A model generated the notes under the pieces. The model was not told where the DNA came from. It ran no database searches and was given only the letters and a program-made list of their open reading frames with translations. DNA of 64,000 nucleotides from Candidatus Aenigmatarchaeota archaeon. GTDB lineage: Archaea > Aenigmatarchaeota > Aenigmatarchaeia > Aenigmatarchaeales > JAHLMR01. The position numbers were made by a program, and so were the translations under genes. The stretch lies in contig JAHLMR010000001.1 of the NCBI GenBank assembly GCA_018920255.1, positions 1,058-65,057 of the forward strand, read 5' to 3'. Shown here one piece after another: positions 1 to 64,000 of this stretch; positions within the stretch are counted from its first letter, which is position 1, and every line of letters starts with the position of its first letter.

Positions 1-2301
1 ATGGCTGATATGCAATTAAGAGGAATGGAATGGATAGAAGCAGACGGTAAACCTGCAAAAACTAATACTGTAAACTGTGATTGTTTTGAAATCAACAGTA
101 TTAAAAAAATAGATATACAAGAAAATGCACCATTAAAATATTTATCTTTAGATATAGAATGTATAACAGATGCAACAGATAGGATGCCTGATCCTTCTAA
201 AGATCCTATAATAATTATTTCATTATGTTTTTATCCTGAATATAAAAATAAAAAACAAATTATTTTAATATCAAAAAGGTCTGGAATAAAAAATGAAAAT
301 ATTATTGAAAATGATTCTGAAGAAAAAATGTTAGAAGAGTTTATTAATATAATAAAAGATTATGATCCAGATATTATAATAGGTTATAACATAAATAACT
401 TTGACATGCCATATTTAATACAAAGAATGGAAACGCTAAATATACCTAGAATGTTAGGAAGGGCAAATAAAGCTGCATTTTTAAAAAAACTTCAGCAAGG
501 TTATAGCACAAGTATTATTGGAAGAGTAATAGTTGATCCATATGAAATAATAAGAAGAGATCCTTGGCTAAAGTTTAAAAGATATGATTTAAATACAGTT
601 GCAAAAGAAATGCTAAACGATACTAAAATTGATATTGGTGGTATTAGAGAAATTAAACATTTATGGGAAAATGATATTAATAAACTTCTTGAATATGCAG
701 GAAAGGATGCTGAACTTGCATTAAAGCTTATAATACAAAAAGGTTTATTAGATAAATTTTTTGAATTATCTAAAATTTCTGGCTTATTACTTCAAGATAT
801 ATTTGGTGGCCAATCCCAAAGACATGAATTTAATATACTTTCAGAATTTGTAAAAGAAAATATATTAATGCCATGCAAACCTACTTTAAAAAGAAAATCT
901 CTTTCAGAAGATGAACTTAAAGGTGCTATAGTTTTTGAACCTGAAATTGGTTTACATAATAATGGAAATATTTTAGTACTTGATTTTACTTCACTATATC
1001 CATCTTTAATAAGAACTTATAATATTTGCCCGACAACCCTTCTATTAACAGATGAAAATGTACCATTCTATGAAAGTCCAATCGGTGTTAAATTTGTAAA
1101 AGAAACTGTAAAAGAAGGAGTTTTACCAAGAATTTTGAAAAAATTAATGGAATCTAGAAAGGCAGTAAGACAACAAATGAAAAATACAACTGATCCTGAA
1201 CTTTTAAGAATTTTAGATGCAAAACAACTTGCATTAAAAGATATGGCAAATAGTTTATATGGTTATACAGGATATTCTAGATCTAGACTTTTTGTTATGT
1301 CTATTGCAAATTCTATTACAGCATATGGAAGAGAGAATATTAAATTTTCTAAAGAATTAGTTGAAAAAAATTTTCCTGTAAAAGTTATTTATGGTGATAC
1401 AGATTCAATTTTTGTTAAAACTAATATAACAGATTTAGAAGCTTCAAATGAATTAGGTAATAAAATTTCTGAATTTGTCTCTGAAAGTCTTCCTGGTGTG
1501 CTTGAATTAAAGTTCGAAAAGATCTTTAAATCGTTCTTAATACTTTCTAAAAAAAGATATGCTGGTTGGTCTTTTGAAAAGGATGGAGATAAGTGGAAGG
1601 AAAAAATTGTTATGAAGGGTATAGAAACTGTTAGAAGAGATTGGTGTGAGCTAGTTGGTAAAACAATGAAAAATATTTTAAAGATAATTTTAAAGGATGG
1701 GGATATTAAGAAAGCTGCAAAAATATTTAGAGATGTTGCAAAAGATCTTGCTGAAGGAAAAATACCTTTAGAAGATTTAGTTGTTATTAAAAGCATAACA
1801 AAATCACTTGATTCTTATGATGGTGTGCAACCTCATGTTGAACTTGCAAAAAAAATGCTTGAAAGAAATCCTGCACTTGAAAATATTGTTGGTGAAAGAA
1901 TAGGTTATGTAATAATAAAAGGTACTGCATTACTTTCAAAAAGAGCTGAAGATCCAAAATATGTAAAAGAACATGGATTAGAAATTGATTCTAATTATTA
2001 CATTCAAAATCAACTTCTCCCTCCAATAGAAAGAATTTTTGAAGTTTGTGGTGTTACTACAACCGAACTTCTTGAAGGAAGTAAGCAAAAAAGTCTTATA
2101 GAGTTAATTAAAAAATCTTCTAGTAAAAGCGAAAGCAAAAATATTGAATTTCTTGAAAATTTTGATTCTGTTGTATGTAGAGGGTGTGGATGGTCTCATC
2201 ATAGACCTACTTTAAATGGAAAATGTTATTTATGCGGTGGACAACTAGCTTTTAGTTTTAATGGAAACATTAGCGATAAAATAAAAATTTTAGAAAATTA
2301 A
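1..2301 (+). CDS. polB: Family-B DNA polymerase, probably 5'-truncated by the window edge
   Basis: Exo I motif LSLDIECIT lies only ~50 aa from the first residue. The polymerase motif A region is DFTSLYPS and motif C is YGDTDS. The C terminus carries CRGCGW...CYLCGG Cys pairs (zinc finger). The ORF begins at nt 1, so the N-terminal domain is probably outside the window. Confidence 0.85.
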   Translation: MADMQLRGMEWIEADGKPAKTNTVNCDCFEINSIKKIDIQENAPLKYLSLDIECITDATDRMPDPSKDPIIIISLCFYPEYKNKKQIILISKRSGIKNENIIENDSEEKMLEEFINIIKDYDPDIIIGYNINNFDMPYLIQRMETLNIPRMLGRANKAAFLKKLQQGYSTSIIGRVIVDPYEIIRRDPWLKFKRYDLNTVAKEMLNDTKIDIGGIREIKHLWENDINKLLEYAGKDAELALKLIIQKGLLDKFFELSKISGLLLQDIFGGQSQRHEFNILSEFVKENILMPCKPTLKRKSLSEDELKGAIVFEPEIGLHNNGNILVLDFTSLYPSLIRTYNICPTTLLLTDENVPFYESPIGVKFVKETVKEGVLPRILKKLMESRKAVRQQMKNTTDPELLRILDAKQLALKDMANSLYGYTGYSRSRLFVMSIANSITAYGRENIKFSKELVEKNFPVKVIYGDTDSIFVKTNITDLEASNELGNKISEFVSESLPGVLELKFEKIFKSFLILSKKRYAGWSFEKDGDKWKEKIVMKGIETVRRDWCELVGKTMKNILKIILKDGDIKKAAKIFRDVAKDLAEGKIPLEDLVVIKSITKSLDSYDGVQPHVELAKKMLERNPALENIVGERIGYVIIKGTALLSKRAEDPKYVKEHGLEIDSNYYIQNQLLPPIERIFEVCGVTTTELLEGSKQKSLIELIKKSSSKSESKNIEFLENFDSVVCRGCGWSHHRPTLNGKCYLCGGQLAFSFNGNISDKIKILEN

Positions 2302-3497
2302 TGATATAAATAAAAAATAACTGTTGGTAAAATAAGACAACCTAAAGTGTGCGTTCTATTTACTCCAAATTTTATTGGAAGCATTCCTATTATTGTAGCA
2401 CAAATAAGTATTAAAATTCCTAAGAAATTGGAAAATAAATATACAACAAAAATTAAATAAATAAGTACTAAAAATAAAAGTTTTGAATAATTTATTTTTG
2501 TTATAGTTTTAATTAATTTTTTTGCTAAAAAATATGTAATAATTGCAGAAAAAATTCCAATGAAAATAAAAATTAAAATAAAAACTATTAAAGTTTCATA
2601 GTTTAAATTTATTAATTTTTGAATTGCTATAGCAATTCCAGATCTTGGATTTGAAATTAATAATATTGCTAATATAGAATAAAAAATATCAGAGGAATTT
2701 GCTGCTCCTAAAGAAATAAGAAATTTTTTTATATTTAAAATATTGTTTTCTATTTTTGTTTTTAAAAAACTTTGAACTAATATTATACTTTGAGTTATAC
2801 CAAATCCTGGTAAAATTCCTGCAATCAACCCTGATAAAACTCCCTGTCCAGAAGAAGTTAGTATTTGATTCATATTTACACCAATTTCTTTATTTTCAAT
2901 TTGTTCTTGTAAATTATTTTTTCTTTTAAGTGACTCAAAAATTATTGGTAACCCAAAAAATCCAGATAATAGTGGTAATAAAGCAGAATCTCCTATTTCA
3001 TTTAATGAAAAGTATCCTAAAATTCCAGATAAATTAAAAACAACAAGCGCTATTAATGGCTTTTCTTCTTTCCAAATCATGAAAAATACTGACAATAAAA
3101 GTAAAATATGAATAAAAGGACGAATTGAAAAATAAATACTTGGTAAAAATAGAAATAATAATGGTAAAGAAAAAATAGAAATAAATAAACCAATAACTCC
3201 ACCTAAAATAATTAATTTTATTGCAGTATATCCTTCGCCTAAAATAAATAGTTTATGACCTGGTAAAATACTAAGAGTTGAAGATTCTTCAGGTATACCA
3301 AAATAAATAGATGGTATAAATGAAATAAAGCAGTTTACAATACCGCATATAAAAATTAAAATAGCCGAATTATAACTTCCTAAATATGAAGATATTATAA
3401 AAATAAATGGTATAATATTATTTGGATGAAATCCTGGAATTAGCCCAGAAAAAATTCCTAAAATAATACCAAGTAAAATTATTAAAAATATTTCCAT
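2298..3497 (-). CDS. Polytopic membrane protein, TctA/DUF112-like (two internal repeats)
   Basis: Very hydrophobic 399-aa protein. Each half starts with a GxxPGF motif (GLIPGFHP, GILPGFG), as in the TctA/DUF112 transporter family. Assigned by pattern memory only. Confidence 0.4.
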   Translation of the reverse strand: MEIFLIILLGIILGIFSGLIPGFHPNNIIPFIFIISSYLGSYNSAILIFICGIVNCFISFIPSIYFGIPEESSTLSILPGHKLFILGEGYTAIKLIILGGVIGLFISIFSLPLLFLFLPSIYFSIRPFIHILLLLSVFFMIWKEEKPLIALVVFNLSGILGYFSLNEIGDSALLPLLSGFFGLPIIFESLKRKNNLQEQIENKEIGVNMNQILTSSGQGVLSGLIAGILPGFGITQSIILVQSFLKTKIENNILNIKKFLISLGAANSSDIFYSILAILLISNPRSGIAIAIQKLINLNYETLIVFILIFIFIGIFSAIITYFLAKKLIKTITKINYSKLLFLVLIYLIFVVYLFSNFLGILILICATIIGMLPIKFGVNRTHTLGCLILPTVIFYLYH

Positions 3498-3554
3498 ATA
3501 AAATTTATTTTCAAAATTTTAAATTAAATAAAATTACAACAAAAGTAGTTAGAT

Positions 3555-5234
3555 TTACTTTAAAATTTTTTCTGCAATTAATGCAAATGCCGGTCTTGTT
3601 ATAAATAATCCTATAATTATACCTATAATTGTTATTATAGCAAATCCACGCATAACACCCATTCCTATAAATGCCAATGGTATCATAGCAGCAATTACTG
3701 TAGATGCACTTCCAAATACCATAAATAATGCTTTTTTTATTCTTTGTTTAATTGTGTAAACTTCTTTGCTTGTATTACCATGAAGTATTTCATCTACAAT
3801 CATTATTTGAACGTCTATTCCTGTACCTAAAATTGTTATTATACCAACGATTGTTGGAAGATCTAATGTCCATTTTATTAATGCTGCTGCACCTAAAATT
3901 ATTATAAGTTCAAAAAATGTCCATAACGTCATAATTGAAGAAAGTTTTAAGTTTCTATATCTAACTGATAAAAAGATAAAAATCATTATTAATGCTATTA
4001 TAACAGCAGTTCCACTTGACTGTATAAATTCTGAACCTAAAGATGCAGAAATATGATCTATTTTTACTATATTAACGCTAACTGGTAATGCACCTGATTG
4101 TAAAATACTTTTTAACTTTAGCATTTCCTGAGATGCTTCTGCTTTTGTTATACCTCCTCCTGTTATAACTGGGTTTGTAATAATCTTGCCAGCAAGGTCT
4201 CCTGAAATCGATAAGTCATTTAATAAAATATCATCTAAAAATAAATATAATTTTGATTCTAAGTAAGAGTGCCCTGTTCTGGGATCAATATATACATTCA
4301 TTCCTTTAGTTACATCAGCAAATTTTTTTGCACCGGCATCTGAAATTGACACAGAAAACATGAATTCCCATGAATTTTTTCCTGTTTGATAAATTCTAGA
4401 AGTACAAATATTTGGTTGTTCAACCAAACATACTGATTTTATGTCAGAACCAGAAAAAACTGTAAATAAAAATACAACAGAATCATTTGTAATATTTATA
4501 ACTTCTGTTTTTATACCTGAAATTTCTATTGATTTATTATATTCTAAAGTTTTTGAATCAATAAAAATTGAATTATTTATAATAAAAAATTCATATGATT
4601 TATTTCCTAAGTTTAGACTACCTTTATCTCCATTTATTTTTACTAATTTTGGTATTTTTGCTTCAAATTTTCCTTGCTTTTCTATTAATTCTCTCATTTC
4701 TTCTTTTGTTCCAGATGCAAATTCAATTTGTATATATTTTTTTCCTGTTACAATATCGTTTATTTGTTGAAACTTTGCTTCTTTAAGTCCATAAGTATTT
4801 ATTCTTGTTTCAAATGCAGCTATAATTTGTTGAATTACTATATCACTTACATTTTCAGTTGGTTCAATTAATGCTCTTGTTCCTCCTATTAAATCTATTC
4901 CAAAATTTAAGTTAAATGGTTGTCTCTGAAAAACAGTTATTCCTAATCCTGGTTTTTCAATAAATACTATATCTAATTTTCCATTATGAATAAATCTTAA
5001 ATTTCCTGTAAAATTTTGAAATTTATCAATATCATCTTGGTTTTTTATTTCAATTTCATTCATCCATGATAAACTTTCTCCTGGATTTAGTTTTCCATAG
5101 AATGGTGAGTTAGGAGAAACTGACTTTACAATTACACCTGTTCCCTCAAGGGGAATTAATAAATATATAGATATTGCTAAAGAGAAGAATAGTAATAAAA
5201 ATCTCCATTCCTTTAATAAATTTTTAATATTCAT
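3555..5234 (-). CDS. secD: Protein-export membrane protein SecD
   Basis: An N-terminal TM segment and a large periplasmic-type domain are followed by a C-terminal multi-TM region (GTAVIIALIMIFIFLSVRYR...GTGIDVQIMIVDE) typical of SecD. It lies immediately downstream of secF with a 1-nt overlap. Confidence 0.75.
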   Translation of the reverse strand: MNIKNLLKEWRFLLLFFSLAISIYLLIPLEGTGVIVKSVSPNSPFYGKLNPGESLSWMNEIEIKNQDDIDKFQNFTGNLRFIHNGKLDIVFIEKPGLGITVFQRQPFNLNFGIDLIGGTRALIEPTENVSDIVIQQIIAAFETRINTYGLKEAKFQQINDIVTGKKYIQIEFASGTKEEMRELIEKQGKFEAKIPKLVKINGDKGSLNLGNKSYEFFIINNSIFIDSKTLEYNKSIEISGIKTEVINITNDSVVFLFTVFSGSDIKSVCLVEQPNICTSRIYQTGKNSWEFMFSVSISDAGAKKFADVTKGMNVYIDPRTGHSYLESKLYLFLDDILLNDLSISGDLAGKIITNPVITGGGITKAEASQEMLKLKSILQSGALPVSVNIVKIDHISASLGSEFIQSSGTAVIIALIMIFIFLSVRYRNLKLSSIMTLWTFFELIIILGAAALIKWTLDLPTIVGIITILGTGIDVQIMIVDEILHGNTSKEVYTIKQRIKKALFMVFGSASTVIAAMIPLAFIGMGVMRGFAIITIIGIIIGLFITRPAFALIAEKILK

Positions 5235-6076
5235 TATATTCCCTTCTTTTCAGCATACCAATAAATTAATGAAGCATTTGTTATCCATGTGTTTAAAATA
5301 TCAAATAATAATCCTATCATTAAAATTGATGCTATCTGCACTATAACATTTGAATATGAAATTAAAAATAAAACTGAAACAGCACAAAAAGAAGTACCTG
5401 TCATTGTAAGTCCTGTTTTTAATGCGCTTTTTAACTTTTCCTCTCTTAAAGATTGTTCACCCTTAATCATTCTTGTTGTTAGAAGAATATCTGTATCAAC
5501 ACTATAACCTATGAGTAAAAGCAAACCAGTAAATGTTGCTAAAGATAAAGGTATTCCTAAAAGTTGAGATGCTACAAATGTTTCAATAATATCTGCAACA
5601 CCACATAACACAACATAAAAACTTGGAAGAGGATTTTTAAACAAAATAAAAATTGTTATAGACATAAAAATAAATGCTACAAACAATACAAATTCTGCCT
5701 GTTTAAGAAAAGAAGTTCCTAGTGAAGCAGAAAGTGTTTGTACAGACCAATTTGAAAAACTATATCCATTTTCTTTTAATTTTGAAATTATTTCATCATA
5801 ATTAACATTTTCGCTTGTTTGAATTATTAATGTGTAATCAGATATTCCTTCTGATATTCTTATTGTTGGTTTATAATCTTTTAAAATGTTTTCGATAAAG
5901 TGGATATCTGGTTTATTATTTAAAGAAATTAAAATTTGAAGTCCGCCCTTCATATCTATATCATAAATTATACTATTATTCATTAACATATTAACTAATA
6001 AAATTATAGAAAAAAGTAAAATTAAAATTGGAATAAGTATAATAATTCGCTTTTTTATTAAATTAATATATAGCAT
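5234..6076 (-). CDS. secF: Protein-export membrane protein SecF
   Basis: 280-aa protein with SecF-like TM core (SASLGTSFLKQAEF...GYSVDTDILLTTRMIKGE). Adjacent to secD on the same strand and translationally coupled to it. Confidence 0.75.
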   Translation of the reverse strand: MLYINLIKKRIIILIPILILLFSIILLVNMLMNNSIIYDIDMKGGLQILISLNNKPDIHFIENILKDYKPTIRISEGISDYTLIIQTSENVNYDEIISKLKENGYSFSNWSVQTLSASLGTSFLKQAEFVLFVAFIFMSITIFILFKNPLPSFYVVLCGVADIIETFVASQLLGIPLSLATFTGLLLLIGYSVDTDILLTTRMIKGEQSLREEKLKSALKTGLTMTGTSFCAVSVLFLISYSNVIVQIASILMIGLLFDILNTWITNASLIYWYAEKKGI

Positions 6077-6110
6077 TTTATCACTTTATTTCTTTTAACT
6101 TAATAAATAT

Positions 6111-7052
6111 TTAAAGTTGTAATTTTGTTTTTTCTCCTGTTTTTAAATTTATTTTATAGTTCAGTGGCAATATTGATACTCCCTTATAATTTATTGGTTC
6201 TTTAATTGCATTAGTTATTATAATATCTGGTACTATATCTAAAATAAAATCAAGTTTTTTAATTTGTATAAATCTCTTTTTCAAAATATTAATAGGATAT
6301 TCTGTTCCTAAATAATAAAGAAATTTTATTCCATTTATATCTATTAAAGATGGGTTTAAAATTTGTGTTTCAGAATTATCAAAAATTATTTTTGAATTAT
6401 CTTCAGAAAGTAAAAAAATTATATCTGTATTAAATTTTATATTATCTTGGAATGAAACCTCCATATCATATTCTAATAAGTTTAGTTTATGTATCGGAAC
6501 GTCTGGAAAGATTATTTCCTTTGCTTTTATTTTTTTATTTTTTCCTTCTTCAATACATATGCCTGAAACTGCTATAACATCATCTTCTGAAATTTTTGAT
6601 ATTAATTCTTGTTCTGCTTCAACTTTTATTATTCCTGTTGGATCTTCTAATTCAAAAAAATTTTCTTTTTTATTGAAAACAATTCCTATAATAATACATT
6701 CCTTTGATGCGTTAGATATAGAAACAGCATCTTTTAATTCAACTTTTTGAGATAATATTTTTTGTATTTGATCCCATCTTCTAAAATATTTTTCAGTATA
6801 TTTTGTTATTGATATTTTTTTATTTTCTTCGAATAAAAAGTTATTTTCTGTTTCAATATTTTTTATTATACTAATTTCTGGAAATAATTTATAAAGAAAA
6901 TTTTTAGAAATTAAATAGCTATTGTTTGATACTAGCCTTTCTTTCAAATAAATTAATTGATTTTCAGATAGAGACTTAATTTTTTCTTTAGCTTCTGGTT
7001 GTATTAAAAATCCTTCTTTTATAAGTTCTAAAATATTATCCATAAAAATCAA
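6111..7052 (-). CDS. DP1-like protein: DNA polymerase D small-subunit N-terminal/OB region without a phosphoesterase domain
   Basis: The N-terminus ILELIKEGFLIQPEAKEKI resembles the conserved DP1 N-terminal helical domain (GYLITPSAY pattern). A central OB-like segment is present. No calcineurin-type PDE motifs (GNHD etc.) are present. It lies directly downstream of orc1/cdc6, the position dp1 holds in many Euryarchaeota. Confidence 0.4.
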   Translation of the reverse strand: MIFMDNILELIKEGFLIQPEAKEKIKSLSENQLIYLKERLVSNNSYLISKNFLYKLFPEISIIKNIETENNFLFEENKKISITKYTEKYFRRWDQIQKILSQKVELKDAVSISNASKECIIIGIVFNKKENFFELEDPTGIIKVEAEQELISKISEDDVIAVSGICIEEGKNKKIKAKEIIFPDVPIHKLNLLEYDMEVSFQDNIKFNTDIIFLLSEDNSKIIFDNSETQILNPSLIDINGIKFLYYLGTEYPINILKKRFIQIKKLDFILDIVPDIIITNAIKEPINYKGVSILPLNYKINLKTGEKTKLQL

Positions 7053-7055
7053 CAG

Positions 7056-8300
7056 TTATTTATTAAAAATTTCTTCAAGAAATTTTTCTATTTTATTATA
7101 AATGTGATCAGGAATGTTTAATGTAATCGTTCTTGTCCTTCCATATCTTCCTTTTGATATTATTCTTGTGCTTATTATTCCAAATAAATCTAATTCTGCT
7201 ATAAGATCACTTATTCTTCTTGTTGTAAGCTGTTTTAATCTATGTTCTTTACAAATTTTAATATATTGTTCTATAACATCTGAAGTATATATTTCTTGTG
7301 AGTTTCCATTTAAAGATTTTTGCGGATTTGATTTTACAAGCCTACATATTGCATAAAGAATAGCTTGACTTTGCTTTGGTTGCAGTCTAACTATTTCTAA
7401 AATATTATCTGTATCAATTTTACTTTCTGCTAAATCAACGTGCTTTAATCTAACCTTTGAATCCCCTTCTCTTTCAGCTAATTCTGCTGCTACTCTTAAA
7501 AGATCTAACGCTTTTCTTGCATCTCCATTTTCTTGTGCTGCTAATGCAGCACATTTTTCAATCACTCCTTCTTCAATAGCATCATCAGAAAAAGCTATTT
7601 TTGCTCTTTGTTTTAATATGTCAATAAGCTCAATAGCATTATATGGTGGAAATATAATTTCTTCCTCATTTAAACTTGATTTAACTCTTGGATCTAATTT
7701 TGATATTAAATTTAAATCATTTGTTATACCTATTATAGAAATTTTTGCTTTCTTTAATTCTTGATTTATACGTGTTATGTTGTATAGTATTTCGTCACCT
7801 GTTCGGTATATCAATGCATCTATTTCATCTATTATTAAAATAATAATCCTTTCTTCTGTATCTATAACATCATAAAACATTTGATATATTTTTTGTGTTG
7901 GCAGTCCAGTAAACGGTACTTCGACATTAAATTCTTTTAATATTTGTGCTATAAGTCTATATTCTGTATCAGCAGAATGTTTTAATTTGCAATTTATGTA
8001 TATAACCTTTATTTTATGACCTGTACTTTCAGCTGCTTTTTCTAAATGATTACAAACAAACCTAGTAACACATGTTTTTCCTGTTCCTGTTCTTCCGTAA
8101 ATAAATATATTACTTGGTTTTGATCCTCTTAATGCTGGTGCTAATATTTTACTTATTGTATTAATTTGTTCTTCTCTGTGTGGTATTGTTTCAGGTGTAA
8201 AAGAAATAGTTAATGCATTCCTTTGTATAAAAATCGGTTTTGATTCTAAATACTTGTTAAAAATATTTGTTATATTGTTAGCATTATTATTAACATCCAT
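7056..8300 (-). CDS. cdc6: Orc1/Cdc6 replication initiator (full length: AAA+ plus C-terminal winged helix)
   Basis: N-terminal signature FTPETIPHREEQI, Walker A IYGRTGTGKT and Walker B IIILIIDEIDAL are present. The C-terminal winged helix is ~414 aa from the start. A GGAGG RBS lies upstream. Confidence 0.9.
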   Translation of the reverse strand: MDVNNNANNITNIFNKYLESKPIFIQRNALTISFTPETIPHREEQINTISKILAPALRGSKPSNIFIYGRTGTGKTCVTRFVCNHLEKAAESTGHKIKVIYINCKLKHSADTEYRLIAQILKEFNVEVPFTGLPTQKIYQMFYDVIDTEERIIILIIDEIDALIYRTGDEILYNITRINQELKKAKISIIGITNDLNLISKLDPRVKSSLNEEEIIFPPYNAIELIDILKQRAKIAFSDDAIEEGVIEKCAALAAQENGDARKALDLLRVAAELAEREGDSKVRLKHVDLAESKIDTDNILEIVRLQPKQSQAILYAICRLVKSNPQKSLNGNSQEIYTSDVIEQYIKICKEHRLKQLTTRRISDLIAELDLFGIISTRIISKGRYGRTRTITLNIPDHIYNKIEKFLEEIFNK

Positions 8301-8334
8301 AGGAAAAACCTCCTCTTCTTTTGTAAGAAGAGAT

Positions 8335-8465
8335 TATTGTCATGAACATATTTAAAGTTTATGTTCACTTTTTGGTTTACATAGGAAATGAAGGGGTGTG
8401 AATATCAATAAAATTATAATTATTCGTTTTGTGAAGATTTTATATTCACATGATTATTCATTTTC
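8335..8465. promoter_or_regulatory. Inverted repeats built from GTGAA/TTCAC half-sites upstream of orc1/cdc6
   Basis: TCATGAACATA...TATGTTCAC forms an inverted repeat with a 12-nt spacer. GTGTGAATAT...ATATTCACAT forms another with a ~35-nt spacer. The half-site matches the TTCACGTGAA palindrome at 19.4-20.0 kb. Confidence 0.4.
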
Positions 8466-8619
8466 ATTAGAAAATAATAACTCTCACCCTTAAATTTCCC
8501 ATAGAAATTGTTTATTCTTTTTAAGAATAAACCTTTATTTCTTATAACATTGTTATTTAATAATATATAATAATTGTATTTGTTCCTATTGAAATAATGG
8601 GGTATGGGTTATAATTAAT

Positions 8620-9363
8620 TTATAAAAAATTTTTTCTTAAACAGTCTATAATACTTTGTGTATCCTTTTTTATAATTGCAATAGGTATATTTTCTAATTC
8701 TGCTATTTTTCTTGCCAAATCATCAATATCCTCAGAACTTTGAAATATAACTAATCCAGGTTTAACATTACTAACCTTCAAAGCAACCATTGTACTTTTC
8801 CCTTTATGCGCACCTATAAAGATAATAGCCCTATTATTTGTTAAGCTATATAATTGAATAAATTGTATAGATGGTAGTTCTAATATAGCTTTCATTGTAT
8901 CTACAATTGTATAACCATAAATCTTATTTTCAATATTTTCATTACCAACAATAATAATAGCATCTAAAACTTTACAAAAATCTTTTATTGTAATACCTTT
9001 TCTAAAATCTGCAACATCAATAATAGATGAAAACTTATTTGTTTTATTAGGCATATTTATAAATTCTTTAATAACTTTTCCTCCATATTTTTCGTCAATT
9101 TCTATAAGAGCATTTACTATTTTACGAATCATTTTTATTCCAGGGCTTTGTCTTCTACCATTTTCATAATCACTTATTACAGAAGGCATAACACCTATTT
9201 TATCAGCAAGTTTTTTTTGTGAAACTTTAAAGATGTTTCTCCATTTTTGAATAGTTTTACCTGGTTCTGAACTTAAAACAATATCTCCTGCAATTCTTTT
9301 TGCTACAATTATTTTATCTAAATTATTAACATCATTATTTTCTTCTTCATTCATATCTTTCAT
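8620..9363 (-). CDS. XRE-type HTH transcriptional regulator with a C-terminal uncharacterised domain
   Basis: The HTH segment SQKKLADKIGVMPSVISDYENGRRQS is typical of XRE/Cro HTH. The C-terminal ~150 aa are of unknown function. Confidence 0.6.
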   Translation of the reverse strand: MKDMNEEENNDVNNLDKIIVAKRIAGDIVLSSEPGKTIQKWRNIFKVSQKKLADKIGVMPSVISDYENGRRQSPGIKMIRKIVNALIEIDEKYGGKVIKEFINMPNKTNKFSSIIDVADFRKGITIKDFCKVLDAIIIVGNENIENKIYGYTIVDTMKAILELPSIQFIQLYSLTNNRAIIFIGAHKGKSTMVALKVSNVKPGLVIFQSSEDIDDLARKIAELENIPIAIIKKDTQSIIDCLRKNFL

Positions 9364-9496
9364 CTCTTTGTGAAATACTTATATATAATTGTCGTATTGA
9401 TATTTAAATGTTTATCAAATGAAATTCTAAATAATTGATTTAAAATTTTTAACTTATCAGTAAATTATTTAAGCTTTTATATTTTAATTTATAAAT

Positions 9497-10702
9497 ATGA
9501 TAAAAAGAGCAGAAAAAGAATTTGAAAAGATTTCCCCAAAAGAATTAATAGAATTAGAGTTTAGAGATGATAATTCAATAAAAATACCAACTAATAAGTA
9601 TGGCAAAGTTTTAGATAATTATATTAGTCGTGTATCTACTGTCTTTAATGGGCATGATTTTAATACAATATTACTTGGTGATCCAGGTTCAGGAAAAACA
9701 TATTTTGTTCTTGGATTAACTAAATACTTTAACAGTGAATATTTTAAACAACCTCGCAATCCTGAAAATACAGTTAAATTTTATTATATTGATAAAAAGG
9801 AGGATTTTTCTTCTAGAGAAATGAATATAAAAGGATTTCCAATAGGTGTTGGTATAATAGATGATTTTGATTATAGATTTCATTTGGATTATTGTAAAGG
9901 AAAAGATTGTTCAAAACTTGCTAGCAATCTTATAGATTTATATAATAAATTAAAGGAAGAAGAGCGCAATGTAATAATTATATCAAATGAAGAAATTACT
10001 TCTTTAGCTAAAAGATTTATTACTGATGAAGAAATTAAAAAATCATTTATACAAACATTTGATAATTTTTTAGTGGCAGAAGAATTAAGTTATAATATAG
10101 TAGATGAAATATTATTAAAAAAACAATTACCAGAAAATATACCTTCAAAAGCTAGCGTCACAAGATTTGGTAATTTAACTTGTTCATCTTCAAACCCTAT
10201 ACGTTTATGGAATAATTTAAAAGAAAAAATTGGTAATATAAGTGATGAAATTCCTTTAATTTTTCCAGAAGTTAAGAGTAAAGATTTTAATAAAATTTAT
10301 TCTTCTCCTAAAGTTATAAAAGTTTTTATCGGATCACATCATATTTATTTAGATATGGATGACTATAGAATTGATGTATTTAGATTTAATTTCTTAACAC
10401 CAAGAATTTTATCTTCAGTTAAAGAAGAATTAGGCGGGGAGATAAGTTTAGGAAGCTTATCAAATTACTTTAAAATAAAAATAAACCCCAGAATTATAAC
10501 AAATAAAATTTGTTCGGAACCTTTTAGTATCTATAATTTTAAGTATGGAGAAACTATTAAAAATTTATTAGAAAAATTTTATGTAAATAATTGTATGAAA
10601 GAAGATAATTTTTCAAATTTTATTAAAAATGCTTCAAAAACAGAGACAGATGAAGATTTTAAAAATTTATATAGGAAATATGAATTAAAATTACAGGCAT
10701 AG
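9497..10702 (+). CDS. P-loop NTPase of unknown function
   Basis: The Walker A motif LLGDPGSGKTYFVLGL is present, followed by a hhhhD-type Walker B candidate (VIIISNEE). No other recognisable domain. Confidence 0.4.
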   Translation: MIKRAEKEFEKISPKELIELEFRDDNSIKIPTNKYGKVLDNYISRVSTVFNGHDFNTILLGDPGSGKTYFVLGLTKYFNSEYFKQPRNPENTVKFYYIDKKEDFSSREMNIKGFPIGVGIIDDFDYRFHLDYCKGKDCSKLASNLIDLYNKLKEEERNVIIISNEEITSLAKRFITDEEIKKSFIQTFDNFLVAEELSYNIVDEILLKKQLPENIPSKASVTRFGNLTCSSSNPIRLWNNLKEKIGNISDEIPLIFPEVKSKDFNKIYSSPKVIKVFIGSHHIYLDMDDYRIDVFRFNFLTPRILSSVKEELGGEISLGSLSNYFKIKINPRIITNKICSEPFSIYNFKYGETIKNLLEKFYVNNCMKEDNFSNFIKNASKTETDEDFKNLYRKYELKLQA

Positions 10703-10745
10703 TTTTTCAGAAATCTTTATTAAGTTTAAAACTTTTAAATTTTAT

Positions 10746-11066
10746 ATGTTTAATATATCAACTCGCCAGATGGAAAAAATGATGGCACAATTAGGAATAA
10801 AGTCTGAAAATATAGATGCTAAAAGAGTAATAATAGAAAGAGATGAAGGAAACATAATAATAGAAAACCCACAAATAACAAAAATGGTAATTCAAGGAAA
10901 TGAGACGTTTCAAATTGTCGGAGAAAGTAAAATAGAAAAAATAAAATTTTCTGAAGATGATATAAAACTTGTTATGGAACAAACAGGAGCATCAAGAGAA
11001 GTTGTGGAAAAAACACTAAATGAAACAAATGATATTGCAGAAGCTATTTTAAAGCTGAAAAAATGA
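10746..11066 (+). CDS. nac: Nascent polypeptide-associated complex protein (NAC alpha homologue)
   Basis: The NAC domain (ENIDAKRVIIERDEGNIIIENPQITKMVIQGNETFQIVG) is followed by a C-terminal UBA-like segment (EQTGASREVVEKTLNETNDIAEAILKL). Confidence 0.8.
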   Translation: MFNISTRQMEKMMAQLGIKSENIDAKRVIIERDEGNIIIENPQITKMVIQGNETFQIVGESKIEKIKFSEDDIKLVMEQTGASREVVEKTLNETNDIAEAILKLKK

Positions 11067-11126
11067 ATCTGAATAAATTACTACCAAAATATATATTCTC
11101 TTCTACAGAAAGATTTAAATAGACTA

Positions 11127-11690
11127 ATGTTGAAAAAATTATTTATGCCAACAGAAATAAGAGCAAGAGATATAATGGTTACGCGTGTTATAACTGCTAG
11201 ACCTAATCAGACTGTTTTAGAAGCAGCAAAATTAATGAGAGATGAAGATGTTGGATCAGTTATAGTATGTGAGGGTACTAGACCAATAGGTATAGCAACA
11301 CGCGAAGATATTGTATCAAAAGTTGTAGCTTTAGATAAAGATCCAAAGAAAGTTTTAATAAAAGATATTATGAATACACCTCTTGTAACATGTTCAGCTG
11401 ATGAAGATGTTATTAACATAGCAAGAACAATGTCAAAATATGGTTATGAAAGAATTCCTGTTGTAGATTTTGGAAAATTAGTAGGAATCGTATCTGTAAG
11501 AGAAATAGCAAAAGTTTCATCTGAAGCAGTAGAAATATTACGTGAAAGATTTTCAATAACAACAGAAGGTGCTATAGAAGAAATAAATTCAGGATATTGC
11601 GAATTATGTGGAAATTATAGTGAAATCTTACATTATGTAAATGATAGATGGGTTTGTGATAACTGTAAAGATGAAGCAGAAGAAATATAA
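11127..11690 (+). CDS. CBS-domain protein with C-terminal zinc ribbon
   Basis: Two CBS motifs (IMVTRVITARP...; IMNTPLVTCSADEDV...RIPVVD) are followed by CELCG...CDNC. Confidence 0.7.
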   Translation: MLKKLFMPTEIRARDIMVTRVITARPNQTVLEAAKLMRDEDVGSVIVCEGTRPIGIATREDIVSKVVALDKDPKKVLIKDIMNTPLVTCSADEDVINIARTMSKYGYERIPVVDFGKLVGIVSVREIAKVSSEAVEILRERFSITTEGAIEEINSGYCELCGNYSEILHYVNDRWVCDNCKDEAEEI

Positions 11691-11728
11691 CCATTACTCT
11701 TAATTCTCTTATTTCTGTTGGCAAATAA

Positions 11729-13021
11729 ATGATTAAAGGTGATTATTATATGGCAAAATTAGCACAAGCTACTATAAAATATAATATTTATGCAAAATTT
11801 GAAGCAGAAGGTATGGTTGAAAAACCAGATGTAATAGGTGCATTATTCGGTCAAACAGAAGGACTATTAGGTCCAGAAATGGATTTAAGAGAACTTCAAA
11901 AATCTGGAAGAATTGGAAGAATAGAAGCAATAATTGAAGTACATAATGGAAAAGCTAGCGGAACAATTATAATACCATCATCTTTAGATTCAACAGAAAC
12001 AGCGCTTATTGCTGCATGTATAGAAACAATAGAAAGAGTAGGGCCATGTAATGCTAAAATAAAAATTGAAAAAATAGAAGACGTAAGAAACATAAAAAGA
12101 AAATATATTATTGATAGAGCAAAAGATCTTTTAAATAAAATATATGAAGAAGGAATTTCTGATATACAAGAGCTTTCTGAGCAATTAAAGGAGTCTGTAA
12201 GAATTTCAGAAATTACAACATGGAATGGATTACCTTCAGGCCCAAACATAGAAAGTTTTGATGAAATAATAGTTGTTGAAGGAAGAGCAGATGTATTAAA
12301 TCTCTTAAGAGCAGGTATAAAAAATGTTGTAGCAATAGAAGGAACATCTATACCAGAAGCTATTATAAAATTATCACAAGAAAAGACAATAACAGTGTTT
12401 TTAGATGGAGATAGAGGCGGAGATTTAATTTTAAAAGAAATTATGTCTGTTGCTGATATTGATTTTGTGGCAAGAGCACCAAGAGGAAAGGAAGTAGAGG
12501 AGTTAACTAAAAAAGAAATATACAAGTCATTAAGAGATAAAATTTCTGCAAGTCAAATAAAAATAGATTATAAAGTACAAAAAGAAGATAAAAAAATAAT
12601 TCAAGAAAAACCAAAAGTAACAGTTTCTACGGTTACAACAAGAAAAACAGAAGAAGAACAAATACCAATTAATATTTTAGAAACAGCAATAGAATCAGCT
12701 AAAAAAATAGAAAGAGATATAAAAAAACATGAGGAAGATATACATCTTAAAAAATTTAAAGAAATATTAGAAAGCTTAATAGGAACTAGAGCAGCATGTT
12801 TCATTAATGCAAATGGAGATGTTTTAGGAAAAGTTCCGGTTAGAGAAATTTTTGATGCAATAAAAGAAATTGAAGCAAGTGGAATAATATTTGATGGAGA
12901 AATTGATCAAAAACTTTTAAGTATAGCAGAAAAGAAGGGAATAAAATATTTAATTGGAATGAAATCAAAAAAATTAAGACCATCTTCAAAGGTTAAAATA
13001 TTAACTATAAATGATTTATAA
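11729..13021 (+). CDS. dnaG: Archaeal DnaG-type primase (Toprim domain)
   Basis: Conserved archaeal DnaG N-terminus (AKFEAEGMVEKPDVIGALFGQTEGLLG) and Toprim core (IIVVEGRADVLNLLRAGIKNVVAIEGT...VFLDGDRGGD). Confidence 0.85.
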   Translation: MIKGDYYMAKLAQATIKYNIYAKFEAEGMVEKPDVIGALFGQTEGLLGPEMDLRELQKSGRIGRIEAIIEVHNGKASGTIIIPSSLDSTETALIAACIETIERVGPCNAKIKIEKIEDVRNIKRKYIIDRAKDLLNKIYEEGISDIQELSEQLKESVRISEITTWNGLPSGPNIESFDEIIVVEGRADVLNLLRAGIKNVVAIEGTSIPEAIIKLSQEKTITVFLDGDRGGDLILKEIMSVADIDFVARAPRGKEVEELTKKEIYKSLRDKISASQIKIDYKVQKEDKKIIQEKPKVTVSTVTTRKTEEEQIPINILETAIESAKKIERDIKKHEEDIHLKKFKEILESLIGTRAACFINANGDVLGKVPVREIFDAIKEIEASGIIFDGEIDQKLLSIAEKKGIKYLIGMKSKKLRPSSKVKILTINDL

Positions 13022-13044
13022 ATTAAACAAATAATTTATTTTTT

Positions 13045-14040
13045 ATGTTATTATATGAAAAAATTTTAAATAAAATTAGAAATAAATTTCAAAATAAAAA
13101 TATAATTATTACAAATTCAAAAAATATACAGTGGCTATCAGGAAAAGTAGATAATTTTGGTATAATTGTAATTACAAAAGATAATCAATATGTTTTTACA
13201 ACCGAAGGTTTTGCTCCAAGGTTTAATAATAAAATTTATGAAATAATAACGTTTGAAAAATTAAATTCTGAAAAAATAAAAGAAAAACCTCTTAAAATGA
13301 TATTAAATTATCTTAAAATAAAGAATGTTGTGTCAGATATTAAATATAAAAATATAAAGAATGTTTCACAAGAAATTTTAAAATTAAGATCTATAAAGTT
13401 TAAAGAAGAAATAAAATTATTAAAGAAAGCAAGGGAGATAACAGAAAAATCAATTAATTATGTAATAAAAAATATTTATGAAGGAATAAAAGAAATAGAA
13501 ATAGCAGGCTTACTTGAAATGAAAATGAGAAAATTGGGTGCAGAATGTTTTTCATTTAATACTATTGTTGCATCAGGAAAAAACTCCTTTTTAACTCATA
13601 CAACACCAACTAATAAAAAATTAAATAAAAATGATATAATTCTAATAGATGCTGGTGCAGTGTATTCTGGATATTCTGCAGATATAACAAGAACAATATG
13701 TTTCGGTGAAAATAAAGAATTTGAAAGAATAAATCAAACACTTCAAGAAATAAATAAAAATATTTTAGAAAAAATAAAAGTTGGAGTTAAAATAAAATAT
13801 ATCGATAATTTTTATAAAAACTCATTGTTAAAATTAAATTTTAAATATCTTCATGGAGTTTGTCACGGAATTGGTGTTGATGTTCATGAACATCCAAGTA
13901 TTTTTTCAAACGATAAATTTGAAGAGGGAAATGTTTTTACTATAGAACCAGGAATTTATATTCAAAATAAATTCGGAGTAAGATTTGAAGATATGTATTA
14001 TATAAATAAAAGAGGTGAATGTACATGCTTAAACAAATAG
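13045..14040 (+). CDS. M24-family Xaa-Pro aminopeptidase/prolidase
   Basis: Pita-bread fold motifs: DAGAVYSGYSADITRT, HGVCHGIGVDVHEHP, FTIEPGIY, VRFEDM. Confidence 0.75.
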   Translation: MLLYEKILNKIRNKFQNKNIIITNSKNIQWLSGKVDNFGIIVITKDNQYVFTTEGFAPRFNNKIYEIITFEKLNSEKIKEKPLKMILNYLKIKNVVSDIKYKNIKNVSQEILKLRSIKFKEEIKLLKKAREITEKSINYVIKNIYEGIKEIEIAGLLEMKMRKLGAECFSFNTIVASGKNSFLTHTTPTNKKLNKNDIILIDAGAVYSGYSADITRTICFGENKEFERINQTLQEINKNILEKIKVGVKIKYIDNFYKNSLLKLNFKYLHGVCHGIGVDVHEHPSIFSNDKFEEGNVFTIEPGIYIQNKFGVRFEDMYYINKRGECTCLNK

Positions 14041-15317
14041 CAAAAGAATTTGTTAAAAGTTTTCCATGCGGAAGAAAGGAAAATAAAAAAATAGAATATT
14101 TTAAGAAAAAGTATGGTAAAAATTTTGAAGAAATTTTAGAAATGAAAACTTTTTTTGAAAGTAATTTAAATCAGGAACAAAGAAAAATTCTATCAGAATT
14201 AATGAAACCTATAAATGGTCCAATTGTTTATAAAAAAGATAATAAATATTATGTAAATGATAAAATTGGAGAATGTTTAAGAATTGTTTATTCTGATTTT
14301 GAAGAACCAAGAAATTTAGCTTTATTAATAGCAGAAGAATACTGGAAAAGAGGAGTACACGTTTCTTTAATACCAACCCTATCATCTATTTCAAGAAAAC
14401 ATTTACAGGTTATTCCAGAATATACAGCTGCAGAACTTCCAGAGCCATCAAAAATCTTTGCAGAAAAATTTGATGCAAGAATTTTTATAGGTGGAGATGA
14501 AGATGATAACTGGATAAGAGGTTTAGAAAGTAAACAATTACTATCTGCTCCATCAACACAATATTTAAGACAAATTATGGATAAAAGAAAAGTCAGATGG
14601 TGTGTCTTTGGTTGGCCGATAAAAAAGAAAAAATATTATGTTAAACCAGAATTTTATAGAAAAGTATTTATAGAATCAATAAAAAGTACTTTTTCGAAAG
14701 AGGTAAAAGAATATTGTAATTATTATAAAAAAGCACTTGAAGGTTGTAGTGAAATTAAAATTACTGCAAATGATGGAACAGAATTAACCTTTAACATAAA
14801 AAATAGACCAATTTTAGTTGCAGACGGAATAATCGATGAGAATGATATGAAAAATGGGGATGTTGGTTTAAATATTCCTGATGGAGAAGTATTTTTAGCA
14901 CCTCATGAATATTCTGCTAACGGAAAAATAAAATTTGATTTTGTTGCAACACATGGATTTGGTCTTATTAAAAATCTTTGGATAGAATTTAAAGATGGAA
15001 AAGTTATTAATTTTAAGGCAGATGGATCAGGAACAAAAAGATTTAAAAAATTTTTAGACTCTAACACAGGAGATAAAGATAGAATAGCAGAGTTTGGAAT
15101 TGGAACAAACCCATCAGCAAAATTTATAGGTGAAACTATTGTTGATGAAAAAATTTTAGGAAGTATTCATATTGCAATAGGAAGTAATCAAGGAGCATAT
15201 CATGGAAAAAATGTTGCATCAAGCCATTTAGATATGATAAAAATTATGAAAGGAAAACAAGGAAATTGTTGGGCAGATGGAAAATTAATTATGAAAGATG
15301 GTATGCCAAATTTATAG
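14019..15317 (+). CDS. Aminopeptidase, M29 (AmpS/PepS)-like
   Basis: C-terminal block EFGIGTNP...GSIHIAIGSNQGAYHGKNVASSHLDMI resembles M29 aminopeptidase T. It overlaps the preceding M24 peptidase gene by about 20 nt. Confidence 0.5.
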   Translation: MYMLKQIAKEFVKSFPCGRKENKKIEYFKKKYGKNFEEILEMKTFFESNLNQEQRKILSELMKPINGPIVYKKDNKYYVNDKIGECLRIVYSDFEEPRNLALLIAEEYWKRGVHVSLIPTLSSISRKHLQVIPEYTAAELPEPSKIFAEKFDARIFIGGDEDDNWIRGLESKQLLSAPSTQYLRQIMDKRKVRWCVFGWPIKKKKYYVKPEFYRKVFIESIKSTFSKEVKEYCNYYKKALEGCSEIKITANDGTELTFNIKNRPILVADGIIDENDMKNGDVGLNIPDGEVFLAPHEYSANGKIKFDFVATHGFGLIKNLWIEFKDGKVINFKADGSGTKRFKKFLDSNTGDKDRIAEFGIGTNPSAKFIGETIVDEKILGSIHIAIGSNQGAYHGKNVASSHLDMIKIMKGKQGNCWADGKLIMKDGMPNL

Positions 15318-16619
15318 TTTTTCTAAATATTCCTTTAAATCATTTGTTGCTATTTTAAGCGATAAAGGATTCTTTTCATTTTTTATTTTCTCATATGTTT
15401 CTTTTTTAAGACAATTTTCAATTTTTATATTTAATTTAGATTCAACATTTTTTATTGCTTGATAAGTTTCTGAATCATATTTAAAATAACAAATTATTTT
15501 TTCATAATTTTCAATATGAGCTTTTAAAAATTTCAATATTCTTTCTGTTGTAACTTTTATATAAAGCTCTTTTATTTCTTTTGTTTCTTCCCATTCAGGC
15601 CAATCATAACTATTAAATGGATAATAGTTTACAAATTCATAAGGAATAACCCCAGGACTACTAATAACTACTAAATGTATTTTTTCATAATTTTTTAAGC
15701 TTTTTATAGAAGATTTTATTGCATTATGAAGTTTAGAAAGATAGTATGGTTTTTTGTATGAACAAGGAATAAATAAAAGAATAGTTTTATCTTTAGGAGG
15801 TTTATAAAACCTTTGAAAATAATCTTGCCAAACTTCATAATATGGATGTATTAATTGTTCTTTTCCAGCACCAATTATTTTTATCATTTTTTCTTTATGA
15901 AACTTGGGTATAAATGAAAAGTTATTAAACTCTTTTTCACATTCTGGATAATCTTTAACAATTTCATTAAACTGCTTTTCATCAAGTGGCTTCCATTTCC
16001 CAGAAATAAATAAATCAAAAATAGGAGCGTTTGAATGAGGAAATGTATTAATTAATACGATTGTGTCAGAATATTTTTTTGCAAACTCAACAGATTTTTT
16101 AACCTCTTCTTTTAAATCTTTAACAAAAGGAAGTCCAACCATAAGATAAGTACGTACTTTAAAGCCATTTTTTCTAATTATTTCTGAAGCTTTAATAAAA
16201 TCTTCTACAGTAAACCCCTTTTTATATAATTTTAAAATTTCGTTGTTTGCTATTTCAAGCCCAATTGCAACAGATAAATCTAAACCCTTAAAATCAGATA
16301 AATTCTCATCATTAATAAATTCTGGTCTAGATTCAATTATTAATTTTTTAATATTATTAGATATACATTTTTTAACAAAATATTGTCTAATTACCTTCGG
16401 AAATTGCTTATCATCTAAAAAACTTCCGGAGGTAAAAAGTTTTATTTCTTCTATTTTTTCCTTTACATTTTCTTTTTCAATATCTCTAAAAATATTATCT
16501 ATCTTTTCTTTTAATTTTCTAATACTTGGTTTTGGCCCTATTATTCTTCCCCATCCACATCCAAAACATTCTCCCCAAGCACATTTTCCAGAGGTTAGTA
16601 TAATTGTTTTTGATTTCAT
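15312..16619 (-). CDS. Radical-SAM-like domain fused to an ArcS-type catalytic domain (archaeosine synthesis)
   Basis: Start trimmed to the MKSKTIIL Met (CAT at 16617-16619), because the longer ORF overlaps tgtA. The N-terminal Cys cluster is GKCAWGECFGCGWG (CX4CX2C). A radical-SAM barrel-like segment follows (IIESRPEF..., VAIGLEIANNEIL...YLMVGLPF). The C-terminal half carries IPCSYKKPYYLSKLH, matching the ArcS signature PCX3KPYX2SX2H. Confidence 0.6.
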   Translation of the reverse strand: MKSKTIILTSGKCAWGECFGCGWGRIIGPKPSIRKLKEKIDNIFRDIEKENVKEKIEEIKLFTSGSFLDDKQFPKVIRQYFVKKCISNNIKKLIIESRPEFINDENLSDFKGLDLSVAIGLEIANNEILKLYKKGFTVEDFIKASEIIRKNGFKVRTYLMVGLPFVKDLKEEVKKSVEFAKKYSDTIVLINTFPHSNAPIFDLFISGKWKPLDEKQFNEIVKDYPECEKEFNNFSFIPKFHKEKMIKIIGAGKEQLIHPYYEVWQDYFQRFYKPPKDKTILLFIPCSYKKPYYLSKLHNAIKSSIKSLKNYEKIHLVVISSPGVIPYEFVNYYPFNSYDWPEWEETKEIKELYIKVTTERILKFLKAHIENYEKIICYFKYDSETYQAIKNVESKLNIKIENCLKKETYEKIKNEKNPLSLKIATNDLKEYLEKL

Positions 16620-16671
16620 ATTTTTTAATTTAAAATTAAAATATTTAAAAACTGAATATGAAATTATTTTT

Positions 16672-18399
16672 ATGAATTTTGAGATAATAGATAGAGATGC
16701 TGCAGGTAGAATAACAAAATTAGAAAATAATGGTAAAAAATTAATTCTTCCAGATGTTGCAATAGTTATAGATCCAAATAAAAACCTAATAGCACCAAAA
16801 GAACTATCTTCTAATTTCAAAACAAAACTAATAATTACAAATTCATATTTAATAAAGAAACATAATATTGATGTTAAAATAAATGAGTCTGGGGGTTTGC
16901 ATAATTTCTTTAATTTTAATGATTTTATAATGACTGATAGTGGCGCATATCAAACAATGTTTGGCGGGAAAATAAAAACATCAAATAAAGAGATTATTAA
17001 TTTACAAAAAATTCTTAAGCCAGATATTGCTGTTTTTTTAGATGTTCCTAGTGCAGATTTAGAATTTAAGGAAGCTAAAAAAACTGTTAAAGAAACATTA
17101 AAAAGAGCTAAAGAATGCAAAGAATTAGTTATAAAGGATATTGAACTGCAAAAAATTCTTTGGGCCGGACCAATTCAAGGAGGAAGTCATTTAAACCTTC
17201 TTAAAAAATCTGCAACTGAAATGAATAAGCTTGATTTTGATATTTATCCTGTTGGTTCTATTGTTCCAAAGCTTATAAGATATGATTTTTTAACTGTTGC
17301 AGAAATGATATTAACATGTAAACAGAATATTGATTTAAATAAACCTATTCATGCATTTGGATTAGGTCTGCCACAAGCATTATCTTTTTTTACTGCTTTA
17401 GGTGTAGATATGTTTGATTGCGCGGCATATGCACTTTTTGCATATGATGATAGGTATATGTCTTTAGAAGGTACACACTATTTAAGAGATTTGAAAGAAT
17501 TTCCTTGTAACTGTCCTTTATGCTCAAAATCAGAACCAAAGGATATTTTAGAAATGGAAAAGTCTGAAAGAGAAAAATGGCTTGCAAAACATAATTTATA
17601 TGTAACATACGGAGAATTAAAAACAATAAGAACGGCAATTAGAGAAAATTGGCTTTGGGAATTAGTACAACAGCGTGCACGTGCACATCCAAATCTTCTT
17701 TTTGCTTTATATCATATTTTGAAAAAATATTCTAAATGGCTTATGTGTTTTGAACCAATAACAAAAAAATCAGCAATTATGTGGTCTGGTGAAGAAACTG
17801 CTTATAGACCGGAAATTTTAAGAGCGATTAAAATATTAAGAAAAATAAAATCTTCTAAAAAAATAAACATATCACCATTTGGAAAAGTTCCAGCAGGACT
17901 TTATGGAGTTTACCCGTTTTATCAAAGTATTTTTCCGTACAATAAAAAAATAAGAAAAATAAACCCAAAAACAGTTATAAAAGATACTCTTAATTTTCAA
18001 TTTAAATCTGGAGCAGGTAGCATAATTAAAAATTTTAAAATAGAATTTTCAAAAAATACAGGAAAAATAAGAAGAATATATGATAAAAATAATAACCTTT
18101 TAGGAACTATAAGAGCATATGATGGTTTATTTTTACCGACAAAAGAAGGAGTAAAATTATTAAAAAATTATATGAAAAAAGTAATTGTAGAAGATGATGA
18201 TGCAATAAAATTTATAAAACAAGGAAAATCTATTTTTGTGAAATTTATAAAACCAAAAGATGAAATATATCCAGGAGAAGAAGTTTTAGTAATTGATAAA
18301 AAAAATAATATTATAGCAGAAGGTAAAGCACTTTTAAATACTATAGAAATGAATCAATTTAAAAGAGGTGTCGCTATAATTACAAGATTAATATTCTAA
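16672..18399 (+). CDS. tgtA: Archaeosine tRNA-guanine transglycosylase with C-terminal PUA domain
   Basis: Start set at MNFEIIDRD (ATG 16672), because the upstream part of the listed ORF overlaps the divergent gene. Contains the TGT catalytic region (IMTDSGAYQ..., zinc site CNCPLCS) and a C-terminal PUA-like segment (GEEVLVIDKKNNIIAEGKAL). Confidence 0.8.
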   Translation: MNFEIIDRDAAGRITKLENNGKKLILPDVAIVIDPNKNLIAPKELSSNFKTKLIITNSYLIKKHNIDVKINESGGLHNFFNFNDFIMTDSGAYQTMFGGKIKTSNKEIINLQKILKPDIAVFLDVPSADLEFKEAKKTVKETLKRAKECKELVIKDIELQKILWAGPIQGGSHLNLLKKSATEMNKLDFDIYPVGSIVPKLIRYDFLTVAEMILTCKQNIDLNKPIHAFGLGLPQALSFFTALGVDMFDCAAYALFAYDDRYMSLEGTHYLRDLKEFPCNCPLCSKSEPKDILEMEKSEREKWLAKHNLYVTYGELKTIRTAIRENWLWELVQQRARAHPNLLFALYHILKKYSKWLMCFEPITKKSAIMWSGEETAYRPEILRAIKILRKIKSSKKINISPFGKVPAGLYGVYPFYQSIFPYNKKIRKINPKTVIKDTLNFQFKSGAGSIIKNFKIEFSKNTGKIRRIYDKNNNLLGTIRAYDGLFLPTKEGVKLLKNYMKKVIVEDDDAIKFIKQGKSIFVKFIKPKDEIYPGEEVLVIDKKNNIIAEGKALLNTIEMNQFKRGVAIITRLIF

Positions 18400-18506
18400 T
18401 TTTGTGAGAGTATTTAAAAATTTAAGAGTTTTGGCTTATATTTTATATTTTTTAATGAATTGAAATTTTAAAAATCTTTAAATAGAACAATGTTCAAAAA
18501 AATATT

Positions 18507-18809
18507 ATGAAGAGAGGAAGACCTTTAGGTCCAGACATTAAAAAAATACAATTAATTTTAGATGTTTTATATCAATACCCTTCTGGGGTATGGTTAAGAC
18601 AAATTTCTAAAATTTCAAAACTTCCAGTATCTACAGTGCATTTTTATCTTTCTCATTATTTTGAACCTTTTATAGAAAATATAGGATTTAAAACCGAATC
18701 AGGAAGATATTTAGGATTTAGATTAATAAAATTAAAAAGAATGGTAAACGCGGCAGATATTTTTGCATATATAAATTTAAAAAGAAGTATAAAAAGTATA
18801 ACATCATAA
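18507..18809 (+). CDS. Small winged-helix DNA-binding protein (hypothetical)
   Basis: 100-aa basic protein with an HTH-like segment (GVWLRQISKISKLPVSTVHFYLSHY). Confidence 0.35.
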   Translation: MKRGRPLGPDIKKIQLILDVLYQYPSGVWLRQISKISKLPVSTVHFYLSHYFEPFIENIGFKTESGRYLGFRLIKLKRMVNAADIFAYINLKRSIKSITS

Positions 18810-19346
18810 TAATTTTTTACTATAAATAATAGAATAAATAGGGCCTTTTTGTGTTAATTTTGAAGAAAACAACTTTATTTCGTTAATATTAATTATTTCA
18901 TTTATTTTAATATTTTTAGTGATTTTTAAAAAATTTTCTTTATTTTTAATATTTTTTACTCTTCCTAAAGTTATATGTGGTATGTAGTCTCTTTTTTCTT
19001 TTTCAAATCCATATTTATTAAGTTCAGTATCAAGTAATTCCATCATAGATTTAATGATCCAAGGATTTTCTAATTCAATAAAAACAACTCTTATAAAATT
19101 CTCATTTGGAAAAAAATTTAATTTATTTAAACGAATTTCAAATGATTTATAATTATTACAAACATTATCTATACTTTTTTTAATGTTTTCTATTTGATTT
19201 TCATCTACTTCACCTAAAAATTTAAGACATATATGTAAATTTTCTGGTTCAACTAATTTTATATCAGCATCTTTAAGTTTTTCTTGAATTTCTAATATTT
19301 TTTTCTTTATATTTTCAGGAATATTTATTCCTATAAAAAGACGCAT
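18804..19346 (-). CDS. thpR: RNA 2',3'-cyclic phosphodiesterase (2H phosphoesterase, LigT/ThpR family)
   Basis: Two H-x-T/S-x motifs are present (HICLKF and HITLGR) in a ~180-aa protein. Start trimmed to MRLFIGINIP (CAT 19344-19346). Confidence 0.75.
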   Translation of the reverse strand: MRLFIGINIPENIKKKILEIQEKLKDADIKLVEPENLHICLKFLGEVDENQIENIKKSIDNVCNNYKSFEIRLNKLNFFPNENFIRVVFIELENPWIIKSMMELLDTELNKYGFEKEKRDYIPHITLGRVKNIKNKENFLKITKNIKINEIININEIKLFSSKLTQKGPIYSIIYSKKLL

Positions 19347-19463
19347 AAATATATATTTTAAATTATAAAATTTAAATATTTCTAATTTATATAACATAGA
19401 AATATTACATAGTTATATTTATAAATTTTATAGCATAAAAATTTAAAAAATTTATTAAAATTG

Positions 19464-20015
19464 TTCACGTGAATATTTCGTGAATGTTCACGTGTAAGAC
19501 TTGATATTCACGTGAACATTAAAAAGTAAGACTTTTATACTATAACAAAAACTAACTTTTCATAAAATCTTCACGTGAAATTAATTTTAAAATTATAACA
19601 TTTAATTATCTTCACGTGAATATTCACATGAAGATAACATCATTATAAAAATATTCACGTGAACTTCACGTGAAGATAAAATGAACATCCAATTAAAATT
19701 ACAAATTATTGAATATTCTTTTTTAAAATCTCTCACAAATAACTATAAAAATAAATAACAAATTTTTAATTATTAATAGAATCTCTCACAAATTTAATTA
19801 AATCTAATTTTTATAATTTAATAATTATAAAATATTCTTTTTAAAATATATAACATAAAATATTTAATATTAAATATATTTTCATATTCATTATTTTTAA
19901 TTTCATAATAAAAATAATGAGAAAAATCTTTAAATAACTTATTTAACTAATAAAAATAAGTGTTTACAACACAAAAATGAATATTTTGTGAATATTCATA
20001 TGAAGTTCACGTGAA
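19464..20015. repeat. Array of the 10-bp perfect palindrome TTCACGTGAA flanking an AT-rich stretch; candidate ORB/mini-ORB elements
   Basis: Seven exact copies start at 19464, 19507, 19570, 19611, 19654, 19665 and 20006. One-mismatch copies start at 19487 (TTCACGTGTA) and 19623 (TTCACATGAA), and TTCATATGAA lies at 19996. They bracket a ~300-bp nearly pure A/T segment (19681-19985). Confidence 0.8.
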
Positions 20016-20020
20016 TAAAG

Positions 20021-21121
20021 GTGAAATGTTTGGAAGAAGAAAAATATTATAGAAAATTTAATTGGTCTGCAAATCCATTTGTTTTAAAAGTAGACCCAAA
20101 ATTATTTATAGGATATGAACAACAGGTTCGTGCACTTTGTAGACATATAGAAGATATGCATAAAATAGCACTTCTTACAGGTGCAACTGGTGCAGGAAAA
20201 ACAACAACATTAAAATGGTTAGAAATGAATTATCCAGAAGCAAAATATATTTCAAAGCCACCTTCAAATCCTGAAGACTTAGTTAATATTTTTTTAGAAT
20301 TCTTTCCACTTTCATTTTTTGAAAGATTATTTAAAAGAAAACCAACATTAAATTCTCTTCCTTCATATATTAATAAAAAAATGAAATCAAAGTTAATTTT
20401 ACTTATAGATGAAGCACATGAAGCTTCAAGAGATGTTTTTGAGTGGCTTAGAGTGTTAACAGATCAAATAGATAATATTTCTATTGTTTTAGCAGGTTTA
20501 CCAATTATTGAAGAAAAAATAAAGCACGAATTAGAATCATTAAATCAAAGAATAACAACAAGAGTAACGCTTACAGCATTAAGTCAAACAGAAACAGGAC
20601 TTTTAATTCAAAAAAGAATAGAATCTGTTGGAGGAAAAGGTACAGAGCCATTTACACAGGCGGCAATTCATGAAATTTATAAAAGAACAGGAGGATTCCC
20701 AAGAGAAGTTTTGAAGTTTTGTGATAGATTAATTTTAAGTGCATCAGAAAAACAATTAGATAAAATAGATGCAGGTGATGTTATAAATCATAAAGATGTT
20801 AATTTTCCATCAGAACAAAAAATATTAGAACCATCAGTAACATATGTTGATAGACCACTTCCGACACAAGATATAAATTCATTACCTTCAAAGCAAAGAA
20901 AAATATTAGAAATTCTTTCAAAGCAAGATTGGTTAAGTCCATCGGCTATAATTGAACAGCTTGATATGTCAAATTATAAAAGTAGAGGTCATGCAGTAAG
21001 GTCAATAAATAATATTCTTAAAAGATTAATGATTGATGGTTTTGTACAAAGAGAATCGCATGGGAAAGCATTTTTATATGCATTAACACCAAAAGTAAAG
21101 GTTATTTTAGCTAAACATTAA
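20021..21121 (+). CDS. Divergent Orc1/Cdc6-like AAA+ ATPase with C-terminal winged helix
   Basis: A GTG start is inferred from the ORF track. Walker A is LLTGATGAGKTT, Walker B is LILLIDEAHE, and sensor-like T/R residues follow. The C-terminal wH-like segment is KQRKILEILSKQDWLSPSAIIEQL. It lies immediately downstream of the palindrome array. Confidence 0.5.
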   Translation: MKCLEEEKYYRKFNWSANPFVLKVDPKLFIGYEQQVRALCRHIEDMHKIALLTGATGAGKTTTLKWLEMNYPEAKYISKPPSNPEDLVNIFLEFFPLSFFERLFKRKPTLNSLPSYINKKMKSKLILLIDEAHEASRDVFEWLRVLTDQIDNISIVLAGLPIIEEKIKHELESLNQRITTRVTLTALSQTETGLLIQKRIESVGGKGTEPFTQAAIHEIYKRTGGFPREVLKFCDRLILSASEKQLDKIDAGDVINHKDVNFPSEQKILEPSVTYVDRPLPTQDINSLPSKQRKILEILSKQDWLSPSAIIEQLDMSNYKSRGHAVRSINNILKRLMIDGFVQRESHGKAFLYALTPKVKVILAKH

Positions 21122-21169
21122 ATTTAAATATTTAATAATTTATTTTCTATAAAGAGAGAGGTGAGAAAA

Positions 21170-21433
21170 ATGCCAGCAGACAAAATAAGAGGAAAAGAAT
21201 TTTTAGGTAAAGTAATAGTTTCAAAAGATACAGGAAAAAGATTTGGAGTAGTTTCTGATATAGCATTTATAACTGAAAGTGGAGAATTAATGAATTTAAT
21301 AGTAACGGATCCAACAATATCTGCAGCAGAATTAGGTTTACAAGAGGATGAAAAAGGAAGGCTTTTAATTCCATTTTCAGCTGTAAGAAGTGCTGGAGAT
21401 TTTGTAATAATAGACGAAAAAGATATTATTTAA
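21170..21433 (+). CDS. PRC-barrel domain protein
   Basis: ATG at 21170 is preceded by an AGAGAGGTGAG RBS. The motif FLGKVIVSKDTGKRFGVVSDIAF is typical of PRC barrels. Confidence 0.6.
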   Translation: MPADKIRGKEFLGKVIVSKDTGKRFGVVSDIAFITESGELMNLIVTDPTISAAELGLQEDEKGRLLIPFSAVRSAGDFVIIDEKDII

Positions 21434-21451
21434 AAAATAAAGGAATTTTAT

Positions 21452-21598
21452 ATGAATATAAAATTATTGCTCTGTAAATTTGGTTTTCATAATTGGAGTA
21501 AAGTACAAAGTATACATAATTTTTCTTCAAATGTTATAGATTATAAAAAATTTTGTAGAAGATGTGGAATACAAAAAACATGGACAGAACCAATTTAA
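21452..21598 (+). CDS. Small Cys-containing protein (48 aa), hypothetical
   Basis: [18 protein letters not shown]...CRRCG. It is below the ORF-track size cutoff, and its 3' end overlaps the radA stop by 4 nt. Confidence 0.2.
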
Positions 21599-22569
21599 TT
21601 TTCTTCCACATCTTCTATACCTCTTGAGGTAACTCTAAACACACATTCAGCTTCAGGTAAGTTTGGGCTATCAATTATTCTTGCGATTCTTGTATCACCT
21701 TTACTTTTTCTAACATATACTCTATACGTACTAAAATGCCCTAAAATATGTCCACCTATTGGTGCAGTTGGATCTCCAAATAAAATATCTGGTCTTGCCA
21801 TTACTTGATTTGTAATATAAACAGCAACATTATACACATCTGCAAGTCTTTGCAGAGAATGTAAATGTTTATTTAATTTTTGCTGTCTATTTGCAAGTTC
21901 GCCTCTTCCAGTGAATTCTGCTCTAAATAGTGCTGTTACAGAATCCACTACTATTAATTTTATATTTTTTTCTTTAACAATTTCTCCAGCTTTTTCTACA
22001 AGTAAACATTGATGATCAGAATTGTATGCTCTCGCAACATAAATATTTTTTAATACTTCATTGGGGTCTAAATTTAAAGCTTCAGCCATTTGCTTTATTC
22101 TTTCTGGTCTAAATGTACCTTCTGTATCAATAAATAAGCATGCACCTTCTAACCCACCCTTATCTTTTGGAAGCTGAACATTAACAGAAAGCTGATGTGC
22201 TATTTGTGATTTAGATGAACCAAATGCACCATGAAATTCTGTTATAGCGCCAGTTTCAATACCGCCGCCTAGAATTTCATTTAAACTTTTACTTCCTGTA
22301 GTAATTTTTCCAATTTTCTCTCTTTTTTCAAAAACTTTTAATGCTGTTTCATATCCCATTTCAAGAGCATCACGTGCAGCTATTATTATTTTTGCAGCTG
22401 TTTGTTCTCCTATTTCAGCTATTTCTGATAATTCCTTTGGTGATGCGGCTGCAATTGACATAAGATCAGTATATCCAGCATCCATTAGCTTTTCAGCAGT
22501 TTTTTCCCCAACACCAGGAAGATCTGAAATAGATTTAATTTTTTCCTTTTCTTTTCCCATTTTTCTCAC
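21595..22569 (-). CDS. radA: RadA recombinase
   Basis: N-terminal HhH ([18 protein letters not shown]) and a RecA core with Walker A ([12 protein letters not shown]) and Walker B ([12 protein letters not shown]). It overlaps the upstream rpa gene by 4 nt. Confidence 0.9.
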
Positions 22570-23546
22570 CCTTTAATTATATTATTTAATAATTCCTCTA
22601 TTTCCTTTTGAACATTAACTTCTTCAACATTTGTTACAATAAATTCCATTCTATCATAAAACTTATTTTTTCTTACCCTACCTTGAATAATAAATTCTTT
22701 TCCAAGAATATTTTTCACTATTTTTAAAATACCTTCTGCACCTTTTATATAAGCATCTTCTACGCTATTTAAATTAATAATTTTAAGTGCAGGTTTTGTA
22801 AAGAAAATAGCTCTCATATTATCAGTTCCATCATCTATAACTCCAGATATAAAAATTGATTTTTCAGGAATAACTTCTCCATGAATTTTACAAATATATT
22901 TTTCATTAGATACCCTAACTCTACTTCTACAGTTTGGACACGCATAATAAAAAGGTTCTATTTCAAACATTTGAACAAGCGCAGCCCTAACTTTTACAAG
23001 CTCATTTTCCTTTATTTGACATAATTTAATTTTTGGTACTTCTAACTTAATTTCAGGAATTTCTTCATCAGTGTGTTCTATTATTGTGTTTTTTGTTATT
23101 CTTATTTCAACCCTTCCTTTTCCATCATCTTTTGTAAATGCTTTTTCTATTTTTATTTTGTCGCCAACTTTAATTCCATTTAAAATCTCTATTTGATCAT
23201 TCCATGCAACAAGCCTTATTTTTCCAGTTTTATCTCCTAAAATCATATATTGCACTTTACCAACCTTACCATTTTTATTATATTCTTTAGGTTCGCTTAT
23301 AGATAAAACTCTTGCAACTAAATTTAAGTTATTTATTCCAGAAATAATATTTTTAATTTCTATTTTTGATTTTGGTTGTTCTTTTATATTAAGCCCCAAT
23401 TCATTTGCAACAATATATGCAGCACCTTCCCTGGTAACCATAAAAGAAAGTTTCTCTTGTGTTTCAGAAATTTTTTTATCAATTTCTTCTTCAGAAAGTC
23501 CAGTTTTTTCTTTAATATTTTGTATAATTTCATCTATTTTTGACAT
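22566..23546 (-). CDS. rpa: Replication protein A-like ssDNA-binding protein (OB folds plus zinc ribbon)
   Basis: OB-fold segments and a CPNCRSRV...CKIHG zinc motif. Operon partner of radA. Confidence 0.7.
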
Positions 23547-23600
23547 AAAATTTATTATAATATTAAACTTTATATTATTTGCTTATGACATTAGTTGTAA

Positions 23601-23807
23601 CTATTCTAGAATTTTTTTTCTAACATTAATAATATCTTCTTTTTTTACTATTTTTCTATTATTTTTAAGAGCGTTTGCATATGCTTCGCAAGATATATCA
23701 AAAATAATCTTTTCAAGCAATTCTGCAAATTTTAAGGTAGCACTATTACTTACACGCATACCTGTCTTTGAAAGTATTTTTTTTGAAATATTTGTACTAA
23801 TTATCAT
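23601..23807 (-). CDS. Archaeal histone (HMf-like histone fold)
   Basis: 68-aa protein whose pattern ISKKILSKTGMRVSNSATLKFAELLEKIIFDISCEAYANALKNNRKIVKKEDI aligns with the HMfB histone fold. Confidence 0.7.
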   Translation of the reverse strand: MIISTNISKKILSKTGMRVSNSATLKFAELLEKIIFDISCEAYANALKNNRKIVKKEDIINVRKKILE

Positions 23808-24069
23808 AATTAATTCTTTAAACCTTATTAAATATAAAACTTTGTGAAAAAATACTTTTGTTATACTTTAAAAAATATATTTTTTAAAAAATATTACAAA
23901 AAAAATTTATTTTATAAAAACTATTATAAAATATTTTTTTTATTATATATATTATTAAAGATATGTTTTTTTAAGTTATTCGTGAGACATATACTTTAAA
24001 ATATATTTTATAGAATATATAAATATGCTTAAATATAGGTTATTACAAAATTTTTATAGGTGAAATAGC

Positions 24070-24411
24070 GTGAAAGAAGAAGAAAAAGCAAAAAAAATTT
24101 TAGAATCAATTTTTTTACATCCAAAACCTGTTAAAATGTTAATTGTAATGAGAAATAATAATTTAAAATATGCAACTCAAATTATGAAGGCCGTGGATTG
24201 TACATATTCTCATACTGTTAAAACATTAGAACTTTTTAGAAAATTTGGGTTAGTAGAATTTAATAAAAAAGGTAGAATAAAATATCTTAAACTAACTTCA
24301 GATGGAGAAGAATTAGCACTAAGTTTTGAAGGTATTGTTAATAAATTAGGAAAAATTTCAAACAATTTTAAAGAGATTCAAGTAAAAGAACAAAGGGCAG
24401 CAAAAAAGTAA
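24070..24411 (+). CDS. Winged-helix transcriptional regulator (hypothetical)
   Basis: GTG start. HTH-like segment LKYATQIMKAVDCTYSHTVKTLELFRKFGLVEF. Confidence 0.45.
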   Translation: MKEEEKAKKILESIFLHPKPVKMLIVMRNNNLKYATQIMKAVDCTYSHTVKTLELFRKFGLVEFNKKGRIKYLKLTSDGEELALSFEGIVNKLGKISNNFKEIQVKEQRAAKK

Positions 24412-24565
24412 GGACACTTAATATTAATCTTTAACTTCTTAAAAAATTGTTTATCATATAATGAAGATCATTTTCAGAGAGAAGTAAATACTGTACATAT
24501 CTGTAAAATTAAGTTTTTGCATAAATTTAAATATGGACACTTAATAATTATCTTATAGGATAAGT

Positions 24566-24904
24566 ATGAAAGAACTTATAACTTGGCTTTATGGAAAAAG
24601 TTCAAAGAATGCTCATATTAGACAAATGGCAGAAAAATTAATTTTATTACTTCATCAAAATGGTTCCATGGAATATAAAATGCTCTGTTCTGAGTTAGGT
24701 ATAGGTTTTGATAAATATAAAAAGCCAAAGAGAACATTTTATTTTGTTGTAAATCCATTAAAAAAAATACAATTAGTAAAAGAAAAAAGAGTTTATACAG
24801 AAGCTGACAGAAAAAGTTATCAAACAATTTATTTTCTTGATCCAAAAGCATTTCAAGGATACATGACAAGAATAATAGAAGAAATTTTAGAAGAATTATC
24901 TTAA
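24566..24904 (+). CDS. Hypothetical protein
   Basis: 112-aa ORF flanked by long AT-rich intergenic regions. No recognisable motifs. Confidence 0.3.
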   Translation: MKELITWLYGKSSKNAHIRQMAEKLILLLHQNGSMEYKMLCSELGIGFDKYKKPKRTFYFVVNPLKKIQLVKEKRVYTEADRKSYQTIYFLDPKAFQGYMTRIIEEILEELS

Positions 24905-25121
24905 TATATTTTATTGTAAAAATTATATTTTATAAAAAATTTTTTTAAAAATATTTTTAATTTAAAATATTATAATAAATATATTATAGAAAGAATAAAA
25001 AATTTTATATATATTAAAATTATTATATTTTATTATATTTTCTACAAAATATATTTTATAGAATATTTAAATAAAATTAACTTACAAAAAAATGTGAGAG
25101 TTCATAGGGCGCGTGAAGATT

Positions 25122-27023
25122 TTAAGACAATTTTTTAATATTAACAGCAACAATCTTTAAATTTGGAGTAAAACTTTCTTCATCAAATTGTAAAGGAAAC
25201 AACTTATTTATTAATAGTTTTTCAGAATGAAAATTTGCACCAATAAACCCTTTAGAAATTTTTTTATCAACTTTTATTTTTCCGCTAACAAACCCAACTT
25301 TACTAATAACTCTTATTTTATCATTATTTTTTAACTTTAATTTTTTAGCATCTTCTGGATTAATATGAAAAAAAGGACCATCATACATTTTATTTAATAT
25401 TTTTGATTTAGAAGTTGCTTCGCCTGTTAAAAATTGAAACTTTGATCTAAAACTAAATAAAATGAAAGGATATTTTTTATTCGAAACCTCTTCTATACCT
25501 TCAAAATCTTCTGGTATAAGTTTTTCATATTTTTTCTTTTTATTTGCATAACATTCTTTTCCATTATAAACTTCATTAGCATTTATATTCATATAATCTG
25601 GAATAATATTACAAATTTCGCTGAATATTTCCTTTTCATTCTTATAATTAAATTTTTCTGAACCAAATAGTTTAGCAAGATTACAATAAATTTTCCATTC
25701 TGGCCAAGATTTTCCTAAAGGTTCTCTAACCTTTCTAACTAATCTTACAAGTCTTTCACCATTTGTTATAGTTCCATTACGTTCTATAAGCAATGGGGTT
25801 GGTAAAATTATTTTTGCAAATCTAGATGTTAAATTAAAATAACTATCCATTTGAACTAAAAAAATTTTCTTAAGGTTTTTATGTACTTTATTTAAATCAG
25901 GTAAAGATTGAGCAGGATTAAAACCAGAAATTAAAGCAGTTTTTATTTCTCCAAAACATAAAGCTTCAATTAAATTTAATCCTCTTTCATTGCTTATCTT
26001 ACATTTCCATTTTTTGCATAAATCCGGAATACTAAAACTTTGGATAGATGGGCTCACTAACATATCTCCTACGCCCTGTACATTAATTTCACCTCTAGAA
26101 GTAAAAATTTTTCCATTTTTTATTATACAAAGATTATTTATTGTATGTACATTTTCAATTCCATTTACATGTTGTGTAACACCCATACCATGCATTATAC
26201 CAAAATTTTTAGATTCTCCAATAATTTTTGCTGCTTCTTCAATTTTTTCTTTTTTAATTTTGCATATTTCAGAAGTAGTTTTAATATCATATTTTCTTGT
26301 AATCTCTTTTAAAGCTTCTATATTTATATCCTTTCTTATTTTTCCACTATCAATTAAAATATTCATTAAACAGTTAAGAATTACAATTTCAGTTCCAGGG
26401 AATATTGATAAATGTATATCAGAATATTCGGCTGTTTCAGAAAATAATGGTGCTATAGTTATTATTTTTCCTCCTTTTTTTTTCATTTCTAAAATTCTAT
26501 TAAAAATAACAGGATAATTAGATGCAGGATTTGAACCAATTATTAATAAAACATCAGAATTTACTATTTCATTTATAAAATTGGGTATAGCAGATATACC
26601 AAAATTATCTTTTAATGCCATTGTTGTTGGTGCATGACAAAGTCTTGTGCAACAAGAATCAATATTATTTGTTTGAAGTACAACTCTTCCAAATTTTTGA
26701 ATAATATAATTATCTTCATTTGTTATTTTTCCAGAACCAGATAAAAATATTTCATTAGATGAAAGATTTTTTATATTGTTATAAATAAGTTTTAATGCAT
26801 TTTCCCAAGTAACTTTTTTAACTTTTCCATTTTTGTTTAAAATTGGTTCTTTTATTCTACCCTCGTCGACAACTTCATTTATAGTTAAACCCTTTATACA
26901 AGGTTTACCTTTGCTTACAATATCATTATTATCTGGAGAAACTTTTATAATCTTATTTTTTTCCACAAAATATTTTAATCTACAACCAACTCCACAATAA
27001 ATACAAATACTATTAATTTCCAT
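25122..27023 (-). CDS. Molybdopterin oxidoreductase, formate dehydrogenase alpha-like
   Basis: N-terminal 4Fe-4S motif CIYCGVGCRL...KPCIKG, a molybdopterin-binding middle region, and a C-terminal MoCo dinucleotide-binding beta-barrel (DKIRVISKVGFVSGKIKVD). No partner subunit genes are adjacent. Confidence 0.65.
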   Translation of the reverse strand: MEINSICIYCGVGCRLKYFVEKNKIIKVSPDNNDIVSKGKPCIKGLTINEVVDEGRIKEPILNKNGKVKKVTWENALKLIYNNIKNLSSNEIFLSGSGKITNEDNYIIQKFGRVVLQTNNIDSCCTRLCHAPTTMALKDNFGISAIPNFINEIVNSDVLLIIGSNPASNYPVIFNRILEMKKKGGKIITIAPLFSETAEYSDIHLSIFPGTEIVILNCLMNILIDSGKIRKDINIEALKEITRKYDIKTTSEICKIKKEKIEEAAKIIGESKNFGIMHGMGVTQHVNGIENVHTINNLCIIKNGKIFTSRGEINVQGVGDMLVSPSIQSFSIPDLCKKWKCKISNERGLNLIEALCFGEIKTALISGFNPAQSLPDLNKVHKNLKKIFLVQMDSYFNLTSRFAKIILPTPLLIERNGTITNGERLVRLVRKVREPLGKSWPEWKIYCNLAKLFGSEKFNYKNEKEIFSEICNIIPDYMNINANEVYNGKECYANKKKKYEKLIPEDFEGIEEVSNKKYPFILFSFRSKFQFLTGEATSKSKILNKMYDGPFFHINPEDAKKLKLKNNDKIRVISKVGFVSGKIKVDKKISKGFIGANFHSEKLLINKLFPLQFDEESFTPNLKIVAVNIKKLS

Positions 27024-27031
27024 AAACTCCC

Positions 27032-27832
27032 CTATTTATGATAAATATCTTTTATTCTTTCTATTGCCTTTAATACGTCGCACATTTCAATTTTTTCAGA
27101 ATTTCTATTTTCTGCATTTTCAGCAGAATTTTTTAATAAGAAAAGCCCAACTCTTAAATCACCTATTTCATATGTTTTTCTTACAATTTCTTCAAATGCT
27201 TCATATTCAAAACTATTTGGTTTAAATGCCATAAATTCTCTTTCTCTTAAAATACCTCTAATTTCTTCAAAATTATATTTTTTAAATTCTATTCTTTCTA
27301 GAAGTAATCTTGATAAAAGTCTTTCATCTAATCTGATAATATTTTCAGATGTATTTGTTATTAAAATTATTGATTTATATTTTATATCTTCAAGTATTCT
27401 ATAAATAAAATTCCAATCATGAAGTCTATCAACTTCATCAAAAGCAAAAACAACACCTTCATAAGTATTTAATTTTTTTATGATAATATCTATAAGTTCC
27501 TCAGGATATCTTTCATTCGTTCTTATACCAATTTGTTCAGCAACATAATAGATTATTTTATTATTTGTATCATGTTTCCAACAATTTATATAAATAGTTA
27601 GATAATTCCCAACATTTTCTTCAATCATTTTTCTGAAAATAAATTTTACGCATGCAGTTTTTCCTATTCCAGGACTTCCTGTTATAAGTATATTTCTTCC
27701 ATTTCTTTTCAATAAAAGAGGTTTAATACATTCTGCAATATATTTATGTTCTTCTTCTCTGTATGGAAGTAGTCTTGGAAGGAAACTTGATTCCAAAACC
27801 CCAGGATTTATTAAAAGGTTCATTAATATCAC
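27032..27832 (-). CDS. Orc1/Cdc6-type AAA+ domain protein lacking the C-terminal winged helix
   Basis: Classic N-terminus FLPRLLPYREEEHKYIAECIKPLL, Walker A ILITGSPGIGKTA and Walker B VVFAFDEVD are present. The protein ends at 266 aa with no wH domain. Confidence 0.65.
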   Translation of the reverse strand: MILMNLLINPGVLESSFLPRLLPYREEEHKYIAECIKPLLLKRNGRNILITGSPGIGKTACVKFIFRKMIEENVGNYLTIYINCWKHDTNNKIIYYVAEQIGIRTNERYPEELIDIIIKKLNTYEGVVFAFDEVDRLHDWNFIYRILEDIKYKSIILITNTSENIIRLDERLLSRLLLERIEFKKYNFEEIRGILREREFMAFKPNSFEYEAFEEIVRKTYEIGDLRVGLFLLKNSAENAENRNSEKIEMCDVLKAIERIKDIYHK

Positions 27833-27922
27833 ATTTTATTCTAAAACAGGAATATTTTTATAGATTGTCTTTAACCTTTATATTTATAATTTAAAAACTA
27901 AAAATTAATAAAAGTGATGTAA

Positions 27923-29401
27923 ATGACAGTAATAGAAGAAGTTGAATCAATGGCAAAAAGACGAGGGTTTTTTTGGCCAGCAGCACAAATATATAATCCA
28001 GTTTCTGGTTTTTGGAATTATGGGCCGCTAGGAACAAAACTATTTAACTCTTTAATCTCATTATGGAAAAAATATTGGATTAAAGATGAAGATGCATATG
28101 AAATAAATACAACAAATGTTTTACCTGAAATAGTTTGGATAGCTTCTGGCCATACAGAAGGTTTTAATGACAAACAAACTTTATGTGAAAAGTGTAAAAT
28201 GAGATGGAGAGCAGATCATTTAATAGAAGAAAAAATAAAAAATCATCAAAAACTTGAAGGTAAATCTACAGATGAGTTAACAAAAATTATAAGGGAAAAT
28301 AATATTATTTGTCCAAATTGCGGAGGAAAACTTTCAGATGTTTTTGTTTTTAACTTAATGTATGATATTAAAGTTAGTCCAACAGGAGATATAAAATGTT
28401 ATTTAAGACCAGAAACAACTCAATCATCAGTAATAGATTTTCAGTATGTATATAAATCACAAAGAGCAAAACTTCCGGTTAAAATAGCGCAAATTGGAAA
28501 AAGTTTTAGAAATGAGATTTCACCAAGACAGTGCCTAATTAGATTAAGAGAATTTTGGATGGCAGAATTTCAAATATTTTTTAATCCAGAAAATACAGAA
28601 ATAGAAAATTATGAAAAAATAAAAAATAAAAAAATAAATATTCTTCCAGCAGAGTTTAGAAAAGAAGGTAAAGAAAAAGAAGTTGAAATAGAAATAGATG
28701 AAGCATTAAGAAAAGGTTGGATACCAAACAAACTTATAGCGTATTATCTTGTAAAGGTAAATGATTTCTTTTTAGATTTAGGATTTGATAAAAAAAGAAT
28801 AAGGTTTAAAGAATTATTAGATGAAGAAAAAGCCCATTATTCTAAAAAACATTGGGATTTTGAAGTTTATAGCGAAGATTTTGGTTGGATTGAATGTGTA
28901 AATAATGCATGGAGAACAGATTATGATTTATCAAGGCATGAAAAATTTTCAAAACAAAAGCTTTCAGTTTTTGAAGATAATAAGCACATTCTTCCACATC
29001 TCTATGAGCCCTCTTTCGGTATAGATAGAATAATTTTAAATCTACTATTAAATAATTGGCATAATGATGGAAAAAGATGCTGGTTATCTCTTAAACCAAA
29101 ACTAGCTCCATATATAGCAGCAGTTTTTCCGCTTGTTAAAAAAGATGGATTAGATACATTTGCAAGAAAAATTTATGAAAATCTTAAGAAAAAATATGAT
29201 GTAATTTATGATGAATCAGATTCAATAGGAAGAAGATATGCAAGAGTTGATGAAATAGGTGTTCCAATTGCAATAACTATAGATTATGATTCATTAAAAA
29301 ATAATACAGTTACTATAAGAGATAGAGATACTACAAAACAAGAAAGAATAAAAATTTCTGATATAGAAACTTATATTGAAAAAATTTTAGAAAAAAATTA
29401 A
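27923..29401 (+). CDS. glyS: Glycyl-tRNA synthetase (archaeal/eukaryotic alpha2 type)
   Basis: N-terminus RRGFFWPAAQIYNPVSGFWNYGPLGT, class II motifs and a C-terminal anticodon-binding domain. Confidence 0.9.
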   Translation: MTVIEEVESMAKRRGFFWPAAQIYNPVSGFWNYGPLGTKLFNSLISLWKKYWIKDEDAYEINTTNVLPEIVWIASGHTEGFNDKQTLCEKCKMRWRADHLIEEKIKNHQKLEGKSTDELTKIIRENNIICPNCGGKLSDVFVFNLMYDIKVSPTGDIKCYLRPETTQSSVIDFQYVYKSQRAKLPVKIAQIGKSFRNEISPRQCLIRLREFWMAEFQIFFNPENTEIENYEKIKNKKINILPAEFRKEGKEKEVEIEIDEALRKGWIPNKLIAYYLVKVNDFFLDLGFDKKRIRFKELLDEEKAHYSKKHWDFEVYSEDFGWIECVNNAWRTDYDLSRHEKFSKQKLSVFEDNKHILPHLYEPSFGIDRIILNLLLNNWHNDGKRCWLSLKPKLAPYIAAVFPLVKKDGLDTFARKIYENLKKKYDVIYDESDSIGRRYARVDEIGVPIAITIDYDSLKNNTVTIRDRDTTKQERIKISDIETYIEKILEKN

Positions 29402-29420
29402 AAGGGGATAAACCCCCAAA

Positions 29421-29553
29421 ATTATCTAAATCTCATTCTAATTTTTCTTCTACAACTGCTACAAATATGTTGTGTTGCCCCATCAAATCTAACTTTTACT
29501 AATCTCCCAACTGACTTTACAGATTCACCACATATATCACATACAGTTTGCAT
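29421..29553 (-). CDS. Mini zinc-ribbon protein (~43 aa), translationally coupled to the upstream CBS gene
   Basis: Read on the minus strand as MQTVCDICGESVKSVGRLVKVRFDGATQHICSSCRRK... Its ATG (CAT 29551-29553) overlaps the TAA stop of the CBS ORF (TAATG). The 3' boundary is approximate to within 1-2 nt. Confidence 0.3.
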
Positions 29554-30710
29554 TATTCTATTCCTCCTCTTTTTATTTTTATCTGATTTTTTCTCTGTTC
29601 ATCAGATAAAAGTTTTTTATATTCTATTATAATTTTTTCTATTTTATCTAATACTGCTCCAACAGCATCCCTAATATCCCATCCAATATCATGAGCAGAA
29701 AACATACCAACTTTAGTCTTTACTTTTAATCTTATAGAATACTTTATTCTCTTTGGTAACGGTTCTATTTCTCCATATTTTTTAACATGCATATGTACGT
29801 ACTGTATTTCAAATATTTTATTTAATTTAGCTACAGTATCCTCAAGCATTCTGTCAATGGTTGACCGTATAAACTCATCTTCTTCTCCAAGACCAGTTAT
29901 TTGTAAGTATACTCCCTTCTTTTCAAACTGAGAAATATACAATTCAAAGATATCTTTCATTGTTACAATTCCAGAAATTTTTTTATCCTTTTCTAGAATT
30001 ACATAACTAACATTTTTATTAAACATTTCAGATATAGCTTCAGATACAGAAATATTTTCATCTACTATTAATGGATTAGTATTCATTATAGTTGATACTG
30101 GTATAGACATAAGTCTTTCCATTTCAGCAGCCATTTCCCAAAAACTCATTTTTTCATGCGATTTAAGGGATTTTAAAAAATCAAAGGATGTTACTATGCC
30201 AACTATTTTTTCATTAGAATCTAAAACAGGTAAATGAGAAACATCATTTTCTTTCATTATCATTCTTGTTTTTCCTATGCTTGTATCAATAGTTATTGTA
30301 ATAGGTTTAACAGCAATTTCTGATATTTTAGTTTGTCTAAATAATTTTGATCCAGAGATATAATTTATTATTTCTTTCATAGAAATCTTTCCTATAATTT
30401 TAGAATTATCAATTACTGGAATGCTTCTTACACCACTTTTAAATAATATTTTTGCCGCATCCTCTATTTTATCATCAGGTTTTGTATACATCGGTTTTGT
30501 TAATATAAATTTAGCTACTGTTGCTTTATTCGGATCACTAACACCCTTTCTTATTATATCTTTATAAGTTATAATTCCAAAAAATTTTTTATTTTTAATA
30601 ACAAATGCTTCGTGAATATGATATTTTTCCATTAATGAAAAAAAGTTTGTAAGTTTATCATCAAAGTTTAGAATAGGCAAGTCTTTTGACATAATATCTT
30701 TTACAAGCAT
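29553..30710 (-). CDS. Multi-CBS-domain protein
   Basis: Four CBS repeats (IMSKDLPIL, ...VIDNSKIIGKISMKEI, ...HLPVLDSNEKIVGIVTSFD, ...ILEKDKKISGIVTMKDI) plus a ~110-aa C-terminal tail of unknown function. Confidence 0.7.
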   Translation of the reverse strand: MLVKDIMSKDLPILNFDDKLTNFFSLMEKYHIHEAFVIKNKKFFGIITYKDIIRKGVSDPNKATVAKFILTKPMYTKPDDKIEDAAKILFKSGVRSIPVIDNSKIIGKISMKEIINYISGSKLFRQTKISEIAVKPITITIDTSIGKTRMIMKENDVSHLPVLDSNEKIVGIVTSFDFLKSLKSHEKMSFWEMAAEMERLMSIPVSTIMNTNPLIVDENISVSEAISEMFNKNVSYVILEKDKKISGIVTMKDIFELYISQFEKKGVYLQITGLGEEDEFIRSTIDRMLEDTVAKLNKIFEIQYVHMHVKKYGEIEPLPKRIKYSIRLKVKTKVGMFSAHDIGWDIRDAVGAVLDKIEKIIIEYKKLLSDEQRKNQIKIKRGGIE

Positions 30711-30818
30711 TATATCCTCCCCTTTCAGAAATTTATGTGGTTTCTAAGTATTTAAAATATATATTTCATAATATTTAAAAATAAACTTTTAAATAAAAAT
30801 AAATTTTAATTATTTTTT

Positions 30819-31622
30819 ATGAAATTATTATACGGCTTACTAGTAATAATAACATTGTTTATTTTAATTTTATTAATAAATCAGCAAACTAATTATGAAA
30901 AACTATTATCTTATTCTATTTCTGGATGTTTTGAAAAAACTGAAAGAGAATATGAAAAAACAAAAAATATAGATAATGTTTTTACTGAAATTAGAAATAA
31001 CTCAATTTATTTTATACATAAATTAAATTATGTATGTTGTGCTAAAATAAAAGTTTATTTAGAACCGTTTGAAAAAAATTCAAATTATACTATAATTAAA
31101 ATTAAAGAAGTAAATGAAGGAGAAATGTGTAGATGCGTTTGTGATTATGAAATAAATGGTTCTATAGGCCCGCTGGAAAATGGAAATTATTTACTTCAAA
31201 TTTATGGAGTAGAATTTCAAAATGTTCCAGGAGAAATTATTTTTGAAAAAGAAATAAATATTAATAAAATTATTGGAGTTCCAAATCCAGCCTCAAAATA
31301 TTGTATAGAAAATAATGGAAGTTTATTTATAGAAAAAGATAAAAATAATGGCGAATATGGTGTTTGTATATTTCAAAATAATGCAAAATGTGAAGAATGG
31401 GCCTTTTTTAAAGGAGAATGTTCTAAAGAAAAACCAAACTTTTGTATTTCTAAAGAAGATTGTGCATGTGGTACTCATATAAATACAGGAGAATGTTTTG
31501 TGGGCTCTAAAGAGTTTGTGAATATAGAAAAACAATGTCCAGATTATTGCACAGGAATAGCAGGAAATTTTAAAATTGATTGTATAAATCATCAATGTAA
31601 ACTTGTAAAAGCATATCATTAA
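30819..31622 (+). CDS. Secreted/membrane-anchored Cys-rich protein with a DUF333 (putative hemolysin)-like domain
   Basis: N-terminal hydrophobic anchor. The motif NPASKYCIENNGSLF...GEYGVCIFQNNAKCEEWAFFKGEC matches the DUF333 pattern. Additional Cys-rich modules are present. Confidence 0.45.
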   Translation: MKLLYGLLVIITLFILILLINQQTNYEKLLSYSISGCFEKTEREYEKTKNIDNVFTEIRNNSIYFIHKLNYVCCAKIKVYLEPFEKNSNYTIIKIKEVNEGEMCRCVCDYEINGSIGPLENGNYLLQIYGVEFQNVPGEIIFEKEININKIIGVPNPASKYCIENNGSLFIEKDKNNGEYGVCIFQNNAKCEEWAFFKGECSKEKPNFCISKEDCACGTHINTGECFVGSKEFVNIEKQCPDYCTGIAGNFKIDCINHQCKLVKAYH

Positions 31623-31648
31623 AATATTAACAAATTTATATTATTATT

Positions 31649-32200
31649 ATGTATATTCGTATTATACCAATTGGAAACATTCCACGAAAAATATTAGAAG
31701 CACTTTCCACAGAACTTTCTGAAATTTTAAATTCAAGAGTAAAAATACTAGATTCTGTAAAAGTTCCTCATGATGCTTATAATCATTGGAGAAAACAGTA
31801 TGATGCAAAGAAAATAATACAAAATTTATCAGAACTATCTCAAACAAAATTTATAGATAAATCAATGCCTCTACTATATGTTATAGATGAAGATATATAT
31901 TTTAGCGGCCTGAATTTTATTTTTGGTTTAGAAGATCCTATTCAAGGAGCATGTATTATATCAATAACTAGATTAAGAAATGAGTTTTATGACTTAAAAC
32001 CAAATCTTTCAATTTTAATTGAAAGGTCTGTTAAAGAGGCAATTCATGAATTAGGACATTTTATGGGTCTTGAACATTGTTCTCATCCTTTTTGTGTAAT
32101 GTGTTTTTCGCCGTCAGTGGGAGATATAGATAGAAAACAAAAAGACTTTTGTAGAGATTGTAAATATAAACTATCTTTAAAGGGTTATAAAATTGAATAA
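31649..32200 (+). CDS. amzA: Archaemetzincin (zinc metalloprotease)
   Basis: HELGHFMGLEH zinc-binding motif followed by the CSHPFCVMCF Cys motif, both characteristic of archaemetzincins. Confidence 0.8.
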   Translation: MYIRIIPIGNIPRKILEALSTELSEILNSRVKILDSVKVPHDAYNHWRKQYDAKKIIQNLSELSQTKFIDKSMPLLYVIDEDIYFSGLNFIFGLEDPIQGACIISITRLRNEFYDLKPNLSILIERSVKEAIHELGHFMGLEHCSHPFCVMCFSPSVGDIDRKQKDFCRDCKYKLSLKGYKIE

Positions 32201-32248
32201 AACATAGTTTTTTAAACTTTAAATTCAATTTTTTGAAAAGGTGATAAT

Positions 32249-32659
32249 ATGCCAATAGTTGGTTTTTTATTAAATGAAGTAAGTGGAAAAAAAATAACAG
32301 AAATTCAAGGAGGAGTTTCTGTTGCAAATAATGCAGACATTAAAAGCGTTAAAAAAGAACAAATTAAAAAATTTAACCAAGATGCTATTTCTATAGGTTT
32401 TGAATTTTCTTCTACATATACAAGTGAAGATGAAGAAATTGCAAAAATTATTATGAAAGGAAATTTAATAGCAATAGATGAGGATACAGATAAAATTTTG
32501 GAATTTTGGAAAAAGAATAAAGAACTTCCTGAGAATCTTCACATTGAAGCTATAAATATTATTTTAAGAAAATGTTTAACAAAAATAATGTTAATTTCAG
32601 ATGAACTTCAATTACCGCCACCAATTGGATTACCATTTGCAACAAAGAAAGAAAAATAG
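32249..32659 (+). CDS. Hypothetical protein
   Basis: 136-aa ORF with a GGTGA RBS upstream. No recognised motifs. Confidence 0.3.
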   Translation: MPIVGFLLNEVSGKKITEIQGGVSVANNADIKSVKKEQIKKFNQDAISIGFEFSSTYTSEDEEIAKIIMKGNLIAIDEDTDKILEFWKKNKELPENLHIEAINIILRKCLTKIMLISDELQLPPPIGLPFATKKEK

Positions 32660-32671
32660 TTTTAGATTAAT

Positions 32672-33784
32672 ATGAAAGAAATATTTATTCAAGAAAAAGA
32701 AAAGAGAATATCTCCATTTGATGTTGATGGAGAAGAAATAGATTATGAAAAACTTATAAAAGAATTTGGAGTAGAACCAATTGAAAATTTAAAAAATAAA
32801 AAAGAAATAGAAAATATTGATTTTTATAAAAGAGGAAGAATAATATCCCATAGAGATTTTGATAAATTTTTAGATGCAATTAAATCAGGAAAAAAAGTTA
32901 GTATAGTTTCTGGTTTAAATGCATCAGGAAGTATGCATTTTGGGCATAGGGGAGCATTTGATTTATGCTTGGAACTTCAGAAAAAATATAAAATACCCGT
33001 ATTTATTCCAATAAGCGATGATGAAGCATACGTCTGTAAAAAAATAAAAAATCAAGAAGAAGGATTAAAAAATGCAGAACTAATAGCTAAACAAGTTGCC
33101 GCATTGGGTTTTGACCCAAAACTAACTAAAATATTTATACATCAAAAATATACAAAAATATATAATTTGGCTATTAAATTATCAACAAAATATACGCTTT
33201 CTACAATAAAAGCTATTTATGGTTTTAAAGACGAAACAAACCCAGGATTAATGTTTTATCCTGTAATTCAAGCAGCAGATATCTTACTTCCTCAAGAACT
33301 GTATGGTCCACATCTAACATTAGTTCCAGTTGCAATAGATCAAGATCCTCATATAAGACTTGCAAGAGATATAGCAGAAAAATTTGGATATGTAAAACCA
33401 GCAGCATTACATATAAAATTTCTTCATGGATTAAGAGGAGGAAAAATGAGTAAAAGTAGAGAAGGTTCTGCATTATTTTTAAATGAAGATTTATTAAAAG
33501 TTAAAAAGCTTTGTATGAACACACTGACAGGCGGGCAAGAAACAATAGAACTTCAAAGAAAATTTGGCGGAAAACCAAATTTATGTATTGTTCATGAATA
33601 TTTATCATGTTTGTTTGATGATAATTTAGAGATAACTAAAGAAAGAGAAAAACTTTGCTTAGAAGGTAAAATTTTATGTGGTGATGATAAAAAAGTTCTT
33701 TGTGAAAAATTTCTAAAGTATCTTAAAGAATTTCAAGAAAAAGTAAAAAATATAAAAATAGAAGAATTCCTACTAAAGGAGTAA
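32672..33784 (+). CDS. trpS: Tryptophanyl-tRNA synthetase (archaeal/eukaryotic type)
   Basis: HIGH-like motif MHFGH and KMSKS motif are present. The TrpRS-specific blocks YPVIQAADIL and VAIDQDPHIRLARD are also present. Confidence 0.8.
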   Translation: MKEIFIQEKEKRISPFDVDGEEIDYEKLIKEFGVEPIENLKNKKEIENIDFYKRGRIISHRDFDKFLDAIKSGKKVSIVSGLNASGSMHFGHRGAFDLCLELQKKYKIPVFIPISDDEAYVCKKIKNQEEGLKNAELIAKQVAALGFDPKLTKIFIHQKYTKIYNLAIKLSTKYTLSTIKAIYGFKDETNPGLMFYPVIQAADILLPQELYGPHLTLVPVAIDQDPHIRLARDIAEKFGYVKPAALHIKFLHGLRGGKMSKSREGSALFLNEDLLKVKKLCMNTLTGGQETIELQRKFGGKPNLCIVHEYLSCLFDDNLEITKEREKLCLEGKILCGDDKKVLCEKFLKYLKEFQEKVKNIKIEEFLLKE

Positions 33785-33829
33785 AATATATTTATAAATT
33801 TATATTCTTAACAAATTTAAGGTGATAAA

Positions 33830-34063
33830 ATGCAAAATATAAAATTTGAAATTTTAAATTCAGAAATAGTTGAAATAAACGAAAGAAATTTTATAGAAAT
33901 TGCAAAGAAAAAAGCTATTTCTTCAGATATTGAAAGAGAGTTTTTTTCAATTTCTAGAGGATATTTAAATCAAAAAGGAGAAAGAAAATTTAAAAATTCT
34001 GTTAGTATTCCACCAGAAGCAATAGAAAAAGTATTATTAGCATTGGATAGAATAAAATCTTAA
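33830..34063 (+). CDS. Hypothetical small protein
   Basis: 77-aa ORF between trpS and pheS. No motifs recognised. Confidence 0.25.
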   Translation: MQNIKFEILNSEIVEINERNFIEIAKKKAISSDIEREFFSISRGYLNQKGERKFKNSVSIPPEAIEKVLLALDRIKS

Positions 34064-34105
34064 ATTAGATAAACTTAAAAATATCTCTTTCAATAATTCA
34101 AGAAT

Positions 34106-35386
34106 ATGTGGAAGCTAACTAAAGAAGGAGAAGATTATTTAATTAATGGATTTCCAGAAATAAATTTAATAAAACAAATAAAGGAAGAAGAAAAACTGTT
34201 GAATGAAATAAAAATAGATAATCTTGCTATTGCTCTAAATTGGGCAAAAAAGAACGAATGGATTAAAATAGAAAATAAAAAAATAATTCTCACAGAAGCA
34301 GGAAAAAAAGCATTAAAAGAAAAATATAAATTAAATGATGCTTTAGAATTAATATCAAAAACAGGAAGATGTCCAGAAGGATATTTAGAAATTCTTTTAA
34401 ATAGAAATTTAATTTATGAAGTAAAGGAAATAGAAAAACAAAGAAAATTTAAATTTAATTTTATTGAATTCATAAAAAATATTTTTTATAAAAAGCAAGA
34501 AAATGAAATAACCCAACTTCTTCCTAAACACATTATTCATGGAAACTGGAAAAAAATGAAATTTAAGGCATATGATGTTAATGCTCCAGCACCAAAAATT
34601 TGGCCTGGAAAATATCAAGCATATTTAGATTTTTTAGATGAAATAAAAGAAAGGCTTATTTCAATGGGTTTTGTTGAAGTAGATGGACCTCTCGTAGAAT
34701 CCACGTTTTGGAATTGTGATGCTTTATTTATGCCTCAAGATCATCCAGCAAGAGGATTACATGATATTTTTGAAATAGAAAACAACATATCAGCTAAACT
34801 TCCAGATTCTTCTGTTTTAGAAAAGGTTAAAGAAGAGCATTTGAAAAATTGGGGTGGAACCTGGAATAAAGATGACGCTTCAAAATTAATATTAAGATCT
34901 CAAACAACAGCAGTTTCAGCAAGAGTTTTATATGAACATGGAGATAAACCAGGAAAATATTTTTGCATTGGAAGAAATTTTAGACCTGATGTTATTGATG
35001 CAAAACATTTAATAGAGTTTCAGCAATGTGAAGGAATTGTAATAGGAGAAAATTTAACATTTAAACATTTACTTGGTTATTTAAAGGATTTTGCTCACGC
35101 TATTGGTATGAAAGAAATAAAATTTATGCCTTCATATTTTCCGTTTACTGAACCATCTGTTGAAGGTTATGTAAAACATCCAAAATTAGGGTGGATGGAA
35201 GTATTACCAGCAGGAATATTAAGACCAGAAGTTTTAAAGCCACTAGGAATAGAAAAATGTAGAGTATTGGCATGGGGTATAGGAATAACAAGGCTTGCAA
35301 TGATAAAACTTGAAATAGATGATATAAGACATTTATTTTCAAATGATATAGGATTCCTAAGAGATAAAGAACAAGTAATTATGTGA
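34106..35386 (+). CDS. pheS: Phenylalanyl-tRNA synthetase alpha subunit
   Basis: Class II core with FMPQDHPARGLHDIF (motif 2 region) and the C-terminal motif 3 GWGIGITRLAM. Confidence 0.85.
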   Translation: MWKLTKEGEDYLINGFPEINLIKQIKEEEKLLNEIKIDNLAIALNWAKKNEWIKIENKKIILTEAGKKALKEKYKLNDALELISKTGRCPEGYLEILLNRNLIYEVKEIEKQRKFKFNFIEFIKNIFYKKQENEITQLLPKHIIHGNWKKMKFKAYDVNAPAPKIWPGKYQAYLDFLDEIKERLISMGFVEVDGPLVESTFWNCDALFMPQDHPARGLHDIFEIENNISAKLPDSSVLEKVKEEHLKNWGGTWNKDDASKLILRSQTTAVSARVLYEHGDKPGKYFCIGRNFRPDVIDAKHLIEFQQCEGIVIGENLTFKHLLGYLKDFAHAIGMKEIKFMPSYFPFTEPSVEGYVKHPKLGWMEVLPAGILRPEVLKPLGIEKCRVLAWGIGITRLAMIKLEIDDIRHLFSNDIGFLRDKEQVIM

Positions 35387-37032
35387 TAAATATGGTATCT
35401 CTTGAAATAAATAAAACTACTTTATTAAAATTAATAGGAAAGGAATTAACCGATGAAGAATTAATTGATATTTTATTTAATTTTAAATGTGAAGCAACAA
35501 TTGTTGGAGATAGTATTAATTGTGAAATAACTCCAGATAGGTTAGATTTATTTTCTGTTGAAGGTATTGCAAGAGCAATTAAGCAGTTTTTAGAAATTGA
35601 ACCAGGATTACAAAAAATACCTATTATGCCATCCACAGAAACAATTTATGTTAAAAATGTTAAAGCAAGACCACATATAAGAGCAGCAATTATAAGAAAT
35701 ATGATTTTTGATGAAGCATTTATATTAGATTTAATGCAAATTCAAGAAAAATTACATGCAACCATTGGAAGAGATAGAAAAAAAGTTGCTATAGGAATTC
35801 ACGATATTTCTAAAGTTCAAGGACCTTTTACATATAAAGAAGTTTTTCCAAATGAAATAAGATTTATGCCTCTTGATATGAAAAAAGAAATGAATTTAAA
35901 AGAAATATTAGAAGAACATCCTAAGGGAAAAAAATATGCAAATTTACTAAAAGATTTTGATATATATCCAATACTTTTAGATGCAAAAGAAAGAGTATTA
36001 AGCTTCCCCCCAATAATAAATGGAGAATTAACAAGAGTTTCTTTAGAAACAAAAGATATTCTTATAGATGTTACTGGAACAGATGAAAAGGCAGTTGAAA
36101 ACACATTAAATATTATTGTTTCAATGCTTTCTTTTAGAGGAGGAATAGTTGAGGCTGTAAAAATTTCAAGTGATGATTTTACTAAAGAGTTTCCAAGCTT
36201 TGAACCAAAATTAATAAAAATTAAAAAAGAACTTCCTGAAATGATTTTAGGAACAAAACTTAATTTAGACGATATTCCAATCTTTTTAGAAAGAATGGGA
36301 TATGATGCTGCTATTGTTGGAGATTCGATAGAAATTTTTATTCCAGCATATAGAGTTGACGTTTTTTCTGAAATGGATATTATAGAAGATATAGCAATAG
36401 CTTATGGATATAATAATATTATACCAGAACTTCCAAAATTAGCAACAAAAGGAGAATTTTCTAAAAAAGAAAAAATTTCTAAAAAAATAAGAACAGTTAT
36501 GATTGGTTTTGGTGCACAAGAAACACTTAACTTTATTTTAACAAATGAAAATGATTGTTATACAAAAATGCACGTTGTTCCAGAAAATTATATTAAAATT
36601 AAAAATCCAGTTTCTTCAGAATTTAATATTTGTAGAACATGGATATTACCTTCTTTAATGAAAATTTTATCATTAAATAAACATAGATCATATCCTCAAA
36701 AAATATTTGAGGTTTCAGATTGTATCGTTCCAGATAATACACAAGAAACAAAAGCAAGAAATTCCAGAAAATTAGGTTTTGTTGTATGTCATGAAACAGC
36801 AAATTTAACAGAAATGAAATCTTATGTTGAAGCATTTCTTTCTGCGTTTAAAATAAAATATGAAATAATTAAATTTGAACATCCAAGTTTTATACCCACA
36901 AGAGTCGGAGCAATTATTTGTAATGGAGAAAATGTAGGATTTTTTGGAGAAATTCATCCTAAAGTTTTAGAAAAATGGGAATTAGATAAACCTGTAATAG
37001 CAATGGAAATTGATTTAGATAAAATTTTTTAA
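35383..37032 (+). CDS. pheT: Phenylalanyl-tRNA synthetase beta subunit (archaeal type)
   Basis: 549-aa protein that overlaps the pheS stop. It has B3/4 and B5-like domains and the archaeal PheT length. Confidence 0.8.
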   Translation: MINMVSLEINKTTLLKLIGKELTDEELIDILFNFKCEATIVGDSINCEITPDRLDLFSVEGIARAIKQFLEIEPGLQKIPIMPSTETIYVKNVKARPHIRAAIIRNMIFDEAFILDLMQIQEKLHATIGRDRKKVAIGIHDISKVQGPFTYKEVFPNEIRFMPLDMKKEMNLKEILEEHPKGKKYANLLKDFDIYPILLDAKERVLSFPPIINGELTRVSLETKDILIDVTGTDEKAVENTLNIIVSMLSFRGGIVEAVKISSDDFTKEFPSFEPKLIKIKKELPEMILGTKLNLDDIPIFLERMGYDAAIVGDSIEIFIPAYRVDVFSEMDIIEDIAIAYGYNNIIPELPKLATKGEFSKKEKISKKIRTVMIGFGAQETLNFILTNENDCYTKMHVVPENYIKIKNPVSSEFNICRTWILPSLMKILSLNKHRSYPQKIFEVSDCIVPDNTQETKARNSRKLGFVVCHETANLTEMKSYVEAFLSAFKIKYEIIKFEHPSFIPTRVGAIICNGENVGFFGEIHPKVLEKWELDKPVIAMEIDLDKIF

Positions 37033-37085
37033 TTTTTAAATAGTTTTATATCCATAAATTTATTATTAATAAATGATAAATATTT

Positions 37086-37757
37086 GTGGTGTTTATGGAA
37101 AAGCATATTTTTGAAATTCAAGTGGATGATAAAAAATATGAAGTAGTAAATATATTTCTTGAAGGACGCGAATATCTTATAAAAGGTGAAAATAGTTTCT
37201 ATATTGCATTAAACGAGATGTTAAATTATAATACAAAACCTCTTACTATAGATGAAATAATTAAATTAAGATTAAAAACTTATTCAAGAGACTTTGATTT
37301 TAATAAACTTACTATTGATACAGGAATTTTTTATAAAAAGGAAGAAGAAAATATTGTTTTGTTTAAATCAAAAGATGAAGATTCATATAAAAAGATAATA
37401 AATAATAAATTCAATGAAATTCAAGAAAAGGAAATTAAAAGAATAATGAATATTAAAATTAATGATTTATTAGATATGATTAATAAACAATTTTCAAAAA
37501 AGGAAGCTTTAAATAATAAAATATGGAGAAGTCTAGTTTCAAAAAGGGATTTAAAAAAATATGCTATTTTATTGTTTGATAAGCAAAAAGATAATCGTAA
37601 AAAAATGGGTATAGGGCATAGCGAACCTCTTGAAAATGAAAATATAAAAGCAGGCTATCTAACACTATTAAGATCTTTTGATGGAACAGGTGATATATCA
37701 TTTAACGAATTTTCATTTAAAAAACCATATTCTATAATGATTGGAGAAATTATCTAA
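37086..37757 (+). CDS. Hypothetical protein
   Basis: 223-aa Lys/Asn-rich ORF. No motifs recognised. Confidence 0.3.
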   Translation: MVFMEKHIFEIQVDDKKYEVVNIFLEGREYLIKGENSFYIALNEMLNYNTKPLTIDEIIKLRLKTYSRDFDFNKLTIDTGIFYKKEEENIVLFKSKDEDSYKKIINNKFNEIQEKEIKRIMNIKINDLLDMINKQFSKKEALNNKIWRSLVSKRDLKKYAILLFDKQKDNRKKMGIGHSEPLENENIKAGYLTLLRSFDGTGDISFNEFSFKKPYSIMIGEII

Positions 37758-38517
37758 TAATTTCAAGTAATCTTTCTAAAAACCCTTTTTCATAAGCAGG
37801 TTTTGAAAATTCACCAGTTATAATTGATTTAGCAAGCCTTTTAAATTCCTTAGCAGCCTTACTTTTGGGTCTATGAGAAATAATAGATTTTTTCATATAA
37901 ATTGATTCTGGAATAGCATCATCTTCAGGAATAATAGAAATAATAGGTAATTCTAAAATCTCTTCAATTTCTTCATCTTTAATTTCATAATGCTTACCCC
38001 TTTTTCTATTAACAACAACTCCAAGAATCTTTTTTCCATATGCTTCAGCAATTTTTATAGCCCTAAGGGCATCTGTAATAGAAGTTAATTCTGGATTTAC
38101 AACAACAATAATTTCATCTGCAATTTCAATAGCAGTTCTGGCTTCCCTTCCTAAACCAGCAGCACCATCAACAATAATTATTTCAGCTTTTCCTAAAAGA
38201 TTAAGCATAGCAGAATTAAGTTTTTCTAAATTAAGATTTTTTAATTCATGTACAGAAAGAGAAGCAGGAATAACTCTAAAGCCATCTGGATGTTTATATA
38301 TAACATCAGAAATTTTTGCTTTCTTTTTTAAGAAATCATTTAAAGTTAATGGATAAAAAGGCATACCTAAATGAAGATTTATATTTGGTGTTGTTACATT
38401 TCCATCTAACAAAATAACATCTTTTTCAAGTTCAGCTAAAGCAGCGGTTAAAGATACTGCTGTTGTAGTTTTTCCAACGCCACCCTTTCCTGAGATAATA
38501 CTTATTATTCGAGTCAT
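37750..38517 (-). CDS. minD: MinD/ParA-family P-loop ATPase
   Basis: Deviant Walker A GKGGVGKTT, switch regions and a C-terminal amphipathic tail. Confidence 0.8.
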   Translation of the reverse strand: MTRIISIISGKGGVGKTTTAVSLTAALAELEKDVILLDGNVTTPNINLHLGMPFYPLTLNDFLKKKAKISDVIYKHPDGFRVIPASLSVHELKNLNLEKLNSAMLNLLGKAEIIIVDGAAGLGREARTAIEIADEIIVVVNPELTSITDALRAIKIAEAYGKKILGVVVNRKRGKHYEIKDEEIEEILELPIISIIPEDDAIPESIYMKKSIISHRPKSKAAKEFKRLAKSIITGEFSKPAYEKGFLERLLEIIR

Positions 38518-38557
38518 TAATATATAAATAGAAAATTAAGAATAAAAAGATTTTTAT

Positions 38558-38784
38558 TGGCGCCCCTGACGGGATTTTCTCTGAAACTTCTTTACAACTT
38601 CTTTAAAAAAGAAGTTGCATCAAGAAAATTTATCTTTCTTGCTGAAGCTTCTTTCTTAAAGAAAGAAGCTTCTTTGAACCCGTGACCTCTTGCTTTCTTC
38701 TTTAGAGCGCTTCTCATAGCACAGCTCAAACCTTCTATATTAAAATAGAAGGCAAGCGCTCTGTCCAAACTGAGCTACAGGGGC
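38558..38784 (-). tRNA. tRNA-Arg(TCT) with two introns: a canonical 37/38 intron (~51 nt) and a ~100-nt T-loop (59/60) intron. CCA is encoded.
   Basis: Hand-folded. Acceptor GCCCCTG/CAGGGGC, D stem GCTC/GAGC, anticodon stem CTTGC/GCAAG with loop CTTCTA|intron|A, and T stem ACGGG/CCCGT with TTCAAA|intron|T. Confidence 0.7.
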
Positions 38785-38842
38785 ATTTATATAATTATTG
38801 ATAGATAAACTTTTATAAAATAAACACATAATTAATTTTTGT

Positions 38843-41575
38843 GTGATTTTTATGAATTGGTATGAAAAGGGAGTTTTTGAAGCAGAACCATCTAATAATA
38901 AAAAATTTTATATGTTATTTGCATATCCAACGACATCTGGCATATTACATATTGGTCATGCAAGATCATATACTATTCCAGATGTAATAGCAAGATATAA
39001 AAGATTAAGAGGTTTTAATGTTTTATTCCCTCTAGGTTTTCATGCTACAGGAATAGATTGTATAAAAATTTTTGATAAAATAAAAGAAAATTTAGAAAAT
39101 GCTAAAATATATGGTATTCCAATAGAAGATGCAAAAAAAATATTTTCACCAGAAGAATTAGAAAAATATTTTGAAAAAAGAATGGAAGAATCCATGAAAA
39201 AATTAGGAATTTCTTTAGACTTTAGAGAAAAAGTATCAACAATAGACCCACAATATAAAAAATTTATTCAATGGCAATTTAAAAAACTAAAAGAAAAAGG
39301 TTATTTAATTCAAAGAGACTATCGTCTTGCTTGGTGTCCAAAATGTAATAATCCTGTGAGTTTAGATCCAGCGGAAGCAGATATTTCAGAATGGAAAGGA
39401 GCCCAAATAAAAGAATATTTTATAATAAAATTTAAAATTGAAAATGAAGATGTCTATCTTCCTGCTGCAACAATGCGTCCAGAAACTATTTTTGGAGTAA
39501 CTAATATTTGGATAAATCCAAATGGAAAATATGTTAAAGCAAAAGTTGATAATGAAATATGGGTAGTTTCAAATGATGCAATTAAAAAACTTGAAAATTT
39601 AGATAAAAAAATAGAAATAATTAAAGAAATTTCTAAAAACGATATTTTAGGAAAAAATGTAATAAATTCAATAACAAAAAATAAGGTCCCAATTTTAGAA
39701 GGAGAATTTGTTGATATTTCAGAGGCCACAGGAGTTGTAATGTCAGTTCCAGCACACGATCCGTTTGATTATATTTATCTTAAGAAAAAAGCACCAAATA
39801 TAAAAACAATTCAAGTAATAGAAGTTTTAGGTTTTGGAAAAGAACCAGCAGGAGAAATTTTAAGAAAAATGAATATTAAAGATGAAAAAGATCCAAAAAT
39901 TGAAGAAGCTGTAAAAGAATTATATAAATTAGAATTTCAAGGAAAAATGTTAAATTCTATAGAAAAATTTGGAGGTATGTTAGTTTCAGAAGCAAAAGAA
40001 AAAATAGTAAAATATATAGATTCTATTGGAGCAGGAGATAGAATTTATGAATTTTCTGTAAAACCAATACACTGTAGATGCGGGACAGAAATAATTATTA
40101 AAAAAGTATCTAATCAATGGTTTATAGATTATGGAAATAAACAATGGAAAGAAATAACTAAAAAAGCAATAGAAAAAATGAATTTTTATCCTGAAGAATA
40201 TAAAAAAGAATTACCAGGAATTATTGATTGGTTAGAAGCAAGGCCATGTGTTAGAAAAAGAGGTTTTGGAACAGATTTTCCTTTTGAAAAAGATTGGAAA
40301 ATAGAAGCTTTAAGCGATAGTACAATATACATGGCATTCTTCATTATAAGTAAATATATAAATAATGGAGAAATAAAAATAGATGATTTAACAGATGAAT
40401 TTTTTGATTATGTTTTTCTTAATAAAAAAATTAAAATAAAAAATAAAATTTATGAGAAAATAAAAAAAGAATTTGAATATTGGTATCCACTTGATTTAAA
40501 TGCTGGTGGTAAGGAACATAAGGCAGTTCATTTTCCATTTTTTATTTTTCATCATACTGCAATATTTCCAGAAAAATATTGGCCAAAAGGAATATTTTTA
40601 AATTGGCATTTAATTGTAGAAGGTAAAAAAATGTCAAAACATTTAGGGAATGTTATATACATAGATGATGCAATTAAAGATTTTGGAGCAGATGCAGTTC
40701 GTTTATACGTAATAAATGGTTGTAATCAATGGCAAGATTTTGATTGGTCAAATAAAATAGCTGAAAATTATAAAAAAATAATTTCTGAATTTAAAGAAAT
40801 TTTCTTAGAATTAATAAAATCAGAATCAAAAGAAATAAAGAGAATTGATAAATGGTTTGCATCAAGGTTTAATCATAATTTAGAATTAGCAACAGCACTT
40901 TTAGAAAAAAATGAAATTAAAAAAGCATCAGATATTTTATTTTTTAATGTTTTATCTGATATAAAATGGTATAAGAATAGAACTAAAAATTATAATATAA
41001 AAAATATACTTCTCAATTGGTTGAAATCTATTTCAATTTTTATACCATTTACAGCAGAAGAGTTATGGAATGCTACAGGTAATACTGGTTTTATTTCAAA
41101 TGAATCATGGCCAAAAATAGATTCAAATGCAATAAACTTAAAAATAGAAGCAGAAGAAGAAGTAGTAAAAAAAATTATTGAAGATATAAATGAAATTAAA
41201 AAAATAACAAATATAGAAAAACCACAAAAAATTTCAATTATAGTTTCTGAAAAATGGAAATATGAAGTGTATAATTATGTTGTACAAGGAAAAGACATAA
41301 AAGATATTATGAGTGATGAAAAATACAAAAAAATAGGAAAAAGAGTTATAGATTATATATTAAAATTAAAGAAAAAATTCATCAAAGATGAATTATTTTT
41401 ATCAGAAACATCTGAATTTTCTGCAATATGTGATGCAAAAGAATTTCTTGAAAATATTTTTAAATGTGATATTGAAATATACAGAGCAAATAAAATTCCA
41501 AACGATGCAGCAGAAGAAATTAAGAAAAAAGCATTGTCTGCTGAACCAGGAAAACCAGGAATAATTTTATATTAA
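38843..41575 (+). CDS. leuS: Leucyl-tRNA synthetase (archaeal type)
   Basis: HIGH motif (LHIGHARSYTIPDVIARYKR), KMSKS motif (KKMSKHLGN), a CP1 editing insertion, and 910 aa length. Confidence 0.9.
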   Translation: MIFMNWYEKGVFEAEPSNNKKFYMLFAYPTTSGILHIGHARSYTIPDVIARYKRLRGFNVLFPLGFHATGIDCIKIFDKIKENLENAKIYGIPIEDAKKIFSPEELEKYFEKRMEESMKKLGISLDFREKVSTIDPQYKKFIQWQFKKLKEKGYLIQRDYRLAWCPKCNNPVSLDPAEADISEWKGAQIKEYFIIKFKIENEDVYLPAATMRPETIFGVTNIWINPNGKYVKAKVDNEIWVVSNDAIKKLENLDKKIEIIKEISKNDILGKNVINSITKNKVPILEGEFVDISEATGVVMSVPAHDPFDYIYLKKKAPNIKTIQVIEVLGFGKEPAGEILRKMNIKDEKDPKIEEAVKELYKLEFQGKMLNSIEKFGGMLVSEAKEKIVKYIDSIGAGDRIYEFSVKPIHCRCGTEIIIKKVSNQWFIDYGNKQWKEITKKAIEKMNFYPEEYKKELPGIIDWLEARPCVRKRGFGTDFPFEKDWKIEALSDSTIYMAFFIISKYINNGEIKIDDLTDEFFDYVFLNKKIKIKNKIYEKIKKEFEYWYPLDLNAGGKEHKAVHFPFFIFHHTAIFPEKYWPKGIFLNWHLIVEGKKMSKHLGNVIYIDDAIKDFGADAVRLYVINGCNQWQDFDWSNKIAENYKKIISEFKEIFLELIKSESKEIKRIDKWFASRFNHNLELATALLEKNEIKKASDILFFNVLSDIKWYKNRTKNYNIKNILLNWLKSISIFIPFTAEELWNATGNTGFISNESWPKIDSNAINLKIEAEEEVVKKIIEDINEIKKITNIEKPQKISIIVSEKWKYEVYNYVVQGKDIKDIMSDEKYKKIGKRVIDYILKLKKKFIKDELFLSETSEFSAICDAKEFLENIFKCDIEIYRANKIPNDAAEEIKKKALSAEPGKPGIILY

Positions 41576-42336
41576 ATTTCTTGTGAGTTTTTCCAAAATT
41601 CTTCAAACTTTTCATAAAAATTTACAGGATAGTTAAAAAAATAAACTCCAGATTTTGTTACAGGATCATATGTTATTCCATGCATTTTATCTGAAATTAT
41701 AACATATGGCCAAACTTTTCCAAGTCTTAATTCTATACCAATTTTTCTTAAAGATTCACTTTGATCTGGATGTATTTGTTCTAAAATTGCTCTTATATGT
41801 ACATTTCTATTTACTGCTCTTCCTAATGCATCTAAAATATTAATATTATCAAAAAATTTATCAAAAGTTATAATTATATCTTTTTTTGCTATATCAATAA
41901 TTAATGCAGCTTTATCTATAAAACCATTTTCATATTTTTCATAAACCTTTTGATCATTCCAAATTTTTTCTTGCGGAACAAACCAATTCCACAATTTTTC
42001 ACATACTGCACAATTTTTCTTTTTTTCAATATACTCTGCAGTTATTTTACTTAAAATTCTTGGAATTGGATTGCAAGATTGAGTTATCCAAAATTTTTTA
42101 TTACTCCCTATATTACCTTTACTACTTTCTATTATTCCTTTTTCTTGTAATGAATAAAGATATTTATATGTATTTGTAACAGACATTCCACAAAGTTTTG
42201 CAATTTCATTAGCATCAAAAATTTTCTTTTTCTCTTTATAAAATTTTTCTAACATTATTGAAAGAATCTTAATTTCAAGCTTGTTAAAAAACCTTATTTT
42301 TTCAAGATAATTAATAAGCTCTTCAATTTTTGGCAT
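41572..42336 (-). CDS. Putative TrmB-like winged-helix regulator with an uncharacterised C-terminal domain
   Basis: The N-terminal wHTH (LEIKILSIMLEKFYKEKKKIFDANEIAKLCGMSVTNTYKYLYSLQEKGII) resembles TrmB/ArsR-type HTH. Confidence 0.4.
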   Translation of the reverse strand: MPKIEELINYLEKIRFFNKLEIKILSIMLEKFYKEKKKIFDANEIAKLCGMSVTNTYKYLYSLQEKGIIESSKGNIGSNKKFWITQSCNPIPRILSKITAEYIEKKKNCAVCEKLWNWFVPQEKIWNDQKVYEKYENGFIDKAALIIDIAKKDIIITFDKFFDNINILDALGRAVNRNVHIRAILEQIHPDQSESLRKIGIELRLGKVWPYVIISDKMHGITYDPVTKSGVYFFNYPVNFYEKFEEFWKNSQEI

Positions 42337-42424
42337 AATAAAATTTTATATAAATAACTTTTTATAATTATATGTTTATTTATAATTTAAAAAAATAAAA
42401 TAAAAAATTATAAAAGGTGATATA

Positions 42425-43033
42425 ATGCAAAAGGGAGATTTCATAGAAATTTCATATACAGGAAAAATAAAAGAAAACGGATCTATTTTTGATAAAGGAG
42501 ATGTAATAATAGCTTTGGGTAGAAATATGATTCTTCCTCCTTTAGAAAAATATCTTTTAGAAATGAATGTAGGTGAAAGAAAAAATGTAAATGTTTCTCC
42601 TGAAGAAGCCTTTGGAAAAAGAAACGAAAATCTTATAAAAACTATACCCTTATCAGAATTTAAAAAACATAATACAAATCCATATCCAGGTATGATAATT
42701 TCTGCAGATAATATGCAAGGAAGAGTTCTTTCTATAAATGGTGGAAGAGTTACTGTAGATTTTAATCATCCTCTTGCAGGAAAATATTTGAATTATGATA
42801 TAGAAATAAAAAGAAAAATAGAAGATAAAGAAGAAAAAATAAGAGCTATTTTAGAATATTTTTCTAAATCAAAATTAGGAAAAATTGAAATAAAAGAAAT
42901 AGATAAGAAAATTGAAATTATTGTTCCGCCTATTTTAAATCCGTTAGTTAAGAAACTTGTTTCTAATGAAATATTTGAAATATTTGATTTTGATGAAGTA
43001 AAATTTTCTGAAGTTTTTGAACGTAAAAAATAA
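42425..43033 (+). CDS. FKBP-type peptidyl-prolyl cis-trans isomerase (SlyD-like, with IF insert)
   Basis: N-terminal FKBP signature KGDFIEISYTGKIKENGSIFD plus an insert-in-flap region. Confidence 0.75.
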   Translation: MQKGDFIEISYTGKIKENGSIFDKGDVIIALGRNMILPPLEKYLLEMNVGERKNVNVSPEEAFGKRNENLIKTIPLSEFKKHNTNPYPGMIISADNMQGRVLSINGGRVTVDFNHPLAGKYLNYDIEIKRKIEDKEEKIRAILEYFSKSKLGKIEIKEIDKKIEIIVPPILNPLVKKLVSNEIFEIFDFDEVKFSEVFERKK

Positions 43034-43124
43034 ATTATATTTTAATTTATAATTTTTTAATTATCTTTAAATATCTTTCTAACTTTTTAAATAAATAATT
43101 TTATTATAAAAGGAGGTTATTTTT

Positions 43125-44213
43125 ATGGCAGTAAAAGCTATAGATGCGAAGAAACAAGGTTCTGCAGATAATTCTGTTGATGAAGAATTAAGAAGACTTT
43201 TAGAAGCAAAAAAAGCAGTTATAAAAGTTGTTGGTATTGGTGGTGCAGGAAATAATACTGTGTCAAGAATGATGCAAGTAGGAATAGTTGGAACAGAAAT
43301 AATTGCAATAAATACTGATGCACAAGATTTACTTTATACTGATGCAGATACAAAAATTTTAATAGGAAAGGAATTAACAAGAGGACTTGGAGCAGGAGCA
43401 GATCCCCATATTGGAATGGAAGCAGCAAAGGAATCAAAGGATGAAATTAAAGATGCACTTCGTGGAGCAGATATGGTTTTTATAACATGCGGACTTGGTG
43501 GAGGAACAGGAACTGGAGGGGCACCAATAGTTGCTGATGTTGCTAAAAAATTAGGAGCTCTTACAGTAGCTGTTGTAACTCTTCCATTTACAATGGAAGG
43601 AAATCAAAGATATGATAATGCTAGATACGGATTAGAACAATTAGAGGGAGTTGTAGATACATTAATAGTAATTCCAAATGATAAATTGTTAGAAATTGTA
43701 CCTGATGTAAGTATAATGACAGCATTTAAAGTAGCAGATGAAATTTTAGTAAATTCTGTTAAAGGAATAGCCGAATTGGTAACAAAACCAGGTCTTGTTA
43801 ACTTAGATTTTGCAGATATAAGAGCAATTATGGGAAGTGGTGGAATAGCAATGATTGGAATGGGCGAAAGTGACACAGAAAACAGAGCAATAGAAGCAGT
43901 AGAAAAAGCTATTAACAACCCATTACTTGATGTTGATATTGAAGGAGCAACAGGTGCTTTAATAAATGTAAGTGGTGGTCCAGATATAACTATGAGAGAA
44001 TGTCAAGAGATTGTTGAGGCAATAAGAACAAAACTTTCACCAGATGCTAAAATTATTTGGGGTGCACAAATAAATAAAGAAATGGGAGATACAATAAGAG
44101 CAATGATGATAGTAACTGGTGTAAAAAGTAATCAAATTTTTGGACAAACAAAGACTACAACAAAAGAAAGAACAAAGGAAATTGAAAAAGTTCTTGGAAT
44201 AGAATTTGTATAA
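43125..44213 (+). CDS. ftsZ: Cell division GTPase FtsZ
   Basis: GIGGAGNN, the tubulin signature GGGTGTG, and the T7 loop NLDFAD. Confidence 0.95.
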
Positions 44214-44240
44214 AAGCTGTGTTAAAACACGGCTTTTTAA
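44214..44240 (+). terminator. Hairpin followed by a T-tract after ftsZ
   Basis: AGCTGTGTTaaAACACGGCT followed by TTTTTAAA. Archaeal terminators are mainly oligo-T. Confidence 0.4.
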
Positions 44241-44295
44241 ATATTTATTTTAATATTTAAATATTCTTCTATTTTATTAATTTCAAGGTGAAAAT

Positions 44296-44526
44296 ATGGA
44301 GAATATACAAAAAATACAAAATCAAGAAAAAAGAAAATTTTTACAGGAAATAAAAATAGTTAAAAAAATTAAAGAAAAAATTGAAATGTATAAAAGAACA
44401 ATAGAAATAGCAAAAAAACCAGATAAAGAAGAATTTATTTATTCAGCAAAAGTAACTGTTATTGGAATAGGAATAATAGGAATAATAGGTTTTATATTAT
44501 TTGTATTATATAATTTATTTATGTGA
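44296..44526 (+). CDS. secE: Protein translocase subunit SecE/Sec61-gamma
   Basis: 76-aa protein with a single C-terminal TM segment (VIGIGIIGIIGFILFVLY) in the conserved position upstream of nusG. Confidence 0.55.
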   Translation: MENIQKIQNQEKRKFLQEIKIVKKIKEKIEMYKRTIEIAKKPDKEEFIYSAKVTVIGIGIIGIIGFILFVLYNLFM

Positions 44527-44987
44527 TAAATATGGCAATATATACTGTAAGAACAACTGCTGGAAGAGAAAATATTGTAATAAATGCAATATTAAATAGA
44601 ATTAAAACTTCAGGATTAGATATCAAAGCAATGTTTCATCCATCTGAAATTAAGGGTTACATTTTTATAGAAGGAACTTATGATGTAATAGAAAAAGCAA
44701 TAACAGGTGTACCACATATTCGAGGATTAATAAAAAAAGAAATACCAATTTCTGAGATTAAAAAATTTATGGAAATAAAGAAAACAGAAATAAAATTAAA
44801 TCGTGGAGATATTATAGAAGTTATAAGTGGACCATTTAAGGGAGAAAAAGGAAAAGTAACAAGATTTGATGAAGCTAAAAGAGAAGTAACAATAGAACTT
44901 CTTGAAGCTGTTGTGCCAATTCCAATTACTGTATCTACAGATGTCGTTAAAATTATAGAACATGCTGAAAAGAAAGCAGGTGAATAA
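44523..44987 (+). CDS. nusG: Transcription elongation factor Spt5/NusG
   Basis: NGN domain (IYTVRTTAGREN) and KOW motif (GDIIEVISGPFKGEKGKV). Confidence 0.8.
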   Translation: MINMAIYTVRTTAGRENIVINAILNRIKTSGLDIKAMFHPSEIKGYIFIEGTYDVIEKAITGVPHIRGLIKKEIPISEIKKFMEIKKTEIKLNRGDIIEVISGPFKGEKGKVTRFDEAKREVTIELLEAVVPIPITVSTDVVKIIEHAEKKAGE

Positions 44988-44988
44988 T

Positions 44989-45474
44989 ATGGGAAAGCAA
45001 AGTCTAAAATTACTTGTTGAAGGTGGAAAAGCAACACCAGCACCACCATTAGGTCCAGCATTATCTCAAGCAAAATTAAACGTTGGACAGGTTATAGCTA
45101 AAATAAATGAGAAAACAAAATCATTTGCAGGAATGCAAGTTCCAGTAGAAGTTATATATGACCCTTCAGATAAAACCTTTGATATAAAGGTAGGTACACC
45201 ACCTGTTAGTGCTTTAATTAAAAAAGAATTAAAAAAAGAAAAGCTTGCAAAAACACCATGGAAAGAGCCACCTGTAGCTGATTTAACTATTAAACAAGCA
45301 TTAGAAATAGCAAAAGCAAAGCGCGATAAGCTAAATACTGATAATGTTAAGAAAGCAGTAAAACAAATCATAGCATCATGTGTAAGTCTTGGAGTTACAG
45401 TTGAAGGAAAAAATCCCAAAGATGTTTTAAAGGAAATAGATGAAGGAAAATATGATAAAGAATTAAATTGGTAG
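44989..45474 (+). CDS. rpl11: 50S ribosomal protein L11
   Basis: Start trimmed to MGKQSLKLLVEGGKATPAPPLGPALSQ, the conserved L11 N-terminus. Confidence 0.9.
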   Translation: MGKQSLKLLVEGGKATPAPPLGPALSQAKLNVGQVIAKINEKTKSFAGMQVPVEVIYDPSDKTFDIKVGTPPVSALIKKELKKEKLAKTPWKEPPVADLTIKQALEIAKAKRDKLNTDNVKKAVKQIIASCVSLGVTVEGKNPKDVLKEIDEGKYDKELNW

Positions 45475-45558
45475 TTAACTAAAGAAATCTTTAAATATTT
45501 TTATAATTATCCTATTTATAACTGCCTTGAGCAGTAGCATTGTGCGAAGGAGTTATTT

Positions 45559-46203
45559 ATGGAAATTAAAAATTTAGAAAAGAGTTTAGAAGAACTTAAA
45601 AAAACATCAATTAAAAGAAATTTTGTTCAATCTATTGATTTAATAATTTCTTTAAAAAATTTAGATTTAAAAAAACCAGAAAACAGAATAAAAGCTGAAA
45701 TATCTATTCCAGTACAATTTAAACCAAATAAAATAGGAATTTTTGCTGATACATTAATACCAAAAGTTAAAGAGCTTGGAGATTCTGTGATCTTAATAAG
45801 AAAAGAAGAAATAGAAAGTTATGGAAAAAATAAAAAACTTGCAAAAAAACTTGCAAAGCAGTGTAATTCATTTATCGCTGAGCCAAATCTTATGGCAAGT
45901 ATAGGAAAAAATTTAGGTCCTATTTTAGCACCAAGAAATAAAATGCCAAAACCTATCCCCCCAAATATAACTGATTTAAAACCAATTGTAGAAAGAGAGA
46001 AATCACTCATTAAAATTTTTGTAAAAGATTCTCCTGTAATTCAATGTTCAGTTGGAAAAGAAAACATGAAAAATGAAGATATAATTCAAAATATAAAAGC
46101 AATAATAGATAATATAGAAGCAATTCTTCCAAACGGAAAAGAAAATATAAAAAATATTTATTTAAAATTAACAATGGGTGGAAAACCAATAAAGTTGATA
46201 TAA
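45559..46203 (+). CDS. rpl1: 50S ribosomal protein L1
   Basis: 214-aa protein in the conserved cluster position, with L1-like blocks (FVQSIDLIISL, IFVKDSPV). Confidence 0.85.
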   Translation: MEIKNLEKSLEELKKTSIKRNFVQSIDLIISLKNLDLKKPENRIKAEISIPVQFKPNKIGIFADTLIPKVKELGDSVILIRKEEIESYGKNKKLAKKLAKQCNSFIAEPNLMASIGKNLGPILAPRNKMPKPIPPNITDLKPIVEREKSLIKIFVKDSPVIQCSVGKENMKNEDIIQNIKAIIDNIEAILPNGKENIKNIYLKLTMGGKPIKLI

Positions 46204-47055
46204 ATGTTAAAAGAAAATTATAAACCAAAAGTAACAGAAGAAAAGAAAAAAATAGTATCTGAATTAGTCGATTTGATAAATAAAAATAAAGTTTTAGGAA
46301 TTGTTGATCTATATAAACTTCCATCTGCTCAATATCAAAAAATAAAAAATAGTTTAAAGGGAAAAGCTTCTATTAAAGTAGTAAAAAAATCATTATTAGA
46401 ACGAGCATTAGAAAACTCAAATAAAAAAGAATTAATAAAATATATTCCGCTTCACCCAGCATTATTAATTTCAAATGAAAATCCATTCAAATTATATTTA
46501 TTTATAGAAAAAAATAAATCATCCGCACCAGCAAGAACTGGAGATATTGCAACAAATGATATTATAGTTCCAGCAGGTCCAACAGATATTCCACCAGGAC
46601 CAGCTATTTCAACATTACAAAAAGTAAAAATACCTACAAAAGTAGAAGCAGGAAAAATATCTATAATTAAAGATACTATTGTTTGTAAAGCAGGAGAAAA
46701 AATATCACAAGACCTTGTTTCAGCTTTAAACTTATTAAAACTTGAACCAATGCAAATAGGATTGAATGTAAAAGCAATCTATGAAGACGGGATACTTTAT
46801 ACAAAAGAAATACTTTCAGTTGACGAGCAAAAAATAATATCAGATTTTAGTAGTGCAGTATTATCAGCAATTAACTTTTCAGTAAATATATCATGGCCCG
46901 AAAAACAAACAATAAATATTTTACTTACAAAAGCTTATTTAAACGCAAAGAATTTAGGAATAGAAGCTTGTATATTAGAAAAAAATATTATTGAAAGCAT
47001 TTTACAAAAAGCAAATGCAAATGCTTTTGTTATATCAAAAAAATTAAGTTTATGA
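46204..47055 (+). CDS. rplP0: 50S ribosomal protein L10 (acidic protein P0)
   Basis: 283-aa protein in the conserved position between L1 and L12. Archaeal P0 length. Confidence 0.85.
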
Positions 47056-47074
47056 AATAAAAGAAGGTGATAAA

Positions 47075-47374
47075 ATGGAGCTTATATATGCAGCACTTTT
47101 GCTTCATAGTGCAAAAAAAACTATAAATGAAGAAAGTATATCAAAAATACTTTCAGCAGCTGGTATAGAAACAGATGCAGCAAAAATAAAAGCATTAGTA
47201 GCAGCATTAGAAGGAGTAAATATTGATGAAATTATTTCAAAAGCTGCAATGCCAGTAGTTCCAGCAGCACCAGTTGCAGCAACACAATCTGAAAAGAAAG
47301 AAGAAGTAAAAGAAGAATCAAAAGAAAAGAAAGCAGAAGAAGCTGCAGCAGGTTTAAGCGCACTCTTTGGATGA
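47075..47374 (+). CDS. rpl12: 50S ribosomal protein L12 (P1 stalk protein)
   Basis: N-terminal [15 protein letters not shown]..., an Ala/Pro hinge, and an acidic C-terminus ending GLSALFG. Confidence 0.85.
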
Positions 47375-47406
47375 AAGCATATTTTATAAAATTTTATTTA
47401 TTTTTA

Positions 47407-47889
47407 TTAGTAGAAAGAACATTCATCTATATCTTCAAAATAAAGACTACAAATCAATTCAAATAATTCATTTTCATTAATTTTTCCTTGAATAAACTTT
47501 TCTGTTTTACCTCTTAATAAAATATATGGTAACCCTAAAGATTCATTAAAATCATTTCTATCAGTTATCATTTTTGTTTCATTTAAATACTTATTTATTT
47601 CTATTTTTTCTATTATCATTTTTCTCCCAACATTTTCAAAAACATTTTCTATTTTTTTAAAATCTTCTAAACAACAATTTTCAGAATAATAAAATCTTAA
47701 AATAACAAAATTACTTCTAAGATATGTTGCTTCTTCTGATTCGGATAATGGTTTATCATAAATTAATTGTAAGCTTTTTTCTTTTGGAAAAATAAAAGAA
47801 ATAGCATACGCTATTGTACTCCCAATAAATGCTAATAATATGAAAACAGCAAAAATTTTATTTCTTGTTTCCTTTCGCATTTCTTTCAC
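47407..47889 (-). CDS. Hypothetical membrane-anchored protein
   Basis: N-terminal TM segment (IFAVFILLAFIGSTIAYAISFIF). The remainder is unassigned. Its 5' end overlaps trxB. Confidence 0.3.
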   Translation of the reverse strand: MKEMRKETRNKIFAVFILLAFIGSTIAYAISFIFPKEKSLQLIYDKPLSESEEATYLRSNFVILRFYYSENCCLEDFKKIENVFENVGRKMIIEKIEINKYLNETKMITDRNDFNESLGLPYILLRGKTEKFIQGKINENELFELICSLYFEDIDECSFY

Positions 47890-48793
47890 CTTGTAATTTT
47901 AAATATTGAGAAGCAGAGATTGCAGCAATTGCTCCATCTGCAGCTGCTGTAACTATTTGCTTTAGCGGTGATGATCTAACATCTCCAGCAGCATAAATTC
48001 CAGGAATATTTGTTTCACATTTTTCATTTACTTTTATATATCCTCTTTCATCTAATTCTAATTTTATTTTTTTAGCCAATGAATTTAAAGGAATTTCGCC
48101 AATAGCTATAAATACAGCAGAAGTTTTAATTTCCTTTCCATCATCTAAAATTACTTTTTCTACAAATTTATTTCCTTTTATTTCTTTAATTGACTTATTA
48201 AAAATAAATTTTACATTATTTTTTTCTGCTGATTCTAAAAGATTTGAAAAAGTTTTCATTTCAGATTTATCCTTATAATATATTAAAGTCGTTTTACATC
48301 CTATATTAGATAAATATAATGCATATGTTAATGCAGTATTCCCACCACCAAATACAATTACATCTTTTCCTTTAAAAAATGCACCATCACATGTTGCACA
48401 ATAACTCACACCTTTTCCTAAAAATTCTTCTTCGCCAGGAATATTAGCTTTTCTATGTTTTGTGCCTGTTGCAATTATTATTGTTTTTCCTTTATATTTT
48501 TTTCCAGAAGAAGTTATAACATCAAAATTATTTTTATTTATTGAAATATCTATAACTGTTTCTTGAGTTATTTTTCCACCTAAACTTTCTAAATGTTTTT
48601 TCATTTTTTCTAATAATTCTTGTCCTGAAATTAAAGGAAAACCAGGAAAATTATTTATATTATGAGCTAACGTTAGAAGAGAGGGTTGTTCAATACTTTC
48701 AAAAATAATTGTTTTTAAACTAGCATTAATAGCATAAATTCCTGCAGTTATTCCTGCAGGTCCACTACCAATTATTATTAAATCATAAATCAT
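47858..48793 (-). CDS. trxB: Thioredoxin-disulfide reductase
   Basis: FAD motif GSGPAGITAG, redox-active CATCDG and an NAD(P) Rossmann motif GGGNTA. Confidence 0.85.
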   Translation of the reverse strand: MIYDLIIIGSGPAGITAGIYAINASLKTIIFESIEQPSLLTLAHNINNFPGFPLISGQELLEKMKKHLESLGGKITQETVIDISINKNNFDVITSSGKKYKGKTIIIATGTKHRKANIPGEEEFLGKGVSYCATCDGAFFKGKDVIVFGGGNTALTYALYLSNIGCKTTLIYYKDKSEMKTFSNLLESAEKNNVKFIFNKSIKEIKGNKFVEKVILDDGKEIKTSAVFIAIGEIPLNSLAKKIKLELDERGYIKVNEKCETNIPGIYAAGDVRSSPLKQIVTAAADGAIAAISASQYLKLQGERNAKGNKK

Positions 48794-48795
48794 AA

Positions 48796-49662
48796 TTACA
48801 CCATTATTTTTTTAGCTTCTTGTATTAACTCAATAATTTTTCTTTTATTAATACCAGTTTTAGATTCTATTTCTTCGGGTTTAAATTTAAATAAATCTTT
48901 TAATAACATAAATCTTGCGTTTGAAAACGCATTTAAAGTTTCTTTATCTAAATTTCTTAACAAGGTTATTGGATATAAGTTTCTTTTTTCTATCATAACT
49001 TCAAGCCCATATCCAGCAGGAAATCTCCAACCAAGAAGTTTCATTGACTTACAATTTGCATATTGAATAGCATCTAAAGAAAATTTAGTATTACATACAA
49101 GCCATGGTTTATCAAATTTCTCACATTTTCCAGCCTTCCAACCGTCTATTAAATCAAGAAACCTTGCGTATGTATATAACACTTCCTTTAAACCTGTATA
49201 TATTCCTGAAATATTATGATATTTTAACTCAATCATATATCTTATAGGAGAAGGCCTTTCAAAAATTCTTGATTTAGGAAATTCTTCAGCTATTATATCT
49301 ATTTCATGATTTACACATCCACCAGAAACAATTTGTCTTAGTCTTGTTTTATAATTATATTCATTAAGAATTTCAGCAAAATAATTTTCAAAAGTATAAC
49401 CAGCAGGTCCTAATGCCATAATAGCATATTTTAAGTTATATTTTGCTGCGGCTTCAGGCTTTTTTTCTTCTAATATTTTTGTTGCTATTTCAAGTATTTC
49501 CCTTGTGCTTATTCCATCATAAAGTCTTGATTTAATTTCACGAAGTACTAAATTTGCAAGTTCTTTTGATGCTCCAGAACGTATTATAGTTTTATATATT
49601 TTATTTTCGTTAAATAATTCCCTATCTCCAGAAGCTTTTGTTACATAAATTTCTTTTTTCAT
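48796..49662 (-). CDS. ATP-cone domain protein fused to a PD-(D/E)xK (Mrr-like) restriction-endonuclease-fold domain
   Basis: N-terminal ATP-cone (IYVTKASGDRELFNENKIYKTIIRSGAS...). The Mrr_cat-like block is GYTFENYFAEILNEYNYK...EIDIIAEEF...YMIELKYH, arranged as D...ExK. It is oriented divergently from nrdD. Confidence 0.55.
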   Translation of the reverse strand: MKKEIYVTKASGDRELFNENKIYKTIIRSGASKELANLVLREIKSRLYDGISTREILEIATKILEEKKPEAAAKYNLKYAIMALGPAGYTFENYFAEILNEYNYKTRLRQIVSGGCVNHEIDIIAEEFPKSRIFERPSPIRYMIELKYHNISGIYTGLKEVLYTYARFLDLIDGWKAGKCEKFDKPWLVCNTKFSLDAIQYANCKSMKLLGWRFPAGYGLEVMIEKRNLYPITLLRNLDKETLNAFSNARFMLLKDLFKFKPEEIESKTGINKRKIIELIQEAKKIMV

Positions 49663-49843
49663 AAAAAATTTATTGATTATCTATTTAATAAAGTTTTAGC
49701 TTTGAAATATTTCAATCTATATTTTTGAGTATACAAATTTATTTAAATATAAAAAAAAATTAATATTTAATTTTACAATATTTCAAAACTCATTTTATTA
49801 GTATCAGAGACTATCAGTGCCGAGAAAAAATAATAACAGGTGA

Positions 49844-52183
49844 TTGTTTATGAAAAAAGAAATATTAAATCAAAATTTAGTTGAAAATTTTTATTATGAA
49901 GATAAAAATAAAATTAATTTCTGGATTGCAAGAATGGAAAAATATAGCAAAGATGCTGTTATTCAATCATGTTTAAATTCTGGAGCAACAGAAGAAGTTG
50001 CAAAAAAAGTTGCTGAACAAGTAGATAAATTTGTTGATAGTAGAATGAAAATGTCTGAAGTTCGCCCACTTATTTTTACATTTTTAGAGAAATATGATCC
50101 AATTTCTGCAAAAAAATTTAAAGGCCATGAATTATATGTTAGGACATCAAAATTTACATATGAAAAATTTGATAGAGAAAAAATTAAGCAATCTTTATTA
50201 AGAGAAACAGAAATATCTGAAGACGCAGCAGAAATTATAACTAATGAAGTTGAAAATTTTATAAGAAATGCAAAATATGAAATAGTTTCATCATCTCTTA
50301 TTAGAGAATTAGTTAACTCTAGACTTCTCGTTCATGGGCTTGAAAAAATTAGAGCAGAATATACAAGAATAGGAATGCCTGTTTGGGATGTAACAACTCT
50401 TATTAATCAAGGTTCAAATGAAAACGCTAACCTTCAATATAACCCAGAAACAATTCATAAACTTATTGCTGATAGCATACTAAAAGAATATACTCTTATA
50501 AAATTACTTCCAAAACACATAGCAGATTCTCATTTAAGAGGAGAAATTCATATTCATGATTTAGATTATTTTGCATTAAGACCGTTTTGCTTTAGTCATG
50601 ATATGAGATTTTTCTTAAAAAGAGGTTATATTTCAGATGGTCAGGGAATTCATACAGCAACAGCAGGACCAGCAAAACATCCAGAAGTAGCAGTTTTACA
50701 TGCAGCTAAATTTCTTGCAAGTTCTCAAACTAATTGTGCAGGAGGACAAGGTTATAATTGGTTTAACGTTTTATTATCACCATACCTACAAGGTCTTTCT
50801 TATGAAAGAATAAAACAATTAGCACAAATGTTTTTATTTGAAATGTCTCAGATGTATGTTGCAAGAGGCGGGCAAACAGTATTTTCAAGTATAGATATAG
50901 AACCAGAAGTTCCTAGTGTTTTAAAAAATGTTCCAGCAGTCCTTCCTGGAGGAATAGTTAAAGAAAATGTTACTTATGAAAATTTTCAAGATGAAACAAA
51001 TAAATTCTTTAAAGCAATAATTGAAGTTTATACTCAGGGAGATGCAAAGAAAAAACCATTTAACTTCCCAAAATGTGAAGTAAAGGTTTCTAAAGATATT
51101 ATAGAAAAATATAAAGAAGAAATGTTTGCTGTTGCAGAATTAGCAGCAAAGTTCGGAACTCCATATTTTTTTGTACAACAAGATTATATGCCAGAGTATA
51201 GTTGTTATCAATGTTGTAGCTATTTAATGGATTTAAGCAACCAGAATTCTGAATCAGATTTATATAATGGTACAGTTCGTGGCGGAGCACTACAAGTTGC
51301 AACTTTAAATCTTCCAAGAATTGCTTATGAGTCAAGAGGAGATGATACTAAATTATTTGAATTAATTAGAGAAAGATTAGAAATTATAAGAGAACTAATG
51401 TTTATAAAATATCATATTATTAAAAAAAGATTAAAACAAGGAATTTTACCATTTCTTTCTCAACCAGTTAATGAAAAGGGAGATACATATTTAAATCCAG
51501 ATAAAATGAGTTTTGAAATAGGAATGATAGGTTTAAATGAAATGCTTAAAGCACATCTTGGATATGAACTTCATGAGAGTAAAGATGCATGGACATTTGG
51601 ACTTAGAGTTATAAAAGAAATGTGTGATATTGCAAAGGAGTTTAATAAAACAAATGAAATAGGAGGACATTTTGCTATATCAAGAACTCCTGCAGAAAGT
51701 TGTTCGCACAGATTAGCTAAAATAGATTTTAAAGAATTTAATGGAAGAGCAATAGTACAAGGTGATAAAAATTCCGGGGCAATCTATTATACAAATAGTA
51801 CTCATATAAGACCATCTGCTGAAATATCTATTTGGGATAGGATAAAAATTGAATCATCATTTCATCCACTTTTAGTTGGGGGTGCTATGCTTCATATTTG
51901 GTTAGGTGAGGCATTTCCAAATCCACAAGCAATTTTTGAATTAAATAAAAAAATTATAAATAATACCCTTACTGCATATTATGCATATACAAAAGATTTA
52001 ACTGTTTGTAGAAAATGTAATTTTGTATATGGACAGGCAACAAAATCTTGTATAAATTGCGGTTCTCAAGAAGTTGATATTTATTCAAGAATAACAGGTT
52101 ATTATCAAAATCTAGGAAGTTGGAATGAAGGAAAAAAAGCAGAGTTTTTTGAAAGAAAAAGATATGTAATAAAGGAGGTATAA
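49844..52183 (+). CDS. nrdD: Anaerobic ribonucleoside-triphosphate reductase (class III)
   Basis: N-terminal ATP-cone, large barrel, C-terminal zinc ribbon CRKCN...CINCG and glycyl-radical motif SRITGYY. Confidence 0.9.
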   Translation: MFMKKEILNQNLVENFYYEDKNKINFWIARMEKYSKDAVIQSCLNSGATEEVAKKVAEQVDKFVDSRMKMSEVRPLIFTFLEKYDPISAKKFKGHELYVRTSKFTYEKFDREKIKQSLLRETEISEDAAEIITNEVENFIRNAKYEIVSSSLIRELVNSRLLVHGLEKIRAEYTRIGMPVWDVTTLINQGSNENANLQYNPETIHKLIADSILKEYTLIKLLPKHIADSHLRGEIHIHDLDYFALRPFCFSHDMRFFLKRGYISDGQGIHTATAGPAKHPEVAVLHAAKFLASSQTNCAGGQGYNWFNVLLSPYLQGLSYERIKQLAQMFLFEMSQMYVARGGQTVFSSIDIEPEVPSVLKNVPAVLPGGIVKENVTYENFQDETNKFFKAIIEVYTQGDAKKKPFNFPKCEVKVSKDIIEKYKEEMFAVAELAAKFGTPYFFVQQDYMPEYSCYQCCSYLMDLSNQNSESDLYNGTVRGGALQVATLNLPRIAYESRGDDTKLFELIRERLEIIRELMFIKYHIIKKRLKQGILPFLSQPVNEKGDTYLNPDKMSFEIGMIGLNEMLKAHLGYELHESKDAWTFGLRVIKEMCDIAKEFNKTNEIGGHFAISRTPAESCSHRLAKIDFKEFNGRAIVQGDKNSGAIYYTNSTHIRPSAEISIWDRIKIESSFHPLLVGGAMLHIWLGEAFPNPQAIFELNKKIINNTLTAYYAYTKDLTVCRKCNFVYGQATKSCINCGSQEVDIYSRITGYYQNLGSWNEGKKAEFFERKRYVIKEV

Positions 52184-52185
52184 AT

Positions 52186-52362
52186 ATGTCAGATTTAGAA
52201 TTTTATAAAAACGGTTTTGAAAATAGAAAAAGAACTTGTATATACTGTGGTGAAAAATTTTGTACAGGAACACGTATAACTGGAACATTAGATGGTTCAG
52301 ATCCAGAATATCCTTTTGTTGAAAGAAAAAGTTGTGGATGGTGCAAAGAACTTGAAGATTGA
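52186..52362 (+). CDS. 58-aa mini-protein homologous to the NrdD C-terminal zinc-ribbon/glycyl-radical module
   Basis: Sequence MSDLEFYKNGFENRKRTCIYCGEKFCTGTRITGTLDGSDPEYPFVERKSCGWCKELED. A strong AGGAGGT RBS lies 6 nt upstream, and the start is 2 nt after the nrdD stop. Confidence 0.4.
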   Translation: MSDLEFYKNGFENRKRTCIYCGEKFCTGTRITGTLDGSDPEYPFVERKSCGWCKELED

Positions 52363-52603
52363 AGTTTATTATACGAAAAACTGTCCAAAATGTCCTGCAG
52401 CAAAACAAATTTGTAAAGAATTAGCAAAAGAATTTAATTTAGAGTATTCAGAAATAGATATAGAAGAAAATTTAATAGATGCTCTTCAAAAAGGAATAGC
52501 ATCAGCACCAACAGTTTTAATTGATGGAAAAATTGTATCAAGATCTTCAGTACCAGAAAAAGAAAAATTAATAAAGATTATCAAGGGAACTTCAAATGGA
52601 TGA
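52292..52603 (+). CDS. Glutaredoxin/NrdH-like redoxin
   Basis: CPKCP active site in KIEVYYTKNCPKCPAAK. The real start is probably internal (TTG 52352, LKIEVYY), because the upstream part overlaps the 58-aa ORF in another frame. Confidence 0.55.
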   Translation: MVQIQNILLLKEKVVDGAKNLKIEVYYTKNCPKCPAAKQICKELAKEFNLEYSEIDIEENLIDALQKGIASAPTVLIDGKIVSRSSVPEKEKLIKIIKGTSNG

Positions 52604-53330
52604 AATAATTAAACTAGGGGGTATTTTAGATTTTACAACAGTTGATTGGCCAGGAAAAATAGCATCTATTGTTTTTCTTTATGGTTGTAATTTTAAATGT
52701 CCATATTGTTTTAATTCTGATTTAGTTATTGGAAATAATTTTAAGGAAATTGAAATTTCAAAAATAGTTGCTTTATTAAAATCAAATAAAGATTTTGTAG
52801 ATTCTGTTGTTATTTGTGGAGGTGAGCCAACAATTCATGGAGAAAAGTTAGTTAAGTTATGCTCTTTATTAAAAGAATCAGGATTTAAAATAAAATTAGA
52901 TACAAACGGAAGTAATCCAGAATTAGTTGAAAAATTAATTAAAAACAAACTTATAGATTTTGTCGCATTAGATATAAAATCAGACTTTCAAGAAAAAAAT
53001 TATGAAAGGGCTTCTGGTGGATTTACTGACATGCAAAAAATTAAAAATACACTTAATATTCTTATTAATTCAAATATAGAATATGAATGTAGAATACCAG
53101 TAATACCAAATTTAAATCAACATTTGATTAAAAACATAGCAAAGGAAATAACTCAAGCAAAAACTGTAGTTTTAGAACAATATATTTCTTCTGATAAAAC
53201 AATAGATAAAAATTTTAAAATTATAAATTCACCAAGTAGAGAAGAGTTAATAAATTTAGCAAAATTCTTTAAGAATGAAATTGTAAAAATAAGAACTAAA
53301 GAAATGGGAGAAGAAATTTTAACAAGTTAA
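52596..53330 (+). CDS. nrdG: Anaerobic ribonucleotide reductase activating protein (radical SAM)
   Basis: CNFKCPYC cluster motif near the N-terminus and a GGEP SAM-binding motif. Confidence 0.85.
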   Translation: MDEIIKLGGILDFTTVDWPGKIASIVFLYGCNFKCPYCFNSDLVIGNNFKEIEISKIVALLKSNKDFVDSVVICGGEPTIHGEKLVKLCSLLKESGFKIKLDTNGSNPELVEKLIKNKLIDFVALDIKSDFQEKNYERASGGFTDMQKIKNTLNILINSNIEYECRIPVIPNLNQHLIKNIAKEITQAKTVVLEQYISSDKTIDKNFKIINSPSREELINLAKFFKNEIVKIRTKEMGEEILTS

Positions 53331-53651
53331 ATGAAAGATAGCACCAACTTTTTTACCTCTAATTTTATTAAATTCTTGAACCGCTTGAGGTGTTGGCTTA
53401 ATTATTAATTCAATACCAGAAACTTGAGCAGCAACATGCACAGATGGATCTATTTTAACAGCACCAGCAGTTCCATTTCCTATTATAATAATTTCAACAT
53501 TTTCCATTAAAAAATCATCAACATCAAATTTTGTTATTTCATGAGATTTTTCTTTTTCAACAATTTTCCCATCTGGATAAATTTTTATATCTGTAGTAAA
53601 TTTTTTACCTCCTATAATTATTGTACCAAAATAAAAACTATCTATTTTCAT
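53319..53651 (-). CDS. Mth938-like domain protein (DUF498)
   Basis: Pattern ...FGTIIIGGKKF...IIIIGNGTAG...IKPTPQAVQEFN...AIFHLTC. Confidence 0.5.
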   Translation of the reverse strand: MKIDSFYFGTIIIGGKKFTTDIKIYPDGKIVEKEKSHEITKFDVDDFLMENVEIIIIGNGTAGAVKIDPSVHVAAQVSGIELIIKPTPQAVQEFNKIRGKKVGAIFHLTC

Positions 53652-53785
53652 AATTTTTAATGTGTGTTATTAATATTTAAAATTTTAGTAAATCAAGGAT
53701 CTATCATCTGTAACTATTATTATTTCCACATAAAATTCAAAGGAAATTCCAAAAATTTAAATATTTTTAAGTACATTTTATAATT

Positions 53786-53953
53786 ATGAAAAAATTTAAT
53801 TTATTTAGTATCTTGTTCATTCTTCTTTTTTCTTTAAATACCTTTGCTGCATGTTTTTCACCAAGTAATGGAACATTAACTTATGAAAATGAATCATTTT
53901 CTTTTGTTTCGAGAAATGTATCAATAAAAAATTCAATAATTCGATTTAGGTAA
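53786..53953 (+). CDS. Small putative secreted peptide (55 aa)
   Basis: ORF MKKFNLFSILFILLFSLNTFAAC... with a signal-peptide-like N-terminus. Below the ORF-track cutoff. Confidence 0.2.
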   Translation: MKKFNLFSILFILLFSLNTFAACFSPSNGTLTYENESFSFVSRNVSIKNSIIRFR

Positions 53954-53958
53954 TAAAA

Positions 53959-54741
53959 ATGGGAATTTTTGATTTTCTTTTCAAAAAGAAAAAAATTGAC
54001 CCAGAATCAATAAATTATTTTAAATACTTCATTTATGATGATTATTTAATTTTTGACTTATCATTTCTTAATGAAAGAATTTTAAAATGCTATACAGATT
54101 TAATTAAAAAATATACAAAATTAAGTATTTCAAAGGAAAAAATTAAAAATCTAATTTTAGAACATTCTCGCGCAATTTTTCTCGAAAAAGGAAAAATATC
54201 TTTTATTAAATTTAATTTTAGTTACCTTTCTTTTCTTCAATATTTTATAATTCCATTACCAAATGATATAAAATCATTATTTGAATTTATTCAAAATTAT
54301 AAACTCATTCCAATAAATGTTAATTTTACAGGTGTTAATTTCATAGATTTTTTTCGTAGACGTTCATTTGAAGAAGGACCAGAAGAGGGTCCTAATAAAT
54401 TTTTGTTCGTTCCTTTATCTAAAATGAATAAAATATGTACTGGAGGTTTAGATATTGCTAACAATGTTAATAAAATTTTTGATTGTTATTCTGAACTTAT
54501 AATAAATTCAATAAATCTTAAAGACAAGAAACAAAAGAATAATATAAGAAATTTAATAAGTCTTGTTTGTGGAATCTCAACAGACTTTTACTCTAGTTCA
54601 GGAGAACTACTAGCAAAATGCTATTATGATGGTCATGAGAAAGGTCTTGTTTTATATACAAAGTTAAATAAAGAAAAAATCAATGAAATTTTAAGGAAAT
54701 ATAACTTTTCTTTAACAACAAATAAAATATATTTTAGATGA
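53959..54741 (+). CDS. Hypothetical protein
   Basis: 260-aa ORF with no recognisable motif. Confidence 0.3.
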   Translation: MGIFDFLFKKKKIDPESINYFKYFIYDDYLIFDLSFLNERILKCYTDLIKKYTKLSISKEKIKNLILEHSRAIFLEKGKISFIKFNFSYLSFLQYFIIPLPNDIKSLFEFIQNYKLIPINVNFTGVNFIDFFRRRSFEEGPEEGPNKFLFVPLSKMNKICTGGLDIANNVNKIFDCYSELIINSINLKDKKQKNNIRNLISLVCGISTDFYSSSGELLAKCYYDGHEKGLVLYTKLNKEKINEILRKYNFSLTTNKIYFR

Positions 54742-54804
54742 AGCTTCTATAGATAGATTGCACTTTCAATTGTTACTTTAAAAAATAAGCATTAATTATA
54801 AAAA

Positions 54805-54893
54805 TGGTAGCCCCGGTAGGATTCGAACCTACGTCTCAAGGTTTCTTCCAATTGACCAGAGCCTTGCATGCTTGACCGCTACACCACGGGGCT
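54805..54893 (-). tRNA. tRNA-Gln(CTG) with a 13-nt canonical anticodon-loop intron; CCA encoded
   Basis: Minus-strand sequence AGCCCCGTGGTGTAGCGGTCAAGCATGCAAGGCTCTGG[TCAATTGGAAGAA]ACCTTGAGACGTAGGTTCGAATCCTACCGGGGCTACCA. It has an A1-U72 pair, a CAAGG/CCTTG anticodon stem and a GTAGG/CCTAC T stem. Confidence 0.6.
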
Positions 54894-54993
54894 ATGCTAA
54901 TTTATTTTTCTTTAAGCTTTTAAATTTTTTAAAGCATTAATTTTAAATTTTACTAATTTATAATTCTTTTAATTAAAATTAAAGGGTGATTTT

Positions 54994-55209
54994 ATGATAG
55001 AAGAAAAACAATTTATACTTATATTAAATGGAGAAGAATTTATAAGTCCAGATAAATATGTTGTAGACTTTTATGGGAATAGATATATGATTTTTGAAAG
55101 TAAATCTAGAGCATTTAAAATAAAAGTTTATAGAGATGATCTAGAGATAGATATGGTTACAGGAAAATGCAAACTTAAACCAGGAAAAAGGGTTATTCCT
55201 TTAAATTAG
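54994..55209 (+). CDS. Hypothetical small protein
   Basis: 71-aa ORF with a GGGTGA RBS. No motifs. Confidence 0.25.
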   Translation: MIEEKQFILILNGEEFISPDKYVVDFYGNRYMIFESKSRAFKIKVYRDDLEIDMVTGKCKLKPGKRVIPLN

Positions 55210-55441
55210 AATTTTCTAAAGATTTTAAATATCTTTCTCCATTTTGTGTTATAGCATACGATACTTCTCCCAATGGATGAACGATAGTTATATATCCTTT
55301 TTCAGCAAGAGATTTTACAGCACCAATTGTACCGTTAACAGTTCCAATTTTTGAAAGAAGTTCACTTTTAGTTATAAATGAAAATTCTTTTAATATTTTT
55401 AATATTTTTATTTCTGTTTCACTTAATGTCAAATGAATCAC
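55193..55441 (-). CDS. Small winged-helix (MarR/TrmB-like) DNA-binding protein
   Basis: SETEIKILKILKEFSFITKSELLSKIG...GYITIV is a wHTH pattern. Confidence 0.45.
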   Translation of the reverse strand: MIHLTLSETEIKILKILKEFSFITKSELLSKIGTVNGTIGAVKSLAEKGYITIVHPLGEVSYAITQNGERYLKSLENSNLKE

Positions 55442-55444
55442 CGA

Positions 55445-56002
55445 TTATGCTAAAATTTCAGATTTAACTTTTATCATTTTTTCTTTACCAAGCATAATTT
55501 CTACTATTTTTAATGCAAATTGTATTGCTGTTCCCGGACCTCTTGATGTTATAAAGTTTTCATCTACAACCACAGGATCATCTCTCGGTCTATCAAAATT
55601 TTTTTCAAAACCAGGATATGCAGTTGCTTTTTTATCTTTTAATAATCCTAATTTTGCAAGTATTAATGGAGCTCCACAAATTGCAGCAACAATTTTTCCA
55701 GATTTTCCATATTTTTCAACTATTTTTAATACAGAAGGTGTTTTCATAAGATTTTCATAGCCAGGATATCCTCCAGGCAAAATTATAGCATCAAAATTAT
55801 CTATGTCAGATTCTATATCTACTAAACGCTTATCAACTTGAACTTTTAATCCATGAGCACCAGTTATAAAATTTCCAGTTGTGCCAACAACTAGCAAATT
55901 TATACCAGCTCTTCTAAGTATATCAATTACAGAAATAGCTTCTATTTCCTCAAACCCATCTGCTAAAGTTATAATAGCTTTTGGCATATCTATCTCCTCC
56001 AT
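55445..56002 (-). CDS. DJ-1/PfpI-family protein (intracellular protease/ThiJ-like)
   Basis: Nucleophile elbow AAICGAP, DAIILPGG, and ~185 aa length. Confidence 0.8.
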   Translation of the reverse strand: MEEIDMPKAIITLADGFEEIEAISVIDILRRAGINLLVVGTTGNFITGAHGLKVQVDKRLVDIESDIDNFDAIILPGGYPGYENLMKTPSVLKIVEKYGKSGKIVAAICGAPLILAKLGLLKDKKATAYPGFEKNFDRPRDDPVVVDENFITSRGPGTAIQFALKIVEIMLGKEKMIKVKSEILA

Positions 56003-56096
56003 TTTTATTATAAATTTTAAGTATTTAATAATTTTAAAGTTTATTTTTATATTATTAAGTGATATTTTTAAACTTCATAATTTTTAATATTTATTT

Positions 56097-56609
56097 ATGT
56101 TAAATGGAACTTTTGAAAAAAATAAAGTTATTGTTGAAGGAGAAGGAATAAAAAATTTATTTAATAATGGTTGGTATGGAAATATTGAAAATAATAAACT
56201 TATTTTAGACTTATTTGAAGCAGCATTTCTTTTAGAACGTGGAAAAATAGAAATTTTTAAGGATAATGAAAAAATTAAAATAGATGAATTTTTTGGCATA
56301 TGTTGTAATCTCGATAAAAGTTTTATGTATAAATATTCAGTATATTCTGATTTAAGAAATAGAGGTTTAATAGTAAGAGCTGGATATATTGGTACAGATT
56401 TTAAAGTTTATGAAAGAGGAGCAAAGCCAAATAAAAATGAAAAAATTAAATGGATTGTTTTTGTTTCATCAGAAGAATATCCTTGTATTTTAGAACAACT
56501 TGGAAAAGCAATAAAACTTTCTCAAAATATAAGAGCAACAGCTGTTTGGGCTGTAGTTGATACTGATTTAGATGTTACATATTATATTATAAATTCAATA
56601 ATTCCGTGA
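56097..56609 (+). CDS. endA: tRNA-splicing endonuclease, probable structural (beta-type) subunit
   Basis: EndA fold motif YSVYSDLRNRGLIVRAGYIGTDFKVYERG. The position of the catalytic His reads NEK, so the His is absent. It overlaps the next gene by 4 nt. Confidence 0.6.
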   Translation: MLNGTFEKNKVIVEGEGIKNLFNNGWYGNIENNKLILDLFEAAFLLERGKIEIFKDNEKIKIDEFFGICCNLDKSFMYKYSVYSDLRNRGLIVRAGYIGTDFKVYERGAKPNKNEKIKWIVFVSSEEYPCILEQLGKAIKLSQNIRATAVWAVVDTDLDVTYYIINSIIP

Positions 56610-57157
56610 GAGTTATGAAAATAAAAGGAATTTTGCTAAATAATAGAGTAAGAATATATGATTTTAATAAAGCAAAAAGTATTTATGAGGAAGGATATTA
56701 TGGAAAACTTAAGGAAGATTGTTTAGATTTATCATTAATAGAAGCATGTTATTTATTAGAAAAAGAAAAAATTATTATAGAAGATAGTAATAAAAACCAA
56801 TTAAATTTTGAAGAATTTTATAAAAAGTGTCAAGAAATAGATGAAAGATTTCATATAAAATATATTGTATATTCAGATCTAAGGAATAGAGATTTGCCAA
56901 CTAGAACAGGGTTTAAATTTGGTTGTGATTTTAGAGTTTATAACAGGGGAGTAAAACCAATAAAAAGAGGTCCAAAAGCTCCACATGAACACACGAAATG
57001 GATAGTTTTTGTAATTCCTTATAATTATAAATTTACATTTCCAGAATTTTCTAGAGCAGTAAGACTTGCACATAATATTAGAGCACACATGCTTTGGGCT
57101 GTTGTTGATGAAAATAAAGAAGTTAAATATTTTGAAATAACATTCTTCAAACCATAA
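56606..57157 (+). CDS. endA: tRNA-splicing endonuclease, probable catalytic (alpha-type) subunit
   Basis: YIVYSDLRNRDLPTRTGFKFGCDFRVYNRG, followed by PHEHTKWIVFV with the catalytic Tyr and His candidates. It is a paralogue of the upstream gene. Confidence 0.65.
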   Translation: MRVMKIKGILLNNRVRIYDFNKAKSIYEEGYYGKLKEDCLDLSLIEACYLLEKEKIIIEDSNKNQLNFEEFYKKCQEIDERFHIKYIVYSDLRNRDLPTRTGFKFGCDFRVYNRGVKPIKRGPKAPHEHTKWIVFVIPYNYKFTFPEFSRAVRLAHNIRAHMLWAVVDENKEVKYFEITFFKP

Positions 57158-57296
57158 TGGTGGGGTGGGCGCGACTCCCAGCAACTTCTTTTAAGAAAAG
57201 AAGTTGCGAACCTTCTTTCTTAAAGAAAGGAGGTTTTTTGAACGCGCGACACCACGGTCTTCAGCCGTGTGCTCTCCCGGGCTGAGCTACCACCCC
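57158..57296 (-). tRNA. tRNA-Phe(GAA) with a 63-nt T-loop (59/60) intron; CCA encoded
   Basis: Minus-strand sequence GGGGTGGTAGCTCAGCCCGGGAGAGCACACGGCTGAAGACCGTGGTGTCGCGCGTTCAAA[AAACCTCC...GCTGGGAG]TCGCGCCCACCCCACCA. All four stems pair canonically. Confidence 0.7.
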
Positions 57297-57333
57297 GGCT
57301 TTTAAAATTATAATTTCAAAAGAATTTAAAAGT

Positions 57334-57588
57334 TTATTTTTTAATTTTAATAGAATATATCCAAAAATCTTTTGCAAATTTTTCATTTAAAATATTAATC
57401 AACTTTCCTTTTTCTTTCAAATGATTTTCACAAATTTTAACTTCCGCAAGATCTTTTTTTATTTGTTTTTTTATATTAGTTTTTGTAATAATAAAAGAAT
57501 CAAAATATTTATTCTTACAATTTTTAAAACTACATATATTTACATCTTTTCTAAAATCAAAAATTTTTAATAAAAATTCAATGTCTTC
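57334..57588 (-). CDS. Hypothetical small protein (start trimmed to avoid tRNA-Asn)
   Basis: The listed ORF 57334..57672 runs into the tRNA-Asn gene. The internal Met (MEDIEFLLK...) gives an 84-aa Cys/Lys-rich product. Weak. Confidence 0.2.
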   Translation of the reverse strand, partial: EDIEFLLKIFDFRKDVNICSFKNCKNKYFDSFIITKTNIKKQIKKDLAEVKICENHLKEKGKLINILNEKFAKDFWIYSIKIKK

Positions 57589-57604
57589 CATTATTTCACC
57601 AAAA

Positions 57605-57793
57605 TGGCGCCTGGGACAGGATTTTCTTCGAAACTTCTTCGAAACTTCTTTTAGAAAAAGAAGTTTCATCAAGAAAATTTGTCTTTCTTGATGAACCTTC
57701 TTTCTTAAAGAAAGAAGGTTTTTTGAACCTGTGACCTAGTGGTTAACAGCCACTCGCTCTTTGTTGTTGAAATTCCAACTGAGCTACCCAGGC
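57605..57793 (-). tRNA. tRNA-Asn(GTT) with a ~100-nt T-loop (59/60) intron and a ~13-nt extra insertion in the D-loop; CCA encoded
   Basis: Minus-strand sequence GCCTGGGTAGCTCAGTTGG[AATTTCAACAACA]AAGAGCGAGTGGCTGTTAACCACTAGGTCACAGGTTCAAA[intron]TCCTGTCCCAGGCGCCA. Confidence 0.65.
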
Positions 57794-57850
57794 ATTAAAA
57801 TATTTTATTAATTACAAATATTTATAAATGCTTACTTTTAATTAATTTAT

Positions 57851-58594
57851 ATGGTAGAAATTGAAAAGGTTATTGCTGATAGTTGGAATGCATATAAAAA
57901 AGGATGGAAAAAAATAGGAACATATACTTTTTTTATATTTATTATTATTGGAATTTTATATTTATTAACGCTTTTAAGTTTTACAATTTCATTTTATTTA
58001 GGTGGAATTATATGTTTAATATATTTGTTTATTAGTTTAACTTTACCAGCAGGATTATTACATTTATATAATTTATCTTTTACTAAAAAGAAAATTAAAT
58101 TAAAATTATTATTTGATTTTATTTCTAAGAACTGGATTAAAATTTTAAAAGTTTCAATATTGCAATTTTTAATAATTGCATGTATTTTTTCACCAATATT
58201 TATTTCATTAGCATTTTATTATTCCACTGAATCTTTAATATATCTTTTTTTAGTTATTCTTTTCTCTTTTATTTCATTTTTAATTTCTTTATTTTTTGTC
58301 TTTCCAATATACTCTTTTGTTATAGAAAAATTAAGTACTATTAATTGTATAAAGAGAAGTGTTTATATTGTTAAAAACAATTATTTCAGTTTAATTGTAT
58401 TATATTTTGCTATAACACTATTAGCCTTATTTTCATCAATAATAGTATTGCCATTATTTTTATTATTTGTTATTTCAATTATTTTAATACCTTTTGCTAT
58501 AATTTTAATTATTCTTTATTTATTTTATTTTATTATACCATTGACATATTTTATTTTTATTTCATTTTATAGAAACGCAATTAAACGTCATTAA
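57851..58594 (+). CDS. Polytopic membrane protein of unknown function
   Basis: Six or more hydrophobic helices with low-complexity I/L/F composition. No motifs. Confidence 0.35.
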   Translation: MVEIEKVIADSWNAYKKGWKKIGTYTFFIFIIIGILYLLTLLSFTISFYLGGIICLIYLFISLTLPAGLLHLYNLSFTKKKIKLKLLFDFISKNWIKILKVSILQFLIIACIFSPIFISLAFYYSTESLIYLFLVILFSFISFLISLFFVFPIYSFVIEKLSTINCIKRSVYIVKNNYFSLIVLYFAITLLALFSSIIVLPLFLLFVISIILIPFAIILIILYLFYFIIPLTYFIFISFYRNAIKRH

Positions 58595-59256
58595 ATTTTA
58601 ATACAAAAACCTTCAAGTTTTTTCTGCTTATTTTCTCCAGATAATTCTATAAAAGTAGCCCATGATTTTCTAATAAATTCTAAATGCTTTTTATTTTTTA
58701 TACATTCTTTAACAAATTTGATTGTTTTTTCATCATGAGGATAACCAACTCCAAAATTATAATTAACTTTTTCTTTTATTTTTTCTATTTCTTTATCTCT
58801 TTCAACTTTAGCAATTATTGATGCCGCACTAACAATTGGATATTTTCTGTCAGCAAAATTTTCTGATATTATTTCAGTATCAATTTTTACAAGAGCTTTA
58901 AGATACATTTTAAATTTTTCAGTTGTAACTTGTGGAGCATCAACGTAAACTTTATCTGGTTTTAATGCTCTTATTATTTCTGCCATTCTTTCAGCTTCTA
59001 TTTTGTTTAAATTCTTTCTTTCTCTTAATTTATCTATTTCAGAAGCAGAAATTTTTATTATAATCCAATCATTTAAAATTTTTTTAATTTCTTCATATAA
59101 CATTATTCTTTGATTATATGTTAAAAGTTTACTATCCTTTACACCAATTTCTTTTAATTTTTCCATTTTTTCTTCATCTGCATATGCTCCAACAATTACT
59201 AATGGTCCTATCAACGCTCCACGTCCAGCTTCATCAATACCTAATATTTTTTTCAT
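58591..59256 (-). CDS. rnhB: Ribonuclease HII
   Basis: N-terminal ILGIDEAGRGALIGPLVIVG with the DEAGRG catalytic motif, and ~220 aa length. Confidence 0.85.
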   Translation of the reverse strand: MKKILGIDEAGRGALIGPLVIVGAYADEEKMEKLKEIGVKDSKLLTYNQRIMLYEEIKKILNDWIIIKISASEIDKLRERKNLNKIEAERMAEIIRALKPDKVYVDAPQVTTEKFKMYLKALVKIDTEIISENFADRKYPIVSAASIIAKVERDKEIEKIKEKVNYNFGVGYPHDEKTIKFVKECIKNKKHLEFIRKSWATFIELSGENKQKKLEGFCIKI

Positions 59257-59309
59257 ATTAAGAATTATAATTAAATATTTTAAATACTTTCAATTTTTAT
59301 ATTTTTAAT

Positions 59310-59396
59310 AGCGGGATGGGGCAGCCAGGAGTGCCCGTCGGGCTCATAATTTTTTAAGAAACCCGAAGGTCGGACGTTCAAATCGTCCTCCCGCTA
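59310..59396 (+). tRNA. Initiator tRNA-Met(CAT) with a 12-nt anticodon-loop intron; CCA not encoded
   Basis: Sequence AGCGGGATGGGGCAGCCAGGAGTGCCCGTCGGGCTCATA[ATTTTTTAAGAA]ACCCGAAGGTCGGACGTTCAAATCGTCCTCCCGCTA. It has an A1-U72 pair and three G-C pairs at the base of the anticodon stem, both initiator hallmarks. Confidence 0.7.
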
Positions 59397-59431
59397 CTAT
59401 TTTTAAAAAAGTATTAATTGATATTATTTTT

Positions 59432-60016
59432 ATGAAATCTCAAGTAGAGCCGATTGTTTTTATCCTATTATTATTAATAGTTTTAATTTTAATTTTAACT
59501 GCAATGCTTTGGGGAAGAGATATAATTCAAAATAATATAGATGCCGGAAGATTATCTAGAGCAGAACAATTTATTGTAAATTTAGATAATTTAATTCAAA
59601 ATATCGCACAAAATGGCGGTTCAGAAAAAATTGAATATCCATTAGATGCAGATATATATATTACCGATGAATGTACTGGTATTACTCCTTTAGAATTAGA
59701 TAAATGCATTCAAATAGAACAAAAAAATTCATTATCTTTACAAGAAAAATGGACTTATATAAACACAGAAAATCCAAATAAATATGGAAGTTTTAATGAT
59801 TCAATAAGTATTATAAGAGAAAAAAAAGAAGGAGATAAAGTAATAATTCAATTATATTATAGAATTCGTGGAGATTATAATTATACAATTGAATTAGAAA
59901 AAATGAGTTATTCATTTAAACCTTCATATATTTTAATAGAAAGTGGTGGCACAGAAGTACAAAAAATTATTCAAGGAAATTATATTATTTCTAAAATAAA
60001 ACTATCATTCATATAA
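59432..60016 (+). CDS. Hypothetical protein with an N-terminal TM anchor
   Basis: N-terminus MKSQVEPIVFILLLLIVLILILTAMLW, then a soluble domain without recognised motifs. Confidence 0.3.
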   Translation: MKSQVEPIVFILLLLIVLILILTAMLWGRDIIQNNIDAGRLSRAEQFIVNLDNLIQNIAQNGGSEKIEYPLDADIYITDECTGITPLELDKCIQIEQKNSLSLQEKWTYINTENPNKYGSFNDSISIIREKKEGDKVIIQLYYRIRGDYNYTIELEKMSYSFKPSYILIESGGTEVQKIIQGNYIISKIKLSFI

Positions 60017-60047
60017 ACTTTTTATTTTAATTAATATTATTAATTTT

Positions 60048-60620
60048 ATGATATCTGAAGCATCTGGACAGTTTTTGTTAAGATTTTCAAGACAGGCTAT
60101 TATAGAATATTTAAAAAATAAAAGAAAAATAGACATTCCAAAAAATTATCCAAAAGAACTTAATGAGAAAAAAGGAATTTTTGTTACACTACATAAAGAA
60201 ATTAGGAACGGAATTTATGAACTAAGAGGTTGTATGGGAATACCATATCCAATTATGCCAATAATAGAAGCAGTTATTGAAGCATCTATTTCTGCTGCAA
60301 ATGATCCAAGATTTATTAAACTAAAGGAAGACGAATTAAAAAAAATTAAAATTGAAATTTCAATTTTAACAGAACCAGAATTAATTAAAGTAAAAAAACC
60401 AGAAGATTATTTGAAAAATATAAGATCAAAAATTGATGGTTTAATTATTAAAAAAGGAATAATGTCTGGATTACTCTTACCTCAAGTTTGGAATGAAGTG
60501 AAGGATAAAGAGGAGTTTCTTAACATTCTTTGTTATAAAGCAGGCTTATTAAGAGATTCATGGAAAGATCCATCAGTAGAAATATATAAATTTCAAGTTC
60601 AAATTTTTAAGGAAAAATAA
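60048..60620 (+). CDS. AMMECR1-domain protein
   Basis: GIFVTLHKE...LRGCMGIPYP matches the AMMECR1 signature LRGC[IM]G. Confidence 0.75.
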   Translation: MISEASGQFLLRFSRQAIIEYLKNKRKIDIPKNYPKELNEKKGIFVTLHKEIRNGIYELRGCMGIPYPIMPIIEAVIEASISAANDPRFIKLKEDELKKIKIEISILTEPELIKVKKPEDYLKNIRSKIDGLIIKKGIMSGLLLPQVWNEVKDKEEFLNILCYKAGLLRDSWKDPSVEIYKFQVQIFKEK

Positions 60621-60621
60621 T

Positions 60622-60694
60622 CCGTCCGAGAAGAAAAAAGACTCGGACGGTGAGGAGGCAACGGGATTCTAGGTATTTTTAAACCTAGAATCCA
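60622..60694 (+). terminator. Two consecutive GC-rich hairpins downstream of the AMMECR1 gene
   Basis: Hairpin 1 is CCGTCCGAG-aagaaaaaaga-CTCGGACGG and hairpin 2 is GGATTCTAGGT-atttttaa-ACCTAGAATCC. They stand out in ~25% GC DNA. Confidence 0.35.
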
Positions 60695-60937
60695 TATTAA
60701 CTATTTATAAGTAAAGATATTTAAAGTTTTCTATTATTATGTTAATAGTTAAACTATAAGTTCAGGTTTTAACTATTATTAAACTTTTTTAAATAAATCT
60801 TTCAATATCATTTTTATGCATTGGCCTACAATTAGCGTAATTCTGCTTGATAAAATTAACAAAGAAATTATTTACTTATTCTTTTGTTAAAAATATTTAT
60901 ATTAATAGTTAAAATATAATTTTTAACTAAAATTTAT

Positions 60938-61077
60938 GCCCCTGTAGCTCAGTTTGGACAGAGCGCTTGCCTCCTAAGCAAGATGTCGCGCGTTCAAAGA
61001 ACCTTCTTTCTTTAAGAAAGAAGGTTCGCAACTTCTTTTCTTAAAAGAAGTTGCTGGGAGTCGCGCCAGGGGCGCCA
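60938..61077 (+). tRNA. tRNA-Arg(CCT) with a 62-nt T-loop (59/60) intron; CCA encoded
   Basis: Sequence GCCCCTGTAGCTCAGTTTGGACAGAGCGCTTGCCTCCTAAGCAAGATGTCGCGCGTTCAAA[GAACCTTC...GCTGGGAG]TCGCGCCAGGGGCGCCA. Its exons are almost identical to tRNA-Arg(TCT) at 38558-38784. Confidence 0.7.
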
Positions 61078-61112
61078 TAATTTTATAAATTCTGAATTTA
61101 TTTATTTAGATT

Positions 61113-61616
61113 ATGAAAAGAAAACAAAATTATAATTTTCTATATATTCTATTTTTTATTATTTTGTTTTTAGGAGTTTTTTCATTTGCATTATTGATTC
61201 AAAATAAACCATCAAATGAATTAATAAAGGTTTGGCCCGGCGGAATTTTAGAAGTAGATGGAAATAAAATAATTTTAGGAATTAATTGTACTGCAATAGT
61301 AGCTGAAACATCTTCTGAAAGAGCAGAAAACATACAACTAGGATTAAATAAAATTATATCAAAAAGACCATCAACATATGATACGTTTTATGAAGTTCTT
61401 AAAAGTTTTAATATAACATTAGAAAGAGTAGAGCTTTTGTATTTTGATGGAAAGTATTATTATGCTGATGCTGTTTTTAAAAGTAAAGATAAACAATTAA
61501 GAATTGATTTAATGCCTTCTGATGCAATAGGCCTTGCAGTAAGGGCAGATGCAGAAATTTATGTAAACAAATCTTTATTATATGAAATAGGTAAGGATAT
61601 CTGTGAAGAAGAATAA
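61113..61616 (+). CDS. Bifunctional-nuclease (BFN/DUF151) domain protein with N-terminal membrane anchor
   Basis: DLMPSDAIGLAVRADAEIYV matches the DUF151 hallmark (D.RPSDAIALA.R...PI.V). Confidence 0.55.
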   Translation: MKRKQNYNFLYILFFIILFLGVFSFALLIQNKPSNELIKVWPGGILEVDGNKIILGINCTAIVAETSSERAENIQLGLNKIISKRPSTYDTFYEVLKSFNITLERVELLYFDGKYYYADAVFKSKDKQLRIDLMPSDAIGLAVRADAEIYVNKSLLYEIGKDICEEE

Positions 61617-62151
61617 TTTTTTATTATTTTTTAAAAAAAGAAGAAGTATAAGATGCTTTATAGAAAAGGAGATTGAAAAAGAAAAAATATTAAAAATTAT
61701 AAAGATTTTTAAATATTTACCTTCTTCACTAAATTCTCAACCTTGGAAAATATTTATTATAAATAATAAAGAAAAAATAAAAGAAGTAGGTGAAAAATTA
61801 TCTAAAATACATAAATACTCATATCCAATTTTAAACGCACCTTTAATTGCTATTGTTACTGTAGATCAAGATTTATCTAAAAAGCATTTTGTTGAAGATG
61901 GTTCAATAGCAGCATTTTCATTATGGCTTGCAGCATCATATTTAGGTCTTGGTTCTGTTTGGATTGCAATATATGATCCTAATTCTGAAGAAAGAGAAAA
62001 CATTGTAAGAAAAGTTTTTTCAATTCCAAAAAAATATAGAATAATTTGTATACTTCCTATTGGTTATCCTAAAGAAAAGCCAAAGAAAAAACAAATAAGA
62101 AATATAAATGAAATTATAAATTTTTATAACAAAAGAAATCTTTTTATATAA
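61603..62151 (+). CDS. Nitroreductase-family protein
   Basis: N-terminal RRSIRCF motif and ~180 aa length. Confidence 0.7.
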   Translation: MKKNNFLLFFKKRRSIRCFIEKEIEKEKILKIIKIFKYLPSSLNSQPWKIFIINNKEKIKEVGEKLSKIHKYSYPILNAPLIAIVTVDQDLSKKHFVEDGSIAAFSLWLAASYLGLGSVWIAIYDPNSEERENIVRKVFSIPKKYRIICILPIGYPKEKPKKKQIRNINEIINFYNKRNLFI

Positions 62152-62182
62152 CACCAAAATAATTTAATAAAGAGGTGAGAAG

Positions 62183-64000
62183 ATGAAAAATAAGATTTTT
62201 TTGTTATTAATATTATTAAGTTTAACTTTAATTGTTTTTGCAGACACACCAACAGATTTTAGCGTATCTCCAACTTCTATTATAATGAATATAACAAATC
62301 CAACAGCAAATATAATAATTTCTAATCTTACAACAGAACCATCTAATTTAACAATAGATAACACAACAGTATTATTGGATTCTTTAAATCGTGAAATGAA
62401 TATTATAGTTTATAATTCTACACACAATTCTACATTTCTAAATCTTACACAAGAAACTACTATAACTTTATATTCAAATATGTCAAAACCCGCAGGAAGA
62501 TATTTAGGAAGTATAGTGATTTATAATCAAACAACACCTTCAAATAATATTTCTATACCTATAACAGTAGACGTTCCAATAACTTTTATAAATAATATTG
62601 GAAATTTTTCAGGAAACACATCAAACACAACTGAAAATATTTTCTATTTTAATGCAAGTAAAAATATTATAGAACTTAATATAACTTTTATAGATTTATC
62701 AGATAATGTAAGTATAACTTTAAAGGATTCTGAAAATTCAATTATAAAAAATATAACAACTCCAGGAGATCTCTATTATTCATTTATAAAAAACGAAACA
62801 AATTTCGGTGGAGATAATAAATTTTGGATAATAGAAATTAAAGGATTAACAGATACATATGCTCAATATAATGGAAGTATAATTATTAGCAATCCTAATT
62901 TTATTTTTAATAATATGTTACTTAATATAACACAATTTAATTTTATTAAAAATTTAGGACAAGCAAAAAACTTTACTTTTCAAATTAATATATCAAATAA
63001 TGCAAATTATAATTTAACAATTATAAATATAACAAATTCTTCTGGAAAAGTTATACTATCTTCAGATTCTTCAAAATATTTTAATTTATATTTTGATTCT
63101 TTAACATTTCCATATAACATAACACCTAATTCAGAATTAAATTTAAATGTTTCAATAAATACAACAGATACAAGTAATACTAAAGGAGAATATTATGGCT
63201 GGATTTTCATAAATACATCAAACGGCTATCCCTATAATACAGTTAATGCAACATTAAAGGTATTAGTAACAGATGAGTTAAACTTAACAATTTTAAATTT
63301 TACAAAAAAAGATACAGATGAAAATCCTACACCAAGTGATAATATAACAATAAAAGTAAATGTAACATATAAAGATGGAGAATGGACAGGTTATACAGAT
63401 AATGGTCAAAGAACATTTATTGCATGGCTTGAACATAAAGAAAATTCAAATTATAAAAGAAATTGTACTATTTATTCTCAAGATACTTCAGATCATTATA
63501 AATTTTATTGTAATATATCAAATACTACAGCTGGAGGAAACTATATACTTTATGTAAGAGTTAATGATACAAATAATAATGTTGGAATAGGAAGTAAAGA
63601 AGTTATAATAAATGAAACAGGAATTTCTATTAATGCAGATCCAATAGAAATAGCAAATAATAAAGATGAAACAGAAAGTATTGATATAATTGTTAAAAAT
63701 ATTGGATATAAAAATGCTACAAAAATCGTATTATCATCAAGTATAGGGTCATGTGCACAAATAGTTTCAACAAACTCAACATATATAAATTCAAATGGTT
63801 TTAATTTAACTCCAGGAGAAGAAATTAGAATAAAAAATGCATATAAAATAAAATTAAAAAATCCAGGAGATTGTGTATTTACAGTTTATGGATATAAATT
63901 AAATAATTCTGAATCTAACACATTTTATTTTGTTAAAAATGCATCTGTTGCAATAATTGTAAATGAAGTTTCTGAAGAAGAACAAGATCAGAGCAGTGGA
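62183..64000 (+). CDS. Large secreted surface protein rich in N-glycosylation sequons (S-layer/adhesin-like). 3' end beyond the window.
   Basis: ATG at 62183 with a GAGGTGAGAAG RBS and signal peptide MKNKIFLLLILLSLTLIVFA. The frame stays open to the window end (606 codons). Dozens of N-x-T/S sequons (NIT, NLT, NTT, NST, NQT). Absent from the ORF track, presumably because no stop lies within the window. Confidence 0.5.
   Translation, partial: MKNKIFLLLILLSLTLIVFADTPTDFSVSPTSIIMNITNPTANIIISNLTTEPSNLTIDNTTVLLDSLNREMNIIVYNSTHNSTFLNLTQETTITLYSNMSKPAGRYLGSIVIYNQTTPSNNISIPITVDVPITFINNIGNFSGNTSNTTENIFYFNASKNIIELNITFIDLSDNVSITLKDSENSIIKNITTPGDLYYSFIKNETNFGGDNKFWIIEIKGLTDTYAQYNGSIIISNPNFIFNNMLLNITQFNFIKNLGQAKNFTFQINISNNANYNLTIINITNSSGKVILSSDSSKYFNLYFDSLTFPYNITPNSELNLNVSINTTDTSNTKGEYYGWIFINTSNGYPYNTVNATLKVLVTDELNLTILNFTKKDTDENPTPSDNITIKVNVTYKDGEWTGYTDNGQRTFIAWLEHKENSNYKRNCTIYSQDTSDHYKFYCNISNTTAGGNYILYVRVNDTNNNVGIGSKEVIINETGISINADPIEIANNKDETESIDIIVKNIGYKNATKIVLSSSIGSCAQIVSTNSTYINSNGFNLTPGEEIRIKNAYKIKLKNPGDCVFTVYGYKLNNSESNTFYFVKNASVAIIVNEVSEEEQDQSSG

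What the first reader, a model, noticed from the sequence alone, without database searches (positions are those of the whole stretch)
15312..16619. Single polypeptide combining a radical-SAM-like domain with the ArcS catalytic motif, divergent from tgtA (archaeosine pathway fusion)
The C-terminal half contains IPCSYKKPYYLSKLH. This is an exact instance of the PCX3KPYX2SX2H motif that defines archaeosine synthase (ArcS) and its relatives. The N-terminal half has a CX4CX2C cluster (CAWGECFGC) followed by radical-SAM barrel-like blocks (ESRPEF; AIGLEIANNEIL; YLMVGLPF), reminiscent of RaSEA, the radical-SAM partner of ArcS. In characterised Euryarchaeota, ArcS and RaSEA are separate proteins. ArcS there also carries TGT-like and PUA domains, which this protein lacks. 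Here the two activities appear fused in a 436-aa protein, transcribed head-to-head with tgtA (16672-18399) across a 52-bp shared promoter region. The cysteine spacing is non-canonical for radical SAM.
Basis: partly seen in the sequence, partly recalled or inferred. Interest (0 to 1): 0.6.

Follow-up and report, generated by a model that had tools for sequence, protein, structure and literature searches.

The report
Single-chain archaeosine synthase (RaSEA–ArcS fusion)
This gene joins, in one 435-residue protein, the two enzymes (a radical-SAM lyase and the lysine-transferring core of ArcS) that studied archaea use as a two-protein complex to finish the tRNA base archaeosine; the fusion is real, lies next to the enzyme of the preceding step, occurs in many poorly studied archaeal lineages, and I found no description of it.

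Summary
Window 15312-16619 (-) encodes a 435-aa protein. Residues 2-208 match RaSEA (TIGR01210, E 1.9e-38) and residues 264-409 match the ArcS C1/DUF5591 core. The PCX3KPYX2SX2H motif occurs once in the window and in 0 of 200 shuffles.

It is not a frame error. All 120 listed database homologs have both domains and similar length. At least 137 species genomes encode it, in DPANN phyla and also in Korarchaeia-like Thermoproteota, Desulfurococcales, Methanomethylicota and Asgard MAGs. AlphaFold gives one compact protein (pLDDT 95.7, pTM 0.89).

tgtA lies within 10 kb in 25 of 80 genome loci, in two different arrangements.

Compared with canonical RaSEA, the fusion family has a shorter cluster loop (CX4CX2C, not CX7CX2C). 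It lacks the N-terminal extension and the Cys-rich C-terminal tail. Compared with ArcS, it lacks the TGT-like, C2 and PUA domains.

The most likely function is a minimal one-chain archaeosine synthase: preQ0-tRNA to preQ0-Lys to G+.

NCBI labels the family only "DUF5591 domain-containing protein", and no paper I could search describes it. I rate it a new variant of a known kind, of moderate interest.

The parts
15312..16619 (-). Fusion gene: 435-aa RaSEA-like radical SAM domain plus ArcS C1 (DUF5591) domain, stop codon included
   Evidence: ORF and translation. Pfam and NCBIfam domain matches. All 120 listed homologs have both domains and similar length. AlphaFold model pLDDT 95.7, pTM 0.89.
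15930..16619 (-). Radical SAM domain (residues 1 to about 230), RaSEA-like partial TIM barrel
16557..16583 (-). Predicted [4Fe-4S] cluster motif C13-X4-C18-X2-C21 (CAWGECFGC)
   Evidence: C13, C18 and C21 are invariant in 64 aligned family members. 117 of 120 homologs have CX4CX2C; the 3 exceptions are shorter proteins of 396-405 aa. Canonical RaSEA has CX7CX2C in the same place.
15846..15929 (-). Junction segment (residues 231-258), containing G250 and H258, which are also conserved in free-standing RaSEA
   Evidence: The alignment with canonical RaSEA shows homology up to the GAG...H segment. After it RaSEA continues into HNCxxC...CxC, while the fusion continues into the C1 domain. The model is confident across the segment, with block pLDDT 84-97.
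15315..15845 (-). ArcS C1 / DUF5591 domain (residues 259-435), Rossmann-like
15726..15767 (-). ArcS signature PC-X3-KPY-X2-S-X2-H (PCSYKKPYYLSKLH; C286, K290, P291, Y292, S295, H298)
   Evidence: Only match in the window and 0 in 200 shuffles. C286, K290, P291, Y292 and S295 are invariant and H298 is at least 90% conserved in 64 members. The same C, K, P, Y and S are invariant in the alignment with canonical ArcS and C1-only proteins.
16620..16671 (.). 52-bp A+T-rich divergent intergenic spacer between the fusion gene and tgtA; presumed to hold both promoters
   Evidence: Sequence read directly. Promoter function is inferred and was not tested.
16672..18399 (+). tgtA, archaeosine tRNA-guanine transglycosylase (ArcTGT), the enzyme of the preceding pathway step
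   Evidence: TIGR00432 433.9 bits (cutoff 350). Pfam TGT, TGT_C2 and PUA above cutoff; TGT_C1 weak. tgtA lies within 10 kb of the fusion gene in 25 of 80 other genomes.

Best explanation
The gene encodes a minimal, single-chain archaeosine synthase. The pathway would run as follows.

1. ArcTGT, encoded by the divergent neighbour tgtA, replaces G15 of tRNA with preQ0. This is established for the family; membership here rests on the HMM score.

2. The C-terminal C1/DUF5591 domain adds L-lysine to the nitrile of preQ0, giving preQ0-Lys. This is inferred from T. kodakarensis ArcS. Cys286 of the PC motif is the likely nucleophile, which is my inference.

3. The N-terminal radical SAM domain binds a [4Fe-4S] cluster through C13, C18 and C21. 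It cleaves SAM and uses the radical to break the C-N bond of the lysine adduct, leaving the formamidine of archaeosine (G+). This is inferred from RaSEA.

The covalent fusion replaces the obligatory ArcS-RaSEA complex of Euryarchaeota. tRNA specificity would be set by ArcTGT, because the TGT-like, C2 and PUA domains of ArcS are absent.
For: - **Domain identity.** RaSEA is by far the best radical SAM family match (E 1.9e-38; next is Elp3 at 3.6e-12). The ArcS C1 match is clear.
- **Catalytic residues.** The cluster cysteines and the ArcS-motif residues are invariant across 64 diverse members and nearly universal in 120. Eighteen core residues are invariant between the fusion and RaSEA proteins that pass the TIGR01210 cutoff.
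- **Gene linkage.** tgtA lies within 10 kb in 25 of 80 genome loci. It is divergent at 26-53 bp in the window, L015, L030 and L063. It is immediately downstream on the same strand (17-29 bp between the matches) in two Thermoproteota loci, L057 and L062.
- **Independent pairings of the same two domains.** A reverse-order C1-RaSEA-like fusion sits next to a TGT gene (P0149). A split pair of adjacent genes also exists (P0145 with a 544-aa rSAM protein).
- **Published biochemistry.** T. kodakarensis ArcS is active only in complex with RaSEA and needs no more than a 5'-phosphorylated preQ0 nucleoside as substrate (PMC11298593). A fused enzyme without a PUA domain is therefore plausible.
Against: - No biochemistry exists for any member of this family.
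- The protein scores below the curated equivalog cutoffs of both RaSEA (132.5 against 212) and ArcS (64.7 against 440).
- Its cluster loop is 3 residues shorter than in RaSEA, and the Cys-rich tail of RaSEA (HNCxxC...CxC) is missing. If that tail holds a metal site needed for catalysis, the chemistry could differ.
- No tRNA-binding domain is present.
- I could not test whether genomes with the fusion lack canonical ArcS, RaSEA, QueF-L and Gat-QueC.
- No preQ0 biosynthesis genes were found among the roughly 45 window ORFs annotated.
- tgtA is not adjacent in most loci, for example in Altiarchaeota and Micrarchaeota.
Confidence: 0.7

Rival explanations
1. Same substrate class but different chemistry or product. 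The C1 domain might amidate preQ0 directly from ammonia, glutamine or asparagine, as reported in vitro for M. jannaschii ArcS. Alternatively it might attach another amine, with the radical SAM domain then making a 7-deazaguanine derivative other than G+.
For: - M. jannaschii ArcS is reported to make G+ directly from NH4+, Gln or Asn (PMC11298593).
- Phage nt-1 ArcS2, a C1-only protein, yields dG+ in E. coli without any RaSEA (PMC10516641).
- The C half of the fusion is closer to C1-only proteins (32-39% identity) than to canonical ArcS C1 (25-31%).
- The fusion family differs from RaSEA in its cluster loop and its missing Cys-rich tail.
Against: - The radical SAM cysteines and 18 RaSEA core residues are strictly conserved, so the domain is under selection for a RaSEA-like job.
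- A permanent fusion of the two domains, in several independent architectures, fits two consecutive steps on one substrate.
Confidence: 0.13
2. The enzyme acts on DNA, making dG+ as a DpdA/ArcS2-type system does, or on free preQ0 nucleotides or base, rather than on tRNA.
For: - It has no PUA, C2 or TGT-like RNA-binding domains.
- Its C-domain resembles phage ArcS2, which acts on DNA.
- Related C1-only genes sit next to short TGT-only genes of DpdA-like size (L089).
- T. kodakarensis ArcS accepts nucleoside 5'-monophosphate.
Against: - The linked transglycosylase is a full ArcTGT with C2 and PUA domains that passes the TgtA equivalog cutoff, not a DpdA (NF041059 only 25.3 bits, cutoff 200).
- The surrounding genes are housekeeping ones: DnaG, aminopeptidases, LigT, RadA, aminoacyl-tRNA synthetases.
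- T. kodakarensis ArcS does not act on the free preQ0 base, and its Km for the nucleotide is very high.
Confidence: 0.06
3. The fusion is an artefact: two adjacent genes merged by a sequencing or assembly frameshift, or a decaying pseudogene.
For: One related reverse-order protein (P0181) rests on a single 2.2-kb contig and might be such a merge.
Against: - The identical protein occurs in two independent assemblies.
- All 120 listed homologs have both domains and similar length, and 137 species genomes carry the gene.
- Catalytic residues are invariant.
- The structure prediction is confident across the junction.
Confidence: 0.01

Closest known systems
[quoted passage not shown] 2019, as cited in PMC11298593)
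   Same: It is the best-scoring radical SAM family (E 1.9e-38, model positions 14-226 of 313). Eighteen invariant core residues are shared, including the three cluster cysteines, SGS, ESRP-type E96, GLE and K134. The partnership with an ArcS C1 domain is the same.
   Different: - The score is below the equivalog cutoff (132.5 against 212.15).
- The cluster loop is CX4CX2C, not CX7CX2C.
- It lacks the roughly 40-aa N-terminal extension and the C-terminal HNCxxC...CxC tail, which the C1 domain replaces.
- Its radical SAM domains form a clade separate from canonical RaSEA in a rough NJ tree.
ArcS (archaeosine synthase subunit alpha; NCBIfam NF040592; Pfam DUF5591 = C1 domain)
   Same: The C1 catalytic core has an exact PC-X3-KPY-X2-S-X2-H motif and a Rossmann-like fold matching AF0587/2q07.
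   Different: - It lacks the TGT-like N domain, C2 and PUA.
- It is only 25-31% identical to canonical C1 domains.
- It has a 3-residue insertion (YDWPEWEET against YDIPV---TG).
- It scores 64.7 bits against a cutoff of 440.
ArcS2 / C1-only DUF5591 proteins of phages and some archaea (Vibrio phage nt-1, STSV2; PMC10516641)
   Same: It has the same stand-alone-sized C1 core. Structural match to the nt-1 protein has TM-score 0.69 (normalised by the target). Identity to C1-only metagenomic proteins is 32-39%, and they share the YDW...ET insertion.
   Different: Those proteins have no fused radical SAM domain, pair with DpdA-type DNA transglycosylases and modify DNA. This protein is fused to a RaSEA-like domain and linked to a tRNA-type ArcTGT.
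Queuine lyase (radical SAM; PDB 6p78, Clostridium spiroforme)
   Different: It is bacterial, acts on the free base queuine to give preQ1, and has no C1 domain.
Elp3 radical SAM domain (PDB 6iad, 8ptx and others)
   Same: It is the closest solved relative by sequence (E 3.6e-12) and has the same CX4CX2C spacing in the archaeal enzyme (KCPHGKCIFC). Foldseek ranks it first.
   Different: Elp3 carries a GNAT acetyltransferase domain and modifies U34. The similarity covers only the barrel.

Membership tests
Radical SAM superfamily (PF04055) | Pfam score above the gathering cutoff | tested here: met
   54.6 bits against 29.5, residues 10-179.
Radical SAM superfamily (PF04055) | Three-cysteine motif near the N-terminus to bind the [4Fe-4S] cluster (classically CX3CX2C) | tested here: met
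   Three cysteines are present and invariant (C13, C18, C21), with the variant spacing CX4CX2C. Archaeal Elp3 has the same spacing.
Radical SAM superfamily (PF04055) | Partial TIM-barrel fold | tested here: met
Radical SAM superfamily (PF04055) | Reductive cleavage of SAM | not testable with these tools
   Needs biochemistry.
RaSEA (TIGR01210 equivalog) | Full-length HMM score at or above the curated cutoff (212.15 bits) | tested here: not met
   132.5 bits. Only model positions 14-226 of 313 are matched. Free-standing RaSEA proteins score 293-381 bits.
RaSEA (TIGR01210 equivalog) | Cluster loop CX7CX2C (GCxWxxxGGCTxCG), as seen in members above the cutoff | tested here: not met
   The fusion has CX4CX2C. 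0 of 120 fusion homologs have CX7CX2C.
RaSEA (TIGR01210 equivalog) | C-terminal Cys-rich tail (HNCxxC...CxC) | tested here: not met
   Absent. The C1 domain replaces it after H258. Only 2 of 120 homologs match HxCxxC anywhere.
RaSEA (TIGR01210 equivalog) | Conserved catalytic-core residues of the barrel | tested here: met
   Eighteen invariant columns are shared with five RaSEA proteins above the cutoff.
RaSEA (TIGR01210 equivalog) | Physical partnership with ArcS | tested here: met
   Met in the form of a covalent fusion to an ArcS C1 domain, modelled as one compact unit with pTM 0.89. The geometry of the interface could not be inspected.
RaSEA (TIGR01210 equivalog) | Converts preQ0-Lys-tRNA to G+-tRNA | not testable with these tools
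   Needs biochemistry or genetics.
ArcS (NF040592 equivalog) | Full-length HMM score at or above the cutoff (440 bits) | tested here: not met
   64.7 bits. Only model positions 281-418 of 575 are matched.
ArcS (NF040592 equivalog) | C1 domain (DUF5591) with the PC-X3-KPY-X2-S-X2-H motif | tested here: met
   PF17884 69.8 bits. Exact motif at residues 285-298, conserved across the family.
ArcS (NF040592 equivalog) | TGT-like N-terminal domain | tested here: not met
   No TGT match in the fusion protein. The radical SAM domain occupies the N-terminus.
ArcS (NF040592 equivalog) | C2 and PUA RNA-binding domains | tested here: not met
   No TGT_C2 or PUA match. The protein ends about 30 residues after C1.
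ArcS (NF040592 equivalog) | Lysine transfer to preQ0 in tRNA | not testable with these tools
   Needs biochemistry.
ArcS2 / DpdA-linked C1-only proteins (DNA dG+ systems) | Stand-alone C1 protein encoded with a DpdA-type DNA transglycosylase | tested here: not met
   The protein is fused to a radical SAM domain. The neighbouring transglycosylase is TgtA (433.9 bits); the DpdA model scores only 25.3 against 200.
ArcTGT / TgtA (TIGR00432), for the neighbouring gene at 16672-18399 | Equivalog HMM score at or above 350, with TGT, C1, C2 and PUA architecture | tested here: met
   433.9 bits. Pfam TGT, TGT_C2 and PUA are above cutoff; TGT_C1 is weak.

The most novel reading that the evidence does not exclude
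The RaSEA-C1 fusion is the main, and perhaps the only, archaeosine-finishing enzyme of most DPANN lineages and of several TACK and Asgard lineages. That would extend the lysine/radical-SAM route well beyond Euryarchaeota, to clades thought to lack ArcS. It would work without any RNA-binding domain of its own, either by docking on ArcTGT for direct hand-over of preQ0-tRNA or by recognising only the flipped-out nucleotide. The reverse-order and split C1/RaSEA-like pairs next to short TGT genes (L087, L089, L091) would then be a wider, unstudied set of C1 plus radical SAM modules for 7-deazaguanine chemistry on DNA or nucleotides.
Probability: 0.3. Interest if true: 0.6.

Novelty: new variant of a known kind. 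Interest (0 to 1): 0.45.

Why it matters
- **Independent support for the partnership.** A natural fusion of two proteins known to work only as a complex is genomic (Rosetta-stone) evidence for the ArcS-RaSEA partnership.
- **A compact model enzyme.** At 435 aa it holds both active sites. No ArcS-RaSEA complex or RaSEA structure turned up in the PDB searches here, so it would be a good target for structural and mechanistic work.
- **Better annotation.** It gives a specific, testable function to a family now labelled only "DUF5591 domain-containing protein" or "radical SAM protein" in at least 137 species genomes. It may fill the last step of archaeosine synthesis in DPANN, Korarchaeia-like, Methanomethylicota, Desulfurococcales and Asgard genomes.
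- **Which parts are dispensable.** It shows that the TGT-like, C2 and PUA domains of ArcS and the Cys-rich tail of RaSEA are not needed in a natural enzyme.

Tried and rejected
- **Key papers not available.** Yokogawa et al. 2019 (Nat Chem Biol) and Phillips et al. 2010 (JBC) are not held. I cannot exclude that one of them mentions the fusion. Nine full-text searches found no paper describing it.
- **AlphaFold database search.** The afdb50 library was not available.
- **Canonical genes near the fusion.** tblastn with bona fide ArcS and RaSEA against all 86 fetched loci found nothing outside the fusion gene and tgtA. This covers only about 10 kb on each side and is not a genome-wide absence test.
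- **preQ0 genes in the window.** Annotation of about 45 window ORFs (30 Pfam-scanned here plus the precomputed annotation of L001) showed only housekeeping genes and no QueC, QueD, QueE or FolE. The one other radical SAM gene (52596-53330) sits beside NrdD and is most simply its activase.
- **Frame error or merged genes.** Rejected.
- **Longer TTG-started ORF (15312-16820).** Rejected, because homologs start at the ATG at 16619.
- **Active-site distance.** I could not measure the distance between the two active sites, because model coordinates are not exposed.
- **NJ tree.** The tree has no support values and is only indicative.
Full report
**1. The observation**

The minus-strand ORF ending at 15312 translates cleanly from the ATG at 16619 into 435 residues. 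A longer TTG-started version reaching 16820 would overlap tgtA. It is not supported, because 63 homologs align from the ATG.

- CAWGECFGC at 16557-16583.
- PCSYKKPYYLSKLH at 15726-15767. This is an exact PC-X3-KPY-X2-S-X2-H match, the only one in the six-frame translation of the window, and none appears in 200 shuffles.

Pfam places Radical_SAM at residues 10-179 and DUF5591 at 264-405, both above their gathering cutoffs. NCBIfam ranks RaSEA (TIGR01210) first for the N-half (E 1.9e-38; the next family, Elp3, scores 3.6e-12). It ranks ArcS (NF040592) first for the C-half (E 6.3e-18).

The neighbour at 16672-18399 (+) is a full ArcTGT. It scores 433.9 bits against TIGR00432 (cutoff 350) and has TGT, C2 and PUA above their Pfam cutoffs, with a weak C1 match. 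It is separated from the fusion gene by a 52-bp A+T-rich spacer.

**2. The fusion is real and widespread**

The identical protein occurs in an NCBI Aenigmatarchaeota MAG (GCA_038999735.1) and in an independent Logan assembly.

A search of 5.8 billion proteins returned 259 hits. All 120 listed hits have DUF5591, and 116 of them also carry a precomputed Radical_SAM hit. All but four (374-396 aa) are 405-464 aa long, and identity to the query runs from 45% to 99%. A scan of one genome per species found 137 genomes with the gene. The best 80 include:
- DPANN groups: Aenigmat-, Micr-, Nano-, Alti-, Nanohalo-, Iain-, Woese- and Parvarchaeota.
- Non-DPANN MAGs: Thermoproteota (one named Kor1), Desulfurococcales, Methanomethylicota/Culexmicrobium and Asgardarchaeum.

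At 50% clustering there are about a dozen full-length representatives. AlphaFold2, given a 64-sequence alignment, predicts a single compact protein (mean pLDDT 95.7, pTM 0.89) with confident structure across the junction. The frame-error reading is therefore excluded.

**3. The two halves compared with the characterised proteins**

*N-terminal half against RaSEA.* I recovered free-standing RaSEA proteins that pass the TIGR01210 cutoff (293-381 bits) and a full-length ArcS that passes the NF040592 cutoff. Aligned with RaSEA, the fusion shares 18 invariant residues, including the three cluster cysteines, W15, the SGS segment, E96, GLE and K134. It differs in three ways:
- The cluster loop is three residues shorter: CX4CX2C in 117 of 120 fusion homologs, against CX7CX2C in most free-standing RaSEA.
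- The N-terminal extension of about 40 residues is absent.
- The Cys-rich tail of RaSEA (HNCxxC...CxC) is absent. Homology runs up to a conserved G...H segment (G250, H258), and the C1 domain begins exactly where the tail would start.

*C-terminal half against ArcS.* The fusion keeps the invariant C, K, P, Y and S of the signature and further conserved G, P, YD and T positions. It has no TGT-like, C2 or PUA domains, and it has a three-residue insertion (YDWPEWEET). That insertion is shared with a class of C1-only proteins of about 210 aa, to which the fusion is 32-39% identical. Its identity to canonical ArcS C1 is 25-31%.

In a rough neighbour-joining tree of radical SAM domains, the fusion proteins form one clade separate from canonical RaSEA. 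The TACK and Asgard members group together within it (no support values).

**4. Genomic context**

In the window the gene lies in a housekeeping region that includes DnaG primase, M24 and M29 aminopeptidases, LigT, RadA, RPA, Cdc6/Orc1, PolB, several aminoacyl-tRNA synthetases, FtsZ, ribosomal proteins and NrdD.

Across the 80 genome loci, tgtA lies within 10 kb in 25:
- In DPANN it is upstream and divergent, from 26 bp to about 9 kb away, as part of a partly conserved LigT-tgtA ... fusion-M24-M29-DnaG block.
- In two Thermoproteota loci (L057, L062) tgtA follows immediately on the same strand, and the ORFs overlap. This is an independent, operon-like arrangement.
- Many Altiarchaeota and Micrarchaeota loci show no tgtA nearby.

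No canonical ArcS or RaSEA lies within about 10 kb of any fusion gene.

**5. Other pairings of the same two domains**

- A 680-aa protein (P0149) has the reverse order, DUF5591 followed by a RaSEA-like domain. It sits directly after a 376-aa TGT-family gene on a bacterial-looking contig.
- A C1-only gene (P0145) directly follows a 544-aa RaSEA-like radical SAM gene. The cluster also contains further radical SAM genes, an amidohydrolase, NUDIX and a Vut_1/YhhQ-type transporter.
- A C1-only gene (P0150) overlaps a 350-aa TGT-only gene.
- A possible ArcS(C1-C2-PUA)-RaSEA fusion (P0181) rests on one short contig and is of low confidence.

These recurrent pairings support a general functional coupling of C1 with RaSEA-like radical SAM domains.

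**6. Mechanism**

Published work shows the following (PMC11298593; citing Yokogawa et al. 2019):
- T. kodakarensis ArcS transfers lysine to preQ0-15 only when it is complexed with RaSEA.
- RaSEA then converts preQ0-Lys to G+.
- ArcS needs no more than a 5'-phosphorylated preQ0 nucleoside as substrate and does not act on the free base.
- ArcTGT determines which tRNAs are modified.

On that basis I propose that ArcTGT installs preQ0, the C1 domain makes preQ0-Lys, and the fused radical SAM domain removes the lysine carbon skeleton to leave G+. The covalent link replaces complex formation. The missing RNA-binding domains would be dispensable.

What is shown here is domain identity, residue conservation, compact fold and gene linkage. 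The chemistry of each step, Cys286 as the nucleophile and the source of tRNA specificity are inferred. The single tRNA gene in the window carries A14-G15, so the substrate position exists.

**7. Rivals**

- A different nitrogen donor or product is possible. M. jannaschii ArcS and phage ArcS2 make G+ or dG+ without a radical SAM partner, and the fusion lacks the RaSEA tail.
- A DNA or nucleotide substrate is unlikely, given the full ArcTGT neighbour and the housekeeping context.
- An artefact is excluded.

**8. Known or new**

The family exists in databases but is named only "DUF5591 domain-containing protein", "radical SAM protein" or "hypothetical protein"; a few JGI entries call it archaeosine synthase. 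No NCBIfam model reaches its cutoff on the protein. None of the full-text searches found a description of a RaSEA-ArcS fusion. The recent literature describes the ArcS/RaSEA route as euryarchaeal. I could not read the two key subscription papers, so earlier mention remains possible.

I classify the finding as a new variant of a known kind. The chemistry and parts are known; the single-chain architecture is new, with specific losses and a phyletic range beyond Euryarchaeota.

Interest is moderate (0.45). The finding is useful and testable but not surprising in principle, because fusion of obligate partners is a common evolutionary outcome.

Noticed in passing
L087 4364-6627 (JGI 3300033141 Ga0366833_1014825): A C1-only DUF5591 gene (P0145, 208 aa) directly follows a 544-aa RaSEA-like radical SAM gene. 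The cluster also has an rSAM-SPASM gene, an amidohydrolase, Radical_SAM_N2 plus rSAM, NUDIX, a Vut_1/YhhQ-type queuosine-precursor transporter, a nucleoside deoxyribosyltransferase-like gene and thymidylate kinase. It may be an uncharacterised 7-deazapurine nucleoside or nucleotide pathway.
   Followed up: partly
L091 4855-8043 and L092 (JGI 3300049473 Ga0499970_0000086): A 680-aa protein (P0149) has the reverse domain order: DUF5591 followed by a RaSEA-like radical SAM domain (TIGR01210 E 2.5e-38). It lies 16 bp downstream of a 376-aa TGT-family gene on a contig with RND efflux genes that looks bacterial. This is an independent fusion of the same two domains.
   Followed up: partly
L089 1795-3461 (ENA ERZ10759773): A C1-only DUF5591 gene (P0150, 212 aa; 38% identical to the C half of the window protein) overlaps the start of a 350-aa TGT-only gene. 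This is a DpdA plus ArcS2-like pair.
   Followed up: no
L090 60-1553 (JGI 3300041074, 2.2-kb contig): P0181 has partial C1, then TGT_C2, PUA and RaSEA (TIGR01210 202 bits, truncated). It is either a canonical ArcS fused to RaSEA or a frameshift merge of adjacent genes. Only one short contig carries it, so confidence is low.
   Followed up: partly
Free-standing RaSEA proteins P0170, P0174, P0176, P0188, P0159 (alignment A2): Canonical RaSEA proteins carry a conserved four-cysteine C-terminal tail (HNCxxC ... CxC) and a CX7CX2C cluster loop. The tail looks like a second metal site. I found no description of its role, and the fusion family lacks it.
   Followed up: partly
window 54805-54893 (-): The only tRNA gene in the window (Rfam 55.8 bits). 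It has a 16-nt insertion in the anticodon-loop region that looks like an intron; ARAGORN reports an undetermined four-base anticodon. It carries A14-G15, the ArcTGT target position.
   Followed up: partly
window 49844-53330 (+): An anaerobic ribonucleotide reductase NrdD (779 aa, with an ATP-cone) is followed by a 244-aa Radical_SAM/Fer4_12 protein, most simply its activase NrdG. QueE has a similar Pfam signature, so this was not resolved further. An ATP-cone/AF1548-like protein lies upstream at 48796-49662 (-).
   Followed up: no
window 7056-8300 (-) and 27032-27832 (-): Two Cdc6/Orc1-type genes. The second is short (266 aa) and has no match to the C-terminal winged-helix domain. A family B DNA polymerase runs off the window start (1-2301).
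   Followed up: no
window 15312-15317: The stop-proximal ends of the convergent M29 aminopeptidase gene (14019-15317, +) and the fusion gene (15312-16619, -) overlap by 6 bp, so no intergenic terminator space lies between them.
   Followed up: no
L062 9986-12974 and L057: In the two Thermoproteota loci the tgtA that follows the fusion gene shows only the TGT catalytic domain in Pfam at E<=0.001, with no PUA or C2 hit, although it is 554 aa long.
   Followed up: no

What the first reader, a model, noticed from the sequence alone, without database searches (positions are those of the whole stretch)
19440..20020. Candidate replication origin: TTCACGTGAA palindrome array flanking an AT-rich unwinding element next to an Orc1/Cdc6-like gene
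Within a 620-bp non-coding region there are seven exact copies of the 10-bp palindrome TTCACGTGAA and at least three one- or two-mismatch copies. Most are clustered at 19464-19674, and one lies at 20006-20015 just 6 bp before the start of the Orc1/Cdc6-like gene. They bracket a ~300-bp almost pure A/T stretch (19681-19985) that also contains a direct repeat, ATCTCTCACAAAT, occurring twice. ORB elements flanking a DUE beside an initiator gene is the canonical archaeal oriC layout. The dyad T-TCAC-GTGA-A resembles the core of archaeal mini-ORBs (TCCA..GGAA type). Alternatively, it could be a dense operator array for a bHLH-like or other palindrome-binding regulator.
Basis: seen in the sequence. 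Interest (0 to 1): 0.65.

Follow-up and report, generated by a model that had tools for sequence, protein, structure and literature searches.

The report
Phased palindrome array beside DPANN ATPase
A real array of a 10-bp palindrome, conserved across a whole group of tiny archaea and spaced exactly one DNA turn apart, sits in front of a conserved DNA-binding ATPase gene and looks like that protein's private docking platform near the replication origin, whereas the textbook origin lies about 11 kb away next to the true Orc1 gene.

Summary
Seven exact TTCACGTGAA copies plus three near-copies lie in 19464-20015, and none elsewhere in 64 kb (expected 0.01).

The origin interpretation is only partly supported. 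The neighbouring gene (20021-21121) is not an Orc1/Cdc6 family member. It has an ExeA/MuB-like AAA+ module whose fold resembles Cdc6/Orc1, MuB and TnsC, joined by a disordered linker to a MarR/ArsR-type winged helix. The true Orc1 is at 7056-8300. It is flanked by three canonical G-string ORBs (8301-8619), a layout conserved in relatives.

The organism is an Aenigmatarchaeota (DPANN) archaeon. In 37 of 72 related genomes (GC 28-56%) the same exact palindrome forms arrays upstream of the orthologous ATPase. Site spacings are quantised at multiples of 10.5 bp, so all sites face one side of the helix. In the other genomes, TTCAC half-sites with the same phasing are embedded in the neighbouring LigT coding sequence.

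The sites bracket the ATPase promoter. There is one such locus per genome sampled, inside a replication-gene island.

Best reading: this is a cognate, one-face assembly platform for the adjacent ATPase, and at minimum autoregulatory. A role as a centromere-like landmark or as a non-Orc origin remains open. I found no published description.

The parts
19464..19674 (.). Distal cluster of eight TTCACGTGAA sites. Six are exact (19464, 19507, 19570, 19611, 19654, 19665) and two have one mismatch (19487, 19623). An extra GTGAA half-site lies at 19480. All are in helical phase.
   Evidence: Phasing R = 0.92 at 10.5 bp, reached by 9 of 5000 random placements. Half-sites listed.
19681..19985 (.). AT-rich spacer (11.5% G+C) between the distal and proximal sites, with no ORF of 45 aa or more. 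It is not conserved as such in relatives.
19728..19793 (+). Two copies of ATCTCTCACAAAT (19728-19740 and 19781-19793), 53 bp or five helical turns apart. They contain CTCAC, a variant of the TTCAC half-site. TCTCACAAA-like elements recur in the same spacer in relatives.
   Evidence: Recurrence seen by eye in L001, L004, L019 and L022.
19988..20015 (.). Proximal sites directly in front of the ATPase start codon: GTGAA half-site at 19988, TTCATATGAA at 19995 (two mismatches), and exact TTCACGTGAA at 20006. Orthologous loci usually carry a pair at about -44 and -10 that brackets a TTTAAATA-type TATA box.
20021..21121 (+). Gene for the AAA+ / winged-helix ATPase (366 aa from GTG 20021, or 363 aa from TTG 20030 after a GGTGA). 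It has an AAA_22 ATPase with intact Walker A and B motifs, a lid, a disordered linker (residues 260-282) and a C-terminal MarR/ArsR-type wHTH with an invariant recognition helix A-x-R-S-x-N-N-I-L-x-R. It is the presumed binder of TTCAC.
21161..21433 (+). PRC-barrel protein gene (90 aa). It lies downstream of the ATPase gene in nearly all related loci long enough to show it, and only 60-80 bp downstream in one clade, which suggests an operon.
18804..19397 (-). LigT (2'-5' RNA ligase / cyclic phosphodiesterase) gene, divergent from the ATPase gene. In relatives where it abuts the ATPase gene, its coding sequence carries the phased TTCAC half-sites.
18507..18809 (+). Small ORF (100 aa) with a weak wHTH signature (the orf100 family). 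It is a second candidate palindrome binder. Its presence near the array goes with many full palindromes.
8301..8619 (.). Canonical oriC candidate, which is not part of the array. It has three ORB-like elements with G-strings (8379-8401 on +, 8481-8508 on -, 8581-8607 on +) upstream of the true orc1, plus an ATAACATTGTTAT palindrome at 8543-8556.
   Evidence: ORB core motif from PMC1904270.
7056..8300 (-). True Orc1/Cdc6 gene (414 aa), followed by a PolD-small-subunit-like gene at 6111-7052.

Best explanation
The region is a conserved cis-element of Aenigmatarchaeota: a helically phased array of TTCAC half-sites, here mostly paired as the palindrome TTCACGTGAA. It serves as the cognate docking platform of the ATPase encoded next to it.

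Proposed mechanism:
1. Inferred: the C-terminal MarR/ArsR-type winged helix reads TTCAC in the major groove, with two copies bound on each palindrome.
2. Shown: successive sites are always a whole number of 10.5-bp turns apart, so every bound copy sits on the same face of the DNA.
3. Inferred: the AAA+ modules, tethered by a roughly 25-residue flexible linker, oligomerise along or around the DNA in an ATP-dependent way. These modules fold like Cdc6/Orc1, MuB and TnsC, all ATPases that assemble on double-stranded DNA.
4. Position shown, effect inferred: the assembly covers the TATA box and start region of the ATPase gene, and probably the divergent LigT or small-wHTH promoter. It is therefore at least autoregulatory.
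5. Role inferred: the array builds one unique nucleoprotein landmark per chromosome, a few kb from the Orc1/ORB origin. That landmark most plausibly serves a chromosome-level function, such as a centromere-like tether or an accessory replication element.

It is not the canonical Orc1-dependent oriC, which lies at 8301-8619.
For: - The array is real and unique in the window.
- The same exact 10-mer forms arrays of three or more sites directly upstream of the orthologous ATPase in 37 of 72 evaluable species-level genomes. These span 28-56% G+C and down to about 42% protein identity.
- A metagenome scan recovered about 35 further ATPase-linked arrays.
- Adjacent-site spacings fall only at 11, 21, 32, 42, 52, 63, 73, 84, 94 and 104 bp. 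Spectral power at a 10.5-bp period is 86, against less than 10 off-peak.
- In genomes without palindrome arrays, TTCAC half-sites are 5-10 times enriched from -1200 to 0, mostly on one strand, and again phased at 10.5 bp.
- Those half-sites extend into the LigT ORF, which carries 202 against 125 expected from synonymous-codon shuffles. That is about 8 per gene, against about 1.7 in LigT genes located elsewhere.
- The recognition helix of the winged helix is invariant across the family, as is the half-site.
- The sites flank the TATA-like box and start codon.
- Only about 9 of 196 exact sites in roughly 1 Mb of related DNA lie more than 1.5 kb from the ATPase start.
- Canonical ORBs lie next to the true orc1.
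Against: - No binding experiment exists, so the link between protein and site rests on adjacency and co-conservation.
- A small wHTH ORF (orf100 family) is also nearby, and its presence goes with the number of full palindromes. It could be the real palindrome binder, or a co-binder.
- The related genomes are not independent samples, so the site counts overstate the number of independent events.
- A Nanopusillus homologue of the ATPase has no such array upstream, so the protein can function without an adjacent array.
- The biological role of the complex is not established.
Confidence: 0.6

Rival explanations
1. It is a genuine replication origin, secondary or even the main one. The AAA+ / winged-helix protein would act as a non-Orc, DnaA-like initiator: it oligomerises on the phased sites and melts the neighbouring AT-rich DNA.
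For: - The domain order matches that of initiators, with an AAA+ module, a lid and a C-terminal DNA-binding domain. The fold is closest to Cdc6/Orc1.
- Phased same-orientation arrays resemble arrays of low-affinity DnaA boxes (own knowledge).
- The intergenic region is long, with an 11.5% G+C stretch in the window.
- There is a single locus per genome sampled, inside a replication-gene island with PolB, Orc1, DnaG, RadA and RPA.
- The protein is conserved even in highly reduced DPANN genomes.
- Pyrococcus provides a precedent for initiator repeats inside a coding gene, dp1 (PMC1904270).
Against: - A complete canonical origin, with orc1 and inverted G-string ORBs, lies only 4.5-14 kb away in these genomes. 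Two origins that close together would be redundant.
- The AT-rich spacer is not conserved. One clade has only about 60-130 bp of non-coding DNA.
- The local skew minimum and the orientation switch are at about 9 kb, not 19.7 kb.
- The winged helix is of transcription-factor type.
Confidence: 0.15
2. It is a centromere-like or division-coupling site. The array would be an origin-proximal anchor. The ATPase, possibly with the small wHTH protein, builds a partition-type complex there, and the co-transcribed PRC-barrel protein links that complex to the division machinery.
For: - The architecture matches plasmid and archaeal centromeres (own knowledge of R1 parC/ParR and tubC/TubR): phased iterons immediately upstream of, and overlapping the promoter of, the operon that encodes their binder. 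SegB likewise binds a centromeric sequence adjacent to segAB (PMC12139799 abstract).
- The site is unique and lies near the origin.
- In some genomes the sites spill into flanking coding sequences, including the ATPase gene itself. Bacterial parS does the same inside parB (own knowledge).
- The PRC-barrel gene is invariably downstream, and PRC-barrel proteins CdpB1-3 act in archaeal division (bioRxiv 10.1101/2023.03.28.534520).
- The 10-bp core is identical to the core of bacterial parS.
Against: - No ParA-, ParM- or TubZ-type motor and no ParB was found among the roughly 45 window ORFs scanned.
- AAA+ ATPases are not known segregation motors.
- Not all PRC-barrel proteins act in division.
- The parS resemblance stops at the 10-bp core. 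The flanks are anti-correlated and the spacings differ.
Confidence: 0.2
3. It is only a transcriptional operator. The ATPase or the small wHTH protein would be a regulator of the divergent ATPase and LigT (or orf100) promoters, and the array would have no chromosome-level role.
For: - The sites bracket the TATA box and the start codon.
- The winged helix is of MarR/ArsR repressor type.
- Orc1-2 of Sulfolobus shows that Orc-like AAA+/wH proteins can be pure regulators (PMC9738581 abstract).
- A second wHTH gene is adjacent.
Against: - There are 5-10 palindromes plus 15-30 half-sites over 0.3-1.2 kb, strictly phased and maintained even inside coding sequence. That is far more than operators normally need.
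- A regulator whose only target is itself would be unlikely to survive in genomes of 0.6-1 Mb.
- The spacer is kept unusually long in compact genomes.
Confidence: 0.2
4. It is a cluster of degenerate mini-ORBs bound by the canonical Orc1 (7056-8300). It would form an outlying part of one extended origin region, like the second ORB cluster in Pyrococcus dp1.
For: - TTCACGTGAA matches TTCCAGTGGAA at 8 of 11 positions if one gap is allowed (sequence comparison; ORB sequences from PMC1904270).
- Pyrococcus Orc1 binds two ORB clusters flanking its gene, one of them inside coding sequence.
Against: - The ORBs of these same genomes follow TTCYAnnnGAAAY plus a G-string and are degenerate. The palindrome is invariant, 1 bp shorter, and lacks the perfectly conserved TTCC motif.
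- No G-string ORB occurs in any array.
- The array tracks the ATPase gene, not orc1.
Confidence: 0.05

Closest known systems
Archaeal oriC (ORB repeats flanking a DUE beside orc1/cdc6)
   Same: Repeated initiator-type sites in a long AT-rich spacer, next to a gene for an AAA+ protein with a winged helix, inside a cluster of replication genes.
   Different: The repeats lack the TTCC..GAA(A) core and the G-string. The adjacent protein fails the Orc1/Cdc6 sequence models and has a MarR/ArsR-type winged helix. A textbook ORB origin exists separately at 8301-8619. Strict 10.5-bp phasing is not a described ORB feature.
Bacterial oriC DnaA-box arrays and plasmid iterons
   Same: An AAA+ module with a C-terminal HTH domain. 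Arrays of short sites at about 11-bp phasing, often in one orientation, that support cooperative oligomer assembly. The sites overlap the initiator's own promoter, giving autoregulation.
   Different: There is no homology to DnaA beyond the AAA+ fold. No conserved unwinding element was found. A separate Orc1 origin lies nearby.
Partition centromeres upstream of their own operon (R1 parC/ParR, tubC/TubR, archaeal SegB sites, pNOB8 AspA)
   Same: Helically phased iterons immediately upstream of, and overlapping the promoter of, the operon that encodes the binding protein. A winged-helix or small DNA-binding protein. A unique site per replicon, proximal to the origin.
   Different: The NTPase is an AAA+ fused to the DNA-binding domain, not a ParA, ParM or TubZ motor. 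No segregation function has been shown.
Bacterial parS (TGTTTCACGTGAAACA) bound by ParB
   Same: The central 10 bp, TTCACGTGAA, are identical. The sites are origin-proximal.
   Different: Flanks differ: position -1 is T in 9% of sites here against 98% in parS, and position -3 is A here against T in parS. parS arrays on viral contigs have non-helical spacings of 24, 26 and 34 bp. No ParB was found. The shared core is most likely coincidence or convergence.
MuB / TnsC / TniB / ExeA AAA+ ATPases (AAA_22)
   Different: The gene is not transposon-associated, because its chromosomal synteny is stable across a phylum. It carries a sequence-specific winged helix and a dedicated site array.
Sulfolobus Orc1-2 (non-initiator Orc1 acting as a DNA-damage regulator)
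   Same: An Orc-like AAA+ plus winged-helix protein that acts on specific promoter motifs rather than at an origin. The gene here lies beside radA and rpa.
   Different: Orc1-2 is a true Orc1 orthologue with many genomic targets. The protein here has essentially one target locus.

Membership tests
Archaeal oriC | ORB or mini-ORB repeats with conserved TTCC and GAA core motifs, often followed by a G-string | tested here: not met
   The palindrome lacks TTCC and is 1 bp shorter than the mini-ORB. A regex for ORB plus G-string finds none in any ATPase-upstream array, but does find them upstream of orc1 in the window, L036, L071 and L078 (L058's were seen by eye). Motif definition from PMC1904270.
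Archaeal oriC | Adjacent orc1/cdc6 initiator gene | tested here: not met
   20021-21121 is not hit by TIGR02928, Cdc6_lid or Cdc6_C. 7056-8300 is hit at 1e-127. Only the AAA+ fold is Orc-like.
Archaeal oriC | AT-rich duplex unwinding element flanked by the repeats | tested here: inconclusive
   An 11.5% G+C stretch of 305 bp is present in the window. It is no more AT-rich than other spacers. It is variable or absent in relatives, and one clade has a spacer of only 60-130 bp.
Archaeal oriC | Nucleotide-skew inflection or gene-orientation switch | tested here: inconclusive
   Within 64 kb the cumulative GC-skew minimum and the strand switch are at about 9 kb, near orc1, not at 19.7 kb. The skew here is dominated by the coding strand, and the replication-associated term is about zero.
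Archaeal oriC | Replication initiates there (marker frequency, 2D gels, ARS activity) | not testable with these tools
   No read-depth data and no whole chromosome could be retrieved.
Orc1/Cdc6 protein family | Significant match to Orc1/Cdc6 sequence models | tested here: not met
   The best NCBIfam hit is the ExeA-like pepcterm_ATPase at 1e-28. A PDB profile search gives MuB at 5e-5 and Orc1 (2qby_A) at 0.57.
Orc1/Cdc6 protein family | AAA+ initiator-type fold with a lid domain | tested here: met
Orc1/Cdc6 protein family | Cdc6-type C-terminal winged helix | tested here: not met
Bacterial ParB-parS | 16-bp palindrome TGTTNCACGTGAAACA | tested here: not met
   The 10-bp core is identical, but the flanks differ: A-n-(not T) here against T-G-T in true parS (196 sites, against viral parS arrays).
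Bacterial ParB-parS | ParB (HTH plus CTPase) and ParA encoded nearby | tested here: not met
   No ParB or ParA family hit among the roughly 45 ORFs scanned between 1 and 41.5 kb. ORFs beyond 41.5 kb were not scanned.
Operon-linked partition centromere (parC/tubC/SegB-site type) | Phased repeats directly upstream of, and overlapping the promoter of, the operon encoding their binder | tested here: met
Operon-linked partition centromere (parC/tubC/SegB-site type) | Partner cytomotive or ParA-type NTPase, and a demonstrated segregation function | tested here: not met
   The partner NTPase is an AAA+. Segregation function is not testable here.
MuB/TnsC/TniB transposition ATPases | Encoded within a transposon beside a transposase | tested here: not met
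   The chromosomal synteny LigT - array - ATPase - PRC - RadA - RPA - histone is stable across the 80 related loci and two large contigs, with no transposase.

The most novel reading that the evidence does not exclude
Aenigmatarchaeota, and perhaps other DPANN archaea, may possess a previously unrecognised chromosome-landmark system. It would consist of an AAA+ / wHTH ATPase that polymerises on a unique, helically phased iteron array whose core happens to equal the bacterial parS core, together with a PRC-barrel partner. The system would act either as an archaeal centromere or division-coupling device, or as a non-Orc, DnaA-like replication initiator working beside the Orc1 origin.
Probability: 0.3. 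Interest if true: 0.85.

Novelty: new variant of a known kind. Interest (0 to 1): 0.62.

Why it matters
How DPANN archaea, and most archaea outside Sulfolobus, segregate chromosomes and coordinate replication with division is unknown.

This locus offers a concrete, testable cis/trans pair that is conserved across a phylum:
- an invariant 10-bp site,
- strict one-turn phasing of the sites,
- one locus per genome near oriC,
- a neighbouring ATPase whose fold matches DNA-polymerising AAA+ proteins.

The locus also shows a clear case of a protein-binding array maintained inside a coding sequence (LigT), which is a dual-coding constraint.

For annotation, it warns that an AAA+ gene next to repeats should not be read as 'Orc1 + ORB'. 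It also pinpoints the likely true origin of this genome at 8301-8619.

Tried and rejected
- GC-skew and coding-strand-corrected skew in the window. The skew is dominated by transcription strand and the replication term is about zero, so it is not decisive.
- Whole-chromosome skew on CP070662.1 or on the 727 and 740 kb contigs. Only flanks of 10 kb or less can be fetched, so this was not possible.
- Viral-contig scan for paired palindromes. It returned only genuine bacterial-type parS arrays (TGTTTCACGTGAAACA, spacings 24, 26 and 34 bp), which are unrelated.
- Metagenome scan with non-parS flanks. About 35 of 120 hits are ATPase loci. The rest are pairs in high-G+C bacteria, tandem satellites or low-G+C pairs of unknown origin. 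None carries the ATPase, and I did not pursue them.
- Nanopusillus homologue context. It has no array, only a tRNA gene upstream, and the neighbouring proteins have no family hits.
- Rfam and ORF search of the spacer. No RNA family and no credible ORF were found.
- Bacterial promoter and terminator scan. It is irrelevant for an archaeon, and its one 'terminator' is just two adjacent palindromes.
- Single-strand folding z-score. It is a trivial consequence of the palindromes.
- Literature searches for the motif, for Aenigmatarchaeota origins and for DPANN segregation. I found no prior description.
- PDB sequence search with orf100. No hits.
Full report
**1. The observation.**
TTCACGTGAA occurs exactly seven times in the 64-kb window, and all seven lie between 19464 and 20015. 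Dinucleotide shuffles expect 0.01 copies. One-mismatch copies lie at 19487 and 19623, and a two-mismatch copy at 19995. The 623-bp spacer (19398-20020) is the second longest in a window whose median spacer is 133 bp. It holds no credible ORF and no Rfam family. The stretch 19681-19985 is 11.5% G+C, and ATCTCTCACAAAT occurs twice, 53 bp apart. First, the eight distal sites are in helical register: R = 0.92 at a 10.5-bp period, reached by only 9 of 5000 random placements. Second, the TTCAC/GTGAA half-site density is 30 per kb here against 1.1 per kb in the rest of the window.

**2. The organism and the neighbouring genes.**
The window is 25% G+C. The protein encoded at 20021-21121 is 100% identical to an 'AAA family ATPase' of a Candidatus Aenigmatarchaeota MAG, and it has hundreds of homologues at 54-78% identity in that phylum. 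Pfam finds AAA_22 plus a weak C-terminal winged helix. The best NCBIfam hit is the ExeA-like pepcterm ATPase at 1e-28, below its cut-off, and no Orc1 model hits the protein. By contrast, 7056-8300 is a textbook Orc1/Cdc6 (TIGR02928 1e-127, Cdc6_lid, Cdc6_C), followed by a PolD-small-subunit-like gene. The window is a replication island. It contains PolB, Orc1, a DnaG-like Toprim protein, LigT, the ATPase, a PRC-barrel protein, RadA, an RPA-like protein and a histone. It also holds a third Orc1-type AAA+ at 27032-27832 that lacks a winged helix.

**3. Where the canonical origin is.**
The 319 bp upstream of the true orc1 (8301-8619) contain three elements of the ORB type with G-strings: TACATAGGAAATGAAGGGGTGTG, the reverse complement of CTCTCACCCTTAAATTTCCCATAGAAAT, and GTTCCTATTGAAATAATGGGGTATGGG. 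In four related genomes where orc1 falls inside the fetched locus (L036, L058, L071, L078), the same layout is present: inverted TTCCAnnnGAAAnnnnGGGGTG elements flanking an AT-rich stretch. These elements match the Pyrococcus ORB sequences and their 'perfectly conserved TTCC and GAA' motifs (PMC1904270). A regex for ORB plus G-string finds such elements next to orc1 but none in any ATPase-upstream array. The cumulative GC-skew minimum of the window and the switch in gene orientation also fall near 9 kb. However, a coding-strand-corrected analysis shows the replication-associated skew is too weak to be decisive.

**4. The array is conserved across a phylum and is tied to the ATPase gene.**
Using an alignment of 22 homologues, I fetched 80 species-level loci from GTDB representative genomes. 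Nearly all are Aenigmatarchaeota MAGs, with 28-56% G+C and ATPase identity down to about 41%.
- The exact 10-mer recurs in arrays directly upstream of the ATPase gene.
- 37 of 72 evaluable loci have three or more sites with at most one mismatch within 1.2 kb upstream, and up to 10 sites.
- Only about nine of 196 exact sites lie more than 1.5 kb from the gene start.
- A metagenome scan for paired sites with non-parS flanks recovered about 35 further ATPase-linked arrays. The remaining hits (high-G+C bacterial pairs, tandem satellites and low-G+C pairs of unknown origin) never carried the ATPase.
- Synteny is stable: LigT, array, ATPase, PRC barrel, then RadA, RPA and histone on the opposite strand. 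It extends to CBS, Toprim and TGT on 727 kb and 740 kb contigs.
- orc1 lies 4.5-5 kb upstream in four loci and 11.7 kb upstream in the window. In L322 the conserved gene order implies a distance of about 13-14 kb.

It marks one origin-proximal locus.

**5. Helical phasing.**
Across all loci, the 171 distances between adjacent sites fall only at 11-12, 20-23, 30-34, 41-43, 51-55, 62-64, 71-74, 82-85, 93-96 and 101-106 bp. Spectral power at a 10.5-bp period is 86, against less than 10 away from the peak. Every site therefore faces the same side of B-DNA. The extended logo from 196 sites is A-n-(not T)-TTCACGTGAA-(not A)-n-T, and the commonest variant is TTCACATGAA. The related genomes are not independent samples. 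Even so, the positions of individual sites differ between loci while the quantisation persists.

**6. A second architecture: half-sites embedded in coding sequence.**
In the clade where LigT abuts the ATPase gene, with spacers of 60-130 bp, full palindromes are rare. The half-site TTCAC/GTGAA is nevertheless 5-10 times enriched (16-20 per kb against about 2 per kb) from -1200 to 0. Control pentamers are flat. The half-sites are mostly on one strand (481 against 269) and are again phased at 10.5 bp, with power 192. They lie inside the LigT ORF and the ORF beyond it. LigT genes that abut the ATPase gene carry 202 half-sites, against 125 expected from synonymous-codon shuffles (median z 2.6). That is about 8 per gene, against about 1.7 per gene for LigT genes located elsewhere. 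The constraint is therefore on the DNA and not on the LigT protein. In some genomes exact sites also occur inside the ATPase ORF, at +316 and around +566 to +581.

**7. The protein.**
AlphaFold (pLDDT 87.7) gives an AAA+ base and lid (residues 1-255), a disordered linker (260-282) and a winged helix (290-365).
- Walker A (GxTGxGKT), Walker B (DEAHE) and several arginines are invariant.
- By sequence the protein is nearer MuB and ExeA than Orc1.
- Its recognition helix, (H/N)-A-x-R-S-x-N-N-I-L-x-R-L, is invariant in both architectural groups, mirroring the invariance of TTCAC.
- Full-length relatives exist in Nanoarchaeota (Nanopusillus, Nanobsidianus, Jingweiarchaeum). A Nanopusillus locus has no TTCAC array upstream.

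**8. Position relative to promoters.**
In many loci a pair of palindromes at about -44 and -10 brackets a TTTAAATA-like box. In the short-spacer clade, half-sites abut the same kind of box. Binding there should occlude TBP/TFB or RNA polymerase. Autoregulation is therefore the minimal function. This is inferred from position and has not been shown.

**9. What it most likely is.**
I commit to the following reading. The array is the cognate, one-face assembly platform of the adjacent AAA+ / wHTH ATPase. The winged helices read TTCAC. The one-turn phasing lets the tethered AAA+ modules oligomerise in an ATP-dependent way. The complex covers the gene's own promoter and forms a single nucleoprotein landmark near oriC. 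My confidence in this is about 0.6. Three features argue that the landmark has a chromosome-level role beyond autoregulation:
- the number, extent and phasing of the sites;
- their maintenance inside coding DNA;
- the retention of the protein in genomes of 0.6-1 Mb.

**10. The rival readings.**
- A true non-Orc origin (about 0.15). This is weakened by the complete ORB origin a few kb away and by the lack of a conserved unwinding element.
- A centromere-like or division-coupling site (about 0.2). This is suggested by the parC/tubC/SegB-like layout and by the PRC-barrel gene that is always downstream. PRC-barrel proteins CdpB1-3 act in haloarchaeal division, although not all family members do.
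- A plain operator (about 0.2).
- Mini-ORBs bound by Orc1 (about 0.05).
- In addition, a small wHTH ORF (orf100 family; window 18507-18809) is a second candidate binder. Loci that have it show a median of six palindromes, against one in loci without it. This contrast is confounded by phylogeny.

**11. The parS resemblance.**
TTCACGTGAA is the central 10 bp of the perfect bacterial parS. The only literature hits for the string are ParB/parS papers and plant G-box work. A viral-contig scan returned true parS arrays (TGTTTCACGTGAAACA) with spacings of 24, 26 and 34 bp. The archaeal sites have different flanks, with T at position -1 in 9% of sites against 98% in parS, and they have helical spacings. 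No ParB was found among the ORFs scanned. I regard the shared core as coincidence or convergence.

**12. Novelty.**
I found no paper describing this element or assigning a function to the protein family. I rate it a new variant of a known kind: a site-specific AAA+ protein with a phased iteron array. The most novel reading still open is an undescribed archaeal centromere or initiator system.

Noticed in passing
window 8301-8619: Likely canonical oriC. Three ORB-like elements with G-strings (8379-8401 on +, 8481-8508 on -, 8581-8607 on +) lie upstream of the true orc1 (7056-8300). The same inverted-ORB layout occurs upstream of orc1 in L036, L058, L071 and L078.
   Followed up: yes
window 8543-8556; L036 ~1057, L058 ~1437, L071 ~2076, L078 ~1668; L017, L019, L021, L022 at -450 to -570 from the ATPase start: A second palindrome, ATAACAnTGTTAT, sits in the AT-rich centre of every ORB origin examined. 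It also sits at the distal edge of the TTCACGTGAA array in four genomes. There are 15 hits in the 80 loci (17 with the window) against about 4 expected in the loci. Its binder is unknown, and it could be an origin accessory motif.
   Followed up: partly
window 27032-27832 (-): A third Orc-type gene. It encodes 266 aa that match Orc1/Cdc6 models over the AAA+ and lid only (TIGR02928 5.5e-41, Cdc6_lid 1.7e-10), with no C-terminal winged helix. It looks like a winged-helix-less Orc1 paralogue.
   Followed up: partly
L035, L037-L047, L049, L077, L078, L080: about -650 to -100 from the ATPase start (LigT ORF): Phased TTCAC half-sites are embedded in the LigT coding sequence and in the next ORF. One example in L044 is CTTCACGTACTTCACGTTCATTTCACCTATGTTCACATC. 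This is an overlapping DNA-binding and coding constraint.
   Followed up: yes
window 18507-18809 (+); L001 5220-5504 (-); orthologues in 32 of 72 loci: A small (about 95-100 aa) ORF with weak IclR/MarR/Csa3-type wHTH hits lies next to the array. Its presence goes with many full palindromes (median 6 against 1). It is a possible co-binder.
   Followed up: partly
L033 and L034 at +316; L041, L051 and L061 at +343 and +566 to +581; L057, L060, L065 and L072 at about +825 from the ATPase start: Exact or one-mismatch palindromes lie inside the ATPase coding sequence itself in several lineages.
   Followed up: no
L010 (JBHIEE010000119.1): The record is titled 'Candidatus Aminicenantia bacterium', yet it carries the same Aenigmatarchaeota gene order and the same site positions as L009. 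The contig is probably mis-binned.
   Followed up: no
window 23547-24069 and 24905-25121: Two further long, extremely AT-rich spacers: 523 bp at 16.6% G+C, and 217 bp at 10% G+C with 100-bp windows down to 2%. They lie beside the histone/RPA genes and two small conserved ORFs. No repeats were examined there.
   Followed up: no
L206, L207, L233, L253, L255, L259, L260, L267, L268, L275, L286, L303, L313, L314: Low-G+C (25-33%) metagenome contigs carry pairs of TTCACGTGAA 30-33 bp apart, with no ATPase homologue in the fetched stretch. Their origin, whether eukaryotic, organellar or another archaeal locus, was not determined.
   Followed up: no

What the first reader, a model, noticed from the sequence alone, without database searches (positions are those of the whole stretch)
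48796..49662. ATP-cone fused to a PD-(D/E)xK (Mrr-like) domain, divergent from the nrdD-nrdG operon: a possible archaeal NrdR-analogue
The N-terminal ~90 aa form an ATP-cone, the nucleotide-sensing module of RNR and of bacterial NrdR. The C-terminal ~190 aa carry a restriction-endonuclease-fold signature, GYTFENYFAEIL...EIDIIAEEF...YMIELKYH, arranged as D...ExK, in place of NrdR's zinc ribbon. The gene is transcribed divergently from class III RNR, with a 180-bp shared intergenic region. Bacterial NrdR represses nrd genes via its ATP-cone, and archaea lack NrdR. Either an ATP-cone/REase-fold DNA-binding regulator of nrdDG or a dNTP-sensing nuclease is therefore plausible.
Basis: partly seen in the sequence, partly recalled or inferred. 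Interest (0 to 1): 0.55.

Follow-up and report, generated by a model that had tools for sequence, protein, structure and literature searches.

The report
ATP-cone nuclease beside archaeal RNR genes
The gene is real and encodes a widespread but untested archaeal protein that joins a nucleotide-sensing ATP-cone to an intact Mrr-type nuclease and a DNA-binding tail; it most likely is a nuclease controlled by ATP/dATP, not a stand-in for the bacterial repressor NrdR.

Summary
Window 48796-49662(-) is a 288-aa gene with three domains:
- an ATP-cone (Pfam E 5e-9);
- a PD-(D/E)xK core, 41-44% identical to PDB 1Y88/AF1548 (phmmer E 8e-40);

It lies 181 bp from nrdD-redoxin-nrdG, transcribed divergently. 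It also heads its own operon with thioredoxin reductase.

The fusion is not new. It is a fixed architecture, with at least 377 clusters (50% identity) at E<=1e-30. It occurs in Archaeoglobi, Hadesarchaea, Nanoarchaeota, Micrarchaeota and Aenigmatarchaeota, and GenBank names it "ATP cone domain-containing protein". AF1548 itself has the cone; the crystallised ORF was truncated.

E92, E120, D122, E145 and K147 are invariant in 64 diverse members, which favours a live nuclease over a pure DNA binder.

An RNR gene lies in the fetched flank of the gene in 9 of 87 distinct loci, against about 1-3 expected. These cover three RNR types and several orientations, and two loci have a single pur-DUF498-gene-NrdJ operon. 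All nine come from metagenome or MAG contigs resembling this window's DPANN-type gene order. The Archaeoglobi, Hadesarchaea, Nanoarchaeota and methanogen-like loci sampled have none. One relative has a true NrdR next to the gene.

No conserved operator was found. Function remains untested.

The parts
48796..49662 (-). Gene for the 288-aa ATP-cone / Mrr-type PD-(D/E)xK / AF1548-like_C protein (called ACRE in this report)
   Evidence: ORF. Pfam. PDB 1Y88 E 7.7e-40. 99%-identical GenBank MAG protein.
49417..49662 (-). ATP-cone domain (residues 1-82; Pfam match 5-75). K9, G12, K21 and K78 are invariant; E15, T53 and Y75 nearly so
   Evidence: The alignment to E. coli NrdA places K9, E15, K21 and T53 on NrdA K9, E15, K21 and T55.
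48985..49401 (-). PD-(D/E)xK nuclease core (residues 88-226). Catalytic codons: E92 49387-49389, E120 49303-49305, D122 49297-49299, E145 49228-49230, K147 49222-49224
48802..48975 (-). AF1548-like_C domain (residues 230-287), helical and helix-hairpin-helix-like
   Evidence: Pfam PF22357 E 1.7e-14. HHH_5 hits 19/64 members, RAD51D_N 6 and RuvA_C 3. Lower model confidence here, pLDDT 52-84.
49663..49849 (.). Shared divergent intergenic region between this gene and nrdD (74% A+T locally). Contains a TATA-like TTTATTAAATA on the minus strand (49682-49692), 20-30 nt upstream of this gene's ATG, and a GGTGA at 49838-49842 before the nrdD ATG
   Evidence: Sequence. Promoter elements are inferred by eye and are not statistically supported.
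49702..49715 (.). Perfect 14-bp palindrome TTGAAATATTTCAA. A 12/14 copy lies at 49773-49786, 71 bp away. It is a candidate operator only
   Evidence: The window-wide count at <=2 mismatches is 12 against 6.7 expected, which is not significant. The motif is not conserved in relatives.
49844..52183 (+). nrdD, class III ribonucleotide reductase with its own ATP-cone (residues 98-174). The likely true start is the ATG at 49850
   Evidence: TIGR02487 E 4e-157.
52292..52603 (+). Thioredoxin/glutaredoxin-like redoxin between nrdD and nrdG
   Evidence: Thioredoxin_3 E 3e-13, Glutaredoxin E 1e-6. The same gene sits between nrdD and nrdG in L002.
52596..53330 (+). nrdG, the radical-SAM activase of NrdD
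   Evidence: TIGR02495 E 3e-52.
47858..48793 (-). trxB-like thioredoxin reductase. It starts 2 nt after this gene's stop codon, so the two are probably one transcript
   Evidence: The same gene-then-TrxB order occurs in L087 and L089. TrxB lies in the flank of 15 of 87 loci.
47407..47889 (-). 160-aa ORF with an N-terminal hydrophobic segment and no Pfam family. It overlaps the end of trxB and is the conserved third gene of the block (gene cluster c15)
   Evidence: It sits between this gene/TrxB/RNR and alanyl-tRNA synthetase in L007, L014, L040, L052, L063, L067, L087 and L089.
53319..53651 (-). DUF498 (Mth938-like) gene, the most frequent neighbour of the family. Here the inverted nrdD-redoxin-nrdG block separates it from this gene
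   Evidence: DUF498 lies in the flank of 23 of 87 loci, usually directly upstream and co-directional.

Best explanation
The gene encodes a member of the AF1548 family, a three-domain archaeal protein. An N-terminal ATP-cone is followed by an Mrr-type PD-(D/E)xK endonuclease core with an intact metal-binding and catalytic site. A C-terminal helix-hairpin-helix-like domain is of a type that binds the DNA backbone without sequence preference.

The most likely mechanism is a Mg2+-dependent DNA endonuclease whose assembly state, and hence activity, is set by the adenine nucleotide (ATP versus dATP or ADP) bound to the cone. ATP-cones switch RNR and NrdR between oligomers in the same way. This would couple a DNA-processing step (repair, fork processing or DNA turnover) to the nucleotide pool.

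In this and related DPANN-type lineages the gene lies within or beside dNTP-supply and purine operons. Here it heads a gene-trxB-c15 operon, divergent from nrdD-redoxin-nrdG.

Shown here: domain identities, active-site conservation, family breadth and gene neighbourhoods.

Inferred, not shown: nucleotide binding, nuclease activity, oligomeric switching, the substrate, and any effect on nrd expression.
For: Architecture:
- Pfam ATP-cone, Mrr_cat and AF1548-like_C.
- 1Y88 at E 7.7e-40.
- Model pLDDT 85.9.

Catalytic residues: E92, E120, D122, E145 and K147 are invariant, and H149 is present in 63/64 members at 38-71% identity.

Cone residues: K9, G12, K21 and K78 are invariant, and E15, T53 and Y75 are at least 90% conserved. 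They align with NrdA K9, E15, K21 and T55. Archaeoglobi members keep the canonical VRKRDG motif.

C-terminal domain: HHH_5 hits 19/64 members; RAD51D_N and RuvA_C also hit.

Fixed full-length architecture: 1110 representatives at E<=1e-3 and 377 at E<=1e-30, and the 150 best listed are mostly 260-295 aa.

Housekeeping, non-mobile character:
- Neighbours are ribosomal protein genes, tRNA synthetases, pur genes, RNR and TrxB.
- No PADLOC hit and no viral homologue.
- No DNA methyltransferase partner was seen.

Nucleotide-metabolism neighbours:
- RNR in 9 of 87 loci against 0.8-2.7 expected.
- A purE-purC-purB-DUF498-gene-NrdJ operon in L052.
- Ribose-1,5-bisphosphate isomerase and AMP phosphorylase directly upstream in L048 and L051.
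- purB next to the gene in L097.
Against: - No biochemical data exist for any member, and I found no paper on the fusion.
- Active-site conservation shows selection on those residues, not which substrate is cut or that cutting is the physiological output.
- Half the family, including this protein, has K-A-S-G instead of the canonical K-R-D-G in the cone, so nucleotide affinity or specificity may differ.
- Contexts outside the DPANN-type loci are heterogeneous. In Archaeoglobi the upstream neighbours are transporters, which gives no clue to a DNA transaction.
- The RNR-linked loci are not phylogenetically independent.
Confidence: 0.5

Rival explanations
1. Functional analogue of NrdR. The protein would be a dATP/ATP-sensing transcription regulator that binds the promoters of nrd (and pur/trx) operons through its endonuclease-fold and HhH domains. 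It would repress or activate them according to the nucleotide pool.
For: - Divergent 181-bp shared promoter region with nrdD-redoxin-nrdG.
- A perfect 14-bp palindrome plus a 12/14 copy 71 bp away in that region.
- RNR genes lie in the flank of the gene in 9 of 87 loci against about 1-3 expected. These fall in five subclades, with three RNR types and varied orientations.
- The gene is operonic with NrdJ in L040 and L052.
- NrdR is rare in archaea (PMC9110341).
Against: - The full catalytic set is invariant in 64/64 members, which a pure DNA binder would not need.
- The C-terminal domain is of the sequence-nonspecific HhH type.
- A true NrdR with NrdR-box-like palindromes sits right next to this gene in L090.
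- The nearest relatives (71% and 59% identity) lack a neighbouring RNR.
- There is no RNR linkage in Archaeoglobi, Hadesarchaea, Nanoarchaeota or the Micrarchaeota-like clade.
- The palindrome is not enriched in the window (12 against 6.7 expected) and is not found near the gene or RNR in any other locus.
Confidence: 0.17
2. The adjacency to nrdDG is inherited gene order only. The protein would be a housekeeping nuclease or DNA-binding protein whose function has nothing to do with RNR or the thioredoxin system. RNR genes would gather next to TrxB and redoxins in a conserved DPANN block (DUF498-gene-[slot]-c15-AlaRS) in which this gene is a bystander.
For: - The block gene-TrxB-c15-AlaRS recurs without RNR (L087, L089). 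RNR, TrxB or both occupy the same slot between this gene and c15 in different loci.
- Here nrdD-redoxin-nrdG looks like an inverted insertion between DUF498 and this gene, whereas in L007 the same block lies downstream.
- Lineages outside this gene-order block show no linkage.
Against: - The protein carries the very sensor domain that RNR and NrdR use.
- Independent nucleotide-metabolism neighbours (AMP phosphorylase with ribose-1,5-bisphosphate isomerase; purB) occur in loci that lack that block.
- Proximity survives several rearrangements.
Confidence: 0.2
3. Mrr-like type IV restriction or anti-virus nuclease, switched on by a change in nucleotide pools during infection.
For: The catalytic domain is closest to Mrr_cat, MspJI and AspBHI. 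The sensor-plus-nuclease layout resembles Can2/Card1 and NucC effectors.
Against: - No PADLOC match.
- No homologue in IMG/VR.
- No modified-DNA reader domain.
- Neighbourhoods are housekeeping genes, not defence islands.
- Conservation is high, with 45-55% identity between Archaeoglobi and DPANN members. The tree roughly follows lineages, unlike mobile defence genes.
Confidence: 0.06

Closest known systems
AF1548 of Archaeoglobus fulgidus (PDB 1Y88) and the database family with Pfam architecture ATP-cone + Mrr_cat + AF1548-like_C (GenBank 'ATP cone domain-containing protein' / 'restriction endonuclease')
   Different: The crystallised AF1548 chain lacks the cone. An assembly-derived protein 99% identical to it is 265 aa and does have the cone (P0121), so the deposited ORF was N-terminally truncated. 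This window's protein has K-A-S-G where Archaeoglobi have K-R-D-G in the cone, and a 10-12-residue insertion between the second and third core strands.
NrdR, the bacterial (rarely archaeal) repressor of ribonucleotide reductase genes
   Different: It has no Zn-ribbon. The cone is N-terminal rather than C-terminal. The DNA-contacting part is a catalytically intact nuclease plus an HhH-like domain. No conserved paired boxes were found. It coexists with a true NrdR in L090.
Mrr / MspJI / AspBHI (type IV and IIM restriction nucleases)
   Different: It has no modified-DNA-binding domain and no defence context, appears vertically conserved, and has a nucleotide-sensor domain instead.
CARF/SAVED-nuclease effectors Can2, Card1 and NucC
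   Different: The sensor is unrelated (ATP-cone, not CARF/SAVED), the presumed ligand is a housekeeping nucleotide, and there is no CRISPR or CBASS context. This is an analogy only.
Hjc, the archaeal Holliday junction resolvase (the name JGI gives many members)
   Different: Hjc is a ~120-140-aa single-domain protein. This protein does not reach Hjc at E<=0.1. Geoglobus carries a separate true Hjc 2 kb from its family member.

Membership tests
AF1548-like ATP-cone nuclease family (ATP-cone + Mrr_cat + AF1548-like_C) | N-terminal ATP-cone | tested here: met
   PF03477 E 5.4e-9, above the gathering score. The fold matches NrdR and RNR cones.
AF1548-like ATP-cone nuclease family (ATP-cone + Mrr_cat + AF1548-like_C) | PD-(D/E)xK core homologous to 1Y88, with the D...ExK triad | tested here: met
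   phmmer E 7.7e-40. D122, E145 and K147 are invariant.
AF1548-like ATP-cone nuclease family (ATP-cone + Mrr_cat + AF1548-like_C) | C-terminal AF1548-like_C domain, and full-length colinearity with the family (~260-295 aa) | tested here: met
   PF22357 E 1.7e-14. Coverage is 97-100% against most hits, and the best hits are nearly all single-stretch matches.
NrdR | N-terminal four-cysteine Zn-ribbon DNA-binding domain | tested here: not met
   The protein has no Zn_ribbon_NrdR or TIGR00244 hit. Its sequence starts directly with the cone.
NrdR | ATP-cone that senses ATP/dATP | tested here: inconclusive
   The domain is present and its key residues are conserved. Nucleotide binding cannot be tested with these tools.
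NrdR | Paired conserved palindromic boxes upstream of nrd operons | tested here: not met
   There is one perfect 14-bp palindrome plus a 12/14 copy 71 bp away. The motif is not enriched, and it is absent near the gene or RNR in the other loci.
NrdR | Consistent genomic association with RNR genes | tested here: inconclusive
   9 of 87 loci against about 1-3 expected. The association is absent from the closest relatives and from the Archaeoglobi, Hadesarchaea, Nanoarchaeota and methanogen-like loci.
Mrr-type (type IV) restriction endonuclease | Mrr_cat catalytic domain | tested here: met
   E 0.0095 for this protein (below the cut-off), but 64/64 members match at E<=1, with a best E of 3.8e-13.
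Mrr-type (type IV) restriction endonuclease | N-terminal modified-DNA-binding (winged-helix/SRA-like) domain and a defence role | tested here: not met
   The N-terminus is an ATP-cone. There is no PADLOC hit and no viral homologue, and the neighbourhoods are housekeeping genes.
Hjc Holliday junction resolvase | Single-domain ~120-140-aa protein matching PF01870 | tested here: not met
   This protein has no Hjc hit at E<=0.1. It is a 288-aa three-domain protein. A separate Hjc is present in Geoglobus.

The most novel reading that the evidence does not exclude
The AF1548-family protein could be the missing nucleotide-pool regulator of archaea. In this reading it is an ATP/dATP-sensing, endonuclease-fold protein that binds (or nicks) promoter DNA of nrd, trx and pur operons and so controls dNTP supply. 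It would do the job of NrdR with an unrelated DNA-binding module.
Probability: 0.15. Interest if true: 0.75.

Novelty: new member of a known kind. Interest (0 to 1): 0.42.

Why it matters
How archaea control ribonucleotide reductase expression and dNTP pools is largely unknown, because NrdR is rare in archaea. This family is a broadly conserved archaeal protein that joins the canonical dATP/ATP sensor to a live-looking nuclease, and in some lineages it is encoded inside dNTP-supply operons. That makes it a concrete, testable candidate for linking nucleotide pools to DNA transactions.

The work also shows that the only solved structure of the family (1Y88) lacks its regulatory domain, because the ORF was called too short. 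As it stands, though, this window's gene is an ordinary member of an already catalogued, functionally untested family. The specific 'NrdR analogue' idea is only weakly supported.

Tried and rejected
A GTDB-wide census was therefore not possible.

2. Palindrome TTGAAATATTTCAA as an operator:
- It is not enriched in the window (12 against 6.7 expected).
- It is absent upstream of the gene in the 71%-identical relative.
- It is not positioned near the gene or RNR in any other locus.
- It is rejected as evidence, though not excluded as a local site.

3. The upstream divergent gene in L087 was suspected to be NrdD, but tblastn shows it is not.

4. The 21-nt inverted repeat 49649-49669 / 49843-49863 arises only because both divergent genes start with ATGAAAAAAGAAAT (MKKEI). 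It is not a regulatory hairpin.

5. The conserved 18-mer upstream of the class II-like RNR in L007 and L090 is most simply two back-to-back TATA boxes in a 54-64-nt divergent promoter.

6. Rfam on 47300-55200: no riboswitch or leader in the nrdD 5' region.

7. Defence hypothesis: PADLOC and IMG/VR were both negative.

8. Literature searches for the fusion found no characterisation. Aravind, Wolf and Koonin 2000 (the ATP-cone paper) is not in the library, so I could not check whether it lists this architecture.

9. No NrdR or second RNR gene was found in the 64-kb window.

Full report
**1. What is there**

The minus-strand ORF 48796-49662 encodes 288 residues. I call it ACRE below, for ATP-cone restriction-endonuclease-fold protein. 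It is a real gene. A 99%-identical protein is deposited from a Candidatus Aenigmatarchaeota MAG as "ATP cone domain-containing protein", and the word-indexed search found 669 homologues.

Pfam gives three domains:
- ATP-cone, residues 5-75, E 5.4e-9.
- Mrr_cat, residues 88-209, E 0.0095. This is below the cut-off for this protein, but the family matches it 64/64 at E<=1, with a best E of 3.8e-13.
- AF1548-like_C, residues 230-287, E 1.7e-14.

The only solved relative by sequence is 1Y88, "hypothetical protein AF1548", at E 7.7e-40 over residues 93-287.

An AlphaFold2 model built on a 27-sequence alignment has pLDDT 85.9. It shows a cone (1-82), an alpha/beta core (89-226) and a helical tail (231-287).

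**2. The neighbourhood in the window**

ACRE is transcribed divergently from three genes:
- nrdD (49844-52183; TIGR02487 E 4e-157).
- A thioredoxin/glutaredoxin-like gene (52292-52603).
- nrdG (52596-53330; TIGR02495 E 3e-52).

The gap is 181 bp to the first possible start. It is 187 bp to the ATG at 49850, which is preceded by GGTGA.

- ACRE's stop codon is followed after 2 nt by a thioredoxin reductase gene (47858-48793).
- Next comes an overlapping 160-aa ORF with no known family (47407-47889).

So the two divergent operons together encode a class III RNR, its activase, a redoxin and a thioredoxin reductase, plus ACRE and the unknown 160-aa protein.

From established knowledge, not tested here: some class III RNRs use thioredoxin rather than formate as reductant (Wei et al. 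2014, recalled from memory). That would make this a coherent dNTP-synthesis module.

No NrdR and no second RNR gene occur in the 64 kb.

**3. The family**

The fusion is not a peculiarity of this genome.
- An exhaustive phmmer search of representatives at 50% identity found 1110 hits at E<=1e-3 and 377 at E<=1e-30. The 150 best listed are mostly 260-295 aa and matched end to end.
- Named members come from Archaeoglobus, Geoglobus, Ferroglobus, Hadesarchaea, Nanoarchaeota, Micrarchaeota, Aenigmatarchaeota and Methanosarcinales.
- They carry names such as "restriction endonuclease/ATP cone domain", "Holliday junction resolvase" and, once, "NrdR family".

A search with the 1Y88 sequence returned a 265-aa protein, 99% identical to it, that begins with a canonical cone, MLRVRKRDGRLEEF... 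(P0121). The crystallised AF1548 was therefore an N-terminally truncated ORF, and the solved structure lacks the regulatory domain.

A PD-(D/E)xK survey files 1y88 under Mrr_cat/COG1787 (PMC3424549). The GOS paper predicted D, E and K catalytic residues for it (PMC1821046). I found no paper that describes or tests the cone-nuclease fusion.

**4. Is it a nuclease or only a DNA binder?**

I aligned 64 members at 38-71% identity to the query.
- In the nuclease core, the invariant columns include E92, E120, D122, E145 and K147. H149 is present in 63 of 64.
- In the cone, K9, G12, K21 and K78 are invariant, and E15, T53 and Y75 are at least 90% conserved.

A phmmer alignment to E. coli NrdA puts K9, E15, K21 and T53 on NrdA K9, E15, K21 and T55. 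From memory, these are nucleotide-contacting positions of the RNR cone.

Half the family, including this protein, has K-A-S-G where the other half has the canonical K-R-D-G.

The C-terminal domain hits HHH_5 in 19/64 members, and also RAD51D_N and RuvA_C. This is the sequence-nonspecific helix-hairpin-helix class.

Strict conservation of a complete metal-binding and catalytic set, together with a nonspecific DNA-binding tail, argues for an active nuclease rather than a repressor that merely reuses the fold.

**5. Does it travel with RNR genes?**

I collected 97 loci, which reduce to 87 distinct ones with 819 kb of flanking DNA. An RNR catalytic-subunit gene lies in the flank of nine. About 0.8-2.7 would be expected if RNR operons occur once per 300-1000 kb.

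The nine loci:
- **This window:** nrdD divergent, 182 nt away.
- **L001 and L007:** class III genes convergent with ACRE. In L007 nrdG ends 5 nt from ACRE.
- **L040 and L052:** a class II-like RNR starts 23 nt downstream. In L052 the genes purE-purC-purB-DUF498-ACRE-RNR are co-directional with 4-18 nt gaps or overlaps, followed after 106 nt by redoxin-c15.
- **L016 and L063:** the RNR gene is on the opposite strand.
- **L067:** the RNR gene is co-directional.
- **L090:** the order is DUF498-ACRE-nrdR-nrdJ-grx.

The nine fall in about five subclades of a rough neighbour-joining tree. They involve three RNR types. That pattern is more than chance and fits functional coupling.

Three limits apply.

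First, all nine resemble this window's DPANN-type gene order DUF498-ACRE-[slot]-c15-alanyl-tRNA synthetase. The slot holds TrxB, RNR or both. The nearest relatives of the window protein (71% and 59% identity) have TrxB but no RNR.

Second, several groups show no RNR within 8 kb:
- The large Micrarchaeota-like clade.
- Ferroglobus, Geoglobus and Archaeoglobus.
- A Hadesarchaeon, a Nanoarchaeote and a methanogen-like contig.

Third, in L090 a genuine NrdR (Zn ribbon plus cone) sits between ACRE and nrdJ, with NrdR-box-like palindromes in front of it. ACRE and NrdR therefore coexist.

Other neighbours related to nucleotide metabolism do recur:
- purB (L007, L052, L063, L065, L090, L097).
- Ribose-1,5-bisphosphate isomerase plus AMP phosphorylase directly upstream (L048, L051).

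The most constant partner is DUF498, present in 23 of 87 loci. TrxB is present in 15 of 87.

**6. Operator search**

The intergenic region contains a perfect 14-bp palindrome, TTGAAATATTTCAA (49702-49715), and a 12/14 copy 71 bp away.
- In this 26%-GC DNA the window-wide count at <=2 mismatches is 12, against 6.7 expected (3 of 100 shuffles reach 12).
- The motif is absent upstream of ACRE in L087.
- It is not placed near ACRE or RNR genes in any other locus.
- Rfam finds nothing in the nrdD leader.

There is thus no comparative support for a conserved operator.

**7. Other readings**

A defence or restriction role is unlikely:
- No PADLOC match.
- No homologue in IMG/VR.
- No methyltransferase partner, and housekeeping neighbours.
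- Sequence conservation that roughly follows lineages.

The "Holliday junction resolvase" label is not a family assignment. The query does not reach Pfam Hjc, and Geoglobus carries a separate true Hjc 2 kb away.

**8. Verdict**

The protein is a new member of an already catalogued, structurally sampled but functionally untested archaeal family. My best-supported reading is an ATP/dATP-gated Mrr-type endonuclease (0.5).

Two rival readings remain:
- **Bystander (0.2):** the RNR adjacency is only inherited DPANN-type gene order.
- **NrdR analogue (0.17):** ACRE is a nucleotide-sensing transcription regulator of nrd genes. This is open but weakly supported.

Nucleotide binding, cleavage, substrate and any regulatory effect are inferred, not shown.

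Noticed in passing
PDB 1Y88 vs P0121 (locus L094 8001-8798): The crystallised 'hypothetical protein AF1548' is an N-terminally truncated ORF. An assembly-derived protein 99% identical to it is 265 aa and starts with a canonical ATP-cone (MLRVRKRDGRLEEF...). The only solved structure of this family therefore lacks its regulatory domain.
   Followed up: partly
L090 8990-12173 (NCBI GCA_964353775.1, CAYGWB010000002.1): An archaeal MAG carries a genuine NrdR (Zn_ribbon_NrdR plus ATP-cone, 148 aa) directly upstream of a 910-aa class II RNR. NrdR-box-like palindromes (e.g. CACAATAGGTTGTG) lie in the 113-bp region in front of it. A second RNR gene lies 5 kb away.
   Followed up: partly
window 54805-54893 (-): ARAGORN reports a tRNA with an unreadable four-base anticodon (89 nt), and Rfam scores it as a tRNA (55.8 bits). 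It is probably an intron-containing archaeal tRNA.
   Followed up: no
window 49844-50135 (NrdD residues 1-97): NrdD has about 97 residues in front of its recognised ATP-cone (98-174). They look like a second, degenerate cone: the helical part resembles cone helices, and there is a weak NCBIfam hit to the 2-phosphoglycerate kinase N-terminus at residues 34-66.
   Followed up: no
window 47407-47889 (-); also L087 4530-4991, L089 6236-6706, L040 7457-7930: A conserved ~155-aa ORF with an N-terminal hydrophobic segment and no Pfam family always sits between TrxB or RNR and alanyl-tRNA synthetase in DPANN-type loci. It may be a membrane-anchored redox partner.
   Followed up: no
L092 6958-8786, L093 5722-8807, L094 7193-8798: In all three Archaeoglobi the family gene abuts or overlaps the 3' end of a co-directional membrane transport gene (CorA, an amino-acid permease-Usp fusion, and MscS respectively). 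Na+/H+ and Na+/Ca2+ exchangers flank it in L005, L010, L011, L036 and L047. This is unexplained.
   Followed up: no
L005 11448-13583: A thioredoxin-reductase-like gene is interrupted by an intein with a LAGLIDADG homing endonuclease (711 aa product).
   Followed up: no
L087 1996-2742: A 750-bp non-coding stretch lies upstream of the family gene in the 71%-identical relative. It has two ~60-nt GC-rich repeated elements (…AAAAAGCCGCTGCGGCGCAAACGTTGCA… / …AAAAAACCGCGTGCGCCGACGTTGCA…). Rfam finds no match at E<=1.
   Followed up: partly
window 49649-49669 and 49843-49863: A 21-nt, 95%-complementary inverted repeat spans the two divergent start codons. It exists because both genes begin with ATGAAAAAAGAAAT (MKKEI).
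   Followed up: yes
window 43125-47374: The classic archaeal cluster FtsZ, SecE-like, NusG/Spt5, L11, L1, L10 and L12 lies immediately downstream of the ACRE-trxB operon. The same cluster follows alanyl-tRNA synthetase in L014, L022, L052, L063, L065 and L067.
   Followed up: no
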